DNA of 64,000 bases. Origin: Terriglobia bacterium (GTDB lineage Bacteria; Acidobacteriota; Terriglobia; 20CM-2-55-15). The first letter of the stretch is position 1. Every line of letters starts with the position of its first letter. This document shows positions 1 to 64,000 of the stretch, piece after piece. A program made the position numbers and the translations under genes. The notes beneath the pieces were generated by a model. The model saw only the letters and a program-made list of their open reading frames with translations, did not search any database and had not been told where the DNA came from. Location of the stretch: positions 192,001 through 256,000 of the forward strand of contig CAXWPJ010000012.1 of NCBI GenBank assembly GCA_963664115.2, in the 5' to 3' direction.

Positions 1-478
1 GGACAGCGAACTTTCTCTCGCCCCCGCAGGTGAACTCGGTTCGAAGCATACTGAGGTATGGAGCGAGTCCGGTGCCCGTAGAGATGAGTACAAGGTGCTT
101 GTCGGCGGGCGTGTCCTGGAGCGTGAACGCACCGGTGACCTTCGGCGACAACCACAGTCGATCTCCGATCGACAGCGCGAACAATCGAGGAGTGAGGGCG
201 CCGTCAGGAACCAGAACGACGTAGAACTCCATGTATTCTTTCCCAAGCGGCGACGAAGCGACCGAGAACGCACGTTTGATCAGCTTGTCCTTATTGGCAA
301 TTTTCTCCTCAGGTTCACTCGCCTCAAAACGTGGAGCGCTGCCGGGAAGTCCCAAGACCGCGAACTGTCCCGGCGTAAAATCAGACAATTCCCAGCCCTC
401 GGGTACGATGCGCATAATTGCTAGCCCCGGAGCAACCTCAATATTTTGTATCAGGATGGCATTCAGGTCGTTACTCAT
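1..478 (-). CDS. fpr: Ferredoxin/flavodoxin-NADP+ reductase (5' part, runs off the window)
   Basis: Not in the ORF track. Manual translation from ATG 478: MSNDLNAILIQNIEVAPGLAIMRIVPEGWELSDFTPGQFAVLG...KRAFSVASSP...GALTPRLF...LISTGTGLAPYLSM, with the FNR motifs R-x-[YF]-S, GxxT and TGTGxAP. AGAAGG SD upstream. Confidence 0.85.
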   Translation of the reverse strand, partial: MSNDLNAILIQNIEVAPGLAIMRIVPEGWELSDFTPGQFAVLGLPGSAPRFEASEPEEKIANKDKLIKRAFSVASSPLGKEYMEFYVVLVPDGALTPRLFALSIGDRLWLSPKVTGAFTLQDTPADKHLVLISTGTGLAPYLSMLRTEFTCGGERKFAV

Positions 479-847
479 ACTGTATCCCTTCTCTAACTGT
501 CGCCACGTGAACTCTCAGTGCAGTCATACCCATCAAGGTCATCCTATCGCAGCCGTTGGATAAGTGGGGCACAAAGACCTCAAGCCCGGTATTCACAATC
601 GCGAAAATTACAAAGGCGGCCTCAATTATGGCCCTTGGGCGCAAATAGGTTTTCAGATCCCTCCGGAAAGCGGATCTTTTTGTGTCACCGCAAAAGCTTC
701 GAGGATAAGAAGAACTTCATAAGAATCAAGAAACGGAACGGATCGGGACAGAGCTGGGAACCGGATCACCCGTGGAACGCGACAGCGATGCTCATCTGAA
801 TGAACGACTGAGCGAAACCTTTTATCGAGAAGTTCTAAGCGATAACG

Positions 848-2020
848 CTAGATCTCCATCGGCAGCTTCGAAAAACCCCGGAAGTTGGGCGTTGTCACCC
901 GTCTGGCGTGGGCGGTGTCCACCTCCCAGCGCCGACTGGCCTTGATCAGCTCTCCAAAAAGCAACTGGGCCATCATTCGGCCCAGCGGCGCGCCCACGCA
1001 GAAATGGACGCCCATCCCCATCGCCAGATGCCGTTGCTTCGGGCGGTGAATGTCGAGTACATCGGGATCCTTGAAGTTACGCTCATCACGATTCGCAGCT
1101 CCGATGTGAAGCAAGACCTGTGCGTTTTCGGCAATGGTCTTACCGTGCAGCCGGACATCGTGCGTGGGGCTGCGAACAAAACCCTGGGCCGGGGCGTCCC
1201 AGCGCATCGCCTCTTCCACAAACTGCGGTATCAATTCGGGGTCCCTCCGGAGCTGGGCCCAGACCCCGGGATGGACGGCCAAGGCGTGGCTTAGGTTCGT
1301 GAACAGGTTGTTCACCGATTCGAATCCCGCTGTCAGAAACGTCATCGTCGTCATGACGACTTGCTCCAGAGCCAGTTTGCTCCCGTTCTCTTCGGCCATG
1401 AGCATCGCGCTGAGAAGATCGTCTGCCGGCGCCGGGCTGCGCTTCTCGGCGAGCGCATGGACATACTCGCGAAGATTTCGCATCGCAACCATCTGTTTGG
1501 TTTCGATTCCTTCGGGTGCTCTTTCCGAAAGAAAAAAGTCGTCCAGCCATCGGCGTAAGCGGATGAAGTCCGTTTCCGGAACGCCGAACATCCCGCCCAG
1601 CACGGCCGCATTGAAAGGCGCTGAGATGTCGGCAACGAATTCGAACGACGCTTTCTCACGGGCGTCGGCCACCAAGCGCGCGACCAGGGCGGCGATTCTC
1701 GGACGCATCTCTTCGACCGTGCGCGTCGTGAAGGCCTGATCCACAAGACCGCGGGCAGTTTCGTGCGCGGGAGGATCAGTCGTCCCCAAGGTAAGGCCAA
1801 TACGTTCGGGCCTGTCGTGCAACAGGTTGCCCCGACGGGCGGAAGACCATGTCTTCCAATTCCTGAACGCGGCTGCGACGTCATCAAACCGGGTGATCAC
1901 CCAAATGTCTTCTGTTGTGGAGTAGTGCGCCGGATCCTCGTCCCGCAACCATTTATAACTGGGATAGGGATCGTCGGCTGCGACGAGAAGCGCTGTGTAA
2001 TCAAAGGGCCCGGTCACCAC
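848..2020 (-). CDS. Cytochrome P450
   Basis: I-helix AGFES, ExxR (EAMR), heme-thiolate motif HLAMGMGVHFCVG, DPPxH. Confidence 0.95.
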   Translation of the reverse strand: MVTGPFDYTALLVAADDPYPSYKWLRDEDPAHYSTTEDIWVITRFDDVAAAFRNWKTWSSARRGNLLHDRPERIGLTLGTTDPPAHETARGLVDQAFTTRTVEEMRPRIAALVARLVADAREKASFEFVADISAPFNAAVLGGMFGVPETDFIRLRRWLDDFFLSERAPEGIETKQMVAMRNLREYVHALAEKRSPAPADDLLSAMLMAEENGSKLALEQVVMTTMTFLTAGFESVNNLFTNLSHALAVHPGVWAQLRRDPELIPQFVEEAMRWDAPAQGFVRSPTHDVRLHGKTIAENAQVLLHIGAANRDERNFKDPDVLDIHRPKQRHLAMGMGVHFCVGAPLGRMMAQLLFGELIKASRRWEVDTAHARRVTTPNFRGFSKLPMEI

Positions 2021-2055
2021 CGTTCTGCCACCTCAGTGGAGAGCTTTTCGATTTC

Positions 2056-2637
2056 CTAACTCCGAGAATAGTCCGGAGCGTTGCCCTCGATCCACTTGAT
2101 GTTGCAACCCGCACTCGGCCTCTGGTCCTCCGGCACCGGACGTCCTTCGAGAACTGCGTCCGCTGCGGCCCGTAGATCAGCGCCGCTGACTGGGATCTCG
2201 TTGCCCGGCCGGCTTCCATCGAATCGGCCTCTGTAGACGAGCCTCCGATTGCGGTCGAAGAGGAAAAAGTCCGGCGTGCATGCGGCTTGATAGGCCTTGG
2301 CCACCGTCTGAGTTTCGTCGAAAAGATAGGGAAATACGTAGCCCGCGTCCTGTGCTTCTTCTTGCATATGGGGCAAATCGTCTTCGGGAAAAGCAACCGT
2401 ATCGTTAGAGCTGATCCCTACGATGGCAAGGTCGGTGTCCTCGTAATCGCGGGCGAACTGTGCAAGGCCAGCACGGATGTGTTTGACGAACGGACAATGA
2501 TTACAGATGAACATGACAAGAAGTCCCGTCCGATCCGAGAAGTCAGCGGAAGAGACCCGTTCACCATCAATGGAGGGCAGACTGAACGGCGGCACTTCCC
2601 GACCCAGGGGAAGCATCGTGGACGGTGTTAAACCCAT
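2056..2637 (-). CDS. Thioredoxin-fold AhpC/TSA-like redoxin
   Basis: FICNHCPFV, YLFDETQ, ACTPDFF, GCNIKW. Start moved to ATG 2637 (MGLTPSTMLPLG). Confidence 0.85.
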   Translation of the reverse strand: MGLTPSTMLPLGREVPPFSLPSIDGERVSSADFSDRTGLLVMFICNHCPFVKHIRAGLAQFARDYEDTDLAIVGISSNDTVAFPEDDLPHMQEEAQDAGYVFPYLFDETQTVAKAYQAACTPDFFLFDRNRRLVYRGRFDGSRPGNEIPVSGADLRAAADAVLEGRPVPEDQRPSAGCNIKWIEGNAPDYSRS

Positions 2638-2719
2638 ATCGCGTGACCTCTCACCGGTTGTGCTCTCCTGTACTGGTTGTGTCTGATCAGAGTGTGCGTC
2701 GTGTGCGGAAGATCGGGGT

Positions 2720-3619
2720 TTATGGTAATCCGCTGCGAACGACCTCTCGGATCGTAGCCACACGCAGCGGATAGGTTCCGATGACTTTGACGGCGCGTCT
2801 TCCACCCTTAAGCTGGGAAATCGCCTCTCCGACTCTGTCGCTCTCCATCGTACCGATAAAATCTACATGATATATCGACTCGGAATCGGTCCCGCGAACA
2901 GGACGGGAAAGCACGTTGGTCAGCGGAATTCCGCACTCGATGAACGGCCGGAGTACTCCCCAGTCTCGCCGCTCCGAATGCGGCACCTGGAAACAAATAC
3001 TGGTCTTCCGTGAATCGCTCGCGGGTCTCTCGACCCCCGGATTGTCTGGAGCGCACATGAGCAGGAAGCGTGTGTAGTTTTCGGGATGGTCCTGAATTCC
3101 TGAGCGCAAAACCTCTCCACCGTATACTTCTGCACTACGTGCGCTCCCGATTGCGCCCGTATGAGGGGTCTTCTCACGGACGACCAGTTCGACCGCCCCC
3201 GCCGTGTCGAAAGCAGCTACGGGTTCCATTTTCAGCTGAGTTTTCAAAGACTGCTCGCATTGGGCCAATGCGATCGGATGGGAGAGGACCCGTCGAACGT
3301 CTTCGATCGGCATCCCTTTCGGAACAATCAGGCAATGCGAAATCGTCTGCACCGTCTCGTCGATGATGATCAGATCGTTCTGGGCAAGCAGATCGTATGT
3401 TTCGTCGATCGGGCCAACGAGTGTGTTCTCAACCGGAATGACCGCGTAAGGGGCCTGGCCCCGAGCGACACTGTCGAACACGTCCTGAAGCGTCTTTAAA
3501 CCGAGGAGCCGGGAATCCCTGGATACAAAATCGAAAGTGGCATCCTCGCTGAACGCACCGGGTTGCCCCTGGTATGCGACGTCGTATTCGGCTGTTCCCA
3601 TCGATTTAGCCAACGGCAT
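2720..3619 (-). CDS. pheA: Prephenate dehydratase with divergent C-terminal ACT domain
   Basis: AYQGxPGAFSE, PVENT, SHPxALxQC, NYTRF catalytic motif, xSRP. Confidence 0.9.
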   Translation of the reverse strand: MPLAKSMGTAEYDVAYQGQPGAFSEDATFDFVSRDSRLLGLKTLQDVFDSVARGQAPYAVIPVENTLVGPIDETYDLLAQNDLIIIDETVQTISHCLIVPKGMPIEDVRRVLSHPIALAQCEQSLKTQLKMEPVAAFDTAGAVELVVREKTPHTGAIGSARSAEVYGGEVLRSGIQDHPENYTRFLLMCAPDNPGVERPASDSRKTSICFQVPHSERRDWGVLRPFIECGIPLTNVLSRPVRGTDSESIYHVDFIGTMESDRVGEAISQLKGGRRAVKVIGTYPLRVATIREVVRSGLP

Positions 3620-3678
3620 ATGGACTCGCCTACCTTTCCTCTCCTGTGTTTCCCCGCTCCATATTATCTGGCAAAAGG

Positions 3679-3753
3679 GGGTCAGAGCCCTATTTACCCA
3701 ATTAATAACCGGAATAAATGTAGATCATAATTGGGGATATAGGGCTCTGACCC
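3679..3753. repeat. REP-like long inverted repeat (15-bp perfect arms plus inner CCCAATTA/TAATTGGG) downstream of ilvA
   Basis: GGGTCAGAGCCCTAT (3679-3693) and ATAGGGCTCTGACCC (3739-3753) are exact reverse complements; the interior is AT-rich. Confidence 0.8.
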
Positions 3754-3755
3754 TA

Positions 3756-5030
3756 TTAAACCAGGTGGCGGAGCAGGTCGGGGTTGTCGTTCAGATACTC
3801 TCCGAAGAAGCCACGGTCTTTCATTCGTCGGATCAAGGGTTCCAGGTCTTCCTTGTTTCTCAACTCGACGCCGACTACCGCCGGGCCTCTCTCCCGATCC
3901 GTCTTCTTCGAGTAGGCGAAGTGCGTGATGTCGTCGCCCGGCCCCAGGACATCAACAACGAACTGACGCAGCGCTCCGGAACGCTGCGGAAAACGCACGA
4001 TGAAATAGTGCTTCACGCCCTCGTATATCAGCGCACGCTCCCGAATCTCTTCGATTCTCCGAAAGTCGTTATTGCCGCCACTGATGAGACAGGCCACGGT
4101 CTTTCCTTTTATGCGATCCCTAAAATCTTCAAGTGCGGCAACAGCCAAAGCTCCGGCGGGCTCGACGATGATTCCGTTTTCGTTATATAGCCTCAGTATA
4201 GTGGCGCATAACCGCCCTTCAGGAACGGTTACAACGTCGTCGAGAACCTCTCTGCAGATCTGGAAGCTCAACTCCCCCACCCGCTGAACGGCCGCTCCAT
4301 CGGTGAAAACGTCGATCGTTTTGAGCCGGACCGGATGACCCGCGCGAAACGCCTCGACCATTGAGGGCGCGCCTTCGGGCTGAACGCCGATGATCTGAGT
4401 ATTTGGAGACTTCGCTTTAACCCAACTTCCTACGCCGGCGGCCAATCCACCGCCGCCCACGGGTAAAAACATGATGTCGATCGCGTCACCGGCGGCTTCA
4501 AGCATCTCGATCCCCACCGTTCCCTGGCCTTCGATGACGACAGGATCGTCAAAGGGGTGCACGTAGATGGAACCGTCGGCCTCCGTCCGGCGAACAGCTT
4601 CCCGTTCAGCATCGTCAAAGACGTCACCAACCATCTCGATGTCGACTCCCGGTCCGCCAAGCGCACGCACACGTTCAGTCTTCTGACTGGGTGTAGTCAG
4701 CGGCATATATATTGTTGCGTGAATTCCCAGTTTCCTGGCGACGTAAGCGACGCCCTGGGCATGGTTACCCGCACTTGCGCATGAAACGCCTTTGAGAAGT
4801 TCCTCGTCCGAACAACTGCGGATCTTGTTGTAGGCGCCTCTAATTTTGTAGGAACGGACCAGCTGCAGATCTTCTCGCTTGAGCAGGATGTTGGCTTCGT
4901 AATCTTCGGAGAGGTTCCGGTCGCGTTCCATGGGAGTACGGACAACGACGTTTTTCACGCGCTTCGCAGCCCTCCCAATGGCGTCCGGTTTCGGACGCCA
5001 TGTCAGATCGGGAGGTTCTTGATGTTTCAC
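3756..5030 (-). CDS. ilvA: Threonine ammonia-lyase, biosynthetic (short form)
   Basis: KREDLQ.VRSYKIRGA PLP lysine, SAGNHAQG, VGGGGL, single C-terminal ACT-like domain. Confidence 0.95.
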   Translation of the reverse strand: MKHQEPPDLTWRPKPDAIGRAAKRVKNVVVRTPMERDRNLSEDYEANILLKREDLQLVRSYKIRGAYNKIRSCSDEELLKGVSCASAGNHAQGVAYVARKLGIHATIYMPLTTPSQKTERVRALGGPGVDIEMVGDVFDDAEREAVRRTEADGSIYVHPFDDPVVIEGQGTVGIEMLEAAGDAIDIMFLPVGGGGLAAGVGSWVKAKSPNTQIIGVQPEGAPSMVEAFRAGHPVRLKTIDVFTDGAAVQRVGELSFQICREVLDDVVTVPEGRLCATILRLYNENGIIVEPAGALAVAALEDFRDRIKGKTVACLISGGNNDFRRIEEIRERALIYEGVKHYFIVRFPQRSGALRQFVVDVLGPGDDITHFAYSKKTDRERGPAVVGVELRNKEDLEPLIRRMKDRGFFGEYLNDNPDLLRHLV

Positions 5031-6136
5031 TTGGTTGCGTGCGCTTCCTTCGCGGCGGCCGCTCCCGTAGTTTCCTTCACCGGACGGTCCGTCTTGGATT
5101 CGGCCCGCAACTGCCGGACCTGCTTCCCGGTACGCCAGATCTCTTCACTCCCCAACGCGTCCAACTCCGCTTCGAGCCGCTCCCGATAATCGTCCTTGCT
5201 GCACGTTTCGATGACAATTCGGGCTTCCTCGCCCGAGCGCACGCTCTCGTAAAGCTCCTCATACACCGGTGTCACGGCTTCACGAAACTTATGACGCCAG
5301 TCCAAGGCTCCGCGTTGGGCTGTCGTCGAACAATTGGCATACATCCAGTCCATTCCGTTTTCGGCCACAAGCGGCATCAAACTTTGAGTCAATTCTTCAA
5401 CGGTCTCGTTGAAGGCTTCTGAAGGAGAGTGGCCGTTCTTTCGGAGTACGTTAAACTGCGCCTCGAACACTCCAGCAATCGCGCCCATCAATACGCCGCG
5501 CTCTCCGGTCAAATCCGAATAGACTTCCTTGCGGAAATCGGTCTCGAAGAGGTAGCCGGAACCGACGCCGATGCCGAGAGATATGACGCGCTCCATCGCA
5601 CGCCCGGTTGCATCCTGGAAAACGGCGTAGCTGGAGTTCAGCCCCTTCCCGGCGACAAACAGCCGACGCAACGATGTCCCCGAACCTTTAGGGGCGATCA
5701 GAACCACATCGATGTCATCGGGAGGAATGACATGGGTCTGATCCTTGAACGTCACCGCAAATCCGTGGGAAAAATAAAGACACTTGCCCGCGGTAAGATG
5801 CGGATTCACCTTGTCCCATTGGGCAATCTGGCCGGCATCGGAGAGGAGATACTGGATAATCGTTCCGCGCGCGGCCGCTTCTTCGATCTCAAAAAGGCTC
5901 TCGCCTTCGACCCACCCGTCCTGAACGGCTTTGTCCCACGTACGCGAGGCTTTCCTCTGCCCCACGATAACGTTGAATCCATTGTCCTTCAGATTGAGCG
6001 CCTGTCCGGGTCCCTGGACCCCGTACCCCAGGACCGCAATGGTTTCATCCTTCAAACTTTCGCGAGACTTGTCCAAAGACCACTCTTCTCGTGTGGTCAC
6101 GTTCTCCTCAACGTCACCGAATCGTATCTTTGCCAT
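5027..6136 (-). CDS. ilvC: Ketol-acid reductoisomerase (Bacteroidota/fungal Ilv5-like form)
   Basis: GYGVQG, FSHGF, APKGSG, SDLTGERGVLMG, NCSTTAQRGALDW. Confidence 0.95.
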   Translation of the reverse strand: MAKIRFGDVEENVTTREEWSLDKSRESLKDETIAVLGYGVQGPGQALNLKDNGFNVIVGQRKASRTWDKAVQDGWVEGESLFEIEEAAARGTIIQYLLSDAGQIAQWDKVNPHLTAGKCLYFSHGFAVTFKDQTHVIPPDDIDVVLIAPKGSGTSLRRLFVAGKGLNSSYAVFQDATGRAMERVISLGIGVGSGYLFETDFRKEVYSDLTGERGVLMGAIAGVFEAQFNVLRKNGHSPSEAFNETVEELTQSLMPLVAENGMDWMYANCSTTAQRGALDWRHKFREAVTPVYEELYESVRSGEEARIVIETCSKDDYRERLEAELDALGSEEIWRTGKQVRQLRAESKTDRPVKETTGAAAAKEAHATK

Positions 6137-6142
6137 ACTGCT

Positions 6143-6670
6143 TTAACCTCCGTTTTTCGCGTCTGCTGACGCATCGATTTGGGCAAGTGAGGGCTTCGTG
6201 ACGGTTATGCTTCCTGACCTCACGAATTCCATTACCCCGAAAGGCTCCAAACTGCCGGACAACTCTTCGATCTCGTCCTGTGATCCGGTCTTTTCCACAA
6301 CGACATAGCCCGAACCCGCTATGAGGATCCGCGCACGGCTCGTCCGTACAATTTTTCCAAGAGAATTTCCAACTGCCCCCGCGTCCAGGGACAGCTTGAA
6401 CAGGGCCACCTGCCGTGCATGGGTTTCAACGTCGCGGTGGAAGCTCACCTCGAGCACACCGACAGCCGCGCCGATCTGCTTGACGGCCCGGCGAACCCGG
6501 TCCGGGATTGATCGAACGACGACAGTATGCTGGTACAACTTGGATGCATCACCGTTCGTACAGGTGAAGCTTTCAATCTTCACGCGATGACGCCCCAGGC
6601 ACGCCACTAAACGCAACAGAGAAGCCGAGTCGTTCTCCGTGAGCACCGAAACTGTAAATTGCGGGTCCAC
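6143..6670 (-). CDS. ilvN: Acetolactate synthase small (regulatory) subunit, divergent
   Basis: ACT fold SVLTEN..., C-terminal EKTG...LEPFGVMEFVRSG; lies between ilvB and ilvC. Confidence 0.85.
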   Translation of the reverse strand: MDPQFTVSVLTENDSASLLRLVACLGRHRVKIESFTCTNGDASKLYQHTVVVRSIPDRVRRAVKQIGAAVGVLEVSFHRDVETHARQVALFKLSLDAGAVGNSLGKIVRTSRARILIAGSGYVVVEKTGSQDEIEELSGSLEPFGVMEFVRSGSITVTKPSLAQIDASADAKNGG

Positions 6671-6689
6671 TGGTTTCCTCTAAAAAAGC

Positions 6690-8471
6690 TTATTCCAGTC
6701 GGATTTCAGAACAGGCGGCACCGGAAGGGACCATCGGGAACACGTTGTCCTCCCGTTCCACCGCCACTTCCAGCAGAAAAGACGACTCCGACCCCAGCAT
6801 CGCATCAATCGCCTCACCGAGTTGTTCTCTTTGACTCACCCGCTTCCCTTCCATACCGTATGCCGCTGCAACGGCCACGAAGTCCGGATTCATCAATTCG
6901 GTCGCTGAGTAACGGCGCGAAAAGAACAACTGTTGCCATTGACGCACCATTCCCAGGTACTCGTTGTTCAGGATCATCATCTTGACGGGAATCTTCGCCT
7001 GGAAGATCGTCCCCAACTCCTGGAGCGTCATCTGGAACCCACCGTCACCAATAATGGCAACAATCAGACGGTCCTGCCGTGCAACAGCTGCGCCAATCGC
7101 TGCCGGCAGGGCAAACCCCATCGTCCCGAGGCCACCGGAGGTTATGGTTCCGCTGCCTTCATCGAACTTGTAATAGCGGGCTGCAGCCATCTGGTGTTGT
7201 CCTACGTCGGTGACGATAATGGCTTTTCCTTCGCTGCGCTCGGACAACTGATGGATGACTTCCGCCATCCGAAGTCCGGGAGAGTCGGGATGAATGTCTT
7301 TTTGAATGACCCGGTCGAGTTCGATTGCGTCGCACTCCCGAAACTCGGCAAGCCACTCCTCGTGAGAGGCCGGTCCGACCGCTTCGGCGAGTGCCCGAAG
7401 AGCGTCCTTGGCATCGGCAACGATCGCAACATCGGTCTTGACGTTCTTGTCGATCTCGGACCGGTCGATATCGATATGGATGACCTTTGCCTGGGTCGCA
7501 TACTTGGAAAGGTCACCGGTCACGCGATCATCAAACCGCATTCCGACTGCGATCAAGAGATCGCACTCGTTGGTCTTGACGTTCGGCCCGTAGTTTCCAT
7601 GCATGCCCAACATGCCGGTATGTAACCGATGACGGCTGGGCAACGCCGACAGTCCCAGAAGTGTGCACGCGAACGGGAGCCCTGCCTTTTCGACCAAGGC
7701 CTTCAATTCGGCCTGTGCCCCGGAAAGCAGGACGCCCTGTCCCACCAGAACAAACGGTCTTCGTGACTGGTCGATCAACCGGGCCCCGGCCCGAACACTT
7801 GCAGGTTCCAATGTGGGCCGCGGCCGGTAACCCCGGACATCATCGACCCTCACCGGACGGTAGTCGAGGGTACCGATCTGAGCATCCTTTGTGATATCGA
7901 CCAACACGGGTCCGGGTCGTCCCGACCGTGCGATATAGAGGGCCTTGGCAATCACTTCGGGGATCTCTTCAGGCCGCGTGATCTGGTAGTTCCACTTTGT
8001 CAGCGGCGCGCTCACCGATATGATGTCCGTCTCCTGAAACGCGTCCGAACCGAGCATCTTTGAGGGTACTTGACCGGTGATACAGACCACAGCGGTGCTG
8101 TCCATCTTCGCGTCTGCAATTCCGGTGATCAGGTTCGTCGCTCCGGGGCCGGATGTGGCAATACATACGCCCGGTCGTCCCGAGGCGCGCGCATAGCCCT
8201 GGGCGGCATGGATCGATCCCTGTTCGTGACGGACAAGAATGTGTCGAATCTGATGGTCGTACTCGAAAAGGGCATCGTATACGGGCATGATCGCGCCACC
8301 CGGGTATCCGAAAACCGTACGGACACCCTCCTGCAACAACGACAGCACGACCGCTTCCGATCCCGACACTGTCTGTGGCGGTTGGACGATAGCTTCCGGC
8401 GCTATCGTTCCAGCATTGTTCGCGCTTCGGGCTTCCTCTTCCCTGTTTAAAGTTGTCTTGCTTTGCGACAT
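6690..8471 (-). CDS. ilvB: Acetolactate synthase large subunit
   Basis: FGYPGGAIMP, RHEQG, TSGPGATN, GMHG, GDGGFQM ThDP motif, NNxYLGMVRQWQ. Confidence 0.97.
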   Translation of the reverse strand: MSQSKTTLNREEEARSANNAGTIAPEAIVQPPQTVSGSEAVVLSLLQEGVRTVFGYPGGAIMPVYDALFEYDHQIRHILVRHEQGSIHAAQGYARASGRPGVCIATSGPGATNLITGIADAKMDSTAVVCITGQVPSKMLGSDAFQETDIISVSAPLTKWNYQITRPEEIPEVIAKALYIARSGRPGPVLVDITKDAQIGTLDYRPVRVDDVRGYRPRPTLEPASVRAGARLIDQSRRPFVLVGQGVLLSGAQAELKALVEKAGLPFACTLLGLSALPSRHRLHTGMLGMHGNYGPNVKTNECDLLIAVGMRFDDRVTGDLSKYATQAKVIHIDIDRSEIDKNVKTDVAIVADAKDALRALAEAVGPASHEEWLAEFRECDAIELDRVIQKDIHPDSPGLRMAEVIHQLSERSEGKAIIVTDVGQHQMAAARYYKFDEGSGTITSGGLGTMGFALPAAIGAAVARQDRLIVAIIGDGGFQMTLQELGTIFQAKIPVKMMILNNEYLGMVRQWQQLFFSRRYSATELMNPDFVAVAAAYGMEGKRVSQREQLGEAIDAMLGSESSFLLEVAVEREDNVFPMVPSGAACSEIRLE

Positions 8472-8472
8472 C

Positions 8473-10188
8473 TCACGCTCCGTCTGTCGTACAGCCTTCT
8501 GACGCGGGTGATACGGACCGGGCGTATTTGTAGAGGGCGCCCGAGCTTACACGTAAGGGCGGCGCGGACCACCCGGCCCGGCGCGCGTCTATCTCATCGG
8601 AATCCACGTCCAGATCGATCGTGTTCTGGACGGCATCGATCCGTATGCGATCGCCATCCTTACAGAACGCAATGAGTCCGCCATCCTGAGCTTCCGGAGT
8701 GATATGGCCCACGACAAATCCGTGTGTTCCACCGGAAAAACGGCCATCCGTAATCAACGCGACGTCCTTACCCAGGCCGGCCCCCATGATCATCGAGCTC
8801 GGGGTCAGCATCTCCGGCATCCCGGGTCCGCCTCGGGGCCCCTCATAGCGAATCACTACAACGTCGCCTGCTTTGACGTCCCCGGCGGCAATACTCGCGT
8901 TCGCTTTCTCCTCGCTGTCAAATACCCTGGCCGGGCCTTCGAAAGTCTCACCTTCCTTGCCGGTGATTTTTGCTACCGCACCCTTGCTGGCAAGGTTTCC
9001 GTAAAGAATCCTCAAATGGCCCCGCGCGCTGATCGGATCGTCCGGGTTGCGGACGATATTCTGGCCACTCTGGAGGGGAGGTAAATCGGCCACGTTCTCC
9101 CCAAGCGTTGCCCCGGTAACGGTCATGCAGTCACCATGCAGCAGTCCCCGTTCCAAAAGCATCTTGATGACGGCCGGCGTTCCACCGATGGCATGGAGGT
9201 CTTCCATCAAATAGGGGCCACTCGGCCGGAAATCCGCCAGGAGCGGTACCCTGCTGCTGATTTCCTGAAAATCATCGACCGTGAGATCGACCTGTAGCGT
9301 TCTGGCAATGGCCAAAAGATGGAGGACAGCGTTAGTCGATCCACCCAGAACAATCGTCAGCGTAATGGCATTCTCAAAGGACTTGCGCGTCAAAATATCC
9401 CGCGGCCGCAAGTTAGTTTCCAAAAGCGATCGGAGTGCCGGCCCCGCGCTGTGGCACTCTCTAACCTTCTCTTTGCTCTCGGCGGGATTGGAAGAACTGT
9501 AGGGCAGGCTCATCCCCATGACCTCGATCGCACAGGCCATCGTATTGGCCGTAAACATCCCCCCGCAGGCACCCGCGCCGGGACAGCTCTGACGGACGAC
9601 TTTCTGAAACCTTTCCAAAGAAATCTTCCCGGCAATGTGCTGGCCCAGTGCCTCAAAAGATGAAATCACATCCAGCTTGTCTCCGTTGAGATGTCCGGGA
9701 GCAATGGTCCCTCCATAAATCATGAGCGCAGGACGGTTGAGACGTGCCATCGCGATCATCGCTCCCGGCATGTTCTTGTCACAGCCCATGATCGTTATCA
9801 GGCCATCATAGTGCTGGGCTGAAGCGATCGTCTCGATGGAGTCCGCGATCAAGTCTCTCGACGGCAACGAATACCGCATTCCGAAGGTCCCCATCGAAAT
9901 ACCATCGCTGACACCGATGGTATTGGAAACAAAGCCCACCAGATCAGATGACCGCACGCCCGCTTTGACCTCCCCGGCCAGGCTGTTCAAGTGCATGTTG
10001 CAGGGATTACCTTCATATCCCGTGCTGATGATCCCGACCTGAGCCAGGTTGAGGTCCGATTCCGACAAACCGGCCCCGAACAACATCGCCCGGGCCGCAG
10101 GACGGTCATAGGCCTGGGTCACATGCTTGCTGATCCGGTTCAGCTCTTTCGAATCCTTGGTCTCTTTTGTTTCCGTGTTTTCCTTCAT
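8473..10188 (-). CDS. ilvD: Dihydroxy-acid dehydratase
   Basis: [44 protein letters not shown]. Confidence 0.97.
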
Positions 10189-10235
10189 TCGCTTTTAACT
10201 ATCGAACAAAGACTTCCCTCGCCGGGAAACTTCTC

Positions 10236-11312
10236 CTAACTTGCTTTCGATGCCGCGAGCGATCCCACAATAAACTCACCCATTTCGGAGGTCGAAACCG
10301 CCCGCCCATCTCCGTCGGAGAGAAGATCGGCCGTTCGCTTACCCTCGGCGAGGGCACGGTCCACACCCGCACGGATGGCGGTGGCTTCGGCGGAAAGCTT
10401 GAACGTCAGTTCAAGCATCATGGCGACCGAAAGAATGGCTCCAATCGGGTTGGCGATCCCTTTTCCAGCGATGTCGGGTGCCGTACCGTGCACGGGTTCA
10501 TACAAACCGATCGTTGCTCCGATGCTGGCAGACGGCAACATGCCCAGGCTCCCGGCCAGAACCGAAGCTTCGTCGCTCAAAATATCTCCGAACATGTTGT
10601 TCGTCAGGATGACGTCGAACTGGCGCGGATTGGCAATCAGTTGCATCGCGCAGTTGTCGACCAGCATGCTGTTGAATTCGACGTCGGCATATTCGCGCGC
10701 AACGTCGGTCGCGACGCGGCGCCACAGAACGGACGACTCCAGGACATTCGATTTATCAATCGAGACCACCTTCTTGCGGCGTTCCCGCGCGATCTCGAAC
10801 GCCGTCTTGGCAATCCGGCGAACCTCTTCTTCGGTGTACACCTCGGTGTTGTGTGCGATCCCGTGATCCAGACCTCGCGGCAGTCCGAAATAAATGCCAC
10901 CCAACAACTCGCGCACAACCACAAGATCCACACCGCGGATGTGTTCCGGTCGAAACGGAGATTGATCCAGGATCGCGTCGGACACCGCAACGGGACGAAT
11001 GTTGGCGTAGTTTCCGAGGAGCTTGCGAAGCTCCAGCAGGCCTTTCGCGGGATCAGGAACGGTGGGATCGGCCGGCTGCGCGGCGAATCCGACGGCTCCG
11101 AGGAGAACGGCATCGACCTGGGTTACCAGTGCGCGTGTTGGCTCCGGCAGCGACTCGCCCGTGCTTTCTATAGCCCCAGCTCCCATCGCGCCTTCGATAA
11201 ATTCAAATCGGTGCCCGTAAGCCTCTCCGATTGCTTCCAGCACACGCCGTGCTTCATCAAGAACCTCCGGTCCGACGCCGTCTCCGGGCAGAAATGCGAT
11301 GCGCCCTTCCAT
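10236..11312 (-). CDS. leuB: 3-isopropylmalate dehydrogenase
   Basis: PGDGVGPE, VRELLGGIYFG, NMFGDILSDEAS, EPVHGTAPDIAGKGIANP. Start moved to ATG 11312. Confidence 0.96.
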   Translation of the reverse strand: MEGRIAFLPGDGVGPEVLDEARRVLEAIGEAYGHRFEFIEGAMGAGAIESTGESLPEPTRALVTQVDAVLLGAVGFAAQPADPTVPDPAKGLLELRKLLGNYANIRPVAVSDAILDQSPFRPEHIRGVDLVVVRELLGGIYFGLPRGLDHGIAHNTEVYTEEEVRRIAKTAFEIARERRKKVVSIDKSNVLESSVLWRRVATDVAREYADVEFNSMLVDNCAMQLIANPRQFDVILTNNMFGDILSDEASVLAGSLGMLPSASIGATIGLYEPVHGTAPDIAGKGIANPIGAILSVAMMLELTFKLSAEATAIRAGVDRALAEGKRTADLLSDGDGRAVSTSEMGEFIVGSLAASKAS

Positions 11313-11317
11313 ATTTC

Positions 11318-12850
11318 CTATTCTCCCGCCGCCTTGTTGTGGCTGCTCATCGCTGTCCACAAGGCCTTGTTAATCGCATCCAGGTAAGCCCGCGTGGCCG
11401 CGATGTTCAAATCGGTACTGGCCGCACGGCCGGATATCGTCTTACCTTCGACTTCAACCTGCATGAAAACCTCCCCGACGGCTTCGCTGCCTCCGGTGAC
11501 GGATTTCGCCGAAAATCCCAGCAGCTTTGCTTTACAACCGGTGATCTGATTGACCACGCGAACGGTGGCATCGACGGGGCCGTCTCCGGTTGCGGAATCG
11601 GTGTACATGACACCCTCCTTCTCGAGACTCAATGTCACCGTCGATACGGCGTCAGACTGGCCGACGACATGGAAATGCTTCAGGGCAAACGCCGTCGGCA
11701 CGTTGGTCAGTCCATCGTTGATGATGACCATCAAATCCTCGTCGTAGATGGTCTTCTTCCGGTCAGCCAACTTCGTAAACAGCATGTAGGCCCGTGCCAG
11801 ATCCGCTTCACTGAGCTGGTACCCCATCTCGCGGTAGCGCGCAGCCAGCCCGTGGCGTCCGGAGTGTTTCCCGAGCACGATCTGGTTCTGTGGGACACCC
11901 ACAGACTCCGGTGTCATGATTTCGTAGGTCAGGGTTTCTTTCAGCACACCGTCCTGATGAATACCCGCCTCGTGCGCAAAGGCGTTTTTGCCGACGATGG
12001 CCTTGTTCGCCTGGACCTCCATTCCAGTCAAACTCGACAGGACCTGACTCGTTCTGTAGATCTCCTGTGTGTTGATCCCGGTTTCCAGATCGAGCAAACT
12101 CTTATGGACCTCGATGGCCATGACGATTTCCTCGAGTGAGGCGTTGCCGGCACGCTCCCCGATCCCGTTGATTGCACACTCGACCTGCCGGGCGCCGTTC
12201 TGCACTCCCGCAAGGGAGTTGGCCACGGCCACACCCAGATCGTTGTGACAGTGGGTGCTGATGGTGACGTTCTCGATGCCCTTAACGTTTCGCAGACCGT
12301 GGATCAACTCTCCGTACTCTGAGGGCAGGCAATAGCCCACTGTGTCGGGAATGTTGACGACCGATGCACCGGCCTCGATAGCCGCTTCAATCACGGCATA
12401 GAGGTACTCCGGATCGGAGCGGCCTGCATCTTCGGCGGAAAACTCGACGTCGTCACACAATGAACGTGCCAGTTCGACGGACTGCACCACCATTTCCAGA
12501 GCCTCTTCCCGTGTCTTGAGCAGCTTGTATTTTAAATGGATGTCGCTCGTGGCTAGAAAAGTGTGGATCCGCGGTCGGGCAGCACCTTCAAGCGCCTCCC
12601 AACAGCGACGGATGTCGCCCGACGACGCCCGGGCAAGGCCCGCGATGGAGGTTTCCCTCACTTCAGCAGCAATACGCTTGACGGCCTCAAAATCTCCATC
12701 CGATGCAATTGGGAAACCCGCCTCGACGACGTCCACCTGCAATCGCTCCAGTTGACGCGCCAGCCGGAGCTTGTCCTCAATGTTCATGCTGAAACCGGGA
12801 GCCTGCTCCCCGTCTCTCAGCGTCGTGTCGAAAATCGCAATCCGATTCAT
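11318..12850 (-). CDS. leuA: 2-isopropylmalate synthase
   Basis: [33 protein letters not shown]-terminal GDGPVDA regulatory domain. AAGGA SD fits ATG 12850. Confidence 0.96.
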
Positions 12851-12862
12851 GGCCATTCCTTA

Positions 12863-12916
12863 GCTTTAGGTCGATAGGCCCTCGATCCGGCTTTGAGCCG
12901 ATGGGCCGTCGATCCG
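12863..12916. repeat. Two-copy 27-bp tandem repeat in the tetR-leuA spacer
   Basis: GCTTTAGGTCGATAGGCCCTCGATCCG (12863-12889) vs GCTTTGAGCCGATGGGCCGTCGATCCG (12890-12916), 22/27 identical. Confidence 0.75.
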
Positions 12917-12985
12917 GGCTAACGACAGTGCGACGTCCGGCATCCTCGAAGCTCGGAACGCCAGCATCGTATGCCGTTATTCTCT

Positions 12986-13621
12986 TTAACTCCTGAGTTC
13001 CCGTAACTCCTCGGTTCCAAGAACACCGTGGATAAATAAATTCTGAAACTCACTCACGACTTCGGCCGGTTTGACCGATCCTGAAGGTTTGTACCACTGG
13101 TAAGTCCAGTTCAACATCCCAAGCAAGGCCAGCGCGGCCACCTTGGGATCCGCAGCTTTGCAATTCGATTTTTGCATCACCTCACTGACGAGTTCGGTGA
13201 CGAGCCGGACGTATTGCTTCTTCCGGCGGTTGATCTTGGCCTGATGCGGCCTCGAAAGACCCTGGCATTCGTGCAAGAGCCCGGTTACCGCCAGCTTTCG
13301 CCCCTCCAGAATCAGCTTCAGGTGCAATTCGATCATCTTCTTCAGGCGGCGCACCGGGTCCGCTATAGCTTCCAACGGATCGACCACGTATGCCTCGGTC
13401 ATGTCCATTCCGTAGTCGAGGATGGTAAAGAGCAGGCTTTCCTTGCTGGGGATGTGGTGATACAAACCGGCCTTGGTCAGACCGACAGCCTCGGCGATAT
13501 CATTCATCGAAGTGTTGTCGTAACCCTTTCGGTGAAAAACTTCCGCCGCGATCTCGTATACTTTGTCCCGTGGTGCGGTTGATTTCTGCTTCAGTTTTGA
13601 AGTTCCGTTTCGATTTGCCAT
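12986..13621 (-). CDS. TetR/AcrR family regulator, PaaR/KstR2-like C-terminal domain
   Basis: HTH KGYDNTSMNDIAEAVGLTKAGLYHH.PSKE; C-terminal LLGMLNWTYQWYKPSG typical of PaaR/KstR2-type TetRs. Confidence 0.9.
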   Translation of the reverse strand: MANRNGTSKLKQKSTAPRDKVYEIAAEVFHRKGYDNTSMNDIAEAVGLTKAGLYHHIPSKESLLFTILDYGMDMTEAYVVDPLEAIADPVRRLKKMIELHLKLILEGRKLAVTGLLHECQGLSRPHQAKINRRKKQYVRLVTELVSEVMQKSNCKAADPKVAALALLGMLNWTYQWYKPSGSVKPAEVVSEFQNLFIHGVLGTEELRELRS

Positions 13622-13622
13622 A

Positions 13623-13644
13623 ACCTACCGACCGATCGGTAGGT
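13623..13644. promoter_or_regulatory. Palindromic TetR operator ACCTACCGA-N4-TCGGTAGGT
   Basis: Perfect 9-bp inverted repeat starting 1 nt upstream of the tetR ATG; contains the ACCGA-N4-TCGGT core known for PaaR operators. Confidence 0.85.
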
Positions 13645-13674
13645 ATAATATCAGGATGCCACTCGAAAGTGCAA
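13645..13674 (-). promoter_or_regulatory. Sigma70 promoter for tetR-leu-ilv (TTGCAC-18 nt-TATTAT with TGn extension)
   Basis: The minus strand reads TTGCAC (13674-13669)...TGA TATTAT (13653-13645); the predicted +1 falls inside the operator. Confidence 0.6.
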
Positions 13675-13688
13675 TATAATTCACTGAC
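13675..13688 (+). promoter_or_regulatory. -10 box TATAAT 8 nt before the leuC ATG (leaderless-type promoter)
   Basis: TATAAT-TCACTGAC-ATG, no SD. Confidence 0.6.
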
Positions 13689-15107
13689 ATGACGCGCCCG
13701 AAAGCTAAGACGCTATACGACAAAATATGGGATAACCACGTTGTTGTGGAAGGCGACCGAACGCCCACAATCCTTTATATCGATCTACATTTGATCCATG
13801 AAGTTACTTCTCCTCAAGCATTTACAGGAATTCGCGATCGAGGACTCAAAGTCCGCCGACCGGATCGGACGCTGGCGACCGCAGACCACGTCACTCCGAC
13901 CATCAGCAAGAATATCGCCGATGCGGGCGAGCTGGCCGTTCAACAACTCCGGAGCCTGGAGCAGAGTTGTGCGGACTTCGGAGTGCGCCTCTACACCATC
14001 GGCGACAGCCGGCGCGGCATCGTCCACGTTATCGGTCCAGAGCTGGGGCTGACCCAACCCGGCCTGACGCTGGTTTGCGGCGACAGCCACACCTCGACGC
14101 ACGGCGCCTTTGGAACCCTGGCCTTTGGCATCGGGACCACCGAAGTCGAACATGTGCTCGCGTCTCAATGCCTGCTCGAAAGCAAGGTCGGCAACTTCGA
14201 GGTGGAATTTCAGGGCCAGCTTCAACCCGGCGTCAGCAGCAAGGACATGATCCTCGGGTTGATCTCAAAAATCGGCATCGGAGGCGGCACGGGTCACGTC
14301 ATTGAGTACACGGGTTCGGCGATTCGGAGTCTCGGGATGGAAGCCCGGATGACGATTTGCAACATGTCGATCGAGGGTGGTGCGCGCGCCGGACTCGTCG
14401 CGCCCGATGACACGACATTCGAGTACATGTCCGGGCGAGAGTTTGCGCCCAAGGCAGAGGATTGGGACCGCGCCATCGGAAAATGGCGACAGTTACCCAG
14501 TGATCCGGAAGCGTTCTACGACAAGGCTGTGACGATTGATGCATCGACGCTGGAGCCGATGATCAGCTTCGGTACGAACCCATCTATGTGTGCACCCATC
14601 CGGGAAGAGATACCGAGCCCTGGGGACTTGGATAACCCCGTAGAACGGGATCAACTTGAAGCGGCACTGAGGTACATGGACCTAGTGGCCGGAGAACCGT
14701 TGATCGGGCAGAAGGTGGATGTAGTCTTCATCGGAAGCTGCACGAACTCAAGAATCTCCGACATGCGGGAAGCCGCGAGGATTCTCAAAGGCCGAAAGGT
14801 GAGCGAAGGTGTCCGCGCACTGATCGTTCCCGGATCGGAACAGGTCCGCACCCAGGCCGAGAGCGAAGGGTTGGACCGCATATTCGAAGAAGCCGGCGCC
14901 CAGTGGCGTCAGCCCGGATGCAGCATGTGCCTGGCAATGAACGGGGATCAGCTGCGGCCGGGGGAACGCTCGGTGAGCACAAGCAATCGAAACTTTGAGG
15001 GGCGGCAGGGACAGGGCGGTCGGACCATGCTGGGTTCTCCGCTGACCGCAGCAGCGTCGGCCGTAGCCGGCAAGGTCGCGGACCCGAGAGAGTTCCTGTC
15101 CGATTAG
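13689..15107 (+). CDS. leuC: 3-isopropylmalate dehydratase large subunit
   Basis: [52 protein letters not shown]. Confidence 0.98.
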
Positions 15108-15129
15108 GAAATCGAGTAAGGTTCCGAAG

Positions 15130-15705
15130 ATGAAGAAATTCGAAAAATTCGTTTCGCACGCAGCGTGTCTTCCTCTGAAGGACATCGACACCGACCAAAT
15201 CATTCCCGCTCGATACCTGAGAACCACGAACAAGGAGGGTCTGGGAGATCACCTGTTTCATGACTGGCGATATGACGGCCAAGGTCAGCCACGAGAGGGT
15301 TTCCTACTGAACAATCCCGACGCAAACGACGCACGGCTGCTGATCACCGGCATGAACTTCGGCTGCGGAAGCTCCAGAGAGCACGCGGTCTGGGCCCTCA
15401 TGGACCATGGGATCTACGCCTTGATCGCGCCCGGATTCGCAGACATCTTTCACAAGAATTCCCTAAGGAACGGGCTGCTGCCGATCACAGTGGATGCGCA
15501 GACCCACGAATCCTGCCTGAAGGCTGCGGCAAGTGGTACCAACTTCACTGTGGACCTGCGGAGCAACACGGTCACTGCCGATTCCCTTACCTTCAGCTTT
15601 GAAATCGACCCCTTCGCGCGCAACTGCCTGTTACAGGGCATCGACGACCTGGAGTTCATCCTGCAGCATGAGGACGACATAGCGGCGTTTGAAGCCAGAA
15701 ACTAG
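15130..15705 (+). CDS. leuD: 3-isopropylmalate dehydratase small subunit
   Basis: DIDTDQIIPARYL, NFGCGSSREHA, FADIF..N..NGLLP. Confidence 0.97.
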   Translation: MKKFEKFVSHAACLPLKDIDTDQIIPARYLRTTNKEGLGDHLFHDWRYDGQGQPREGFLLNNPDANDARLLITGMNFGCGSSREHAVWALMDHGIYALIAPGFADIFHKNSLRNGLLPITVDAQTHESCLKAAASGTNFTVDLRSNTVTADSLTFSFEIDPFARNCLLQGIDDLEFILQHEDDIAAFEARN

Positions 15706-15715
15706 GCGGGGATTT

Positions 15716-15808
15716 TTAACACGAAGGGCACGAAGGAAAATCAATTTCTAAAGAAATTCATTTCTTTTCTTCGTTAACTTGGTTTTCCTTCGTGCCCTTC
15801 GTGTTGAA
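15716..15808. repeat. Long inverted repeat of CACGAAG units between convergent leuD and proA (probably also a bidirectional terminator)
   Basis: AACACGAAGGGCACGAAGGAAAA (15718-15740) and TTTTCCTTCGTGCCCTTCGTGTT (15783-15805) are perfect 23-bp arms around an AT-rich loop. Confidence 0.85.
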
Positions 15809-15811
15809 GTC

Positions 15812-17137
15812 TTAGTGGTCTCGCCTTTGGTGCAAAAACGGCTTTGCGTTCTCGCCGACGTACTCAGCCACCACCTGTCCCTCTCCACGTAGCACATACT
15901 TGTAGATGGTAAGGCCTTCGAGTCCGACGGGGCCGCGGGCGTGTATTTTGAGGGTGCTGGTCCCGACTTCGGCGCCAAGTCCGAAGCGGAATCCATCGGC
16001 AAACCGCGTGGAGGCGTTCGCCACGACCGTCGCCGAATCCACTTTCCGGAGGAAGGTCTCCCGGGCTTCGACATCCTCGGTCATGATTCCGTCGGTATGA
16101 TGGGAACCGAAACGATTGATGTGAGAAACCGCCGCTTCAAGTCCATCCACAACCTTTAAGGAAAGCGTCAGGTCTCCATACTCCGTCGTCCAGTCTTCCT
16201 CTGTTACTGCCTCGGCCTGGGGCAAAACCTCGCGGGTGAGAGCGCAAGCCCTGAGCTGAATGTTCGATTCTGAGGCAGCCCGGCCAAAGGCAGGTAGAAA
16301 CGCCTCAGCGATCTTTGCGTCTACTAACAACGTTTCAAGAGCGTTGCACACCGCGGGATACTGGGCCTTGGCATCAATGGCGACGGCAACGGCCGTATTC
16401 ATGTCGGCCTGATCGTGAACGTAGATATGACAGATACCTTCGGCATGCCCGAGGACAGGAATCTGAGTCGAATTCATAATCTGGCGAACCAGTTCATTCG
16501 AGCCACGCGGAATAACCAGGTCGACCCATTCCGGATAGGACAGCAGTTCCTGAAAATCTTCCCTCGTATCTACCAACTGGGCCCACCCGGACGGCAGTTC
16601 CGGAATCTGCTCTTCCAACTTCGCAACAATTGACATGAACGCATGATTGGAGTTAAGCGCCTCGCGACCGCCTTTTAAGACCACAGTGTTCCCGCTCTTG
16701 AGAGCCAGCGACAGGATCTGAGGGATCACGTCGGGCCGGGATTCAAAGACCATGGCAATGACTCCGAGGGGAACGGACACTTTTTCCAATTCGAGCCCCG
16801 TATCCAGTGTCGTGTGCTCCAGCACCTGGCCTATTGGATCCGGAAGGGCCGCGACGTCACGGATTCCGGCAACGACCTGCGCCAGCTTTCCCGGGTCGAG
16901 CTGAAGCCTCTTGTAGAGACTGTCTTTTATCTTTCCCTCGGAAGCCTCAAGATCCTTGAGGTTCTCAGCCAGCAAGAACGCTCCGGATTCCTCCGTCAGT
17001 CGTGCGAAGGTCTCCAACGCCTTATTGCGTATCTCTTCGTTGAGAGTGCTGATCTTGTAAAAGGCGTTCTTGGATTTCTTGAGAAGCGCCTCGGTATCGA
17101 TCTTCTCCCCTTGCATGGATTCGATGCGGGCAGTCAT
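15812..17137 (-). CDS. proA: Gamma-glutamyl phosphate reductase
   Basis: VPLGVI..FESRPDV, IPRGS, GHAEGICH, CNALETLL, NASTRFADG..FGLGAE, HARGPVGL. Confidence 0.97.
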   Translation of the reverse strand: MTARIESMQGEKIDTEALLKKSKNAFYKISTLNEEIRNKALETFARLTEESGAFLLAENLKDLEASEGKIKDSLYKRLQLDPGKLAQVVAGIRDVAALPDPIGQVLEHTTLDTGLELEKVSVPLGVIAMVFESRPDVIPQILSLALKSGNTVVLKGGREALNSNHAFMSIVAKLEEQIPELPSGWAQLVDTREDFQELLSYPEWVDLVIPRGSNELVRQIMNSTQIPVLGHAEGICHIYVHDQADMNTAVAVAIDAKAQYPAVCNALETLLVDAKIAEAFLPAFGRAASESNIQLRACALTREVLPQAEAVTEEDWTTEYGDLTLSLKVVDGLEAAVSHINRFGSHHTDGIMTEDVEARETFLRKVDSATVVANASTRFADGFRFGLGAEVGTSTLKIHARGPVGLEGLTIYKYVLRGEGQVVAEYVGENAKPFLHQRRDH

Positions 17138-18264
17138 CCGTTCTCTCCGAAAATCACCAGGTGATCCCTGTGAATGATTTCCTGATGGTCCATTTTCCCA
17201 ATTTTCTCAGAGATTTCCCGGCTATGACAGCCCTGAATTTCCCCGACCTGGTGAGAAGAGAAGTAAACGATGCCCCGGCCGATCTCCCGGCCCTGCTCGG
17301 TTTCGACGCTGACGACCTCGTTTGCGCCAAACGAGCCACGGACACCGGTCACCCCGCTGGGCAGCAGACTGGCCTTTTTATTGATCAAGGCTTCAACTGC
17401 TCCGCGGTTGATCTGGATCACGCCGCCATAACCAGAAGAATGACCGATCCAGAGCTGTCTGTCCTTCAGTTTCAATTTAGGCCTCACGAGCGTGCCCGCG
17501 CATTGCAGAATGGCCTCTTTCTTGAGCCCGGAAGCGATCACAGTGCTGACGCCGCCGAGAGATGCCAACCGGGCTGCCTCGATCTTCGAGCTGACGCCGC
17601 CCCGCCCATAGGCGGACTGTCCTTTCAGGTCTAATTTCTTCAGGTCGTCGAAATCATCCAGTTCTGCTATGGGTTTCGCGCTGGGATTCTTCTTCGGATG
17701 ACCGTCGTAGATGCCATCAACGTCGGTGAGGATAAGAAGCAGGTCCGCGCCCAGTTTGGAAGCCACCAGCGCAGATAGCAGATCGTTGTCGCCAAAGCTG
17801 TGAGTCCGCGCGTCCTCCTTGAGTTCCATCGTCGATACGGAATCGTTTTCGTTCACGACAGGAATCACATTGTAAGAGAGCAGCCTTTCGAAGGTTTCGC
17901 GAAGGTTGAGGTACCGTCGCCGGTCGGAAAAATCGTCGGCGGTCACAAGCAGTTGCGCCGTCATCAAGCCGTGACGGGCAAAATAGCGCTGGTACCGTTG
18001 CATCAACAATCCCTGGCCCACCGCCGCACACGCCTGTTTCGACGAAACATCCGACAGCTTTGCTATCCCGAGTGAGATCCGGCCCAGTCCGACGGCACCC
18101 GAAGACACCAGAATAACCTTCTTCCCCTCTTCCTGAACCAGATGGGCGCATTGAGACACAAGCTTCCCCAGTCGGGAGGCCACAACCCGGCCGTCTGCCT
18201 GGGTCAGAAGACCCGTTCCCAGCTTGATAACTACCCGCCGGGCTTGTTGCATCTCTTTACGCAT
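17134..18264 (-). CDS. proB: Glutamate 5-kinase with PUA domain
   Basis: VIKLGT, VSSGAV, VNENDSV, FGDND.LSA, C-terminal SLLPSGV and IHRD. Confidence 0.97.
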   Translation of the reverse strand: MRKEMQQARRVVIKLGTGLLTQADGRVVASRLGKLVSQCAHLVQEEGKKVILVSSGAVGLGRISLGIAKLSDVSSKQACAAVGQGLLMQRYQRYFARHGLMTAQLLVTADDFSDRRRYLNLRETFERLLSYNVIPVVNENDSVSTMELKEDARTHSFGDNDLLSALVASKLGADLLLILTDVDGIYDGHPKKNPSAKPIAELDDFDDLKKLDLKGQSAYGRGGVSSKIEAARLASLGGVSTVIASGLKKEAILQCAGTLVRPKLKLKDRQLWIGHSSGYGGVIQINRGAVEALINKKASLLPSGVTGVRGSFGANEVVSVETEQGREIGRGIVYFSSHQVGEIQGCHSREISEKIGKMDHQEIIHRDHLVIFGENG

Positions 18265-18359
18265 GGTCTATCGGCTAATCTCAGGACCGGTCATCGCCCG
18301 GACGAGAATCCGAACAAACGCCGAACAAGTAAATATAACACCCGATGGCCTTTATTAAC

Positions 18360-18487
18360 GGCCCCGACGAACGGAACCGGCCAGAACACTCCTTCATGCA
18401 GCGGCTGACTTGTGTCACGCGCCCGAGGGTTCATCCCTCGCTTCGAACAGGGTTCCGCTGCGATACGTCACGGTGTGCCAGGGTGGC
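18360..18487. ncRNA. Candidate structured RNA of unassigned family (multibranch core 18398-18461)
   Basis: GCAGCGG/CCGCTGC stem enclosing TGAC/GTCA and CGAGGG/CCCTCG hairpins in an ORF-free divergent spacer; strand not determined. Confidence 0.4.
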
Positions 18488-18684
18488 TGAAGAGACAATC
18501 CAGTGGGAGTGAATAGTTGGCGCGATTTCTATAATCCGGCAAATCACTCCGAAACGAGCTCACATGCCTTGGGTGGCGAGCCCCACGGTCGAGGCATGGC
18601 AGAGGAAGACAAACTGTCCTGAAATGATGCTGTTAGCTGAGATAAAGTCGTTCGCATGACCTCATGCTACAATCGGCCAAACCC

Positions 18685-19632
18685 ATGAGAAGTACAGCCC
18701 AGAACGCCCAGGAGAAGACCTTTGAGCTGAGCAGAACGATCGGCAAGGTAATCAAGGGGAAGCGGGGGACGATTGAATTGGCCGTTGTGGCACTCCTGGC
18801 CGAAGGGCATTTGCTGATCGAAGATGTCCCGGGCGTGGGCAAGACGACCCTGGGCCACACGATGGCGATGGCTCTGGGATCGAAGTTTCACCGGCTCCAG
18901 TTCACCAGTGATCTTCTTCCGTCCGATGTACTGGGTGTGTCGATCTATAACCCGAACGGGCACGAGTTCGAGTTTAAGCGAGGCCCGATCTTCGCCAACA
19001 TTGTCCTGGCAGACGAAATCAATCGGACGACTCCGAAGACTCAGAGCGCCTTGCTCGAAGCGATGAACGAGAATCAGGTGACGATCGATAACGTCACACA
19101 CCCATTACCCCGCCCGTTCATGGTTCTCGCCACCCAAAACCCAGTCGAACATCACGGGACCTATCCTCTTCCGGAATCACAGTTGGATCGCTTTCTGATG
19201 AAGATCGAGATCGGCTACCCGGACGCGTCCGCCGAAAAGGAAATTCTGGAACGTTACAGCAACGGGAACAACAGCCGTGCTCTGGAAGCGGTGCTCAATC
19301 CGGCAGAGGTTATCGAACTCCAGAACGAATGTCGCAGAGTTCACGTCGGAGATGCCCTCGTCGATTACATGATCGAGATCGTCAACCAGACCCGCACTCA
19401 TGGCGAAATCGAACTGGGCGTCAGCCCGCGGGGGACCGCCGCGCTGTTCCGCGCAGCGCAGGCCCTCGCCATGGTTCAAGGCCGCGATTACGTGCTACCG
19501 GACGACGTGAAAACCCTGATTCCAAACGTTTTTGGACACCGACTGGTCTTGGCGCGCTCGAGTACGGGGCACCAACAAGGCGCGACAGCTCTCCTGGAAG
19601 AGATCCTCGACCGGGTCCCCGTACCGGCCTGA
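18685..19632 (+). CDS. moxR: MoxR family AAA+ ATPase
   Basis: EDVPGVGKT Walker A, LADEINR, ATQNPVE..GTYPLPESQLDRF, GVSPR. Start set at ATG 18685 (TGcTACAAT just upstream). Confidence 0.93.
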   Translation: MRSTAQNAQEKTFELSRTIGKVIKGKRGTIELAVVALLAEGHLLIEDVPGVGKTTLGHTMAMALGSKFHRLQFTSDLLPSDVLGVSIYNPNGHEFEFKRGPIFANIVLADEINRTTPKTQSALLEAMNENQVTIDNVTHPLPRPFMVLATQNPVEHHGTYPLPESQLDRFLMKIEIGYPDASAEKEILERYSNGNNSRALEAVLNPAEVIELQNECRRVHVGDALVDYMIEIVNQTRTHGEIELGVSPRGTAALFRAAQALAMVQGRDYVLPDDVKTLIPNVFGHRLVLARSSTGHQQGATALLEEILDRVPVPA

Positions 19633-19649
19633 CATCTCCCCTATTTAAT

Positions 19650-20963
19650 ATGGCGAGAACACCCAGGATGTCGCCAACGCCAATAGGCGAACGCCTGCGG
19701 AAACTTGCCCGGGAATTTCGCTCCGAGCATCAACGCCACAGCCTGATGGCACGGCATTTTCTGAAATCAATGGTGCTGCTCGGGATCGCGATGCTGGCCG
19801 CGCTCTATTCCAACAGCTCGGCGCGCGACGGACAGATTGTTTCCGCCGGCATCGGGGCCTTCATTGCCTTGTCGATAGCCATATGGGTCGGTGTGCGTTT
19901 TGTGCCGCGCCTTGCAGCCGGAGTCGACTGGGACTGGTTGCCATTTTTCACACAATACCGTTTGACTCGCGACGGTTGGATTTACATTACGGCCACCGTG
20001 GTCGTCCTCTCGGCTGCGATCAATACGAGCAACAACTTGCTCTACATGATCCTTTCGGCATTGTTGGCGGTCATGCTTCTCTCCGGGTTTCTTTCGGGCC
20101 TCAACTTTCGTGTCGTTAGAGTAACGGCACGACTGCCGGAATATTGCTTCGCCATGCAACCTTTTCAGATGACGGTAGCGGTCAAGAACCCGAAGCGGGT
20201 CTTCCCGACGTTTTCGCTCGGCGTCAGCGCAGTCGAGACGAGTCCGTTTGATTTCGCTCCCTCCTACGTTCCATTGGTCCAGACCCGCGACCAGGACACT
20301 CGAACCGTCGAAGCTCTTATCTCCAGCAGGGGCCGGCACAGTCTCACCGAAGTTCATCTCAAGTCGCGATATCCTTTCGGTTTCATAGTCAAAGGACGCC
20401 CCTTCCGGGTCGATGCCAGCTGTATTGCGTTCCCCGAGATCCTGCCTAGTGAAAAACTCGATGTTGCCATCCACGACATCATGGGCAAATCGGAACGCTT
20501 TGAACGGGGACTGGGGATGGATCTGTACATGATCCGCGACTACGTATCTTCCGACAGCGCACGGCACGTTGACTGGAAAGCATCGGCAAAAACCTCTGCG
20601 CTAAAGACACGCGAATTTGCTACCGAAGAAAGCCGAAGCGTGCTGTTGCTCTTCGACCGGTATGGGCAGGCCGGAGACGAAGAGCACTTCGAAAGGCTTG
20701 TTTCCCAAGCAGCGTCTCTGGCCCTGTATCTTTCCGAACATGGTGCGGAAGTCTCATTGATATCCGACGATTGGAGCTCGCCCCCAGGACAATCCAACAA
20801 CCTGCTACAATCAATTCTTCGCCATCTGGCATTGGTCGAAATGACACCGGGTGCCGAGTTGGTTGGCTCTGATGGGAGCGAGGCCGTCGTATTTTCTCTG
20901 CGGAGCCCGTCCAATACACACACGCAATGGAACGCTACTTCCAAATCTCATTCCATGCGCTGA
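19650..20963 (+). CDS. DUF58 domain membrane protein
   Basis: AAINTSNNLLY, SRYPFGF, IRDYVSSDSARHVDWKASAK; lies in the moxR-DUF58-transglutaminase operon; start approximate. Confidence 0.88.
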   Translation: MARTPRMSPTPIGERLRKLAREFRSEHQRHSLMARHFLKSMVLLGIAMLAALYSNSSARDGQIVSAGIGAFIALSIAIWVGVRFVPRLAAGVDWDWLPFFTQYRLTRDGWIYITATVVVLSAAINTSNNLLYMILSALLAVMLLSGFLSGLNFRVVRVTARLPEYCFAMQPFQMTVAVKNPKRVFPTFSLGVSAVETSPFDFAPSYVPLVQTRDQDTRTVEALISSRGRHSLTEVHLKSRYPFGFIVKGRPFRVDASCIAFPEILPSEKLDVAIHDIMGKSERFERGLGMDLYMIRDYVSSDSARHVDWKASAKTSALKTREFATEESRSVLLLFDRYGQAGDEEHFERLVSQAASLALYLSEHGAEVSLISDDWSSPPGQSNNLLQSILRHLALVEMTPGAELVGSDGSEAVVFSLRSPSNTHTQWNATSKSHSMR

Positions 20964-23035
20964 TTCTCACAGCGTTCATAGCGCTGGTGGAAACCGGCCG
21001 GATCGACATCGCGTCGATCGTCCTGTTCCTCGTCTTCTTCGGAGTGACGACACGTCGAGTTCTCAAGGGACAGCCTCCCCTGCTCACCGCGCGCGGCGCC
21101 TTTTTTCTCTCGCTCGGCTACATATTCTTCTTCGTCCTGGATAGCCTGATTCTCTCCGGGTCCTTCATCAGCGCGATCATTCACATGGTCCTCTTTCTGG
21201 AAATTGCGAAGCTGGCCCAGACGAAAGAAGACAAAGACTATCTGTACCTGATTCTCCTCGCCTTCCTGCAGGTGCTCGCGGCTTCCTCACTGACCATCGA
21301 TATATCTTTCGTCTTCACATTATTCTTCTTCCTGGTTGCGCTGGTTTCAACGCTGATGAGCTTTGACATCTATCGTTCCCAGAGAGAAACATCGAACTCC
21401 GAACGCATTCCGATCGATAGACCGCTGGGCGGTATGAGTGTGTGGGCGACGGCCTGGATCGTCATCATCGGTATCGCACTGTTCTTCGCCATGCCACGGA
21501 TCGGAACAGGATATTTCAGTCGCGCAGCGACCCAGGCTCTGCTGCTCTCCGGTTTTACCGACACCGTGGAATTAGGAGAAATCGGGGAGGTCAAACTGAG
21601 CTCGGCTCTGGTGATGCGGACGCGTATCCTCAGCGGCCCTCCGTCGGCAGCACCGAAATGGCGAGGTCTCGCCCTGGATACCTTTGACGGACACACCTGG
21701 TCCAAGGCGCGCCGACGGCGTCAGGGCATTCGGAGATCAAGGGCCGGGGACAACAATGACTATCCAATCCAACCGATGTCGGGCACCGGAGAGGCCCTTC
21801 GGGTCGAAGTCTTCCTGGAACCTCTGGCCACACCCACGCTGTTTGGCCCCCACGTCATCCGATCCATCTCCGGAGAATTCCGCGGTCTCGAACGCGACAA
21901 CGCCGATGGTGTTTATCAGAGGGTTCGCGCGGCACGGAGAACGCAATATGAGGTTCTTTCCGAAATACCATTGAGAAACCCTCCCTCCGACACCACCGAG
22001 GGCACGGACCTACTGCCTGACAACGCGGACATTTACCTTCAGCTGCCTCCGGATCTGGATCCGAGGATCGTCGACCTGGCAGAGATGGTTGCCATGGGTG
22101 GGGACACTGTGGTTGAGAAGGCTTCTCTGATCGAAACCTACCTGCGGACCAATCACGCCTACTCTCTCCAACTGACCTGGGATCCGGGTGCGCAACCGCT
22201 GAGCACCTTTCTGTTCGAAGCCCGGTCCGGGCACTGCGAATACTTCGCTTCTTCGATGGCCATCATGCTTAGAGTTCTGGGCATCCCTACGCGTATGGTC
22301 AACGGGTTCCTGACAGGCGAGTACAACTCGATCGGAGACTCCTACATCGTCCGGCAGTACGACGCGCACAGTTGGGTCGAGGTCTACCTGCCCGGACAGG
22401 GGTGGATGGAGTTCGACCCGACGCCTCCAGATCCCAACCGGAACGAGCCCGGCATGCTGACCCTCATCTCGCACTATTTGGATGCGGCCGAACTGTTCTG
22501 GAACGCCTACATCCTGACCTACGACTCCGGAACGCAGCTTCAGTTTTTCCAAAGCGCGCAGGACACGGTTCGAACGCTGCAGAGCTCCCTTCGTAACCGG
22601 TCCGACTCGTGGGCCGGCTGGAGCCAGGCCCTGTCGGATCGAATTTCCGCACGGATACGGGACGTCGTCGAGACACGCTGGTTCTGGTCTCTGGTGCTGG
22701 GGGTCGCAATCCTGGGACTCGTAGTAAAGTACCGATCATCGATCCGCACGCAATTGAAAATCTGGAATCTGCGTTTGGGCAGGGGAGATGCCGACAGGGA
22801 CGTCGTGACCCGACTATTCTACCGGGCAACTGCATTGGCGGCGCCCCGGGGCCGCACCCGTCTGCCCCACCAGACGTGGCGGGAGTGGATGGGGGAAATT
22901 CCCGACGAGAGCCGCAAACACCGGGTCGCGGTGGCGCTCGGCATCTTCGAGAAGGCCCGCTACAGCAGCTCTCCCGTCACCCCTGAAGATTACGTAAACC
23001 TGGAACAGACAATCCAGCAACTCAAGCGTGCGTGA
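20927..23035 (+). CDS. Membrane transglutaminase-like protein (DUF3488 + TGase, TgpA-like)
   Basis: Multi-TM N-terminus, SGFTDTVELG, catalytic triad GHCEYFAS / DAHSWVE / EFDPTP. Confidence 0.9.
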   Translation: MERYFQISFHALILTAFIALVETGRIDIASIVLFLVFFGVTTRRVLKGQPPLLTARGAFFLSLGYIFFFVLDSLILSGSFISAIIHMVLFLEIAKLAQTKEDKDYLYLILLAFLQVLAASSLTIDISFVFTLFFFLVALVSTLMSFDIYRSQRETSNSERIPIDRPLGGMSVWATAWIVIIGIALFFAMPRIGTGYFSRAATQALLLSGFTDTVELGEIGEVKLSSALVMRTRILSGPPSAAPKWRGLALDTFDGHTWSKARRRRQGIRRSRAGDNNDYPIQPMSGTGEALRVEVFLEPLATPTLFGPHVIRSISGEFRGLERDNADGVYQRVRAARRTQYEVLSEIPLRNPPSDTTEGTDLLPDNADIYLQLPPDLDPRIVDLAEMVAMGGDTVVEKASLIETYLRTNHAYSLQLTWDPGAQPLSTFLFEARSGHCEYFASSMAIMLRVLGIPTRMVNGFLTGEYNSIGDSYIVRQYDAHSWVEVYLPGQGWMEFDPTPPDPNRNEPGMLTLISHYLDAAELFWNAYILTYDSGTQLQFFQSAQDTVRTLQSSLRNRSDSWAGWSQALSDRISARIRDVVETRWFWSLVLGVAILGLVVKYRSSIRTQLKIWNLRLGRGDADRDVVTRLFYRATALAAPRGRTRLPHQTWREWMGEIPDESRKHRVAVALGIFEKARYSSSPVTPEDYVNLEQTIQQLKRA

Positions 23036-23050
23036 GGGAGTCGCCTTCCA

Positions 23051-24424
23051 ATGTCACAAATAACCCTTAACAAGACGACGCGAGTCGGTTTCGTCAGCCT
23101 GGGCTGCCCCAAGAACCTGGTTGACAGCGAAGTCATGCTCGGGTTGCTGTCTGAGCAGGGCTATGAGCTCACCACGGATAAGGAATCGGCCGACGTGATC
23201 GTCGTCAACACCTGCGGCTTCATCGACAGCGCGAAGGAAGAATCCGTGGATACGATTCTTGAAATGGCTCGCTTGAAGGAAGAGGGGCGTTGCAAGAAGC
23301 TTGTCGTCGCGGGGTGCCTGGCCCAGAGATACCGGGAGGAAATACAGAAAGAGATTCCTGAAATCGATTTCGTCTTCGGTCCCGACGATCTGGGAAGCAT
23401 TCTCGAGGCAGTACAAACCGCCGGCAACGATCCTGTTCCGGCAGTCTCGATCGATGCGCTCTACACTTCGCGCGAAGTACCGACGATTCCAAGAATTCTG
23501 ACGACGCCGGCTCACATGGCGTACCTGAAGATTTCTGAGGGTTGCGATCACACCTGTGCCTTCTGTGCCATTCCTGGCTTCAGAGGACGCTTTAGAAGCC
23601 GTTCTGTCGAAGATCTGGTCGCCGAAGCCCGGCGGCTGGAGGCCAGCGGCGTCCGGGAAATAGTTATCGTGTCCCAGGACACGCTGGCTTACGGTAAGGA
23701 CCTCGGCATGACAGCCGGCATACTGGCTTTGCTTGAAAGCCTCCTCGCAGTTGACGGGCTCGCCTGGATACGACTGCTCTACTGCTATCCCAATCTGCTC
23801 TCGGAATCGATGATCCGGCTGATCGGAAGCGAGAAGAGATTGTGCAATTACTTCGATATTCCATACCAGCACGCAAGCCCCCGAGTGCTTGAGAGAATGC
23901 GGAGAGGAAGCGGACGTGTGGGCTTCGAGGCACAGGTCGAACAGATACGGGAACTCGTCCCGGGGGCCGGATTGAGAACGTCCTTTATAGTGGGCTTCCC
24001 GGGTGAGACGGAATCGGATTTCCTGGAACTTGTTCAGTTTGTCGATAGCGTGCGCTTCGACAACCTCGGGGTCTTCCTGTACTCGGACGAAGAAGGCACG
24101 TTGGCTGAGAGTCTCGATTGCAAGGTTCCGCGCGATCTGGCCGTCGAAAGACGCGACGTTTTGATGGAGAAACAGGCTGACATCTCACGAAGTCAACTAA
24201 GGAAACTCATCGGTCGCAGGGTACCTGTTCTTCTCGAGGGTGTCTCGTCCGAATCGGACCTCTTGCTCGAAGGACGCATGGAAACACAAGCGCCGGAGAT
24301 CGACGGAAAGATCTTGATCAATGACACGGCCGAGCAACAGCCCGAAAGCGGTCGGTTTTACCTCACAGAAATCACGGACAGCATGGAGTACGACCTTCTG
24401 GGTCGAATTGTTGCCAATATATAG
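23051..24424 (+). CDS. rimO: Ribosomal protein S12 methylthiotransferase
   Basis: [31 protein letters not shown] radical SAM motif, APEIDG TRAM domain. Confidence 0.96.
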
Positions 24425-24446
24425 CGTTAGACGGTCCATAGCCACG

Positions 24447-24635
24447 ATGCCGGCCCAGTGCCCCACATGTGGAAAGAAAACAGCTTACCGAAAGAATCCC
24501 TTTCGTCCGTTCTGTTCAGAACGATGCAAGTTGATCGACCTGGGGAAATGGGCTTCGGAAGCCTACCGCCTGCCGTCTGAAGAAAGCGCACCTGGAGATT
24601 CCGGCAATTCCGATGGAAACGTCGAAGACGACTGA
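24447..24635 (+). CDS. yacG: DNA gyrase inhibitor YacG
   Basis: CPTCGK...[19 protein letters not shown]. Confidence 0.92.
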
Positions 24636-25140
24636 ACCGGCCCTGTCAACCGAAGCGCGAACCCCGCTGGATGGTATCGCTGTCGCAATCGCAACCGCAG
24701 GTGGTGCGGGATTCGCACCCAAGGCGCCCGGCACGATGGGATCTCTTGTCGGTGTCGGGCTGTTCGGGCTCATCACTTACTCCGGTTGGTATAGCATCTA
24801 TTGGCCGCTGTTGGCCGCCATCCTGGCCGCAGGAGTCTGGTCGGCCGGTCACGTGGAGCGGATATACGGCCATGACGCTTCGAAAATAGTCATCGACGAA
24901 GTCATTGGGCAAATGATCACGATAGGGTTCGTCAGGAGTTCAGGAACTTCCGCGATCGCGATAGATGTGATTCTCGGCTTTTTGCTTTTCCGGTTTTTCG
25001 ATATCCTTAAGCCCTTTCCGCTACGTCGGCTGGAGCGGCTGCCAGGTGGTCTTGGAGTGGTGGCGGATGATGTTGGCGCCGGGATATACGGTTTGATATT
25101 TTTGATATTTCTAAAGCTCCTGATAGCGAGAATCGCATGA
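24613..25140 (+). CDS. pgpA: Phosphatidylglycerophosphatase A
   Basis: [36 protein letters not shown]. Confidence 0.93.
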
Positions 25141-26162
25141 GCGAAATTACCATCAAACGTGTGCTACCCCAGGCAGCTCTACCTGGAGGCGAAGTGATGA
25201 TCGAGTACGGAGGCGTCGATCTTCAGGGAGAGCGCCGACCCGAAGTGCACTTCGGCGACTACGCAGCACAGGTCACGATCGCATCAGACGAGCTCATCGT
25301 AGCGAAGGTCCCGGAGTCTTCGTCTGAGACCGGAACTTCAGAGTTATCCATCGCTGACAACGGCGATTCGAGCCCCCCGTTCCCGTATGAGGTGGGCAAG
25401 CGCCTGGCAACCAACCTACACCCCGTCGCCAATCCCGCAGTCGACAGCGAAGGCAATATTTACGCAACGTACAGCGGCCGCAGAGGCCAGAAAACCCCGG
25501 TCTCGATTTACAAAATCACTCCCAGCGGCGCGGTCACGCCACACACAGTTGAGATCATAAATGCCACGGGACTGGCTTTCGGGTCGGAGGGAGACCTCTT
25601 TGTGTCGAGCCGGCACGAGGGAAATGTTTACAAAGTCGATTCCAGCGGAAAGGCGGAACTCTATATCGAAGGCATGGGAATTGCCACGGGCTTGGCTTTC
25701 GACAGAAAGAGCAATCTCTACGTCGGTGACAGAAGCGGTAGCGTCTTCAAGATCAGTCCGAGCCGCGAGATCTTCGTCTTTGCGACGCTGGAGCCCAGTA
25801 TGGCTGCATACCATATCGCTTACGGCCTGGACGATTATCTATATCTCACCGGCCCGACAACCTCGAGCTTCGACTCGATCCATAGGATCTCTCCTACAGG
25901 TGAAGTCGAAAAGTTCTTTACGGGACTGGGTAGACCGCAAGGGATGGCCTTCGATATTGAAGGCAACCTCTACGTCGTCGCCTCCTACAGAGGACGACGC
26001 GGAATACTTCGCTTCACCGGTACGAGCCGGACACCCGAACTTTTCGTCTCGGGTATGGGACTGGTCGGCCTGGCGTTTGACTACGCCGAGAACATGGTCA
26101 TAGCGGACACCTCCTCCGTCTACAGGGTCCGCGCCGGAACCATGGGAAGACCCCTTCCCTAA
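25137..26162 (+). CDS. IPT/TIG + SMP-30/gluconolactonase-like beta-propeller protein
   Basis: N-terminal Ig-like segment, repeated TGLAFD..GNLYV blades. Confidence 0.7.
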   Translation: MSEITIKRVLPQAALPGGEVMIEYGGVDLQGERRPEVHFGDYAAQVTIASDELIVAKVPESSSETGTSELSIADNGDSSPPFPYEVGKRLATNLHPVANPAVDSEGNIYATYSGRRGQKTPVSIYKITPSGAVTPHTVEIINATGLAFGSEGDLFVSSRHEGNVYKVDSSGKAELYIEGMGIATGLAFDRKSNLYVGDRSGSVFKISPSREIFVFATLEPSMAAYHIAYGLDDYLYLTGPTTSSFDSIHRISPTGEVEKFFTGLGRPQGMAFDIEGNLYVVASYRGRRGILRFTGTSRTPELFVSGMGLVGLAFDYAENMVIADTSSVYRVRAGTMGRPLP

Positions 26163-26199
26163 TAGTGATCTGTACCTCCTTTTTCCTCTGGTTCTTTCT

Positions 26200-27441
26200 A
26201 TGTTGACAGCAGAAATCATTGCGATCGGTTCGGAGCTGCTGACTCCCCGATTCAAGGATACGAATTCCGTCTTTCTGACCCAACAACTCAACCGGATGGG
26301 AATTTCGGTCGCGATGCGCACAATCGCCGGAGATCATGAAGACAAGCTCGAACACGCCCTGAAATCAGCGATGGATCGCACACCAATCGTTATCACGATA
26401 GGCGGCCTGGGCCCGACTGAAGACGACATCACCCGGAAAGCCGTTGCCCAGGTGACACGTCGTCAGTTGGTCTTAGACGATGTCGTGCTGGAGAAACTTA
26501 AGGCACGGTTCGCAAAAAGATCCATGCCGATGCCCGCAAATAACGCACGTCAGGCCCTGGTCCCGGCGGGCGCCGAAGTATTGGACAACCCGAACGGCAC
26601 TGCGCCCGGGCTGTGGCTCTCAAACGAAAAAAACACACTTATTCTGCTTCCTGGACCCCCTCGGGAGCTTGAACCGATGTTCGAAAGAAGTTGTTGTCCG
26701 CGGCTGATAAAGATGGCCGGCTCGCTTGCACTGTCGGTCCGTACCTACCGAACAACGGGACTTCCGGAGTCTACGCTCGACGCCCGAATCGCACCAATCT
26801 ACACCAAGTACAGGAATCCGGAAACGACAGTGCTATCGAAACCGGGGCAGGTCGATATCCATCTGATTGCACGCGCCAAGACCGTCGCAGAAGCCGATCG
26901 ATTGGTTGACGAACTCGGAAATCAAATCGACCAGGAACTTGGGGATTTCGTGTTTGCCCGCTCCGATCAGGAACTGGAAGAAATAGTCGGGATGTACCTG
27001 GTGCTGAAGGGCGCCACGATCGCTGTTGCGGAGTCCTGCACCGGAGGAATGATGGCCGAGCGCTTGACATCGGTTCCAGGCAGCTCCCGGTATTTCACCT
27101 CCGGAATTGTGACCTACAGCAACGAGTCCAAGATCGCGTTGGTGGGTATTCCGCCTCTGGTACTGGAAATGGAAGGGGCGGTAAGCAAGGAAGTCTCTGT
27201 CGGACTCGCCGAGAGCGTTCGAGAGAAGATAGGTTCGACGATCGGCGTAGGCATTACAGGCATTGCGGGTCCCGATGGGGGCACACCGGAAAAACCGGTC
27301 GGCACCGTACATGTGGCCGTGTCGGGACCCGAAGGTACCACACACCTTCAATTCGTATTTCCAGGCGCGCGCGACAGAGTCCGTTGGCAATCGTCTCAGG
27401 CCGCATTGGACATGGTGCGACGGTATCTTGAAACCCTCTGA
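26200..27441 (+). CDS. cinA: Competence/damage-inducible protein A (MoCF-like + NMN deamidase)
   Basis: IGSELL, GGLGPTEDDIT, LPGPPRE, AESCTGG, GITGIAGPDGG..KPVGTV. Confidence 0.95.
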   Translation: MLTAEIIAIGSELLTPRFKDTNSVFLTQQLNRMGISVAMRTIAGDHEDKLEHALKSAMDRTPIVITIGGLGPTEDDITRKAVAQVTRRQLVLDDVVLEKLKARFAKRSMPMPANNARQALVPAGAEVLDNPNGTAPGLWLSNEKNTLILLPGPPRELEPMFERSCCPRLIKMAGSLALSVRTYRTTGLPESTLDARIAPIYTKYRNPETTVLSKPGQVDIHLIARAKTVAEADRLVDELGNQIDQELGDFVFARSDQELEEIVGMYLVLKGATIAVAESCTGGMMAERLTSVPGSSRYFTSGIVTYSNESKIALVGIPPLVLEMEGAVSKEVSVGLAESVREKIGSTIGVGITGIAGPDGGTPEKPVGTVHVAVSGPEGTTHLQFVFPGARDRVRWQSSQAALDMVRRYLETL

Positions 27442-27443
27442 GC

Positions 27444-27992
27444 ATGCGTCTGTTCGTCGCAATAGATCTGCCAGCCCTCGTCGTACGGTCCTTGTCCGAA
27501 ATCCGAGGCGAGCTCGAACCTCACACGAGCAAGCTCCGATGGGTTCGTCCCGAATCGATACATCTGACCTTGAAGTTCCTTGGAGAGGTATCACCACCAC
27601 GGTTGGGTGCCATCGAGGACAGCCTTGCGAGGATCCGGGGAGCCGCTTTCAAAGTTTCAATTTCCGGTGTAGGCTTCTTCCCGAATAACCGGGCGCCGCG
27701 GGTGTTGTGGGCGGGTGTTGCATCAGAAGCTCTGGGACACCTGGCGGGGGAAGTGGACGCGCAGATGATAGCCCTGGATGTTCCTCCGCAGCGTCGAAAA
27801 TTCACGCCCCATCTGACCTTGGCCCGAAGCCGGGGCGATGGACGCATGAATCCCGACCTGGTTCAAGCGGTAGAACGGTTTCGAAACAGCGATTTCGGAG
27901 AATTCACGGCGAACCGATTCCACCTGTACGAAAGCCGGCTCGATCCGTCCGGAGCAATCTACAAGAAACTGGGAGCTTACCCTCTGGAATAG
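27444..27992 (+). CDS. thpR: RNA 2',3'-cyclic phosphodiesterase (2H)
   Basis: MRLFVAI, two HLTL motifs, PRVLWAG. Confidence 0.93.
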   Translation: MRLFVAIDLPALVVRSLSEIRGELEPHTSKLRWVRPESIHLTLKFLGEVSPPRLGAIEDSLARIRGAAFKVSISGVGFFPNNRAPRVLWAGVASEALGHLAGEVDAQMIALDVPPQRRKFTPHLTLARSRGDGRMNPDLVQAVERFRNSDFGEFTANRFHLYESRLDPSGAIYKKLGAYPLE

Positions 27993-27993
27993 C

Positions 27994-28995
27994 ATGAGCG
28001 CTTCAATCGCAGTGATCGGTGCCGGAGGATGGGGTACGGCCCTATCCATTGCGATGGCACGGGTCCATAAACGGGTTCGACTCTGGGTCTACGAACCCGA
28101 GCTCGTTGAAGCCATTCGTCGCGATCGCAGAAATCCGATTTATCTGCCCGGCAGCCCTATTCCCGAGACGGTGCAACCGAGCGCGTCCATCGCAGAGACC
28201 ATCGAAAATGCGGATGTTGTCATCAGCGCCGTACCTTCCCATGTCTGCCGCAGTGTCTACGAACAAATCCTGCCGTTTGCCCAGCCGGACATGCTTTTCG
28301 TGACGGCAACCAAGGGCATCGAGAATGGCTCGCTGATGCGCATGTCGGAGGTTATCGAAAACGTGATCTCTCCGAAGTTCTCCCCCAAGATCGCTGCTAT
28401 TTCAGGGCCCACTTTCGCACTCGAAGTCGCCCGCGGAGAACCGACCGCGCTGGTCGTCGCTAGCCCGGACGAAGAATTGAGACTGCATTTACAGCAGGAA
28501 CTGTCGGCACCCCATTTTCGGCTCTATACGAACCCGGATATCGTCGGCGTCGAGATCGGAGCTTCCGTCAAGAACATCATCGCAATCGCCGCGGGTGTCG
28601 TGTCGGGTTTGAAGCTCGGGCACAACGCCACCGCAGCACTGATTACGCGGGGACTTGCCGAAATCATGAGACTCGCCGAGGCTTGTGGGGGAGAGCCAAA
28701 CACCCTGGCGGGACTGGCCGGCCTGGGCGATCTGGTCCTGACATGCACGGGACATCTCAGCCGTAACCGCCAGGTGGGAGTCGCTCTGGGCGAGGGCAGA
28801 AAGCGTGATGAGATCATTTCGAGCATGCGGATGGTCGCCGAAGGCATAAAGACAAGTGAGTCGACTGTGGCTCTGGCGGAGAAACTTTCGGTAGAGATGC
28901 CGATCGCCCGGGAGATTTATGCTGTCCTCTATGAAGATAAGGCTCCTCAGGACGCGATCAACGAACTCATGGTGCGGGAATTGAAAGAGGAATAG
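27994..28995 (+). CDS. gpsA: NAD(P)H-dependent glycerol-3-phosphate dehydrogenase
   Basis: GAGGWGTAL, TKGIE, SGPTFALEV, KNIIAIAAG, GLGDLVLTC..LSRN. Confidence 0.96.
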   Translation: MSASIAVIGAGGWGTALSIAMARVHKRVRLWVYEPELVEAIRRDRRNPIYLPGSPIPETVQPSASIAETIENADVVISAVPSHVCRSVYEQILPFAQPDMLFVTATKGIENGSLMRMSEVIENVISPKFSPKIAAISGPTFALEVARGEPTALVVASPDEELRLHLQQELSAPHFRLYTNPDIVGVEIGASVKNIIAIAAGVVSGLKLGHNATAALITRGLAEIMRLAEACGGEPNTLAGLAGLGDLVLTCTGHLSRNRQVGVALGEGRKRDEIISSMRMVAEGIKTSESTVALAEKLSVEMPIAREIYAVLYEDKAPQDAINELMVRELKEE

Positions 28996-29006
28996 TTTCC
29001 GAGGCT

Positions 29007-29966
29007 ATGGAATTCATCACTCTCTTTGGAACGCCGAAACCTAAGGACCCCAGCGTCGTCGAGAAGATTCAGAATGCCGTCTCGCGTACGAAACATGAAT
29101 TTACCGGGCGACTCGAGGAGCTGGTCGAAGGTAAGAAGGAAATCGATTCCGAACTACTGGAAGATCTCGAAGCCATCATGATCGGGGCTGACATCGGGGC
29201 CGGAACGACGGCCGGAATTCTGGACGCAATCCGGGATCAGGTATCGCGGGAGACGCTGAAAGATCCCATCGAACTGCGAGCAGCATTGAAGAAGGAGCTC
29301 AGAAAGACCCTCGAAATAGAGACCCGGGCATACGCCGAGGTAGCCCCGGGCAACCCATTCGTCATTCTCGTCGTTGGAGTGAATGGAGTCGGTAAGACGA
29401 CGACCATCGCGAAACTCGCGCGCCGCTATGTGGCCGATGACAAGAAGGTCATGCTCTGCGCCGCTGACACGTTCCGGGCCGCAGCTATCGAGCAACTCGA
29501 AATCTGGGCTGAGCGCGTCGGCGTTCCGCTTGTGAAGCAGAAACCGGGTGCAGATCCCTCAGCTGTACTATTCGATACCCTCCGGTCGGCGAAAGCGCGC
29601 GGTGTCGACTATGTGATTGTCGACACCGCAGGCCGCCTGCACACCAAAAACAACCTGATGGCGGAACTGGAGAAAATGACTCGCATCGCGGCGCGCGAAG
29701 TCCCGGACGCACCACACGAAGTCCTGCTGGTCCTGGACGCAACAACGGGTCAGAATGGGCTCATTCAAGCTCGGGAATTCACCAAGACGGCCGATTTGAC
29801 AGGTCTGGTACTGACGAAGTTGGATGGCACAGCCAAGGGAGGCGTCGTGACATCGATCGTCAAAGAACTGGGGATTCCGATTCGGTTCATCGGCACAGGC
29901 GAAAAGATTGACGACCTCATCGAGTTTTCTGCCGACGATTTTGTCGATTCCCTCTTCGCGGCGTGA
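29007..29966 (+). CDS. ftsY: SRP receptor FtsY (no long acidic domain)
   Basis: [32 protein letters not shown]. Confidence 0.97.
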
Positions 29967-30006
29967 AGACAGTCCACAGATCGACACACATTCATCACAT
30001 CAGTTT

Positions 30007-30086
30007 TTCAACACGAAGACACGAAGGAAACGAAGTGGACCTATGTCTTCTGGACAAATAGTTTTCTTGGTGATGTTCGTGTTGAA
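30007..30086. repeat. Second, degenerate copy of the CACGAAG inverted-repeat element
   Basis: TTCAACACGAAGACACGAAGGAAACGAAG (30007-30035) ... TTCGTGTTGAA (30076-30086); same termini as the element at 15716-15808. Confidence 0.75.
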
Positions 30087-30125
30087 GATCGATATCTACG
30101 GTATTGTCAAATTGATCAGGATTTT

Positions 30126-31187
30126 GTGGTGAACGACGAAAAGTATATGCAGCGGGCGTTGGAGTTGGCCGAGCGGGGACGAGGGCTCACAAGTCCCGGG
30201 GCTATGGTGGGTGCCGTTGTCGTCAATGACGAGAAAATTGTCGGCGAGGGTTTCTATACTTGGGACGGTGTAGACCACGCCGAAAAGCAGGCGATGGCTG
30301 TCGCCGGCGACCGGGCACGCGGGGCAACTCTGTATGTGAGCCTGGAGCCCTGCGCACACCAGGGGCGAACCCCGCCCTGCGCCGAAGCCATTGTGGGCGC
30401 CGGAATCTCCCGGGTTGTCATCGCCATGGAAGATCCGAACCCGCAGGTTGATGGGCACGGAATCGCCCGACTCAAGCAAGCCGGCATCGAGGTCGAGTGC
30501 GGGCATTGCGGGAAGGAGGCACACGCGATCAACGAGGCGTTCGTCCATTCCACCCGAAGCGACCGGCCGTTTGGCGTTCTCAAGATCGCAATGTCACTGG
30601 ATGGGAAAATTGCGACGGGCAGTGGCGAGTCGCGATGGATCACGTCTGAAGAATCCCGCCACCGCGTTCAACTCCTGCGGCACCGAGCAGACGCGCTGCT
30701 GACCGGTAGCGGAACAGTGCTCACCGACGATCCCCTGTTGACGGACCGTAGTGGCATCAAACGGCGCCGACCTCTCATCCGTGCTGTCATCGATCGACGC
30801 GGGCGACTGGACTCACACCTCCAGATTTTTTCCACGCCTGGGGTTCTCGTGTACACGCAGGTGCCGCATCTGGAGCTCCCCGCATCTCACGAAGTCGTGT
30901 CTGGAACGACAGGCCTGCAGGACGTGGCCCGCGATCTGGCTGTTCGTGATGTGCAGACATTAATGCTGGAGTGCGGCCCTGATCTGGCATTCGATGCGCT
31001 CAGAAGCGGCATCATTGATAAAATAGTAACTTTCGTTGCCCCCCGGGTTCTCGGCGGACGGGAAATACCGGCTTTCGGGTCCGATGGAGTCGACCGTCTG
31101 GCCGACGCCGTAGAACTTAGAAACTGGCAGTTTGAAGGCATAGGTCCGGACTTGATGATTACAGCTTATGTTCACAGGGATCATTGA
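30126..31187 (+). CDS. ribD: Bifunctional riboflavin deaminase/reductase
   Basis: HAE, SLEPCAHQGRTPPC, KIAMSLDGKIA, GSGTVL.DDP.L. Confidence 0.95.
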   Translation: MVNDEKYMQRALELAERGRGLTSPGAMVGAVVVNDEKIVGEGFYTWDGVDHAEKQAMAVAGDRARGATLYVSLEPCAHQGRTPPCAEAIVGAGISRVVIAMEDPNPQVDGHGIARLKQAGIEVECGHCGKEAHAINEAFVHSTRSDRPFGVLKIAMSLDGKIATGSGESRWITSEESRHRVQLLRHRADALLTGSGTVLTDDPLLTDRSGIKRRRPLIRAVIDRRGRLDSHLQIFSTPGVLVYTQVPHLELPASHEVVSGTTGLQDVARDLAVRDVQTLMLECGPDLAFDALRSGIIDKIVTFVAPRVLGGREIPAFGSDGVDRLADAVELRNWQFEGIGPDLMITAYVHRDH

Positions 31188-31782
31188 AGAGGTGGGTGAA
31201 ATCGTGGGTGTAAGCGACACCGGCGACTTCCGGCGTGTCGTCATTCGGGCGCCTGGAGTGATTTCGGATATCGAAGCGGGATCCAGCGTCGCCACCGATG
31301 GTGTCTGCATTACGGCTCGCGAAGTGGAGGGCGATACCTTCACCGCGGACCTGTCACGCGAGACACTTGATCGCACAACGCTCAAACACGCCACCGCGGG
31401 CACCCAGGTCAATCTTGAACGCTCGATGGTTGTGGATGGACGATTCGGCGGCCATATCGTTCAAGGTCATGTCGACGGCGTCGGCAAGATCGATAGCTTT
31501 GACCGGGCAGGCAACGAGTGGATTCTCCGGATCAAGTATGATTCGATCGATTCGGCGCCACTGGTTGGGAAAGGATCTGTAGCAGTGAACGGAATCAGCC
31601 TGACCGTGGCCACTCTGGAAGAGCAAACGTTCACGATCGCGATCATTCCCTTCACTCTGGAGAATACGAACCTGCAACATAGAAAACCGGGAGATGAGGT
31701 TAACGTCGAATTTGATGTACTGGCCAAGTACGTTGAAAAGCTTGTCGGCGGTTATCTGAAACACATCGAGGGAGCAAAGTAA
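31168..31782 (+). CDS. ribE: Riboflavin synthase (alpha)
   Basis: [36 protein letters not shown]. Confidence 0.96.
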
Positions 31783-31786
31783 ATAG

Positions 31787-32932
31787 ATGACGTTTGCCGA
31801 TGTAGACGAAGCGATCGCAGCAATCAACAACGGTCGAATGATCATCATCGTGGATGACGAAGATCGGGAGAACGAAGGGGATCTGATGATCGCCGCCGAA
31901 AAGGTGACACCGGAAGCGATCAATTTCATGGCGACGCATGGACGCGGCTTGATCTGTCTCCCGATGGCGGGAGACAGGCTCGACACGCTCCATATTCCCT
32001 TGATGGTTTCCGATACCACCAACACCTCCACCTACGGGACCGCATTCTGTGTTTCGGTCGAAGCCAAGCGTAATGTCTCGACGGGGATCTCGGCGCCGGA
32101 CAGGGCTCAGACGATACTGACAGCTATCGACCCAACGACAGAAGCCAGCGATCTGGCACGGCCCGGTCATATCTTCCCATTGCGGGCCCGGGACGGGGGC
32201 GTACTGGTCCGTGCCGGCCAAACGGAAGCCTCGGTCGATCTTGCCCGAATTTCGGGGCTCGATCCCAGCGCCGTCATCTGCGAAATCATGCGGAAGGACG
32301 GCACCATGGCCCGAACACCCGATCTCATGGAATTCGCCCAACGGCACGGCCTGCTCATCGTCACCGTTGCCGACGTCATCCAGTACCGGCTCCGTACCGA
32401 GCGCTTTGTCCAAAAAGTTTCGGAAACTGTTCTGCCTACGGAATACGGCGATTTTCGGATGATTGCCTTCGAAAGTACCATCGACGGCGAAACCCACGTC
32501 GCCCTGGTTCGGGGCGATATCGAAAACGGGGAGAACGTTCTGGTGCGCGTCCACTCCCACTGCCTTACCGGCGATGTTTTCGGGTCTTCCCAATGCCACT
32601 GCCGCAAGCAGATAGAACGGGCGCTGGAGATGATTGCCGCCGAAGATCGGGGAGTCCTGCTTTACCTCCATCAGACGGGTCGCGGTTTCAACATCGTGAA
32701 TACAATTGACGGCCGCCAACTCGAATATCACGGCAAGCACGACATCGATGTGAACGAAACGATAGGACTCAAGGGCGAACAGAGGGAATATGGGATCGGA
32801 ATTCAGATTCTGGCGGCACTGAATATTCGTTCACTGCGAATTTTGACGAACCACCCGAGAAAGTTGGTGGCGCTGAAGGGCCACGGCTTGAAAGTGGTGG
32901 ATCAGGTGCCTTTGGGCGACCCAAGTAATTGA
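31787..32932 (+). CDS. ribBA: DHBP synthase fused to a degenerate GTP cyclohydrolase II domain
   Basis: [28 protein letters not shown]; C-terminal [11 protein letters not shown]...C.C with altered catalytic motifs. Confidence 0.9.
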
Positions 32933-33092
32933 ATTATAAGTAGATCCATCTTCCCGTCCAAAGCCGACATGAGGTATGGTAGGGTTGCGCGGGATTTATA
33001 CGGATTCCAGAGATTCCACGGTTTCGACAGAAATGGCGTTCATCGTGTGGATTCAAAGAATAATACGCGACAGGAAGGCATATTAGCTGTAG

Positions 33093-34766
33093 ATGTCGGA
33101 CCGGGAAATCATAATTGAGAGCCTCGCCAAGGCCGGATCCCGCATTCGGACGAACCGCCTGATCGGACGATTCGCTCGAGCCCTGTCCATCTTTATCGCC
33201 ATCGCCGTATTCGTAACAGCTGTTAATATTTTCATTCCGCTGGGTCGGACGGTTCTTGGGGCGTTCTGGGTTCTTTGGTTGCTTGCGCTCGCCGCCGACG
33301 TCGTAAGGAACCTGGGACCACGGACTGGGCTATCTGAAGCAGCCGCCGACGTCGATCGAGAGGCACGCTTAAAGGATGAAGTGGTCAGTGCGTATTGGTT
33401 CCTGAACCAGAACGCCAACAATCCATGGATTGACCTTCAGATCCGTCGTGCCGCCGCCACTGTCCGCGGCTTGGACATCCGGGGACTGTATCCCAGAATT
33501 TTTCCACCGGCCTCCTATATCGCTGCGGGAGGGCTCGTTCTTTTGGTTGCGCTCAATTTTGCTCCGATCGAACCCGGAGCGATCGATCTTTTTCCGAGCG
33601 CCCCGCCCGAGATTGATGCTCCACTCGAAACCGAGGAACTCTTCGACGAAATAGAAGAACTGCTCGACCGAGCCGAAGAACTACAACCGTCTCAGAGTAT
33701 CGAGGAGTTTCAGGCACTGCTGGAGTCGCTTGAGAACTCCGAGGTCGCGCTCGAAGAGGCGGAACAACAAATGGAGGATGTCGAGTCGCTGATTGACGAA
33801 GGGAACCTCACCGTCGCCGGTATTCTGGAAGGCCTGGAAGAAGTGGGTGAGGACCTCCAGCAGTCGGAGGACACTCAAATGGCCGGACAGGGACTCATTG
33901 AGGGCAACCTTGGTGAAGCGGCGTCGGAACTCGAGGAGCTTGCAGAAGAGATCAGTGCTGGCCGTGAACCTGCGTCGGACCTGGATGATGCCCTGCGGGA
34001 AGCCGCAGGGAACAGAAGGCCCGGCCTGGAAGAGTTGGCTAGTCAGCTGGAGGCAGGGGCAGCGGGACTGGATAGCGAGAACCTGGAAGCGGTCGAACAG
34101 GCCTTGGTCGGATCCGCCGAATCACTGAACCAGCTGGCAAACATCATTGAAAGCCAACGATTGCAGAACGAGGCGGCGGCTCGGATGGACGCGCTTCAAG
34201 ACGCTCTGAGAGAAGCCCAGGCAGAGACCGAGATCTCCGAAATCGATCTTCCGGACGATTTGATCACACCGAACGACGAGGTGCAGACGCCCTTTTCAAC
34301 CGGAGAAGGCGCCCCGCAACCAGGTGAGGGGGATGGCACCGGAAACGAAGAGACGACGGGGCAGGATATGTCGGAACTGGACCTGCCATCGGAATCGGGT
34401 GGTGAGGGCGGCGCACAAGCCGGCGAGGCTCCGGGGCAGAACCCTGAGAACCTCAACGCCGATGCCAATGGTCTGATACCGATGGGATACGGTTATTCGC
34501 CGGAGATCAATGAGGGAGCGGCAACAAGTCTGGAAGTTCAGCTCCAGGAAGAGCTCGTCGAAGTGATGCTGGACGAGATCGCCAGTGAAACCGAGGAAGA
34601 ACCGCAGGAATTGTCTTCACGCAGGGAGGCGTCGGCTCTGGACTACAGGAACGCACCGTCCGATTTGACTCCGGCACAGCAGGGCCTGCTGAATCCCGAC
34701 CGGATTCCGCGCGAATACCAGAACCTCATCAAGGAGTATTTCGAGGCCATTCGGACCGAACAATGA
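33093..34766 (+). CDS. Membrane-anchored acidic coiled-coil protein (DUF4175-like C-terminus)
   Basis: Three N-terminal TM segments, E/D-rich helical body, C-terminal IPREYQNLIKEYF; first gene of the MoxR/vWA operon. Confidence 0.7.
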   Translation: MSDREIIIESLAKAGSRIRTNRLIGRFARALSIFIAIAVFVTAVNIFIPLGRTVLGAFWVLWLLALAADVVRNLGPRTGLSEAAADVDREARLKDEVVSAYWFLNQNANNPWIDLQIRRAAATVRGLDIRGLYPRIFPPASYIAAGGLVLLVALNFAPIEPGAIDLFPSAPPEIDAPLETEELFDEIEELLDRAEELQPSQSIEEFQALLESLENSEVALEEAEQQMEDVESLIDEGNLTVAGILEGLEEVGEDLQQSEDTQMAGQGLIEGNLGEAASELEELAEEISAGREPASDLDDALREAAGNRRPGLEELASQLEAGAAGLDSENLEAVEQALVGSAESLNQLANIIESQRLQNEAAARMDALQDALREAQAETEISEIDLPDDLITPNDEVQTPFSTGEGAPQPGEGDGTGNEETTGQDMSELDLPSESGGEGGAQAGEAPGQNPENLNADANGLIPMGYGYSPEINEGAATSLEVQLQEELVEVMLDEIASETEEEPQELSSRREASALDYRNAPSDLTPAQQGLLNPDRIPREYQNLIKEYFEAIRTEQ

Positions 34767-35752
34767 TCGTAGAACTGGACCAACAGATCGAACTGTTCCA
34801 ACGGCGGTTCAATTTAGTCAAAACAGAAGTCTCCAAGGTCATCGTCGGTTACGACGAGATTATCGACGGCATTCTGATGGGACTGCTCGCCAGAGGTCAC
34901 GTCCTCCTGGAAGGCGTACCCGGACTCGGAAAAACGAAGCTCGTGCAGACGCTCAGCGGAGCTCTGCAGCTTCGTTTTTCCCGTATACAGTTCACGCCCG
35001 ACCTCATGCCCGCCGACATCACGGGAACGAACGTCATCCAGCAAAACGACGCCGGTGAAAAGCTTCTCCAGTTTCAACCGGGACCGCTGTTTGGAAACAT
35101 CATCCTGGCAGACGAAATCAACAGGGCGACGCCCAAAACACAGTCGGCCCTGCTGGAAGCCATGCAGGAGAAGACGGTGACGGTAGGCAAGGAAAGCTAT
35201 CAGCTGGAGTTGCCGTTCTTTGTTCTGGCGACTCAGAATCCCCTCGAAATGGAAGGCACCTATCCGCTGCCGGAAGCTCAATTGGACCGTTTCTTCATGA
35301 AATTGAGGGTGGACTATCCCAGCATTCAAAGCATGCACATCATCCTGAACCGGACGACCAGGACGGGTGAGCCGATGCCGGAACGTGTGCTGGCGGGCCC
35401 GCAGATTCTTGAAATGAGGGAAACAGTTCTGGCCGTTCCGATCGCGCGCCCTGTGCAGGAGTACGCCGTACGACTGGTTCTGGCGACACACCCGGACACA
35501 CCGGAAGCTCACGCGATGACGAACCAGTATGTTCGCTATGGCGCGAGTCCGCGCGGCGCCCAAGCGCTTGTGCTGGGGGGCAAGATTCGCGCCCTGTTGC
35601 ACAATCGAGTGCACGTTTCCGCCGAGGATATCCGCGCGATAACGCTTTCCGTTCTCCGGCATCGTGTGCTGCTGAACTTCGAAGGTGAAGCCGAACAGAT
35701 CGAGACCGACGCCATCCTGGAAGCCATCCTGAGAGACACACCCGAACCATAG
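34763..35752 (+). CDS. moxR: MoxR family AAA+ ATPase (second paralogue)
   Basis: EGVPGLGKT, IQFTPDLMPAD, LADEINRATPKTQSALLEAMQE, GASPR. Confidence 0.95.
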   Translation: MIVELDQQIELFQRRFNLVKTEVSKVIVGYDEIIDGILMGLLARGHVLLEGVPGLGKTKLVQTLSGALQLRFSRIQFTPDLMPADITGTNVIQQNDAGEKLLQFQPGPLFGNIILADEINRATPKTQSALLEAMQEKTVTVGKESYQLELPFFVLATQNPLEMEGTYPLPEAQLDRFFMKLRVDYPSIQSMHIILNRTTRTGEPMPERVLAGPQILEMRETVLAVPIARPVQEYAVRLVLATHPDTPEAHAMTNQYVRYGASPRGAQALVLGGKIRALLHNRVHVSAEDIRAITLSVLRHRVLLNFEGEAEQIETDAILEAILRDTPEP

Positions 35753-35766
35753 CCATACCCCAACCA

Positions 35767-36654
35767 ATGCCGACGACAGCCATCGCGGGATTCGATGAAC
35801 ACTTCATGCGAAAGCTGGAGTACCTGGCGTTGGTTTCCAAGCGCTTCTCAGGTCAATTCAAAGCGGAAAGACGGGCCAAGAAACTCGGGTCGGGACTCGA
35901 GTTCGCCGATTATCGCGGTTACGTACCCGGAGATGACTTCCGGTATCTGGACTGGAAGACCTATCTTCGGCTGGGTAAGCTCCTGCTGCGGCTCTACGAA
36001 GAGGAACAGGACCTGCCCATATATGTCTTCGTCGACTGCAGCCAATCGATGAACTACGGATCGCCCTCGAAACTGGAGTATGCTCGCAAGGTAGCAGCCG
36101 CCCTGTGCTATATCGGCCTTGCAAATCTGGACCGTGTCACCGTGGTCGCCTACGCCGAGGGAATCCAGCGTGAGTTATCCCCGCAACGGGGCAAAGGCCA
36201 GGTTTTTCGCGTGTTCGAGTTCCTGTCCGAGATGGAAGCGGGTGGAGAAACCCATGCCAAGGAAGCCTTCAAACTTTTCTGCGCCGGCAATCGACGCCGC
36301 GGCCTGGCGGTGGTCATCTCCGATTTCTTCGATCCAAATGGATTTGAGCGCGGATTGAATATGCTTCACTACTTCAAGCACGACGTTTTCGTTGTTCAGG
36401 TGGCTGCACACGAAGACGTGGATCCGGGTATCAGTGGTCAACTGCAGCTGGTCGACTCGGAAAGCCGTATCAGCCGGGACGTGGCAGTAACGCCGGAACT
36501 GCTCAAGGCATACAAGAAGGAGATGACTCGTTTCTCGGATGAACTGGGACATCATTGTGTTAAGTACCGGTTGGGTTACGTGCGGACCGTTACTGATTTC
36601 CCATTCGAAGACCTGATACTCCAGGTATTTCGTCAGGGTCGATTCCTCAAATGA
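35767..36654 (+). CDS. DUF58 domain protein (vWA-like)
   Basis: GLEFADYRGYVPGDDFRYLDWK, DCSQSM, ISDF. Confidence 0.92.
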   Translation: MPTTAIAGFDEHFMRKLEYLALVSKRFSGQFKAERRAKKLGSGLEFADYRGYVPGDDFRYLDWKTYLRLGKLLLRLYEEEQDLPIYVFVDCSQSMNYGSPSKLEYARKVAAALCYIGLANLDRVTVVAYAEGIQRELSPQRGKGQVFRVFEFLSEMEAGGETHAKEAFKLFCAGNRRRGLAVVISDFFDPNGFERGLNMLHYFKHDVFVVQVAAHEDVDPGISGQLQLVDSESRISRDVAVTPELLKAYKKEMTRFSDELGHHCVKYRLGYVRTVTDFPFEDLILQVFRQGRFLK

Positions 36655-38435
36655 GCTTTGTCGCATTGTCCATGACCCAGGCTCTGCTGCTTGCGGCGTT
36701 GACCGCAGGTGCGGTGTTGGTGCTGTTTTTCCTCAAGCTCCGTCATCGCCGTGTCGTCGTGGGTTCCTCGCTTCTCTGGCAGCGAATACTCGACCACAGG
36801 GATTCCGTATCCCTGTGGGAGAAATTGCGGCGATGGATATCGTTGGCCGTCGCTCTGACGATCGCGCTGCTGATCGCGCTCGCCCTCGGACGGCCGTATT
36901 TCATCGGAACCTTTGAAGGCCCCATCGGCCCCGTGATCGTTGTACTCGATACGTCTCCTTCGATGGAAACCCGGACCGCTTCGGGGCAGACGCGTTGGGA
37001 CCTGGCCGTGGACGAGACGGAACTGATTCTCAGTAGCCATTCTGGTTCGGGCTTCATGGTCGCCGACACGTCCGGACGGGTCCTGACGCTTTTGACCGAG
37101 GATCGAAACGAAATTTCGAGCGCTATACGACGGATGCGTCCTTTTGGCGGAACCCGAAAGTTTCCAACGATTCCAGAGGAAAGTGCCCGTGTCTATTTCA
37201 TTACCGATGGTGTCGATCCCGTTGAGGTGCCTGAATCGGTGACTCGGGTATCGGTGTTTGAGTCCGCCGACAATGTCGGTATTACGGCGTTCGATGTCCA
37301 GGTCGATCCCACGAGCCAGTCCGGTTACATGGCGTATCTGGAAGTGGTGAACTATTCGGATGAAGCCAAGGACGCGCGAGTCCTGCTCAGCGGAGTGGGA
37401 GGACAACGACTCACGCAGGATCTCATCCTCAATCCGGAAGAACCCTGGAGCATTTCCTTGGATCTCGCCGACTTCCAGGGGGGAGGCATGCGCGTTAGCG
37501 TACAAGCGCCCGGTGACGCATTCACTCTGGACGATGTAGCGTTCAGCTACCTTCCTACCCCCACGAACAACCAGGTAACGCTGGTCACCGACTCAGTAAA
37601 CGGCTACCTGGAGACCTTGCTGGAGCTCTCTCCGAGAGTAGAATTGAGCGTTGTCCGACCTGCGGACTTCGAGAACGATCCCAGCACCGACGCCTATGTG
37701 TTCGAAAGCTTCGTCCCCGATGAATCCCCGACCCGACCCAGTCTGGTGTTCGGCTCCGGAGGGGTCGATTGGCTGCCGAATCAAATCGGAAATCAGGTTG
37801 AACCCGTCATTACCACATGGAACGAAGACCACCCGGTCATGCAATCGGTGCCTGTTTACGATCTGAAGATCGATGAGTCTCAGATTTTGGACTTGAGCAA
37901 CGATTCGGAGGGCCGCACGGTCGTCGCGGCATCGGAGGAAACACCTCTGATTGTGGTTCAATCTGGCATGACCGGACCCAGAACTGTGTTCGTGGCTTTT
38001 GATCTCGCGGCTTCCGATTTCGCGTTTCACCTCGGTTTCCCGATCTTCGTCGAAAATGTCATGGCCTGGTTCTCCGGAGAAGGACTCGCCGAACGACACA
38101 GTCTGGGCGCAATCGAACTGCCGCCCGACACGACCTCCGTGACGCGTTTGGACGGGACAGAGGTAAGCACTGAAATTCGATTCGGACGGCAAGTCATCGA
38201 GGCCACCGAAGCTGACCTCTATACGGCTATTTCCGAGGGACGTCGTATTCGCGTGACTGCAAACCTCACGGACTCCAGACTGTCGAATGTCAATCAGACA
38301 TCGATCACATCGGATTCGGGATTGGGGCTGGACATGATTCTCGCAGGCAACGAACTCTGGTCGTTCATGCTGTTTGCCGCTCTACTGCTGGTCGGTCTCG
38401 AATGGTGGACCTACAACCGACGAATTACTCTTTGA
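36651..38435 (+). CDS. BatA N-terminal + vWA domain membrane protein
   Basis: N-terminal double TM with SSLLW and ALGRP, MIDAS DTSPSM, C-terminal LLLVGLEWW. Confidence 0.85.
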   Translation: MSFVALSMTQALLLAALTAGAVLVLFFLKLRHRRVVVGSSLLWQRILDHRDSVSLWEKLRRWISLAVALTIALLIALALGRPYFIGTFEGPIGPVIVVLDTSPSMETRTASGQTRWDLAVDETELILSSHSGSGFMVADTSGRVLTLLTEDRNEISSAIRRMRPFGGTRKFPTIPEESARVYFITDGVDPVEVPESVTRVSVFESADNVGITAFDVQVDPTSQSGYMAYLEVVNYSDEAKDARVLLSGVGGQRLTQDLILNPEEPWSISLDLADFQGGGMRVSVQAPGDAFTLDDVAFSYLPTPTNNQVTLVTDSVNGYLETLLELSPRVELSVVRPADFENDPSTDAYVFESFVPDESPTRPSLVFGSGGVDWLPNQIGNQVEPVITTWNEDHPVMQSVPVYDLKIDESQILDLSNDSEGRTVVAASEETPLIVVQSGMTGPRTVFVAFDLAASDFAFHLGFPIFVENVMAWFSGEGLAERHSLGAIELPPDTTSVTRLDGTEVSTEIRFGRQVIEATEADLYTAISEGRRIRVTANLTDSRLSNVNQTSITSDSGLGLDMILAGNELWSFMLFAALLLVGLEWWTYNRRITL

Positions 38436-38478
38436 GGAGACTTCCTGCGCAGTCTGATGAGAAGATAAGAAAACTCTT

Positions 38479-41058
38479 ATGATCACGTTCCAGACATATT
38501 GGCCAATGTTATTGCTCGCGGTGATTCCTTTCTTCTGGTGGGTGAGCCGGAAGACGCTGATGGATCTGAGTCCGGGGCATCTGAAGCTCGGAACACTTAT
38601 ACGCTCGGCAATTGTTCTGTGCCTCGCGTTGGCCCTGATGCAACCGGTCTGGAACCGTTCCGGCAGCTGGGTCTCGGTAGTCTACATGCTCGACGTTTCC
38701 AAGAGTGTCTCGCCGCAGGCCATTTCAGAAGCGATCGATTGGATCGAGGAGACCGATGCGGCCGGCGGCCCGGACCACTCCCGGTTCATACCGTTCGCCG
38801 CAAACTCACTGGTATTCGAAGAACTGGACGAGCTGAGAACGGTTCAGGTAACCAACATTCCGACCGAAGGAGCAATTGACCAAAGTGCCACTGACCTTGA
38901 AGGCGCGTTGACCCAGGCATCTCGAAGTTTTGCGCCAAATCATCTCAAGCGTCTGGTTCTCATCTCGGACGGTAATGAAAACGTGGGCGCAGTGAAGGAC
39001 TCGATCCTTCGGATGAATCAGGAAAACGTCGAGGTATTCACACGACCTATTGCAGCTCGAACGGGCTCTGACGCCTGGGTGGAAGATGTTATGGCTCCGG
39101 CAACGGTCACCGAGGAAGAGTTGTTTCCGCTCGAGGTTCTCATCCAGAGCCAAGTCGCCACGACGGGAGAAGTGGAAGTTCGCTTCGGCACCGACGACCC
39201 TGAAACTCGTGAGGTCGAACTGGCGCCGGGAATCAATCGCATTGCTTTCGAAATCCGGCCGACCGACACGGGGCCAACGATGATCGAAGCGGAAGTGAGG
39301 ATAGGGGGGGACCGATTCCCGGACAACAACGTCTTTCGACAATCCGTACTCGTCGACGGACCCCCGCGCATTCTCTATATCGAAGGGCGATCCGAGAGCG
39401 CCGATTACCTCCGGAACGTGCTTGAAGGCGAGGGTATCGAAGTTCGCCTCGCCACACCGGGAGAGGTCCCCTTGTTGTTGGAGGAGCTGGATACTTACGC
39501 GGCAATCATATTGAGCGATGTCCGGGCAGACACGATGACACCGGTCGAAATGGAAGCGCTGGCCGTCTACGTCCGGGAACTGGGCGGCGGTTTTCTAATG
39601 ATCGGCGGCGAATCCGTATACGGCGAAGAGGGCTATTCAGAAACGGCGGTTGAAGAGATTCTGCCGGTAAAGTTCGATCTGGAAAGGCCGTCCGTCGCTC
39701 TGATCATCGTGCTCGACAAGTCCGGCAGCATGGGCGGAGAAAAACTCGAACTCGCCAAGGAAGCATCCAAGGCTGCCGTGGATGTACTCCAGGACGATCA
39801 CATGATCGGCATCGTCGCCTTCGACTATGACCACTACTGGCCTGTCGATCTGCGTGAGGCGGATGATCGCGAAGAGATCAATCGGAGGATCAGCAGAATT
39901 ATTGCCGGCGGAGAAACCAATATTTATCCCGCATTGGAGGAAGCCTACGCCGCCCTGATCGACGTTGAAGCGGAGGTCAAGCACATCATTTTACTGTCGG
40001 ACGGCCGGTCGCTCCCTGAAGATTTTGAAAGTCTTGTCCTGGGAATGGACGAGGAAACGATTACGGTTTCTACGGTAGCGGTCGGCAATGGAGCGGACCG
40101 CGAACTCCTGGCCAACATCTCGACCTGGGGTGGCGGCCGCACCTACTTCATGGAAGACGCCAACCGTGTGCCGCAGGTTTTCACAGACGAAGCGGAACTC
40201 GCGACACAAGGAACACTACGGGAGGAACCCTTCCAGGCGGTTGTTCTAAAGGAAGTCGAAGCTTTCAAGGGGATCGATTTCTCAACCAGCCCGCCTTTGC
40301 TCGGCTACGTATCCACTCTCGGAAAGGAAACGGCGGAAATTCTGTTGGAATCCGATGTTGAAAAACCGATATTGGCGCGTTGGCAGTACGGCTTAGGAAA
40401 GACCGTGGCCTTTACCTCCGACGTGAAAGACCGCTGGGCCGCAGAGTGGCTCGATTGGGACGGATACAGCAAGCTCTGGCCTCAGCTGGTACGTGAAACA
40501 ATGAGGCGAAAGGACGATGGCCAACTCGATTTGAAGATCGACAAAGTGGGTGAGTTGGCCCGGATCTCGATCACGGCCCTTGAAGAGGATGGCAGCTTCC
40601 GGGAGCAGTTGACTTCTCAGCTCAGCGTGGTCGATCCACAGCAAAATGTATCGATCGTCAACCTGCGCCATTCCGGACCCGGCTCTTACGAAGGTGAGTT
40701 CCCCGTGGACCAGCGCGGCCCTTACCTGTTTCGAATGACCGGGGATGAAACTGGAGCGTCGCGCATTCTGCCCTACTCCTACCCTGAGGAATATCACTTC
40801 TATCCGCCCGATACGGACCTCTTGAGAGAACTGAGTGCTGTGACCAACGGAACCTTCAGTGCCGATGCGAGCGACATTTTCCGCTCGAGTGCGGAAAACA
40901 TAGTGAGACCCACACCCTTGTGGCCGTATATGGCCGTTGTCGCTCTGTTGCTCTATCTGGGAGATATTTTCCTTCGCCGGATTCGTCTGTTCGAAAAACC
41001 CAGCCCGTCGAAGCCGGCCGCAGCCGGCCCATCAGCCAGCCCCTTAAGCATCTCGTAA
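38479..41058 (+). CDS. Double vWA domain + GATase-like membrane protein
   Basis: MIDAS motifs DVSKS and DKSGS, GGGFLMIGG..YG..GY, WQYGLGK..AFTSD. Confidence 0.85.
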   Translation: MITFQTYWPMLLLAVIPFFWWVSRKTLMDLSPGHLKLGTLIRSAIVLCLALALMQPVWNRSGSWVSVVYMLDVSKSVSPQAISEAIDWIEETDAAGGPDHSRFIPFAANSLVFEELDELRTVQVTNIPTEGAIDQSATDLEGALTQASRSFAPNHLKRLVLISDGNENVGAVKDSILRMNQENVEVFTRPIAARTGSDAWVEDVMAPATVTEEELFPLEVLIQSQVATTGEVEVRFGTDDPETREVELAPGINRIAFEIRPTDTGPTMIEAEVRIGGDRFPDNNVFRQSVLVDGPPRILYIEGRSESADYLRNVLEGEGIEVRLATPGEVPLLLEELDTYAAIILSDVRADTMTPVEMEALAVYVRELGGGFLMIGGESVYGEEGYSETAVEEILPVKFDLERPSVALIIVLDKSGSMGGEKLELAKEASKAAVDVLQDDHMIGIVAFDYDHYWPVDLREADDREEINRRISRIIAGGETNIYPALEEAYAALIDVEAEVKHIILLSDGRSLPEDFESLVLGMDEETITVSTVAVGNGADRELLANISTWGGGRTYFMEDANRVPQVFTDEAELATQGTLREEPFQAVVLKEVEAFKGIDFSTSPPLLGYVSTLGKETAEILLESDVEKPILARWQYGLGKTVAFTSDVKDRWAAEWLDWDGYSKLWPQLVRETMRRKDDGQLDLKIDKVGELARISITALEEDGSFREQLTSQLSVVDPQQNVSIVNLRHSGPGSYEGEFPVDQRGPYLFRMTGDETGASRILPYSYPEEYHFYPPDTDLLRELSAVTNGTFSADASDIFRSSAENIVRPTPLWPYMAVVALLLYLGDIFLRRIRLFEKPSPSKPAAAGPSASPLSIS

Positions 41059-41060
41059 AA

Positions 41061-41690
41061 CTAAAAGGTGAGCGTACCGGCTAGCGCGATCCGAAGCATG
41101 GCGTAGACCACCCACCCCCCGATTATCATGGCGGGACCCAGTCGAGGTGAGGCGTCCGGTCCGAGGAATCGATAGCCCACGACCAACAAAACGATCACCC
41201 ATATCGAAATCACGTCGATCATGCTGGCAGCCACGAAGAACTCCACTGACACCAACTCGGGGTCGAGCATGCGGGCCATACTGAGTCGCCCGGCTTGAAG
41301 GGAAGGTATTTCCTGTGGACTGGAGCTTACAAGAACCACGCTCTGTGCCAGGTGATAGAGAGCTGAAGGAACAAAAGCCAGAGCCGTGACGGATAAATAA
41401 CTCCTGTAACTACGAAAGCGCCCGAAGAAAGAACAAATCCCGAAGAACAGACTCGAGACCAAGAGCACAACCACCGCAGGTCCAAAAATGGCGACCACCA
41501 GCCCGATCTGCCAGATACCTCGCAGCGAAGGATCAGCAGGTGGAAATTTGAAGTAGACGATCAGGCTTGTCAGGGCGGCAAACAGGGTAGGTATGAAGAC
41601 CGGTGCGATTACGACGGGTCGATCCAGAGCTTCTGACAGCGTCGCCGTGGGCCTCCAGAACACCCTGATCGCTCGGTACAAGTCATCCAT
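41061..41690 (-). CDS. Yip1-family membrane protein
   Basis: N-terminal FWRPTAT followed by about 5 TM helices. Confidence 0.6.
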   Translation of the reverse strand: MDDLYRAIRVFWRPTATLSEALDRPVVIAPVFIPTLFAALTSLIVYFKFPPADPSLRGIWQIGLVVAIFGPAVVVLLVSSLFFGICSFFGRFRSYRSYLSVTALAFVPSALYHLAQSVVLVSSSPQEIPSLQAGRLSMARMLDPELVSVEFFVAASMIDVISIWVIVLLVVGYRFLGPDASPRLGPAMIIGGWVVYAMLRIALAGTLTF

Positions 41691-41775
41691 AGGGTTCTAA
41701 GAAGGGGACGGACACTTCCAGTCGAAATACACTCTCCAAGCCACAATTGCACATGAAGTGTCCGTCCCCTTCCCG

Positions 41776-42657
41776 TCACTGTTCTGGAACTTCACGCAGG
41801 ACGTCCACGGTGACGTCGACGATACCGATCTCGACACGGCGATTGCTGGCGCGTGCTTCAGCGCTGGTTCCCTCGACGCGGGGGCTCGACTGACCGTAAC
41901 CGCGGGTCGTAATGATGTCGGCACTGATGCCAGACTCGACGATGTAGTCGCGGACCGATTCGGCCCGCCTCTCAGACAGCAGCTGATTGTATGCTTCCGT
42001 ACCCACGTCGTCGGAATGTCCGTAGACATAAACGGAATAACCGGCCGAAGTCAGGAGAACCCCGGATATTCGGCTCAATAGTTCGCGTTCTTCAAAACCT
42101 AGATCGGCCCGGTCGAACGCGAATTCGATCGCGTCGGTTCCGAGGTTCATGACCAATCCCAAAGCAGTCCGCCGTGTCTCCACGATCGCGCTGAGGGCTC
42201 GTTCCAGCCGGTCCAGTTCTGCCTGGCGTTCCCGTCGGATTTGTTCCGCTTCCTGACGGGCCGTTGCAGCATCTGCTGCAGCCGATGCTGCCAGTGCCTC
42301 AGCCTCCGCGCGTCCCGATTCCGCATTCCGTCTCGCTTCTTCCGCAACCACACGCGTACGCGCGGCTTCCTGTGCATTTTCCTCGGCACCGACAGCACGC
42401 GTCATCGCTTCTTCTGCGGAAATTGCTGCATTCTGTGCAACATCGAGGGCTTCGGAAACCTGCACACCCGTCTCGGTCACGCGCGTGCCGAGAGCTCCAA
42501 CGCGATCTTCAATGTTCGACATCTGTTCCAGGATCAAATAACCCATGACCCCAATCCCTGTCAGAACGACAAGAGTTGCTATCACCAGTCCGATCCCGGA
42601 CGCACCATGCCCGGAGTTCGGCTCACCCGATTCAGACGCATGTTTCGAAGAGTTCAT
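41776..42657 (-). CDS. OmpA/MotB peptidoglycan-binding protein with TM anchor and coiled coil
   Basis: FAFDRA, GHSDDVG..YNQLLSERRAESV, GYG..P, NRRVEI. Confidence 0.9.
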   Translation of the reverse strand: MNSSKHASESGEPNSGHGASGIGLVIATLVVLTGIGVMGYLILEQMSNIEDRVGALGTRVTETGVQVSEALDVAQNAAISAEEAMTRAVGAEENAQEAARTRVVAEEARRNAESGRAEAEALAASAAADAATARQEAEQIRRERQAELDRLERALSAIVETRRTALGLVMNLGTDAIEFAFDRADLGFEERELLSRISGVLLTSAGYSVYVYGHSDDVGTEAYNQLLSERRAESVRDYIVESGISADIITTRGYGQSSPRVEGTSAEARASNRRVEIGIVDVTVDVLREVPEQ

Positions 42658-42773
42658 CTATCTGCAGTCACCTGCATTAGGGGACGGTCGCTTCATTCTC
42701 CGGATTGCTCCGTATCGAACACGATCACAACGTGAGAGACCTGCCGCACGAAATTTCCGTCCCTGCAAGATGC

Positions 42774-43457
42774 TTACGACCCCTTGGGACGACCCAGGTC
42801 TCCATTTCCGCGAGCCTTCTCAGCGGTCCGCTTCTGGTGGAGTTGCTGTCGCAGATTTTCGTTGGCACTCTTAAGGTTGTCAATCAAGGCACCCAACCTG
42901 TCCTCGGCTGAAGTCATTTCCAACAGCCTCTGCTTGTCGCTAAACTCCATGTCGAGCACATACGCGACCATGAATGAGAGTTCAGAGGCGGTATCAGGCA
43001 GTTCCAACTCAGCCGGTCTTTCACCGGTGAGTTCGACGCCCTTTTTGTAGGCATCGATATAAAGTTCTCCAACTTCAGCCTGCAATTCTTCCAGCGCCGG
43101 CCCCGATTCGTCCAGATCATCAACCGTTTCGATAACGGCTCTCCAGAAAGGCTGCGGTTCCTTGAGTTCCAAAATCCGGAATCGTTCCTCGCCCTCGGTC
43201 ACTATGTTCAGGCGTCCATCATCGAGCCGCTCCACCCGAACAACACGTGCAAGCACACCGACTTTCTCGATGTTCGAAGCTCTTTCCGGTTCACCGCTCA
43301 CCAAAACGACGCCGAAGGGACTTTCACTGTCGATACACGTCTCGATCATTGTCTTGTAACGCTCTTCGAATATATGTAGCGGCAATCGGACGCTCGGAAA
43401 GAGAACGACATTGGGAAGTGGAAAAAGCGGAATCTCAATGTAGTCGGAGTGCGGCAT
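42774..43457 (-). CDS. LON peptidase substrate-binding (N-terminal) domain protein
   Basis: IPLFPLPNVVLFP..LPLHIFEERY..M, DGR, KQRLLE. Confidence 0.9.
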   Translation of the reverse strand: MPHSDYIEIPLFPLPNVVLFPSVRLPLHIFEERYKTMIETCIDSESPFGVVLVSGEPERASNIEKVGVLARVVRVERLDDGRLNIVTEGEERFRILELKEPQPFWRAVIETVDDLDESGPALEELQAEVGELYIDAYKKGVELTGERPAELELPDTASELSFMVAYVLDMEFSDKQRLLEMTSAEDRLGALIDNLKSANENLRQQLHQKRTAEKARGNGDLGRPKGS

Positions 43458-43606
43458 CAGCCTTCAGAATACAAGCGATGCCACCGATGGATTAGGGAAT
43501 TGTCTCCGAGTATTTGCAGACCGGAGGACGAACGGCGGTTCCGCTCAGATTGCTTGTAACGTGTACACCCCGCCTCGGGGTCAGCGCCGACCCGTCGTAC
43601 AGGGCA

Positions 43607-44089
43607 CTAAATGAAGAGTTCTTCGTCGTGCCTGGTTTCGTCAGAGGAGTCGCGGCCCTTCCGGTTTAAGAGGAATTCGAAACCCTTGCTGACACCTCGC
43701 GCCAACGCTCCAACTTCCCGAACCGGACGAATGATGGATTCCTGAACCACGTCAACGGTTTCGTTTACACGTTCGCTGACGTCACGGCTCATGCGATCGA
43801 CCCTCTCGAGTTGATCCTGCAGTGTTCGGCCTGTCTCCCCGATCATTTCTTCGACGTTGTGCACCTGCTCTCGAGCGGCACGGCCAACCTCAACGACATC
43901 TTCGGAAACGGTTTTCAAGTTGTCGGTAACCGTCTTCAGCGACGGCATCAACTCGCGAAGCTGGCCAAGCGTGAGTTCGATCTGCCCTACAACCCGCTTC
44001 GAGAGCAAGTATAGACTCAGCAATATACCGGCCTGCAGCATCACGGCGGCGGCGGTCAGCGCGACAAAAAGAGTCAACAAACCTTCCAA
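43607..44089 (-). CDS. DUF948/YtxG-like membrane-anchored coiled-coil protein
   Basis: N-terminal TM, heptad region; lies next to ytxH. Confidence 0.6.
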   Translation of the reverse strand: MEGLLTLFVALTAAAVMLQAGILLSLYLLSKRVVGQIELTLGQLRELMPSLKTVTDNLKTVSEDVVEVGRAAREQVHNVEEMIGETGRTLQDQLERVDRMSRDVSERVNETVDVVQESIIRPVREVGALARGVSKGFEFLLNRKGRDSSDETRHDEELFI

Positions 44090-44101
44090 GGCATCCTCCG
44101 A

Positions 44102-44461
44102 TCAGTCCGTGGCGTCCTTCTCCTGAAGGTAGGCCTCTTTGCCTGCTTCAAAAGCAGCACTGAATTGCCCTTTCTGTTTCTCGAGGGCCTCTCTGCCCTT
44201 GTCCACAAGATCATTGACTTCGCCCTTGCCACGGTCGACCAAAGACGTCACTTCCTTGCCGACGCGGCGGCCGCCGTCTTCCACAACTTTTCGGCTCTCT
44301 TCAACCTTGCTATCCAGGAATTCACGTCCCTCCAGCGTTCGTCTGGAGATGTCGTCACGCGTTTCCCGGCCGGATTGGGGTGCAAACAGCAACGCAATCG
44401 CGCCACCCACTCCCGCGCCGGCAAGAAAATAAAGAAACTTGTCTCCGAAGCTACTACTCAT
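44102..44461 (-). CDS. YtxH domain protein
   Basis: FLAGAGVGGAIALLFAPQSGRETR; GGAGG SD. Confidence 0.9.
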   Translation of the reverse strand: MSSSFGDKFLYFLAGAGVGGAIALLFAPQSGRETRDDISRRTLEGREFLDSKVEESRKVVEDGGRRVGKEVTSLVDRGKGEVNDLVDKGREALEKQKGQFSAAFEAGKEAYLQEKDATD

Positions 44462-44558
44462 ATCGACCTCCCATTGACCTAAATCGATAGTAACACAGGA
44501 GCGTTGGGGAATAGAGGAGCACGCACTCGACTCACCCGTGGTGGAATTCTAGCGTCTG

Positions 44559-46370
44559 CTAAGCTGGGTCGAAGTGACGGCGAATCGATTCCACCTGGCG
44601 CCGGTTTGCCACCTTCAAAAGGTCTTCAATGGATGCCTGGCTCACTTTCTTTACCGAGCCGAAGTGATCAAGCAGCTTACGTGCCGTCCGCCCTCCGATG
44701 CCCACGATCTCCGTGAGTTCGGTCGCGCGCCCCCGGCGCGCTCGGCGCTGACGGTGAAAGGTGACGGCAAAGCGGTGACTTTCGTCACGGATCTGCTGAA
44801 TCAGGCGCAGGACCGGGGAACGTGGATCGAGCATGACCGGCTCATCTTCGCGACCCGCGATAAAAATAATTTCCTCACGCTTGGCGATACTCGCCAATGG
44901 TTGATCGACAATGTTCAGGTCGTCGAGAGCAGCCTGGGCAGCGTGGAGCTGGCCGAGCCCGCCATCGATGAGGATCAGGTCGGGCATTCTCTGCTTCTCT
45001 TCCATCACACGGCGGTAGCGGCGGGCGACAACCTCGCGCATGCTCTTGAAATCATCCGGTTGACCGGAAACGGACCGGACCACGAAGCGGCGATATTCAG
45101 ACTTCCTCATGCCACCCTCACGCCAGACGACCATCGAAGCGACGATGTCACTTGCCTGGAGGTTGGATATGTCAAAAGCCTCCACCCTCTTGGGCGTCTT
45201 CTCCAATTCGAGTGTCTCTCGAACATCGCGGGCAATCGTTGAAGCCGAGGGCGTTGCCGTGCGGAATCGTTGATCGAATGACAACTTGGCATTACGGCGT
45301 ACCAGTTCCATCATCTCCCGCTTGGATCCCCGCACGGGCGTTCGAAATTCGACCTTCCGCCCCTTTTTCTCAGTCAATCGGTCGGACAGAACCTCCTGGT
45401 CCTCGAAAGCAATCGGCACGTGGATCTCAATAGGAATAAACGGCGCATCCAGGTAGTACTGCTTCAACAGTGCGCCCAGGAACTGGGCGGGATCGAAACT
45501 TTCCTGGTCCTCCCAAAAGAGTTCTTTCTTGTTGACGACTCTGCCGCCACGCATGTGGAACGCGGAAACGGCGACCTGAGGTCCATCCCGGTGCAAACCA
45601 AATATGTCGATGTCATCGGACCCGGCCGAGGCCATTTTCTGCCGTTCACCCACCTGTTGAATCGTCCGAATAGCATCACGGTGATGCCCCGCGGCTTCGT
45701 ACTGCTGGCTGTCTGCGGCAGCGGCCATCTTGCCCTCCAACCGGGCAACGAGATCCCGTGTCCTCCCTTCCAGGAATAGACGCACGTCCTGAACCGCTTC
45801 CATATACGCTTCACGGCTCGAAAGTTCCTCCACGCACGGCGCCATACATCGATGGATGTGGTACTGCAGGCATGGGCGCCCCCGCCTGCCGTCAATCCGA
45901 ATGTTGCAGTTGCGAACCAGAAAATGCCGTTCGATCAGTCGGAGGGTTTTTCGAGCGAGACCGCCCGGGAAGAAAGGACCAAAGTAGAGGGCGCCATCTT
46001 TGCGGACTCGCCGAGTGATCAACGCTTTGGGATAGGGTTCGTTGAGCGTGAGTTTGATATAGGGGTAGGTCTTGTCGTCCCGAAGCAGCACGTTGTATCT
46101 GGGTTTGTTCGCCTTGATGAGGTTATTTTCGAGCGCCAGGGCCTCGCCCTCGGTATCGGTAACGATAAACTCCACGTCTCGAATCTGCTCTATCATCCGA
46201 TCCCGCAGGGGATCGTGCGTCCGGGATTCCTGAAAGTAACTGCGGACGCGGTTCCGCAAAGATTTAGCCTTCCCGACATAGAGAACCACGCTTCCGGCGT
46301 CCCGATATAGATACACACCGGGGCCCGTTGGAATTGTCTTCAACTTAGCGTCGAGCTTTGGATTCGACAA
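44559..46370 (-). CDS. uvrC: Excinuclease ABC subunit C
   Basis: PGVYLY...YVGKAKSLRNRVRSYF GIY-YIG, FDISN, LIDGG.GQ, RDESHRFA, HhH. Start approximate (TTG 46370). Confidence 0.96.
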   Translation of the reverse strand: MSNPKLDAKLKTIPTGPGVYLYRDAGSVVLYVGKAKSLRNRVRSYFQESRTHDPLRDRMIEQIRDVEFIVTDTEGEALALENNLIKANKPRYNVLLRDDKTYPYIKLTLNEPYPKALITRRVRKDGALYFGPFFPGGLARKTLRLIERHFLVRNCNIRIDGRRGRPCLQYHIHRCMAPCVEELSSREAYMEAVQDVRLFLEGRTRDLVARLEGKMAAAADSQQYEAAGHHRDAIRTIQQVGERQKMASAGSDDIDIFGLHRDGPQVAVSAFHMRGGRVVNKKELFWEDQESFDPAQFLGALLKQYYLDAPFIPIEIHVPIAFEDQEVLSDRLTEKKGRKVEFRTPVRGSKREMMELVRRNAKLSFDQRFRTATPSASTIARDVRETLELEKTPKRVEAFDISNLQASDIVASMVVWREGGMRKSEYRRFVVRSVSGQPDDFKSMREVVARRYRRVMEEKQRMPDLILIDGGLGQLHAAQAALDDLNIVDQPLASIAKREEIIFIAGREDEPVMLDPRSPVLRLIQQIRDESHRFAVTFHRQRRARRGRATELTEIVGIGGRTARKLLDHFGSVKKVSQASIEDLLKVANRRQVESIRRHFDPA

Positions 46371-46460
46371 AGTACTTAATATCGCGGAAGCCCCTCGCTC
46401 GAAACATGGAGACAGAGGCTGCCGAGTCCTAGAGCAGCAAGGGTTTACGGACGATCTCAA

Positions 46461-46502
46461 ATTATAACAAGCCTTGACCGCATCATGCCTTTAACGTAGA
46501 GT
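46461..46502. promoter_or_regulatory. Overlapping divergent sigma70 promoters (cyclase: TTGACC-17-TAGAGT; uvrC: TGtTATAAT)
   Basis: Plus strand TTGACC 46474-46479 and TAGAGT 46497-46502; minus strand TGTTATAAT 46469-46461. Confidence 0.55.
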
Positions 46503-46526
46503 GCCGCCTTAGAAACTCCCTAACAG

Positions 46527-48857
46527 ATGCAGCCGAGCCAGCTGCCGGGGCCAATCAGCATGAAACGCCGCATCCCAACCATTCTGGGTGTCTTCTTCAC
46601 GCTTCTGTTCACCCTCCTGGCGGCTAACCGCTTGGACTGGACGGCGGAAAGCTTCCTGACGAGCCTGGACATGCAGTGGCTGGACGCCAAGTTCAGAATG
46701 CGCGGGGAAAGAGCGCCCGGAAACGACCTGGTCCTGGTGGCGCTCGACGACAGGTCCCTGGAAGCGCTGGGTTCGGCCCGCCTTTTCGAGCGTCATCACG
46801 CGGCCCGGCTTGTGGATCAGCTCCACCAGGCAGGGGCCCGGGTCATCGGCTTCGACATCACGTACAGCGAAGTCGACCCCACCAATCCTGAAAACGACCG
46901 CCTTTTCGCTGAAGCGATTGAAAACGCGGGCAACGTTGTGTTGGGCGCGTATTTTGAGCTGGAGGCTACGACCGGAGTAAGCGGCGAACGGGGCGAGTTG
47001 AGTCCCGAGTTCCAGGAAATCGTTATCGAAAAACAGGTGTACCCTTCACTCCGAACCAGCGGCGCTGAAGGCGGGGAAACGCTTATTCAGGGCAAGACTC
47101 TGGTAATGAATCTGCCTTCACTGACCCGGGCGGCAGCGTCTTTCGGATCCGTCAACGTCCACACCGATTCCGACGGTTCTCCCAGATATCAGCCACAGTT
47201 CATCGAGTGGGGCGGGCGATTGTATCCGTCGCTGGACCTGCAACTGCTGAAGCGCTACCTGGACGTACCGTCGGTGGGCGTAACGATGCAAGACGGCCGC
47301 ATGGAACAGGTACAGGTCGGCGATTACATCATTCCGACAGACCGATACGGGCGTTACATGGTCAATTTTAACGGGCCAGCCAACACCTATCCGACGGTGT
47401 CCTGGATCGACGTCGAAGAAGGACGCGTGGATCCCGCTGCACTCAATGACAAGATCGTGCTCGTCGGTCCCACGGCTATCGGTCTCGGAGATGTGCTCCC
47501 CACCCCTTTCGACCCCGTCCTTCCCGGGGTCGAACTGCACGCGAACATCATCGACAACGTTCTCCAGCAAAACTACCTGGTACGCGGCACGATCGCTTCC
47601 ATGACCGACCTGCTCCTGATCCTGGGCGGGGGCATCCTCGTGTCCTTATATCTGCCGAAATTGGGAGCGACGCGCAGCATCATCTACACAGTGGTGGGCT
47701 TGCTCGGGTTTACGGGCCTGAACGTCTGGGTCTTTCTGCAATTCAACTGGGTGCTGAGCTACGTTTACCCCGGACTGTCCCTGGTTGTCACCAGCGGTTC
47801 CCTGATCTCCTACAAGTACCTCACCGAAGAACGGGAAAAGAAACGGACCAAGCAAGTCTTCTCGCACTATCTCGATCAGGCGGTTATCGACCAGGTCATC
47901 GATCAACCCGACAAGCTCAAGTTGGGTGGCGAAAAGCACAGCCTGACCGTCCTCTTTTCCGACATCCGGGGTTTCAGCACATTCTCAGAGCAGATGACGC
48001 CTCAGGAACTGGTCGGTTTCCTCAACACCTACTTCGACGAAATGACCGAGATTATCTTTAAGAACCAGGGAACGCTGGACAAATTGATCGGGGATGCAGT
48101 CATGTGTTTCTGGGGACACCCTGTCGAAACTGAGGAACATCCCCTCCGCGCAACCATCGCCGCACTGGAAATGATGCAAGCTGTCCGGCGGATTCAGGAA
48201 ACAGTCGATCTGCCCGGAGGACATCTCTTCGACATCCGCATCGGAGTCAATACCGGGGATATGGTTGTCGGCAACATGGGTTCACAACATCGATTCAGCT
48301 ACACGGTAATGGGCGACGATGTGAACCTGGGAGCACGTCTTGAGCCGCTTAACAACTACTACGGCACAAGCATCATGATTAGCGACAGCACCTATGAATG
48401 TGTCAAGGACCGCATCCTCTGCCGGGAATTGGACCGCGTCACGGTGAAGGGTAAGAAGCACGCCGTAACGATCTATGAACCCCTTGGGTTGCGGGAAGCG
48501 GAAAACGAACAACGCACGTCAGATCGACGTGGCGACCCGACCCTCTGGAAGCGAATCAAGGGCGCCTACGTCAGAGGACGACACGGGGAACGGCGACACA
48601 ATGAGCGGCGACAGGGATCGGCAGGCCTGATCGCCGATAGGAAGTGGGACGAAATCCTGAAACACTACGCGCACGCGCTGGATCTTTACCGGAAGGCCGA
48701 TTTCGACGCTTCCGATCAGGCGTTCGATCATGTATTGAAACTTGCGCCTGGAGATGGCCCTTCGAGTATTATGAAGGCCCGAATCGAAAAGTACCGTTTG
48801 GAATTCGCTGGCGCCGAGTCGGACTTTGACCCGGTTCATAAATTTGATGCGAAATAA
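46527..48857 (+). CDS. CHASE2-domain class III adenylate cyclase
   Basis: CHASE2 (IGFDI..SE...D..FA.AI, PGVELHA), 3 TM, LFSDIRGFS, DKLIGDAVM, YTVMGDDVNLGARLE (K/T residues typical of ATP-specific enzymes). Start may be ATG 46560. Confidence 0.93.
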   Translation: MQPSQLPGPISMKRRIPTILGVFFTLLFTLLAANRLDWTAESFLTSLDMQWLDAKFRMRGERAPGNDLVLVALDDRSLEALGSARLFERHHAARLVDQLHQAGARVIGFDITYSEVDPTNPENDRLFAEAIENAGNVVLGAYFELEATTGVSGERGELSPEFQEIVIEKQVYPSLRTSGAEGGETLIQGKTLVMNLPSLTRAAASFGSVNVHTDSDGSPRYQPQFIEWGGRLYPSLDLQLLKRYLDVPSVGVTMQDGRMEQVQVGDYIIPTDRYGRYMVNFNGPANTYPTVSWIDVEEGRVDPAALNDKIVLVGPTAIGLGDVLPTPFDPVLPGVELHANIIDNVLQQNYLVRGTIASMTDLLLILGGGILVSLYLPKLGATRSIIYTVVGLLGFTGLNVWVFLQFNWVLSYVYPGLSLVVTSGSLISYKYLTEEREKKRTKQVFSHYLDQAVIDQVIDQPDKLKLGGEKHSLTVLFSDIRGFSTFSEQMTPQELVGFLNTYFDEMTEIIFKNQGTLDKLIGDAVMCFWGHPVETEEHPLRATIAALEMMQAVRRIQETVDLPGGHLFDIRIGVNTGDMVVGNMGSQHRFSYTVMGDDVNLGARLEPLNNYYGTSIMISDSTYECVKDRILCRELDRVTVKGKKHAVTIYEPLGLREAENEQRTSDRRGDPTLWKRIKGAYVRGRHGERRHNERRQGSAGLIADRKWDEILKHYAHALDLYRKADFDASDQAFDHVLKLAPGDGPSSIMKARIEKYRLEFAGAESDFDPVHKFDAK

Positions 48858-48861
48858 CACG

Positions 48862-50414
48862 ATGAGTAGCGTTGCCTCACGTTTCGGTCTCCGAGCAATC
48901 GCCCTCGGAACCGCCACCCTCATGCTCTTGGCCGGTTATCCGGTCCGGCTGTCAGCGGAACCCGCCTCCGTCGTCGGTGACATTATTCTCCTGGGTACGG
49001 TCGAAAGATCTGGCCGGCGTCTCACCAACGACGCCACCCTGTTTGAAGGAGACACGATAAGAACGGCATCATCAAGTGGCGGCGTACTGCGCCTTGGGAG
49101 CGCCCGTATGGAAATCGGGCAGTCGACCTACCTGGAAATAGTCCGTGCCCAACCGCTGACCATCGTTCTCAGCTCCGGTTCTCTGGCGTTTAATTTCCCC
49201 GACGATTTTGATTTCCAGATTACTACGCCGCAGCTCGAAGTCCGGCCCGATCCATCGTTTGGCGCGGTCTCGGGTGAAATCCTGGCCATCCCTGAAGACG
49301 AAGACCGTGTTGAGAGCCGTGCCGGCACCCTGAGCATTCTCGAACGACAGGAGTATGGTGCGATCCGCAGTGTTGGCGGTGGAGAAATACTGATTGCGTC
49401 GTTAGTGCCGACGGTCTCGATACCGGTTGCCAGCCCGACTTTCGGCTTACTGCAGGCGCCCAGTCCCATTGCGCAATTCCAGGCTGTCGAGGGAGATGTC
49501 CGGCTGCAGAGGGTTAACACGACGCTCACAACACGCGTTGACAATCCAGGCATCGCCCTGTTCAACGGAGATACTGTAAGCACGCTTCAAGGGCGTGCCG
49601 ACATACTCTTTACCGACCAGAGCCTGATCAGTCTGGACGTCGGCACCACGGTCACCATCGAGGAACAACCCCAACCCACCGGTATCTTCCGCCGGATCAG
49701 CCAGGGATTGGGCAACCTGTTCTTCGACATCCAGCAGATCGTCGGTACGGAAACGACTTTGGAAACACCGACTGCGGTCGCCGCAATAAGAGGAACGGAA
49801 GGAACACAGATTGTCCCCAACGAAACACAGAGCACCCACGCGCTGAATGAAGGCCTCGAAGACATTACCGAACGCATCACGCAGCAGACCGTCACAATTA
49901 CTGACGGTCAGCAGGTGACGGCCATTCGGGGTGTCGGTTTCACTCCAATCGTTGCCCTGTTGGCTCTGATCCCAAGACCGGGTATTGGGGGGGGTGGCGG
50001 GGGGGGGGTGCGGCCGGCGGCGGAGCGGGCGCCGGAGCGGGTGCCGGCGGTGCAGCCGGTGGCGCGGCAGGCGCTGCCGCAGGAGCAGCCACGTCCACAG
50101 TAACTTCAGTCGCTTCTGTCGCTGCAGCAACTGCAGCCACAGCCGCAGGCGTGACGGCCGCAGTCGTCATCCCGACAACGGCCGACGAGCCCGCACCCGA
50201 AGACACGGCAACTGTACCCTTGAGCCGCCCGGGTGGTGAGCTCACCACAGGCAGTCAACTCACGGCGGCACTTTCCGTACCGCTCGCCAGTCGAAACGGC
50301 CCTCCGCCAGCAAGTGCGTCGGTGCCCGAACATCCTCTGGGTCAACCGCCAGTGACTCCGCCCACAATTGAACCGCCTCGCCGCCCAGCAGGCAGGCCTC
50401 CCACGAGACCATAG
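48862..50414 (+). CDS. Exported FecR-domain protein with Gly/Ala linker and Pro-rich tail, frameshifted at a poly-G tract
   Basis: Signal peptide, two GDT.xT FecR-like repeats, TPTAVAAIRGT. The frame reads garbage after G10 (49999-50008), while the -1 frame encodes GAAGGGAGAGAG...VTAAVVIPTT...PPTRP* to 50414. Confidence 0.75.
49987..50008 (+). repeat. Homopolymer tracts G8 and G10
   Basis: GGGGGGGG-TGGC-GGGGGGGGGG at the frameshift point. Confidence 0.9.
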
Positions 50415-50574
50415 AAGACGGGTCTGGATTATTATATTCACCTCGTCTGGATCAGCGTTGTTGTACGAATTTATGTAACTCGCGGTTAAACCAACTGTCC
50501 AGTTGGCTTCAACCTCCTGGTCCACCCTATAGCTTCATCGTCAGCAATCCGCGGTAGTATCAGTAGCTCAAGTT

Positions 50575-51075
50575 ATGTTCAAAGAACACTCCGATACGCT
50601 CGGTCGAGGGGATCGCGCCCCCGAATTCGAGCTTCAGACGGCGACTGGCGAGACCATCTCTGATCGAGATCTGCGGGGTAGGATGTCCCTCGTCTTTTTC
50701 CTGCGGGGAACCTGGTGACCCAATTCACGGAAGCAACTGGCTCAGTTGGAGTCAGCTTGGGATGAATTAAATCGGAAAGAGGTAGGATTAATTTGCATCG
50801 CCGCTCAGAAAATCGACGGTGTCGGGGGCGCGAAACGATTCGCAGAGAAGCACAATTACAAATTCCCGTTCCTGTTCGACGAAACGCGGGAGACGACCAA
50901 AGCCTATGGTGTCTATCACCGGATTGGCTTCGATGCGTATCGAATCGCCCGCCCTGGGGCCTTCCTTCTCGATGACGCGCAGAAAATTTTATGGATTGCC
51001 GTCAGCCCGAATCAGTCGGAGCTCCCCACGAACGCACAAATCCTCGAAGCTATCGCAGCCGCCGGTAAATATTGA
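50575..51075 (+). CDS. Peroxiredoxin-like AhpC/TSA protein, probable selenoprotein (in-frame TGA at codon 48)
   Basis: ATG 50575 gives MFKEHSDTLGRGDRAPEFELQTATGETISDRDLRGRMSLVFFLRGTW-TGA-PNSRKQLAQL, in frame with ORF 50746-51075 (FPFLFD...YGV...ARPGAFLLD). TGA sits at the catalytic Cys position. Confidence 0.85.
50719..50768 (+). promoter_or_regulatory. Putative bacterial SECIS hairpin
   Basis: CAACTG-GCT-CAGTTG (50734-50748) with a G-led loop about 20 nt after the UGA; possible lower stem CCCAA/TTGGG or AATTCA/TGAATT. Confidence 0.6.
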
Positions 51076-52258
51076 AACCCACTTTGAACGAATCGCTACC
51101 GTTCACGGTGTACTGGGCCGTCGTCAGCGGACGGGCAGTGGATAGAACGAACTCGAAGGTATGCCTGAACGTCGCTTTTTGAATACCGACTGAAACCGCC
51201 GGACGATCAAATATTTCTCCGGTAAATCCCTTGACCCGAGGCACGTACTCTCCCACCACGGATACGGACGGAGTAAGACCGATCCCGGCACCGATGCCGA
51301 TGGCCGCTGTGTAGTCAAACTCCTCTCCGAAAAGGAACTGCGGAGGAAGGAACGAGTCATCGTTCCGCGTGTTGAAGGCAATGCTCGGCGCGAGGGAAAG
51401 CGAAAAACGATTTCCGAAACTTCGCGTGGCAACAAATTGAACAAACGGCGCAAACCTCTCCTTAAAGTTATTTCGTCCTTCAATTCCAATACGAAACTGG
51501 GTCGAGAGCGGAGCTTCGGAACTCTGCCTGGAGAGTTGGAACTGAGAACTGAGTTCTATGGTCCGATCCAGGTTGCTGCGCATCGCCGAAACGCTCATCC
51601 AATCCGTTAAACCGACCTGGACGCCGAAGGTCACCGACGCGGGACTATCAAAACCGAATAATTGTTTCGGCGAATCCCGGTCGAAAACCGGAAACGTGAA
51701 GCGATGTCCGATCAAGAATTCCACGCCCCCGCGCTCCATCCCCTTGCCATTGGGCAGATTCACGATCCGCGGGCCAAGAAACGCGCCTTCCGAAGTGAAA
51801 GCATCGACCGGGCTGACGGATATCGCGGCAGCGACTGGCACCTCAGCCCCGCCCTGCACCTCTACGGCGGACCCCAGCCCCGACACCACGCCGCTTGATG
51901 GAAGATCCGCCAGATACCGCAGGCCTTCGACCTCCACAACCAATGCGGCGTTGTCAGGATCTGAGAAATGCAGAATCGTCGTGCTCCCCAGCGGCACGCG
52001 GCTGTAAGCAAATCGATCGGAAAATTGCGATCGCAGCAAGGGCGTTATTGTCATTTCGTTATCGGCAAAAGCCAGACCGAACTCGTTTCTGGGTCCTCCA
52101 CCATCCGGATTGACGTGGCACACGACACAACCGTCGACGGTGGGATTGCGGAGGGGATCCCCCTGAAATATTTGGAGGAAAGCGGGAAAAGCCGCCGCGG
52201 GCACTGCCCCCGCAGCCAGCAATGTCAAAAATAAAATGCTCCGGCCGATTTGCATCAT
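51050..52258 (-). CDS. Exported monoheme cytochrome c fused to a DUF5777-like outer-membrane beta-barrel
   Basis: Signal peptide ...AVPAAA, CVVCH heme motif, barrel motifs IGHRF, FGFD, HTFEF, C-terminal GFNIYR. Confidence 0.7.
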   Translation of the reverse strand: MMQIGRSILFLTLLAAGAVPAAAFPAFLQIFQGDPLRNPTVDGCVVCHVNPDGGGPRNEFGLAFADNEMTITPLLRSQFSDRFAYSRVPLGSTTILHFSDPDNAALVVEVEGLRYLADLPSSGVVSGLGSAVEVQGGAEVPVAAAISVSPVDAFTSEGAFLGPRIVNLPNGKGMERGGVEFLIGHRFTFPVFDRDSPKQLFGFDSPASVTFGVQVGLTDWMSVSAMRSNLDRTIELSSQFQLSRQSSEAPLSTQFRIGIEGRNNFKERFAPFVQFVATRSFGNRFSLSLAPSIAFNTRNDDSFLPPQFLFGEEFDYTAAIGIGAGIGLTPSVSVVGEYVPRVKGFTGEIFDRPAVSVGIQKATFRHTFEFVLSTARPLTTAQYTVNGSDSFKVGFNIYRRLR

Positions 52259-52281
52259 AATTTTCCTCAACAGTTTATGAA

Positions 52282-52917
52282 TCAATATTTTCCAGTGGAA
52301 CCGTGTGCTAACGCCGCCGACGATTTATTGAAACGGTGTGGGGACACGTGTGGACTTTTAGCAGCGAAAAACCTCCACAGCTTGTCGCGATACGCTCCGG
52401 CGTAATCCACTCCGATACGTGGGCTGGCTACAATTTTCCCGGGGTTCAGGCCGCGGTCTTCAATCCACAGCGAATCCTCCTCCAGGCTCACCCCGTTCAG
52501 GCTCCTGTCGACAGCCATGGCCTGACACAGTTTCGCCGGCCCGCTGCCAATGTCCCTATCACGCGCAACGCGCAGACGATTTTTTCGCATTAACTCCAAA
52601 CCCTCTAAGGGATCGATAGCCCGGATCAAAACAGCGGCGGGGTAGCCTTCAGGTTCGGTCACGGCGTTCAAACAACAATGGAAACCGTAAACCATGAAGA
52701 CATACGCATAACCGGGCCCTCCGAACATCACCTCTGTGCGATCCGTTCTACCCTTGGACGCATGGCAGGCCAAATCGTCCTCCCCAATGTAGGCCTCGGT
52801 TTCGACGATCATTCCTGCAGCTCGGCCTCTGCCCAGAGGGCGGACCACAACCTTGCCGATCAGATCCACAGCAACGTCGATCGTTGGACGGGAATAAAAA
52901 CTACTGGGAAGCTTCAC
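52282..52917 (-). CDS. mpg: DNA-3-methyladenine glycosylase (AAG/Mpg type)
   Basis: IVETEAY, YVFMVYG, AVLIRAI, GPAKLCQA, PRIGV. Confidence 0.94.
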   Translation of the reverse strand: MKLPSSFYSRPTIDVAVDLIGKVVVRPLGRGRAAGMIVETEAYIGEDDLACHASKGRTDRTEVMFGGPGYAYVFMVYGFHCCLNAVTEPEGYPAAVLIRAIDPLEGLELMRKNRLRVARDRDIGSGPAKLCQAMAVDRSLNGVSLEEDSLWIEDRGLNPGKIVASPRIGVDYAGAYRDKLWRFFAAKSPHVSPHRFNKSSAALAHGSTGKY

Positions 52918-54428
52918 TATCTTGCGGTCTTGGTGAGTCCTGCCGAAGGCATCAGAGCAACCGAGAGCAGGCCAAGAATGCTCACAACGGTGCCTACTAT
53001 GAATACCCAGTGGAGTGAATTCGCCAGCATGGACTGGAATGCGATTACGAGTTCCGGAGATGCCGTGTCACGAATCGCGGGCTGCAAGAACGCGTTTGGA
53101 TCTTCAACCAGTTGTTGGAAACCCTGATCCACGCCAGATCCGACTCTGGATCCGATCGCTGCGATTTGGGTCGTCATGCCCCGTGCCATGACGGCACCCA
53201 TTATGGCCACACCGACTGCGCCTCCGATGCTTCGGAAGAACTGCGCCGTCGAGGTTGCAATTCCTAGCCGCTCACGGGACACAGAGGACTGAACGGCAAT
53301 GAGTTGCGTGATCATGACCAGGCCCATTCCCGACCCGACCAAGCCCACATTCCACAATACGTTGCGGATCTCAGTCTGGCTCGTCATCATGTCGAGCAAT
53401 ACGAATCCAGCGACCATGAGTAGCATGCCGGCCAACATGACCCACCGGAATTGAAACCACAGCAACAGCCGGCCACCGACAATCGAGAAGACCACCCACC
53501 CCATCAGAAGCGGCGTCAGGACGGAACCGGCACGCGTGGGGCCAGTCCCCATAACGCCCTGAACAAAAAGCGGGATGAACGAAATCAATCCGAATATTGC
53601 CATTCCGGAGAAAAATCCGTTGATAACCGAACAATAAACTACACGGTGGCGCAGAAGATCGACCGGTATCAGAGGCTCGTGGGCCCGCCTTTCCGCTCTG
53701 ACGAAAAAAGTCATAGCGATGATGGACGCCGCCGCGAGCGTGAGATTGGTTGACGAAAGCAACTGGAAGTTTTCTCCGCTACGGACCAGCAATAGCATCA
53801 GCAATGTCACCGATACTGTAAAGGAAAGCATGCCGAATATATCGATCTCCCTGCGCTTCCCTTCTGAGCGCTCTTCCACAAACTGCGTCCCGATGATGAT
53901 GGCCGCAGCGAGGCCAAAGGGAATATTCAGATAGAAAACCCACCTCCAGCTGATCTGTTCAGTGATGATGCCTCCCAACAAGGGGCCGACAATTGAGGCC
54001 AGGCCCCAAACTCCGCTAAAGTAGCCCTGGATTTTGGCTCGTTCGACAGGCGTATACAGCTCAGCGGCGATGGTCATGGCAAGCGGCAGGAGGCCACCCG
54101 CGCCCAGGCCTTGAATCGCACGAAAGGCGATGAGTTGAGTCATGGACTGGGCCTGTCCAGAGAGAACGGAGCCCAGGAGAAAAATAGTAATCGCCCACAG
54201 GTAGAGGGGTCGGCGGCCGTATAAATCGGAAAGCTTCCCCCAGGCAGGAACCGTCACGGTCGAGGCCAACAGGTAGGCTGAAAATACCCAACTATAGAGC
54301 TCAAGGCCACCAAGGGCGGAAATCACGGTCGGCATCGCAGTGCCGACAACCGTGGCCTCCATCGCCGCCAGAAACATTCCGATCAGTATGCCGATCGTAA
54401 CAGTGAGTCGCTTCGTGGAGGTTTGCAC
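52917..54428 (-). CDS. MFS drug:H+ antiporter (DHA2, 14 TM)
   Basis: TVVGTAMP, GKLSDLYGRR, RAIQGLGAG, WRWVFYLNIP. Confidence 0.92.
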   Translation of the reverse strand: MQTSTKRLTVTIGILIGMFLAAMEATVVGTAMPTVISALGGLELYSWVFSAYLLASTVTVPAWGKLSDLYGRRPLYLWAITIFLLGSVLSGQAQSMTQLIAFRAIQGLGAGGLLPLAMTIAAELYTPVERAKIQGYFSGVWGLASIVGPLLGGIITEQISWRWVFYLNIPFGLAAAIIIGTQFVEERSEGKRREIDIFGMLSFTVSVTLLMLLLVRSGENFQLLSSTNLTLAAASIIAMTFFVRAERRAHEPLIPVDLLRHRVVYCSVINGFFSGMAIFGLISFIPLFVQGVMGTGPTRAGSVLTPLLMGWVVFSIVGGRLLLWFQFRWVMLAGMLLMVAGFVLLDMMTSQTEIRNVLWNVGLVGSGMGLVMITQLIAVQSSVSRERLGIATSTAQFFRSIGGAVGVAIMGAVMARGMTTQIAAIGSRVGSGVDQGFQQLVEDPNAFLQPAIRDTASPELVIAFQSMLANSLHWVFIVGTVVSILGLLSVALMPSAGLTKTAR

Positions 54429-54602
54429 AACTTCGATTCTTACGGAGGCAGATCGGGAAATTTACCGGAAAATCCGCGCGGCAAGAGATGTAAACGAAGT
54501 CGGAAACGGAGCCACCCCGCCTGCCGGATTCGACCGGCCGCGGGGTTTTCGGATACCTGGGAGGGCGGTGGTTCACGCGATGGACCACCGAATTCGAAAG
54601 CC

Positions 54603-54803
54603 TTACGCGGCCCTGTTCTTACCTTTAGTTCGCTTCTTTATTTTCCAGTGTGCAAAAGGATATTTGTGTCCACAGTTCGGACATTCCCAAGAACCCTGGC
54701 GGGCATCGGCGTCCGAACTGTGGAACATGCTGACGACGAGATGGCACTGTAGGCACATCGTCGGCTGGCTATCAATCCGTTTGCTTTCAATAACTTTGGC
54801 CAT
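54603..54803 (-). CDS. Small basic zinc-ribbon protein (66 aa)
   Basis: ATG 54803: MAKVIESKRIDSQPTMCLQCH...WECPNCGHKYPFAHWKIKKR; two CxxC pairs; followed by hairpins. Confidence 0.6.
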   Translation of the reverse strand: MAKVIESKRIDSQPTMCLQCHLVVSMFHSSDADARQGSWECPNCGHKYPFAHWKIKKRTKGKNRAA

Positions 54804-55010
54804 TTCTCTAAAGCCCTCGGTTAATGCCGGGCAAATCCCGATGAGTCGATCTATACCTGGCGTCAGGGTTTTAGACGGTTGAAATCCGAAAACCGCACCA
54901 TCCGCAGAAGATTTCGAACAAGAATAGCCGATCATTAGCACTTAAGCTACTGAAAAATCGACAGTTTCTCGCCCTTCAGACCAGAACAAACCATGCTATC
55001 ATCCCGCTTT

Positions 55011-56591
55011 ATGCGTCTCCCTGTAATCCCGATCGCGGTAGTCACGGTGTTGATGGCTGTCGTCGCAGGTCTTATTACGCTGGTCCCACCCGCCGAACGG
55101 TTCCTGGCAGCGCCCGTAGTCAGTGCCCTGATCGACATCGACGGTGTGGAAACCGACGTAGCCATTGCCCCCGACGGCATTCGGTATGCAGTCATCTCTT
55201 CAGGCAACCTCTGGTTCACCAATTCCGACAACGACACCCAGTTGCAACTGACCGATACGACGGCAATTGAGTCATCCCCGGCCTGGACTCCGGACGGGAG
55301 CCGGATCACGTTCACCCGCGATCAGGACACGTTCGTCGTTGAGCCAGAAAGTCGCGAAGAGACGCTATTCATGGCTGACGCAGCAGACCTCTCCTGGTCC
55401 GCAAGCGGCCAGACTACCTTCGTACGTGGAGGCGGACTCTGGGTCGCTAATCGGACCGGTACCGAGGCAATCGAAATTGTTCCTGCCAACTCCAATCCCG
55501 ACGTAATGATCCGAGTGCCCCGTTTTTCCCCGAGTGGAAGCCAGATCGTGTTCATCCTTACGATGCTCAATCTCCGCGGTGAAATCTGGATCGCCGACAC
55601 ATCGACCGGGGACGCGATTCCGATAATCGCGGACCGTAGCGCTGAAAATCCGACTGCGGCAGAATGGATCATCGACAATCGACACATCGCGTACATGACG
55701 GACCGGGCCGGGGGACTCGCGGTTTGGTATGCGGACCTCGACGAATCAACGATCGTTCCCTTGACCAAGCCCATGATGGGCCGCTCGCTGGCCCCCATAC
55801 GGATTGGCGTTCACGGTGGACGAATCATCTTGCCACGACACTTCATCGACTCCGATATCCGGACTTCTGAGGGCCAATCGTTGGTGGCAACAGGGCTTCT
55901 GGAGTTCGACCCAACAGTTTCACAGGACGGGGAGCTGATTGCCTACACGGTAGAAAACGAAAGCCGCTTCGAGATATGGGTCGCGCGTCGCGATGGGGGA
56001 GATCCCCGTTATGTAGCACTTGGAAGACATCCTCGCTTCTCGCCGAGCGGCAACCAAATTGTCTATTCGAGAATCGATTTGGACGGCAACAAAGACATTT
56101 GGAAAGTCGATGTTCGGACGGGAGTTCCGGAACAGCTCACTGATGCCGCCGAAATCGACGACGTGCCCGACTGGTCCCCAGACGGCCGCTCTATAGTTTT
56201 CTCTTCCGAGCGTGACGGCCAGCTGGCGCTCTGGACTGTTCCCGCGTCCGGCGGACAACGGCTCAAACTAAACGAGGGCGGGTACGCGCCCCGGTTCTCG
56301 CCTGACGGTACTCGCATTACTTATTGGTACGGAGCCGCTCTGTGGACTGCCGACTCGGATGGCAGCAATCCCGATCGGATCGCAGAAATTGACACGCCTG
56401 TTTTCGGCGTCTGGAGTCCTACCGGGCCGGTCTATTCAGAAAGAGGCCGGGTTCCGAGCAACAACAACGAAGAACTCCCCTTGGAAATCTGGCCATCGTT
56501 TGATCGCCTTCCAGGTGGCGGTTGGGTGGTTGCCGCGCTCGAAGTCGAAAAGACCGAACTCTGGGCCTTGGATCTCGTCTTTACGGAATAG
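55011..56591 (+). CDS. TolB-like PD40 beta-propeller protein
   Basis: Repeated P.WSPDG/P.FSP.G blades, N-terminal TM. Start set at ATG 55011. Confidence 0.85.
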   Translation: MRLPVIPIAVVTVLMAVVAGLITLVPPAERFLAAPVVSALIDIDGVETDVAIAPDGIRYAVISSGNLWFTNSDNDTQLQLTDTTAIESSPAWTPDGSRITFTRDQDTFVVEPESREETLFMADAADLSWSASGQTTFVRGGGLWVANRTGTEAIEIVPANSNPDVMIRVPRFSPSGSQIVFILTMLNLRGEIWIADTSTGDAIPIIADRSAENPTAAEWIIDNRHIAYMTDRAGGLAVWYADLDESTIVPLTKPMMGRSLAPIRIGVHGGRIILPRHFIDSDIRTSEGQSLVATGLLEFDPTVSQDGELIAYTVENESRFEIWVARRDGGDPRYVALGRHPRFSPSGNQIVYSRIDLDGNKDIWKVDVRTGVPEQLTDAAEIDDVPDWSPDGRSIVFSSERDGQLALWTVPASGGQRLKLNEGGYAPRFSPDGTRITYWYGAALWTADSDGSNPDRIAEIDTPVFGVWSPTGPVYSERGRVPSNNNEELPLEIWPSFDRLPGGGWVVAALEVEKTELWALDLVFTE

Positions 56592-56595
56592 CACG

Positions 56596-57345
56596 TTGGA
56601 TTTCGAAAGCAAGGTCGTTGTCGTGACCGGTGCCACCAGCGGCATCGGACACGCCGCAGCTCTGGGCTTCGCCAGAGTGGGCGCGACTGTGGCAGGCATC
56701 GGAAGAGATTCCTCCACCCTGGACGACTTGTCCAGCAAGGGCATACGGAGTTATCGAGCCGATCTGACTTTGGAAAACGAAACGTCTGAAGTCGTGAAAG
56801 CCGTGGTGGGAGACCTCGGCGGCATTGACGTGCTCGTGAACGCTGCGGGCATTATCGCAACCGGAACCATCGAAAACACATCGTTGCCAGACTACGACAC
56901 GATGATGGGTATCAACGTCCGTTCTATTTTCCATCTCATGCAACTATGCCTGCCATCAATCACTGAGAGAACAGGGAACATCGTCAATGTATCGAGCGTC
57001 ACGGGCCTGCGTGCTTTCCCCGGAGTTCTGGCTTACTGTGTCAGCAAGGCGGCGCTGGATCAACTGACGCGTTGCGCTGCCTTAGAATTGGCTTCCATAG
57101 GGGTACGGGTCAACGCGGTCAATCCTGGCGTCGTACGGACAAACCTGCATGTGCGCTCGGGTATGGGATCGGAAGCCTATGACGCTTTCGTTGAGCACGG
57201 TAAGACCACACATCCGATCGGGCGCATCGGAAAGCCTGAGGAGGTCGCTGAACTGATCATGTACCTGGCCTCGGATCTCGCCGGATGGATCACCGGTACC
57301 ACCTACTCGATTGACGGCGGCCGCGCCGAAACCTGCGCAAGATAA
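56596..57345 (+). CDS. Short-chain dehydrogenase/reductase
   Basis: TGATSGIG, NAAG, NVSS, YCVSK, VNAVNPG; likely TTG start at 56596. Confidence 0.92.
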   Translation: MDFESKVVVVTGATSGIGHAAALGFARVGATVAGIGRDSSTLDDLSSKGIRSYRADLTLENETSEVVKAVVGDLGGIDVLVNAAGIIATGTIENTSLPDYDTMMGINVRSIFHLMQLCLPSITERTGNIVNVSSVTGLRAFPGVLAYCVSKAALDQLTRCAALELASIGVRVNAVNPGVVRTNLHVRSGMGSEAYDAFVEHGKTTHPIGRIGKPEEVAELIMYLASDLAGWITGTTYSIDGGRAETCAR

Positions 57346-57354
57346 GAGGGATCA

Positions 57355-57508
57355 ACCGCAAAGGCGCAAAGACGCAAAGCAAGATAGGCTGCGTAAAATT
57401 CTGAGGGAGGAACCCTCTGTGGGTTCCCAACCCAATTGCCCTAGGTCGAACGAGACATAAGCAACCTGTCCTGTCTTTTCCTCCTTTGCGTCTTTGCGAC
57501 TTTGCGGT
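57355..57508. repeat. Long inverted repeat of 8-nt CGCAAAG units
   Basis: ACCGCAAAGGCGCAAAGACGCAAAG (57355-57379) vs CTTTGCGTCTTTGCGACTTTGCGGT (57484-57508), 24/25 complementary; nested GGAACCC/GGGTTCC hairpin. Confidence 0.85.
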
Positions 57509-57799
57509 GAATATCCGATGCTTCTATCCGCAGACGGGAACGATAATGACGCGTGTATTCAGTTCGTGGATAGTTCCGGAGCACTCTCACGTCGACGGGC
57601 AACACTCCCTACAGTAAATCGAGATCGTCAGTAATTTCAGTCCTCGGCATGATTTCTCGTCGCCGCCACTCGGCCACTCGGGCTGCCTGCCTCTGCTATA
57701 GTAAGAACCAGGGAGAGTGATTTAAAAAAGGCAATGGCAGTGTTTCGATAGTCGCAAGCATGGCTCAGCGGAAACGGGTCTCGCGAGGAAGAGAAAGAG

Positions 57800-58141
57800 G
57801 TGGGTTTCCGGCTGCGGAGTCTTGAGGATTGGTCTCGCATGCTCGGGTCGTCCAAAACCCGGACTGTCCTCGTATTCAAGCACAGCACGATCTGCGGCAT
57901 CAGTTCCAGCGTCCTTGCCGAAGTCGAGGGGTTTCTGTCGCAACATCGGAACGTTCCATTCGGCATCGTAAATGTTGTCGAGGATCGAGACCTATCCGAT
58001 GTAATCGCAGATCGCACCCGAATACGCCACGAATCACCCCAGATGATAGCCATCGTTAACGAACGACCGATCTGGCACGCCGCCCACTGGTCAATCGACC
58101 TCAACGAACTCGAACGGTTCCTCGCCAACACGGCGGAGTGA
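57800..58141 (+). CDS. brxC: Monothiol bacilliredoxin BrxC/YtxJ family
   Basis: FKHSTICGIS, R.LSD.IA...IRHESPQ, WHAAH. Confidence 0.88.
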   Translation: MGFRLRSLEDWSRMLGSSKTRTVLVFKHSTICGISSSVLAEVEGFLSQHRNVPFGIVNVVEDRDLSDVIADRTRIRHESPQMIAIVNERPIWHAAHWSIDLNELERFLANTAE

Positions 58142-58221
58142 CGCACCCGGTAGGCAAGTCCTGAATCTCCTGGCCAAAACGCGGTGAGCACTGTGGAAGA
58201 AATAACTGAAGGGTCTCGATA

Positions 58222-60252
58222 ATGGCCGGTCCCCGTTTTACAAATCACCTCGCCGCCGAATCCAGCCCCTACCTCTTGCAGCACGCCCATAATCCCGTGA
58301 ACTGGTTCCCGTGGGGCGAGGCTGCGCTGCGAAAAGCAAAAGAAGAAGACAAACCAATTCTCCTCAGCATCGGATATTCGGCCTGTCACTGGTGTCACGT
58401 GATGGAACACGAATCGTTCGAAGAAACCTCCATTGCCGAGCAGATGAATAATAATTTCATCAATATCAAGGTCGACCGGGAAGAGCGGCCCGATCTGGAT
58501 CAGATTTACATGAGCGCCGTCCAGTTGATGACCGGGAGCGGTGGCTGGCCACTCACGATCTTCCTGACGCCCGATGCCAAGCCCTTCTATGGAGGCACCT
58601 ATTTCCCCCCTGACGACCACTACAACAGACCCGGATTCCGGCGAGTTCTCGCCACGATCTCAGAGGCCTACCGGGAGCGGCGAAACGAGGTCGTCAAGAA
58701 CGCGCAGACACTCATTGAACAGATAAACTCACAGTCCGCCCGCGCCGACACCAACGGCCAGATCGACCTGGAACTTATTGAGCAGGCCCAGAGGGGAATC
58801 GCTTCGAACTTCGACACAAACCATGGGGGCTTCGGCTCCGCACCAAAGTTCCCGCCGGGTATGACAATCGATTTCCTCCTGCGTCATCATCACAGAACGG
58901 ATAACGAGACCTCTCTTCGTATGGCCAACCTCACTCTCCACAAAATGGCTTTTGGTGGGATCTACGATCAACTGGCCGGCGGATTCCACCGATACTCTAC
59001 CGACGAACGATGGCTCGCCCCGCACTTTGAAAAGATGCTCTATGACAACGCACTATTGGGCCGCGTTTACATCGATGCCTTTCAGGTCACCGGCTTGCCT
59101 CTTTATCAAAGGATAGTCGAAGGAACTCTCGATTTCGTGGTACGCGAGATGCGGGCGCCTGAAGGCGGCTTCTACTCAACTCTTGACGCGGACAGTGAGG
59201 GTGTTGAAGGAAAGTTCTACGTGTGGGATCAAGACGAATTCGAGGACGTTGTGGGCCCGAACGCGGACATCCTCGCCCGATATCTCGATGTCACCGAACA
59301 CGGCAACTTCGAAGGGCACAATATCCTGAACGTTCCACTCTTCCCCGATGCTTTTGCAAAAGCTGAAGGTATCTCTTCCGAGCGGCTGGGGGAATGGATG
59401 AACGACGCCCGCCTAGGCCTGCTGGAACGTCGCGAAACACGTGTGCGGCCCGGTCGGGACGAAAAGATTCTGACCGACTGGAACGGGTTGATGCTGCGAA
59501 CCTACGCAGATGCGGCAGCGTGTTTTGCCCGCGCCGACTATCAGCAGGTCGCGGAATCGAACGCTGAATTCATGCTTTCAGTAATGTGGGACGGCAAGGG
59601 ACTCCTGCATTCGTTCAAGGACGGTGAAGCTCGATTCAACGCTTACCTCGACGACTATGCCAATTTGGCCCACGGCCTGCTCGGACTCTATGAACTGACC
59701 TTCGAACAACGGTGGCTCCAGGAATGCGTTCAGCTGATGGAACATACGATTGACAATTTCTGGGATGAACAACACGGAGGTTTCTTCTTTACCAGCAACG
59801 ATCATGAGGCCCTGGTGGCCCGTACGAAAGAATACTTCGACAACGCGACACCCTCTGGAAATTCGGTAGCCGCTGATCTGCTGGCACGCCTCGGCAAACT
59901 TCTGGACCGACCCGATTTCACGGACAAATCGGAACGAATTTGCCAGAGCGTCAGCGATTATATTCGCCGGTTTCCTTCCGGATTCGGGAGAATGCTCGCC
60001 GCAGGCGACTTCCTGACGGGCCCGTCGCAGGAAGTGGCTCTCATTGGACAACCCGATGCTTTCTTACCGGCACTGAGAAGGCTCTACCTTCCTCGAACCG
60101 TCGTCGCTGCAGGCGATTCGGACAACATCGCGCTGCTCAAGAACCGGGAGGCTGTCGATGGCAAGCCTACGGCGTATGTGTGTAAAAACTACGTGTGCAA
60201 CGAACCGACCACGGAAGCATCGGTTTTTGAAAACCTTCTCAAAAAGCCGTGA
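58222..60252 (+). CDS. Thioredoxin-domain protein YyaL/SSP411
   Basis: [46 protein letters not shown]. Confidence 0.95.
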
Positions 60253-60581
60253 CGTGGAACGATTTCATGGACCGAATGCGTCGCGCGGGCCTCAACCCGT
60301 ATGAAGAAGACTTCATGGACGACTACGGCACACTGGCAAGTCGCAAGTACGCCGTGCTCGAAGGGCGCTATTTTCGATGCATGTTTGCGGCGACGCGAGT
60401 CGAGGGATTCCGTTTCGAGACCTACGTCTTTCCGTCCGCGACGGACGCAAACGAATTTAAAGAATTGATGGCAGAAAATACACAATGGCGGCGGCGTGGC
60501 AATCTAGTCTTGCACGGAGCACCGGAACATCTGGACCAGCTCGACAAGGTTCTTCCACAGACCTTCAGCAGCGAATATTGA
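60249..60581 (+). CDS. Hypothetical protein
   Basis: 110 aa, GTGA-coupled to yyaL, protein-like composition. Confidence 0.6.
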
Positions 60582-60643
60582 CCTCTATCAACAAAGTCGG
60601 ACTGATTCGTGTGGCACGGGCCATCAAAACAGATGCTCGGATT

Positions 60644-61867
60644 TTATTCGGCGAATTCGATACGATTTTCAGTGACCTGTCCCAAGGTCTCAAGACGGAA
60701 CTGGGGGCCCCGGATAAAGCGTGAAAAATCGTCCCGTAGGTCTGCGGCGATGGGTTTCGGCGGGTCCGCACGTACGGTCCTGGGATCGATTACACGACTG
60801 TTAACGGTCATCCGGTAATCGAGGTGTGGGCCAGTCGCCGTGCCGGTCATTCCGACACGTCCGATCGTATCTTTCTGTACCACCCGCTCCCCCACGCTTA
60901 CCGCAATCGAAGACAGATGGGCGTATGAGGTCGTCATCCCGTTTGGATGACGGAGCGTTACCATGCGACCGAAACCACCATTCGTCCCGGCAAAAATTAC
61001 GGTACCGGTCGACACCGCCCACACGGGTGTTCCTGTGGGTGCAGCGTAGTCGACCCCAAGATGAGGCCGGACGGTGTTGTAAATCGGGTGGAGCCGGTTA
61101 TAGCTGAATCCCGAGCTAATACGGGTAAATTGCAATGGCGACGGAAGCAGAGAGCGTCGAGCGCTCATACCATTCTCGTCGTAATACTCCTCGCGGAACC
61201 GGTAAGCCTGCATGGGCTTTCCCTTGTTCACGAATTCCGCTGCAACCACGGGACCGTATTTCACAAATTGACCGTCGTGATATTTCGCATCGACAATCAA
61301 GCGGATGGCATCACCGGAACGAAGGTCTTTGTAGAAGTCGACCTGTGCCTCGAAGATGCTAGCCAGCTCCATAACCAGCCAGTCTCCCTTAGGAAAGCCT
61401 TCCAGAGCGCCCCAAAGAGAACTGACAACCGTCGCGGATATCGTGTCAGTCCGGGTTTCGAGCGGCAATGCCTCAACTCTGGCAATGAACCCATCGTCGT
61501 TTCGCACAACCTTGAGTACGCTCTCGTCGTCAACGGAATACTCGAACGTCAGGAGGTCGCCATCGGGTTCCACCAGCAAGCGGTATGAACGTCCCGGCCG
61601 AAAACTCCGAACGTTGAAGACGGAACCTACGGCCTCACCGATGGCGTAAGACACCGCGTGTGATACATCGTGTCCGACAAGAGTGGTCGAAAGAGTCTCG
61701 TTACGCTCGAACATTCCCTCGACGAATACGGGAGGTGGAGGGATCGCTTCTCTCACCGACGCTGCCTCGGCCAGCAGCTCGACTTCCAGGTTGCGTGGCA
61801 CCGCAACCACGACGACGGCTAAGAAAAGGACCCAAACGCAGCCCACGTGACACTTGTAAACACCCAT
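60644..61867 (-). CDS. M23 peptidoglycan DD-endopeptidase (MepM/OapA-like)
   Basis: HLGVDYAAPTGTP, YAHLS, TGPHLDY; start approximate. Confidence 0.92.
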   Translation of the reverse strand: MGVYKCHVGCVWVLFLAVVVVAVPRNLEVELLAEAASVREAIPPPPVFVEGMFERNETLSTTLVGHDVSHAVSYAIGEAVGSVFNVRSFRPGRSYRLLVEPDGDLLTFEYSVDDESVLKVVRNDDGFIARVEALPLETRTDTISATVVSSLWGALEGFPKGDWLVMELASIFEAQVDFYKDLRSGDAIRLIVDAKYHDGQFVKYGPVVAAEFVNKGKPMQAYRFREEYYDENGMSARRSLLPSPLQFTRISSGFSYNRLHPIYNTVRPHLGVDYAAPTGTPVWAVSTGTVIFAGTNGGFGRMVTLRHPNGMTTSYAHLSSIAVSVGERVVQKDTIGRVGMTGTATGPHLDYRMTVNSRVIDPRTVRADPPKPIAADLRDDFSRFIRGPQFRLETLGQVTENRIEFAE

Positions 61868-61892
61868 CCGTTCTCCAGGCGAAAGGTCTTTC

Positions 61893-61939
61893 AAAAAAAA
61901 AGCCTGATCTCGAAACCCTCAGGGTTCCCAGTGTCAGGC
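61893..61939 (-). terminator. Intrinsic terminator in the 5' leader of the M23 gene
   Basis: The minus strand reads GCCTGA-cactgggaaccctgagggtttcgaga-TCAGGC-T9. Confidence 0.65.
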
Positions 61940-62270
61940 GCTACCAAATCGTCACAAAAAGACGACGACGCATATTTTACACCTTTCCACAAAAATGTGA
62001 ACACTTATAAGTCGTGTCCTTGAGGGGGGATACTCCGTTTTCAGATATCGGAAGTCGTAGTCAGTTGAAAGAGATGGGGCGACAACTAACCTGTATCACG
62101 CGAAAGTTAAGACGCTTGGAAGCCTTTCTGAATCAATTAACGACCGCGGGCCCGCGACGTCCAACACATCGTCAGCCCGATGTGTACGCCACAGAAGTAA
62201 GGAATTTTTCCTTGCAATTGTGCCCCCAACGGTTATTCAATCTTACATATCGATTTGGAGGGATGATCAA

Positions 62271-62567
62271 TTGAGGAACGGCATTGTCTCCGCACTGATG
62301 CTCGCGACCGCTTGCGGTTTGATTTGTACGCCTGCGATCCTCGCCGGGATGCAGGAGACCGAACAGGCCGAACAAGCAGAGCCGGCCAACGAACGCGCGA
62401 TCGATCCGGTTTGCAACATCGCCGTACGGCGAGACCCCGATTTATCGGCTGAATACCAAGGGAAGACCTACTACTTCTGCATGAAGGCCGACATGGAAGC
62501 TTTCAAGAAAGATCCGGATAAATACCTCGAGGGCAGTGACCACACCCATCCCGACCCTTCGGGATAA
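62271..62567 (+). CDS. Exported YHS-domain protein
   Basis: Signal peptide, DPVC...EYQGKTYYFC...F..DP.KY, C-terminal HTH residues. Confidence 0.8.
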   Translation: MRNGIVSALMLATACGLICTPAILAGMQETEQAEQAEPANERAIDPVCNIAVRRDPDLSAEYQGKTYYFCMKADMEAFKKDPDKYLEGSDHTHPDPSG

Positions 62568-62570
62568 TCC

Positions 62571-63845
62571 TTATATTCCCCGCCGCGTACCCGTCTCTTC
62601 CGAGCCCATCTCTGCCGGACCTGTCTTGATCGATGTGCCCGGGTAGTAGTGCTCGAGAATCTCTTCATAAGAAAAGCCACCAAGGGCCATCACTCCAGCG
62701 CCAATTTGACACAGTCCCACTCCGTGCCCCCATCCGGCACCGATGAGGGTTATCCCTCCCGGGTTTCGGTCCACGACGAAAGCAGAACTGTACAGGTGTG
62801 AGGGTGATAACACGCGACGGATTTCGAGCTCCTTTCCGATATTCAGCGCACCGGCGCTGCCTTCGATCCTGAGCCGGACAATCCGTCCGGACGCACCCCT
62901 CTCCAGAGCCGTCAGTTTGAGCTTCCCTCCCACATCAACACCGGTACGGGTGTGCACGAGTTCGGCCAGTTCGCTGAAAGAATAGTCGACCCGCCAACGA
63001 TAGAAATCGATGGTCTCCTGATCGAATCCGGGAAGAATCCGAGCAAGCAAATCGGGATCCCGGGTGTTGCAGTACGCATCCGGTCGCGCACGAATCCAGT
63101 CGGGGTCGACATCGGGAATGCTTCCCAGCCCGTCAAATACTGGTGTCAGGTACGGCACCGCACGATCGTCCCACGCCGACCTATAATCTTCGCTTACACC
63201 CCCACAGCATTTTGAAAAGCGTGCGTCACACACGTCTCCGTCAAAGAACAAAAACCGTCCCGCTGTTTCGCGAACCGCCCGATGTGTGGCTTCAGATTTG
63301 TCAGAATCAAACCCCTGGTAACGTTGGCAGTGGTCGTCCCCGCAGACGTCGAATCGGTCGTGTGACTCCTTGCCGTACCAGCATAAGATTTCCCACTCGG
63401 CGGGACCGGTCCGTTTTTGGGAACGAAACGCCTGACCGCGATCGCTATAACGAATCTGAGATAGGAGCCAGCTTCTCGAAATCACCGCATGCGCCTTCAG
63501 CAGCTCCGGAGGACTGTTCGCGCTCATCTCGGACGCAATCACGCTCTCAACGTATGCATCGAGTTCCACATCATTGATAAGCGTCAGGCCATCGGCGGTC
63601 TCCACAATGCGTAATCCTCCCCGAAACCCCTGACGCTGCTGACGCTGCCAATGAAAGCCGACTCCGATGGTCACGTCGTCAACCGTAAAGGAATCAGTTT
63701 CCGGATCCGACGGGTTCAGATCGATCGCCGTATTGAAATCGTATGCGCCCGGGGCGTAGGTTTGACCGGACGCACTCTTGAATGCGCCGCTGAGCGCAAC
63801 GCGATATGCGGAACGTCCTTCAACGAGTCCAACCGCTATGTTCAC
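62571..63845 (-). CDS. SpoIID/LytB domain lytic transglycosylase
   Basis: YVESVIASEM, LKAHAVISRS, FDVCGDDHCQRYQG, GWGHGVGLCQIGA, ILEHYYPG; start approximate (GTG 63845). Confidence 0.92.
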   Translation of the reverse strand: MNIAVGLVEGRSAYRVALSGAFKSASGQTYAPGAYDFNTAIDLNPSDPETDSFTVDDVTIGVGFHWQRQQRQGFRGGLRIVETADGLTLINDVELDAYVESVIASEMSANSPPELLKAHAVISRSWLLSQIRYSDRGQAFRSQKRTGPAEWEILCWYGKESHDRFDVCGDDHCQRYQGFDSDKSEATHRAVRETAGRFLFFDGDVCDARFSKCCGGVSEDYRSAWDDRAVPYLTPVFDGLGSIPDVDPDWIRARPDAYCNTRDPDLLARILPGFDQETIDFYRWRVDYSFSELAELVHTRTGVDVGGKLKLTALERGASGRIVRLRIEGSAGALNIGKELEIRRVLSPSHLYSSAFVVDRNPGGITLIGAGWGHGVGLCQIGAGVMALGGFSYEEILEHYYPGTSIKTGPAEMGSEETGTRRGI

Positions 63846-64000
63846 ACCAGCCTCAATGTGTGAGCAATGCCTTCCACGGTTTGCGCTTCCAGTGATACTT
63901 CCCCAAAAACCTCCTGAATGTCCGCGGCTGTGATCTTTTCGAGATCGGACTCCACGGGAAGCACGACCACACCGCACATGTCGATCGCACCAGGAGTCCA

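What the first reader, a model, noticed from the sequence alone, without database searches (positions are those of the whole stretch)
12986..13688. PaaR/KstR2-type TetR and PaaR-like operator positioned to control branched-chain amino-acid biosynthesis
Seen: tetR is the first gene of the co-directional run tetR-leuA-leuB-ilvD-ilvB-ilvN-ilvC-ilvA(-pheA) and is divergent from leuCD. The 67-bp spacer holds a perfect palindrome ACCTACCGA-ccga-TCGGTAGGT covering the predicted leftward +1, plus back-to-back -10 boxes. Known: the PaaR operator consensus as I recall it (ACTNACCGNNCGNNCGGTNAGT, core ACCGA-N4-TCGGT) matches at all but two defined positions, and PaaR/KstR2 sense acyl-CoA thioesters in catabolic pathways. 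ilv-leu genes are normally controlled by attenuators, T-boxes, Lrp, CodY or IclR-type LtbR. Inference: an acyl-CoA-sensing repressor may have been co-opted to tie BCAA synthesis to (branched) acyl-CoA pools, which I do not recognise as a described regulon.
Basis: partly seen in the sequence, partly recalled or inferred. Interest (0 to 1): 0.72.

Follow-up and report, generated by a model that had tools for sequence, protein, structure and literature searches.

The report
AibR-type repressor of leucine/valine/isoleucine synthesis
A close relative of the myxobacterial isovaleryl-CoA sensor AibR has its DNA binding site in front of the leucine, valine and isoleucine synthesis genes of many Acidobacteria, which likely means that these bacteria switch the pathway off when the branched fatty-acid starter made from leucine builds up, a feedback route I found no description of.

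Summary
In detail: gene order, 67-bp spacer and palindrome (13623-13644) are as described. The family label needs correcting. The nearest solved protein by sequence and by fold is AibR of Myxococcus xanthus, not PaaR or KstR2, and the palindrome is two AibR-type 18-bp operators offset by 4 bp. AibR binds DNA only with isovaleryl-CoA bound, which suits a biosynthetic operon. The regulon is not just self-control: all 24 related tetR-leu loci carry the operator; in 33 of 33 related genomes where tetR lies elsewhere, it sits before leuA, ilvB or ilvC; before leuA/ilvB of 22 relatives lacking the regulator it was not found. Other Acidobacteriota place the same regulator and site on AIB-like operons, the second route to isovaleryl-CoA, and leu-linked copies occur at two places in the tree. 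Ligand and direction of control are inferred: three pocket residues and AibR's apo-locking network differ, and unrelated TetR genes use the same motif. Co-transcription of tetR-leuA was not shown. Verdict: real, undescribed in my searches, a new variant of a known regulator.

The parts
12986..13621 (-). AibR-type TetR-family regulator (211 aa; TetR_N + TetR_C_24), the only TetR_C_24 gene found in the genome
13623..13644 (.). 22-bp operator palindrome = two AibR-type 18-mers offset by 4 bp (13627-13644, 1 mismatch; 13623-13640, 2 mismatches)
   Evidence: conserved in relatives
13645..13674 (-). predicted leftward promoter: -35 TTGCAC 13674-13669, 18 bp, extended -10 TG-n-TATTAT 13653-13645; operator covers the predicted start
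   Evidence: read by eye; not called by the scan; same layout in relatives
13644..13649 (+). predicted -10 box (TATAAT) of the leuCD promoter; the operator covers its spacer/-35 side; no good -35
   Evidence: sequence; inference
11318..12856 (-). leuA, 2-isopropylmalate synthase; 129 bp behind tetR, no terminator called on this strand
10236..11312 (-). leuB, 3-isopropylmalate dehydrogenase
8473..10188 (-). ilvD, dihydroxy-acid dehydratase
6690..8471 (-). ilvB, acetolactate synthase large subunit
6143..6670 (-). ilvN, acetolactate synthase small subunit
5027..6136 (-). ilvC, ketol-acid reductoisomerase
3756..5030 (-). ilvA, threonine dehydratase (named from the translation); likely last gene of the operon, an inverted repeat 3668-3764 follows
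13689..15107 (+). leuC, isopropylmalate dehydratase large subunit
15130..15705 (+). leuD, small subunit; inverted repeat 15723-15800 follows

Best explanation
The TetR is an AibR-type regulator whose operator lies over the divergent promoters of tetR-leuAB-ilvDBNCA and leuCD, and it likely represses both when a branched short-chain acyl-CoA, most likely isovaleryl-CoA, is bound. Shown: gene layout, operator, its tight association with leu/ilv genes only in genomes that carry this regulator, its position on sigma-70-type promoters, kinship with AibR. Inferred: leucine or its keto acid is turned into isovaleryl-CoA by a branched-chain 2-oxo-acid dehydrogenase; the CoA ester binds the dimer and turns on DNA binding as in AibR; when it falls, the operon opens. 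The 22-bp form may hold two dimers 4 bp apart (inferred). The regulator would thus keep up the supply of the iso-fatty-acid starter by whichever de novo route the genome has wired to it: AIB in myxobacteria and some Acidobacteriota, leu/ilv here.
For: Nearest PDB sequence AibR, E 1.2e-37, ungapped over 20-189; top four fold matches AibR, rmsd 1.5-1.8 A, 37-38% identity (model pLDDT 82.6). AibR binds ACCTACCG-2N-CGGTAGGT only with isovaleryl-CoA (PMC5389471). 7 of AibR's 8 DNA-contact residues, His114/Tyr171 of the switch and 4 of 5 CoA-contacting side chains are kept (numbering). 24 of 24 tetR-leu loci among 80 have the site within 2 mismatches just upstream of tetR; leuCD stays behind the same site whether divergent (7 loci) or downstream. 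33 of 33 genomes with tetR elsewhere have a site within 3 mismatches before leuA, ilvB or ilvC (25 at 2 or fewer; 8 more by gene-first search; background 1 of 3000 windows). 22 genomes without the regulator: 14 leuA and 18 ilvB upstream regions, best 5 or more mismatches. TTGAC lies upstream in the direction of the target at 46 of 63 sites, 3 of 63 the other way. In a phylum sample 11 of 29 copies head AIB-like genes and 7 go with leu/ilv; two leuA-linked copies nest among AIB-linked ones (support 96). The genome has an E1a-E1b-E2 cluster whose best solved match is PDB 1um9, with human branched-chain E1 next for the alpha chain, and a FabH-type domain.
Against: No binding or expression was measured. 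Pocket residues Phe72 and Leu168 and the pantothenate contact Lys172 are Thr, Asn and Gln here; the apo-locking pairs Arg24/Lys107/Glu108 and Arg16/Glu74 are not kept in this protein, so co-repressor behaviour need not carry over. The motif is not a mark of AibR: 45 of 80 perfect metagenome copies precede a tetR gene, many of them distant, and only 1 of 80 precedes leuA; PfmR binds nearly the same word (PMC7022988). The regulon covers ilvB/ilvC, so the signal may be any branched acyl-CoA. The E1 cluster passed no branched-chain-specific model. The 33 unlinked genomes are one clade, not independent cases, and are 32 of 54 such loci chosen for contig length plus two relatives.
Confidence: 0.65

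Rival explanations
1. Same regulon, classical TetR logic: the empty protein represses and a pathway substrate or CoA ester (acetyl-CoA, a 2-oxo acid, an isopropylmalate) releases it.
For: Most TetRs and PaaR work so (PMC4424350; PMC5389471 introduction). PfmR binds a near-identical word without added ligand (PMC7022988). AibR's apo-locking contacts are lost here.
Against: AibR is much nearer than PfmR or KstR2; His114/Tyr171 kept; release by a downstream acyl-CoA would switch on synthesis when product is plentiful; the same regulator alternates between AIB and leu operons, whose shared product is isovaleryl-CoA. In some genomes a LysR gene or LysR-type box shares the same promoter region and could supply substrate induction separately.
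Confidence: 0.18
2. Same regulon and co-repression, but the pocket has changed to read a non-CoA signal such as leucine or 2-oxoisocaproate.
For: Phe72 is Thr or Leu in the large leu-linked clade, Leu168 is Asn, Lys172 is Gln, and Lys175 varies in the unlinked clade.
Against: Trp169 and Lys131 are invariant and Lys132 is mostly Lys/Arg in the acidobacterial set; Asn168 and mostly Gln172 are also found in AIB-linked acidobacterial copies, and two leuA-linked copies keep Phe72.
Confidence: 0.11
3. The site only autoregulates tetR (or is bound by another TetR), and leu/ilv genes here run from promoters of their own.
For: 129 bp separate tetR and leuA; no listed RNA contig bridges the two genes; the motif is a common self-site of many TetRs.
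Against: Sites before leuA/ilvB/ilvC in 33 of 33 genomes where tetR is elsewhere, most with no site at tetR itself; none in 22 genomes without the regulator; the tetR-leuA gap is only 10-15 nt in L025 and L028; no terminator called on the minus strand.
Confidence: 0.06

Closest known systems
AibR of Myxococcus xanthus (PDB 5K7F/5K7H/5K7Z; PMC5389471)
   Same: Nearest solved sequence and fold; same 18-bp operator; same DNA-reading residues; first gene of the operon it controls; tied to de novo supply of isovaleryl-CoA.
   Different: Targets are leu/ilv genes, not the AIB operon; no close aibA or HMG-CoA synthase found in this genome; pocket changes F72T, L168N, K172Q; apo network not kept; operator is a 22-bp double site serving two divergent promoters.
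PfmR (TTHB023) of Thermus thermophilus (PDB 3VPR; PMC7022988)
   Same: Same structural subfamily (E 2.6e-26); its reported site TACCGACCGNTNGGTN matches the window site once in the genome.
   Different: About 30% identity; targets are fatty-acid and phenylacetate-related genes; binds DNA without added ligand.
PaaR (Corynebacterium, Streptomyces, Thermus) and KstR2 (Mycobacterium)
   Same: CoA-ester-binding TetRs; KstR2 binds its CoA ester as AibR does (PMC5389471); PaaR-like core with N4 spacer matches (review table in PMC10933834).
   Different: KstR2 is distant (E 2e-13, 23% identity); both control catabolic genes; PaaR is released by ligand (KstR2 likewise, recalled). No PaaR sequence was compared.
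LiuQ (TetR) and LiuR (MerR) of Proteobacteria (PMC5343134)
   Same: Transcription factors of branched-chain amino acid metabolism.
   Different: Their core is degradation, not synthesis; no sequence kinship tested.
NdgR/LtbR (IclR), LysR-type regulators and attenuators of ilv-leu genes
   Same: Control the same genes; NdgR regulates leucine synthesis in Streptomyces (PMC4340878, search listing only). Relatives lacking this TetR show a divergent LysR-like gene at leuA or a leader peptide before ilvB.
   Different: Other protein families or RNA mechanisms; they read amino acids, charged tRNA or pathway intermediates (recalled), not an acyl-CoA.

Membership tests
AibR-type regulator | Nearest characterised relative by sequence and fold | tested here: met
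AibR-type regulator | Operator ACCTACCG-2N-CGGTAGGT upstream of its own gene | tested here: met
   1 and 2 mismatches here; perfect in L024, L026, L059; 14 of 14 aib-linked myxobacterial loci carry it
AibR-type regulator | DNA-contact residues R14, S35, M36, T46, K47, Y51, H53, K57 | tested here: met
   7 of 8 identical; R14 not at the aligned position
AibR-type regulator | CoA-binding side chains K131, K132, W169, K172, K175 and switch H114/Y171 | tested here: met
   6 of 7 identical; K172 is Gln
AibR-type regulator | Isovaleryl pocket F72, L100, V101, V109, I112, L113, Y134, L168 | tested here: inconclusive
   4 identical, 2 conservative, 2 changed (F72T, L168N); N168 also in AIB-linked acidobacterial copies
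AibR-type regulator | Apo-locking network R24/K107/E108 and R16/E74 | tested here: not met
   all five differ in the window protein; four are mostly kept in the unlinked clade
AibR-type regulator | Heads the AIB operon (aibA-aibB-aibC-mvaS) | tested here: not met
   heads leu/ilv; no aibA or HMG-CoA synthase match in the genome
AibR-type regulator | Binds DNA only with isovaleryl-CoA bound | not testable with these tools
   needs EMSA
PaaR | Core ACCGA-N4-TCGGT operator | tested here: met
PaaR | Operators before phenylacetate catabolic genes | tested here: not met
   none of the fetched sites in relatives lay before genes named as paa; targets are leu/ilv
PaaR | Sequence kinship with a characterised PaaR | not tested
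   no entry named PaaR among the 60 PDB matches shown of 121
KstR2 | TetR_C_24 ligand domain | tested here: met
KstR2 | Close kinship and steroid-ring catabolic targets | tested here: not met
   23% identity, E 2e-13; neighbours and targets are leu/ilv

The most novel reading that the evidence does not exclude
Many Acidobacteria control branched-chain amino acid synthesis not by an amino acid or charged tRNA but by isovaleryl-CoA, the starter of their iso-branched membrane lipids, through AibR-type co-repressors that have been rewired at least twice between the two routes to that molecule (AIB and ilv-leu).
Probability: 0.55. Interest if true: 0.8.

Novelty: new variant of a known kind. Interest (0 to 1): 0.68.

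Why it matters
It would add a feedback principle for ilv-leu genes: control by a downstream acyl-CoA through a TetR co-repressor, tying amino acid synthesis to branched lipid demand in an abundant, barely studied phylum whose cultured members in several subdivisions make iso-diabolic acid from iso-C15:0 (PMC13159169; not shown for this lineage). It extends AibR from one myxobacterial operon to a regulon family with swapped targets, and it gives a clean test: one protein, one 18-22 bp site, four candidate ligands. A branched acyl-CoA-dependent repressor would also be a usable biosensor part.

Tried and rejected
RNA evidence: four metatranscriptome runs kept as contigs covered pieces of leu/ilv genes, but no listed piece bridged tetR-leuA (32 pieces shown, 153 not shown); no conclusion on co-transcription, strand or start. 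Promoter scan found neither predicted promoter. Further own-genome targets: 9 other PaaR-core hits, 9 three-mismatch AibR hits and 1 further motif hit were checked; 12 of 19 lie inside ORFs and none showed a clear tie to this pathway. Strict mutual exclusion of AIB and leu was rejected: 7 of 12 acidobacterial and 2 of 10 myxobacterial genomes tested have leuC; no site within 1.5 kb of those leuC genes, but the region upstream of leuA was not covered. aibA: no match of 45% or more in 40 leu-regulon genomes, only 32-35% CoA-transferase-like genes in 9 without nearby site; since one true AIB-like operon also scores only 34%, this is not proof of absence. G040 was first counted as lacking the regulator and was moved to the positives after a profile search; its leuA has no site, its ilvC has one. 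The 96-row tree did not finish its careful search and the 55-row tree is a quick one: no root, no order of events claimed; 4 rows were dropped from the first as duplicates or partial, and the second used 55 chosen rows. Some sites lay before unrelated genes (rlpA, moaC, tgt, an acyl-CoA ligase, an E1 gene, a TolC with another tetR); 35 of 60 fetched loci were leu/ilv. Literature: searches found no description of this regulon; three primary papers on PfmR and PaaR were not held; supplements were not read; RegPrecise itself could not be searched. Earlier scan findings: none bearing.

Full report
Observation. The layout is as reported: tetR (13621-12986, minus) leads leuA, leuB, ilvD, ilvB, ilvN, ilvC, ilvA and pheA; leuC-leuD run the other way from 13689 (family support). 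Gaps from leuA to ilvA are 47 bp or less; a 37-nt inverted repeat lies between ilvA and pheA, so pheA may be separate. The palindrome spans 13623-13644 and ends one base before the tetR start codon. Palindromes of this shape are common in the genome (78 positions), so its standing rests on identity and conservation, not on symmetry.

The protein. It has TetR_N and TetR_C_24 and is the only TetR_C_24 gene found in the genome. No NCBIfam model is passed. Its nearest solved sequence is 5K7F (E 1.2e-37), ahead of Tfu_2799, PfmR and KstR2; an AlphaFold model matches AibR structures first. I read the AibR paper's abstract, introduction, results and discussion (PMC5389471, parts 1, 3, 4, 5 of 7): AibR binds isovaleryl-CoA (Kd about 1 uM) and dimethylacrylyl-CoA, binds ACCTACCG-2N-CGGTAGGT only when loaded, and so shuts off de novo isovaleryl-CoA synthesis. 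The window site is two such 18-mers offset by 4 bp, with 1 and 2 mismatches, and is the only place in the genome that close. The AibR crystal also showed DNA in two registers 4 bp apart, which the authors treated as alternative positions; two dimers on the 22-bp form is my inference. Residue mapping: DNA contacts 7 of 8 kept; His114, Tyr171, Lys131, Lys132, Trp169, Lys175 kept; Lys172 is Gln; pocket 4 identical, 2 conservative, Phe72 to Thr and Leu168 to Asn; the apo-locking network is not kept.

Synteny. 20 of 41 genomes (own included) matched the protein; in 15 relatives tetR precedes leuA with the site upstream. A genome-collection scan kept the best 80 of 343 loci, nearly all titled Acidobacteriota or Terriglobia. 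24 of 80 are linked to leu genes and all 24 carry the site within 2 mismatches; of the other 56, only L077 and L081 have it at tetR within 2. The exact 22-mer occurs in 12 of 24; others have a single 18-mer. leuCD is divergent in 7 loci and downstream in most of the rest, always behind the same site.

The regulon test. Genomes whose tetR is not beside leu/ilv are the natural experiment. I searched 33 distinct such genomes (32 of 54 loci plus two relatives, one duplicate removed). Fetched sites lay 40-400 bp before ilvB, leuA or ilvC in 25 of the 29 genomes examined that way; a gene-first search gave the remaining 8 a site within 3 mismatches, against 1 of 3000 random 450-bp windows. Leu-linked relatives have a second copy before a separate ilvN-ilvC-ilvB operon. 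In 22 relatives with no close regulator by profile search, the 450 bp before 14 leuA and 18 ilvB genes gave 5 or more mismatches at best; several of these genes are operon-internal, but the whole loci had no site within 3, and the genome-wide 2-mismatch hits examined from five of them lay inside ORFs. These genomes show other controls: a divergent LysR-like gene at leuA or a leader peptide with terminator before ilvB (read by eye). The site sits on promoters: TTGAC precedes it in the direction of the target at 46 of 63 sites (3 of 63 reversed; background 3%), placing it just after -10 at ilvB, between -35 and -10 at leuA and over -10/+1 at tetR. All are repressor positions. The unlinked genomes form one clade, so these counts show conservation, not independent trials.

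The signal. In 81 genomes of a myxobacterial order, 15 matched; 14 have the site upstream and aibA-like or HMG-CoA synthase genes downstream. In 300 Acidobacteriota genomes, 28 carry the regulator (29 loci): 7 go with leu/ilv, 11 head HMG-CoA synthase or aibA-like genes, 1 a polyketide synthase, 10 form a more distant group with a changed switch. Six mapped operons read tetR, HMG-CoA synthase, thiolase, CoA-transferase-like genes, and in five scanned a zinc dehydrogenase, that is an AIB-like set. Leu-linked copies appear in two parts of the tree, two of them nested among AIB-linked copies. The product common to AIB and leucine synthesis is isovaleryl-CoA, which is the main argument for the ligand; Asn168 and Gln172 also occur in AIB-linked copies, so they do not by themselves mean a new ligand. 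This genome has no detected AIB genes, has a candidate branched-chain dehydrogenase and a FabH-type gene. Leucine feeds iso-C15:0 through 3-methylbutyryl-CoA, and iso-diabolic acid is reported for subdivisions 1, 3, 4 and 6 (passages of PMC13159169); lipids of this lineage are unknown to me.

Against. The motif is shared widely: of 80 perfect metagenome copies, 45 precede a tetR gene (16 by similarity to this protein, 29 more by Pfam) and 1 precedes leuA; PfmR reads nearly the same word (passages of PMC7022988). So the site alone says nothing on ligand or direction. The pocket and apo-network changes leave room for a wider or different ligand or for classical induction. RNA data were uninformative.

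Novelty. Full-text searches for AibR with isovaleryl (4 papers, none on leu/ilv by title or abstract), Acidobacteria with leucine biosynthesis, TetR and regulon (0), TetR with leuA, ilvB and isovaleryl-CoA (2, listings only, one on IclR-type NdgR) and three further searches found no such regulon; subscription journals and RegPrecise are not covered. LiuR and LiuQ have degradative cores (passages of PMC5343134). Verdict: a real, conserved leu/ilv regulon of an AibR-type TetR (about 0.93), most likely co-repressed by a branched acyl-CoA (about 0.65); a new variant of a known kind.

Noticed in passing
L307-L311, L315 (G197, G432, G164, G213, G363, G418): Acidobacteriota carry AIB-like operons built on an archaeal-type HMG-CoA synthase with thiolase and a DUF35-type OB protein, CoA-transferase-like genes and a zinc dehydrogenase, under an AibR-type regulator.
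   Followed up: partly
L206, L208-L213; L138, L139, L362-L364, L369: A LysR-like gene divergent from leuA with a shared AT-rich box in relatives lacking the TetR; in some TetR-positive genomes the same kind of box or a LysR gene sits beside the operator, suggesting dual control.
   Followed up: no
L214-L217, L219, L221: Short Ile/Val/Leu-rich leader peptides with hairpin and T-run before ilvB in relatives lacking the TetR (read by eye).
   Followed up: no
window 3756-10188: The window's ilvB is 70% identical to ilvB of four attenuator-bearing relatives but 41-50% to the others tested: the ilvD-B-N-C-A block may have been acquired or moved behind leuB, coming under the operator.
   Followed up: no
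L044-L101 (most): In the unlinked clade tetR usually precedes pheA and has no site of its own; pheA also ends the window's run and follows leuB in L059 and L073, where an indolepyruvate-oxidoreductase-like gene comes next.
   Followed up: no
L272-L281 (G355, G433, G337, G346, G381 and others): A distant subgroup with changed switch residues has 4-7 site matches per genome in five genomes and sits before electron-transfer-flavoprotein or acyl-CoA ligase genes: a separate regulon.
   Followed up: partly
window 3668-3764 and 15723-15800: Long imperfect inverted repeats between ilvA and pheA and between the convergent leuD and proA genes, likely terminators.
   Followed up: no
L103, L105, L106: A variant site recurs near an rlpA gene in three genomes of the unlinked clade.
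   Followed up: no
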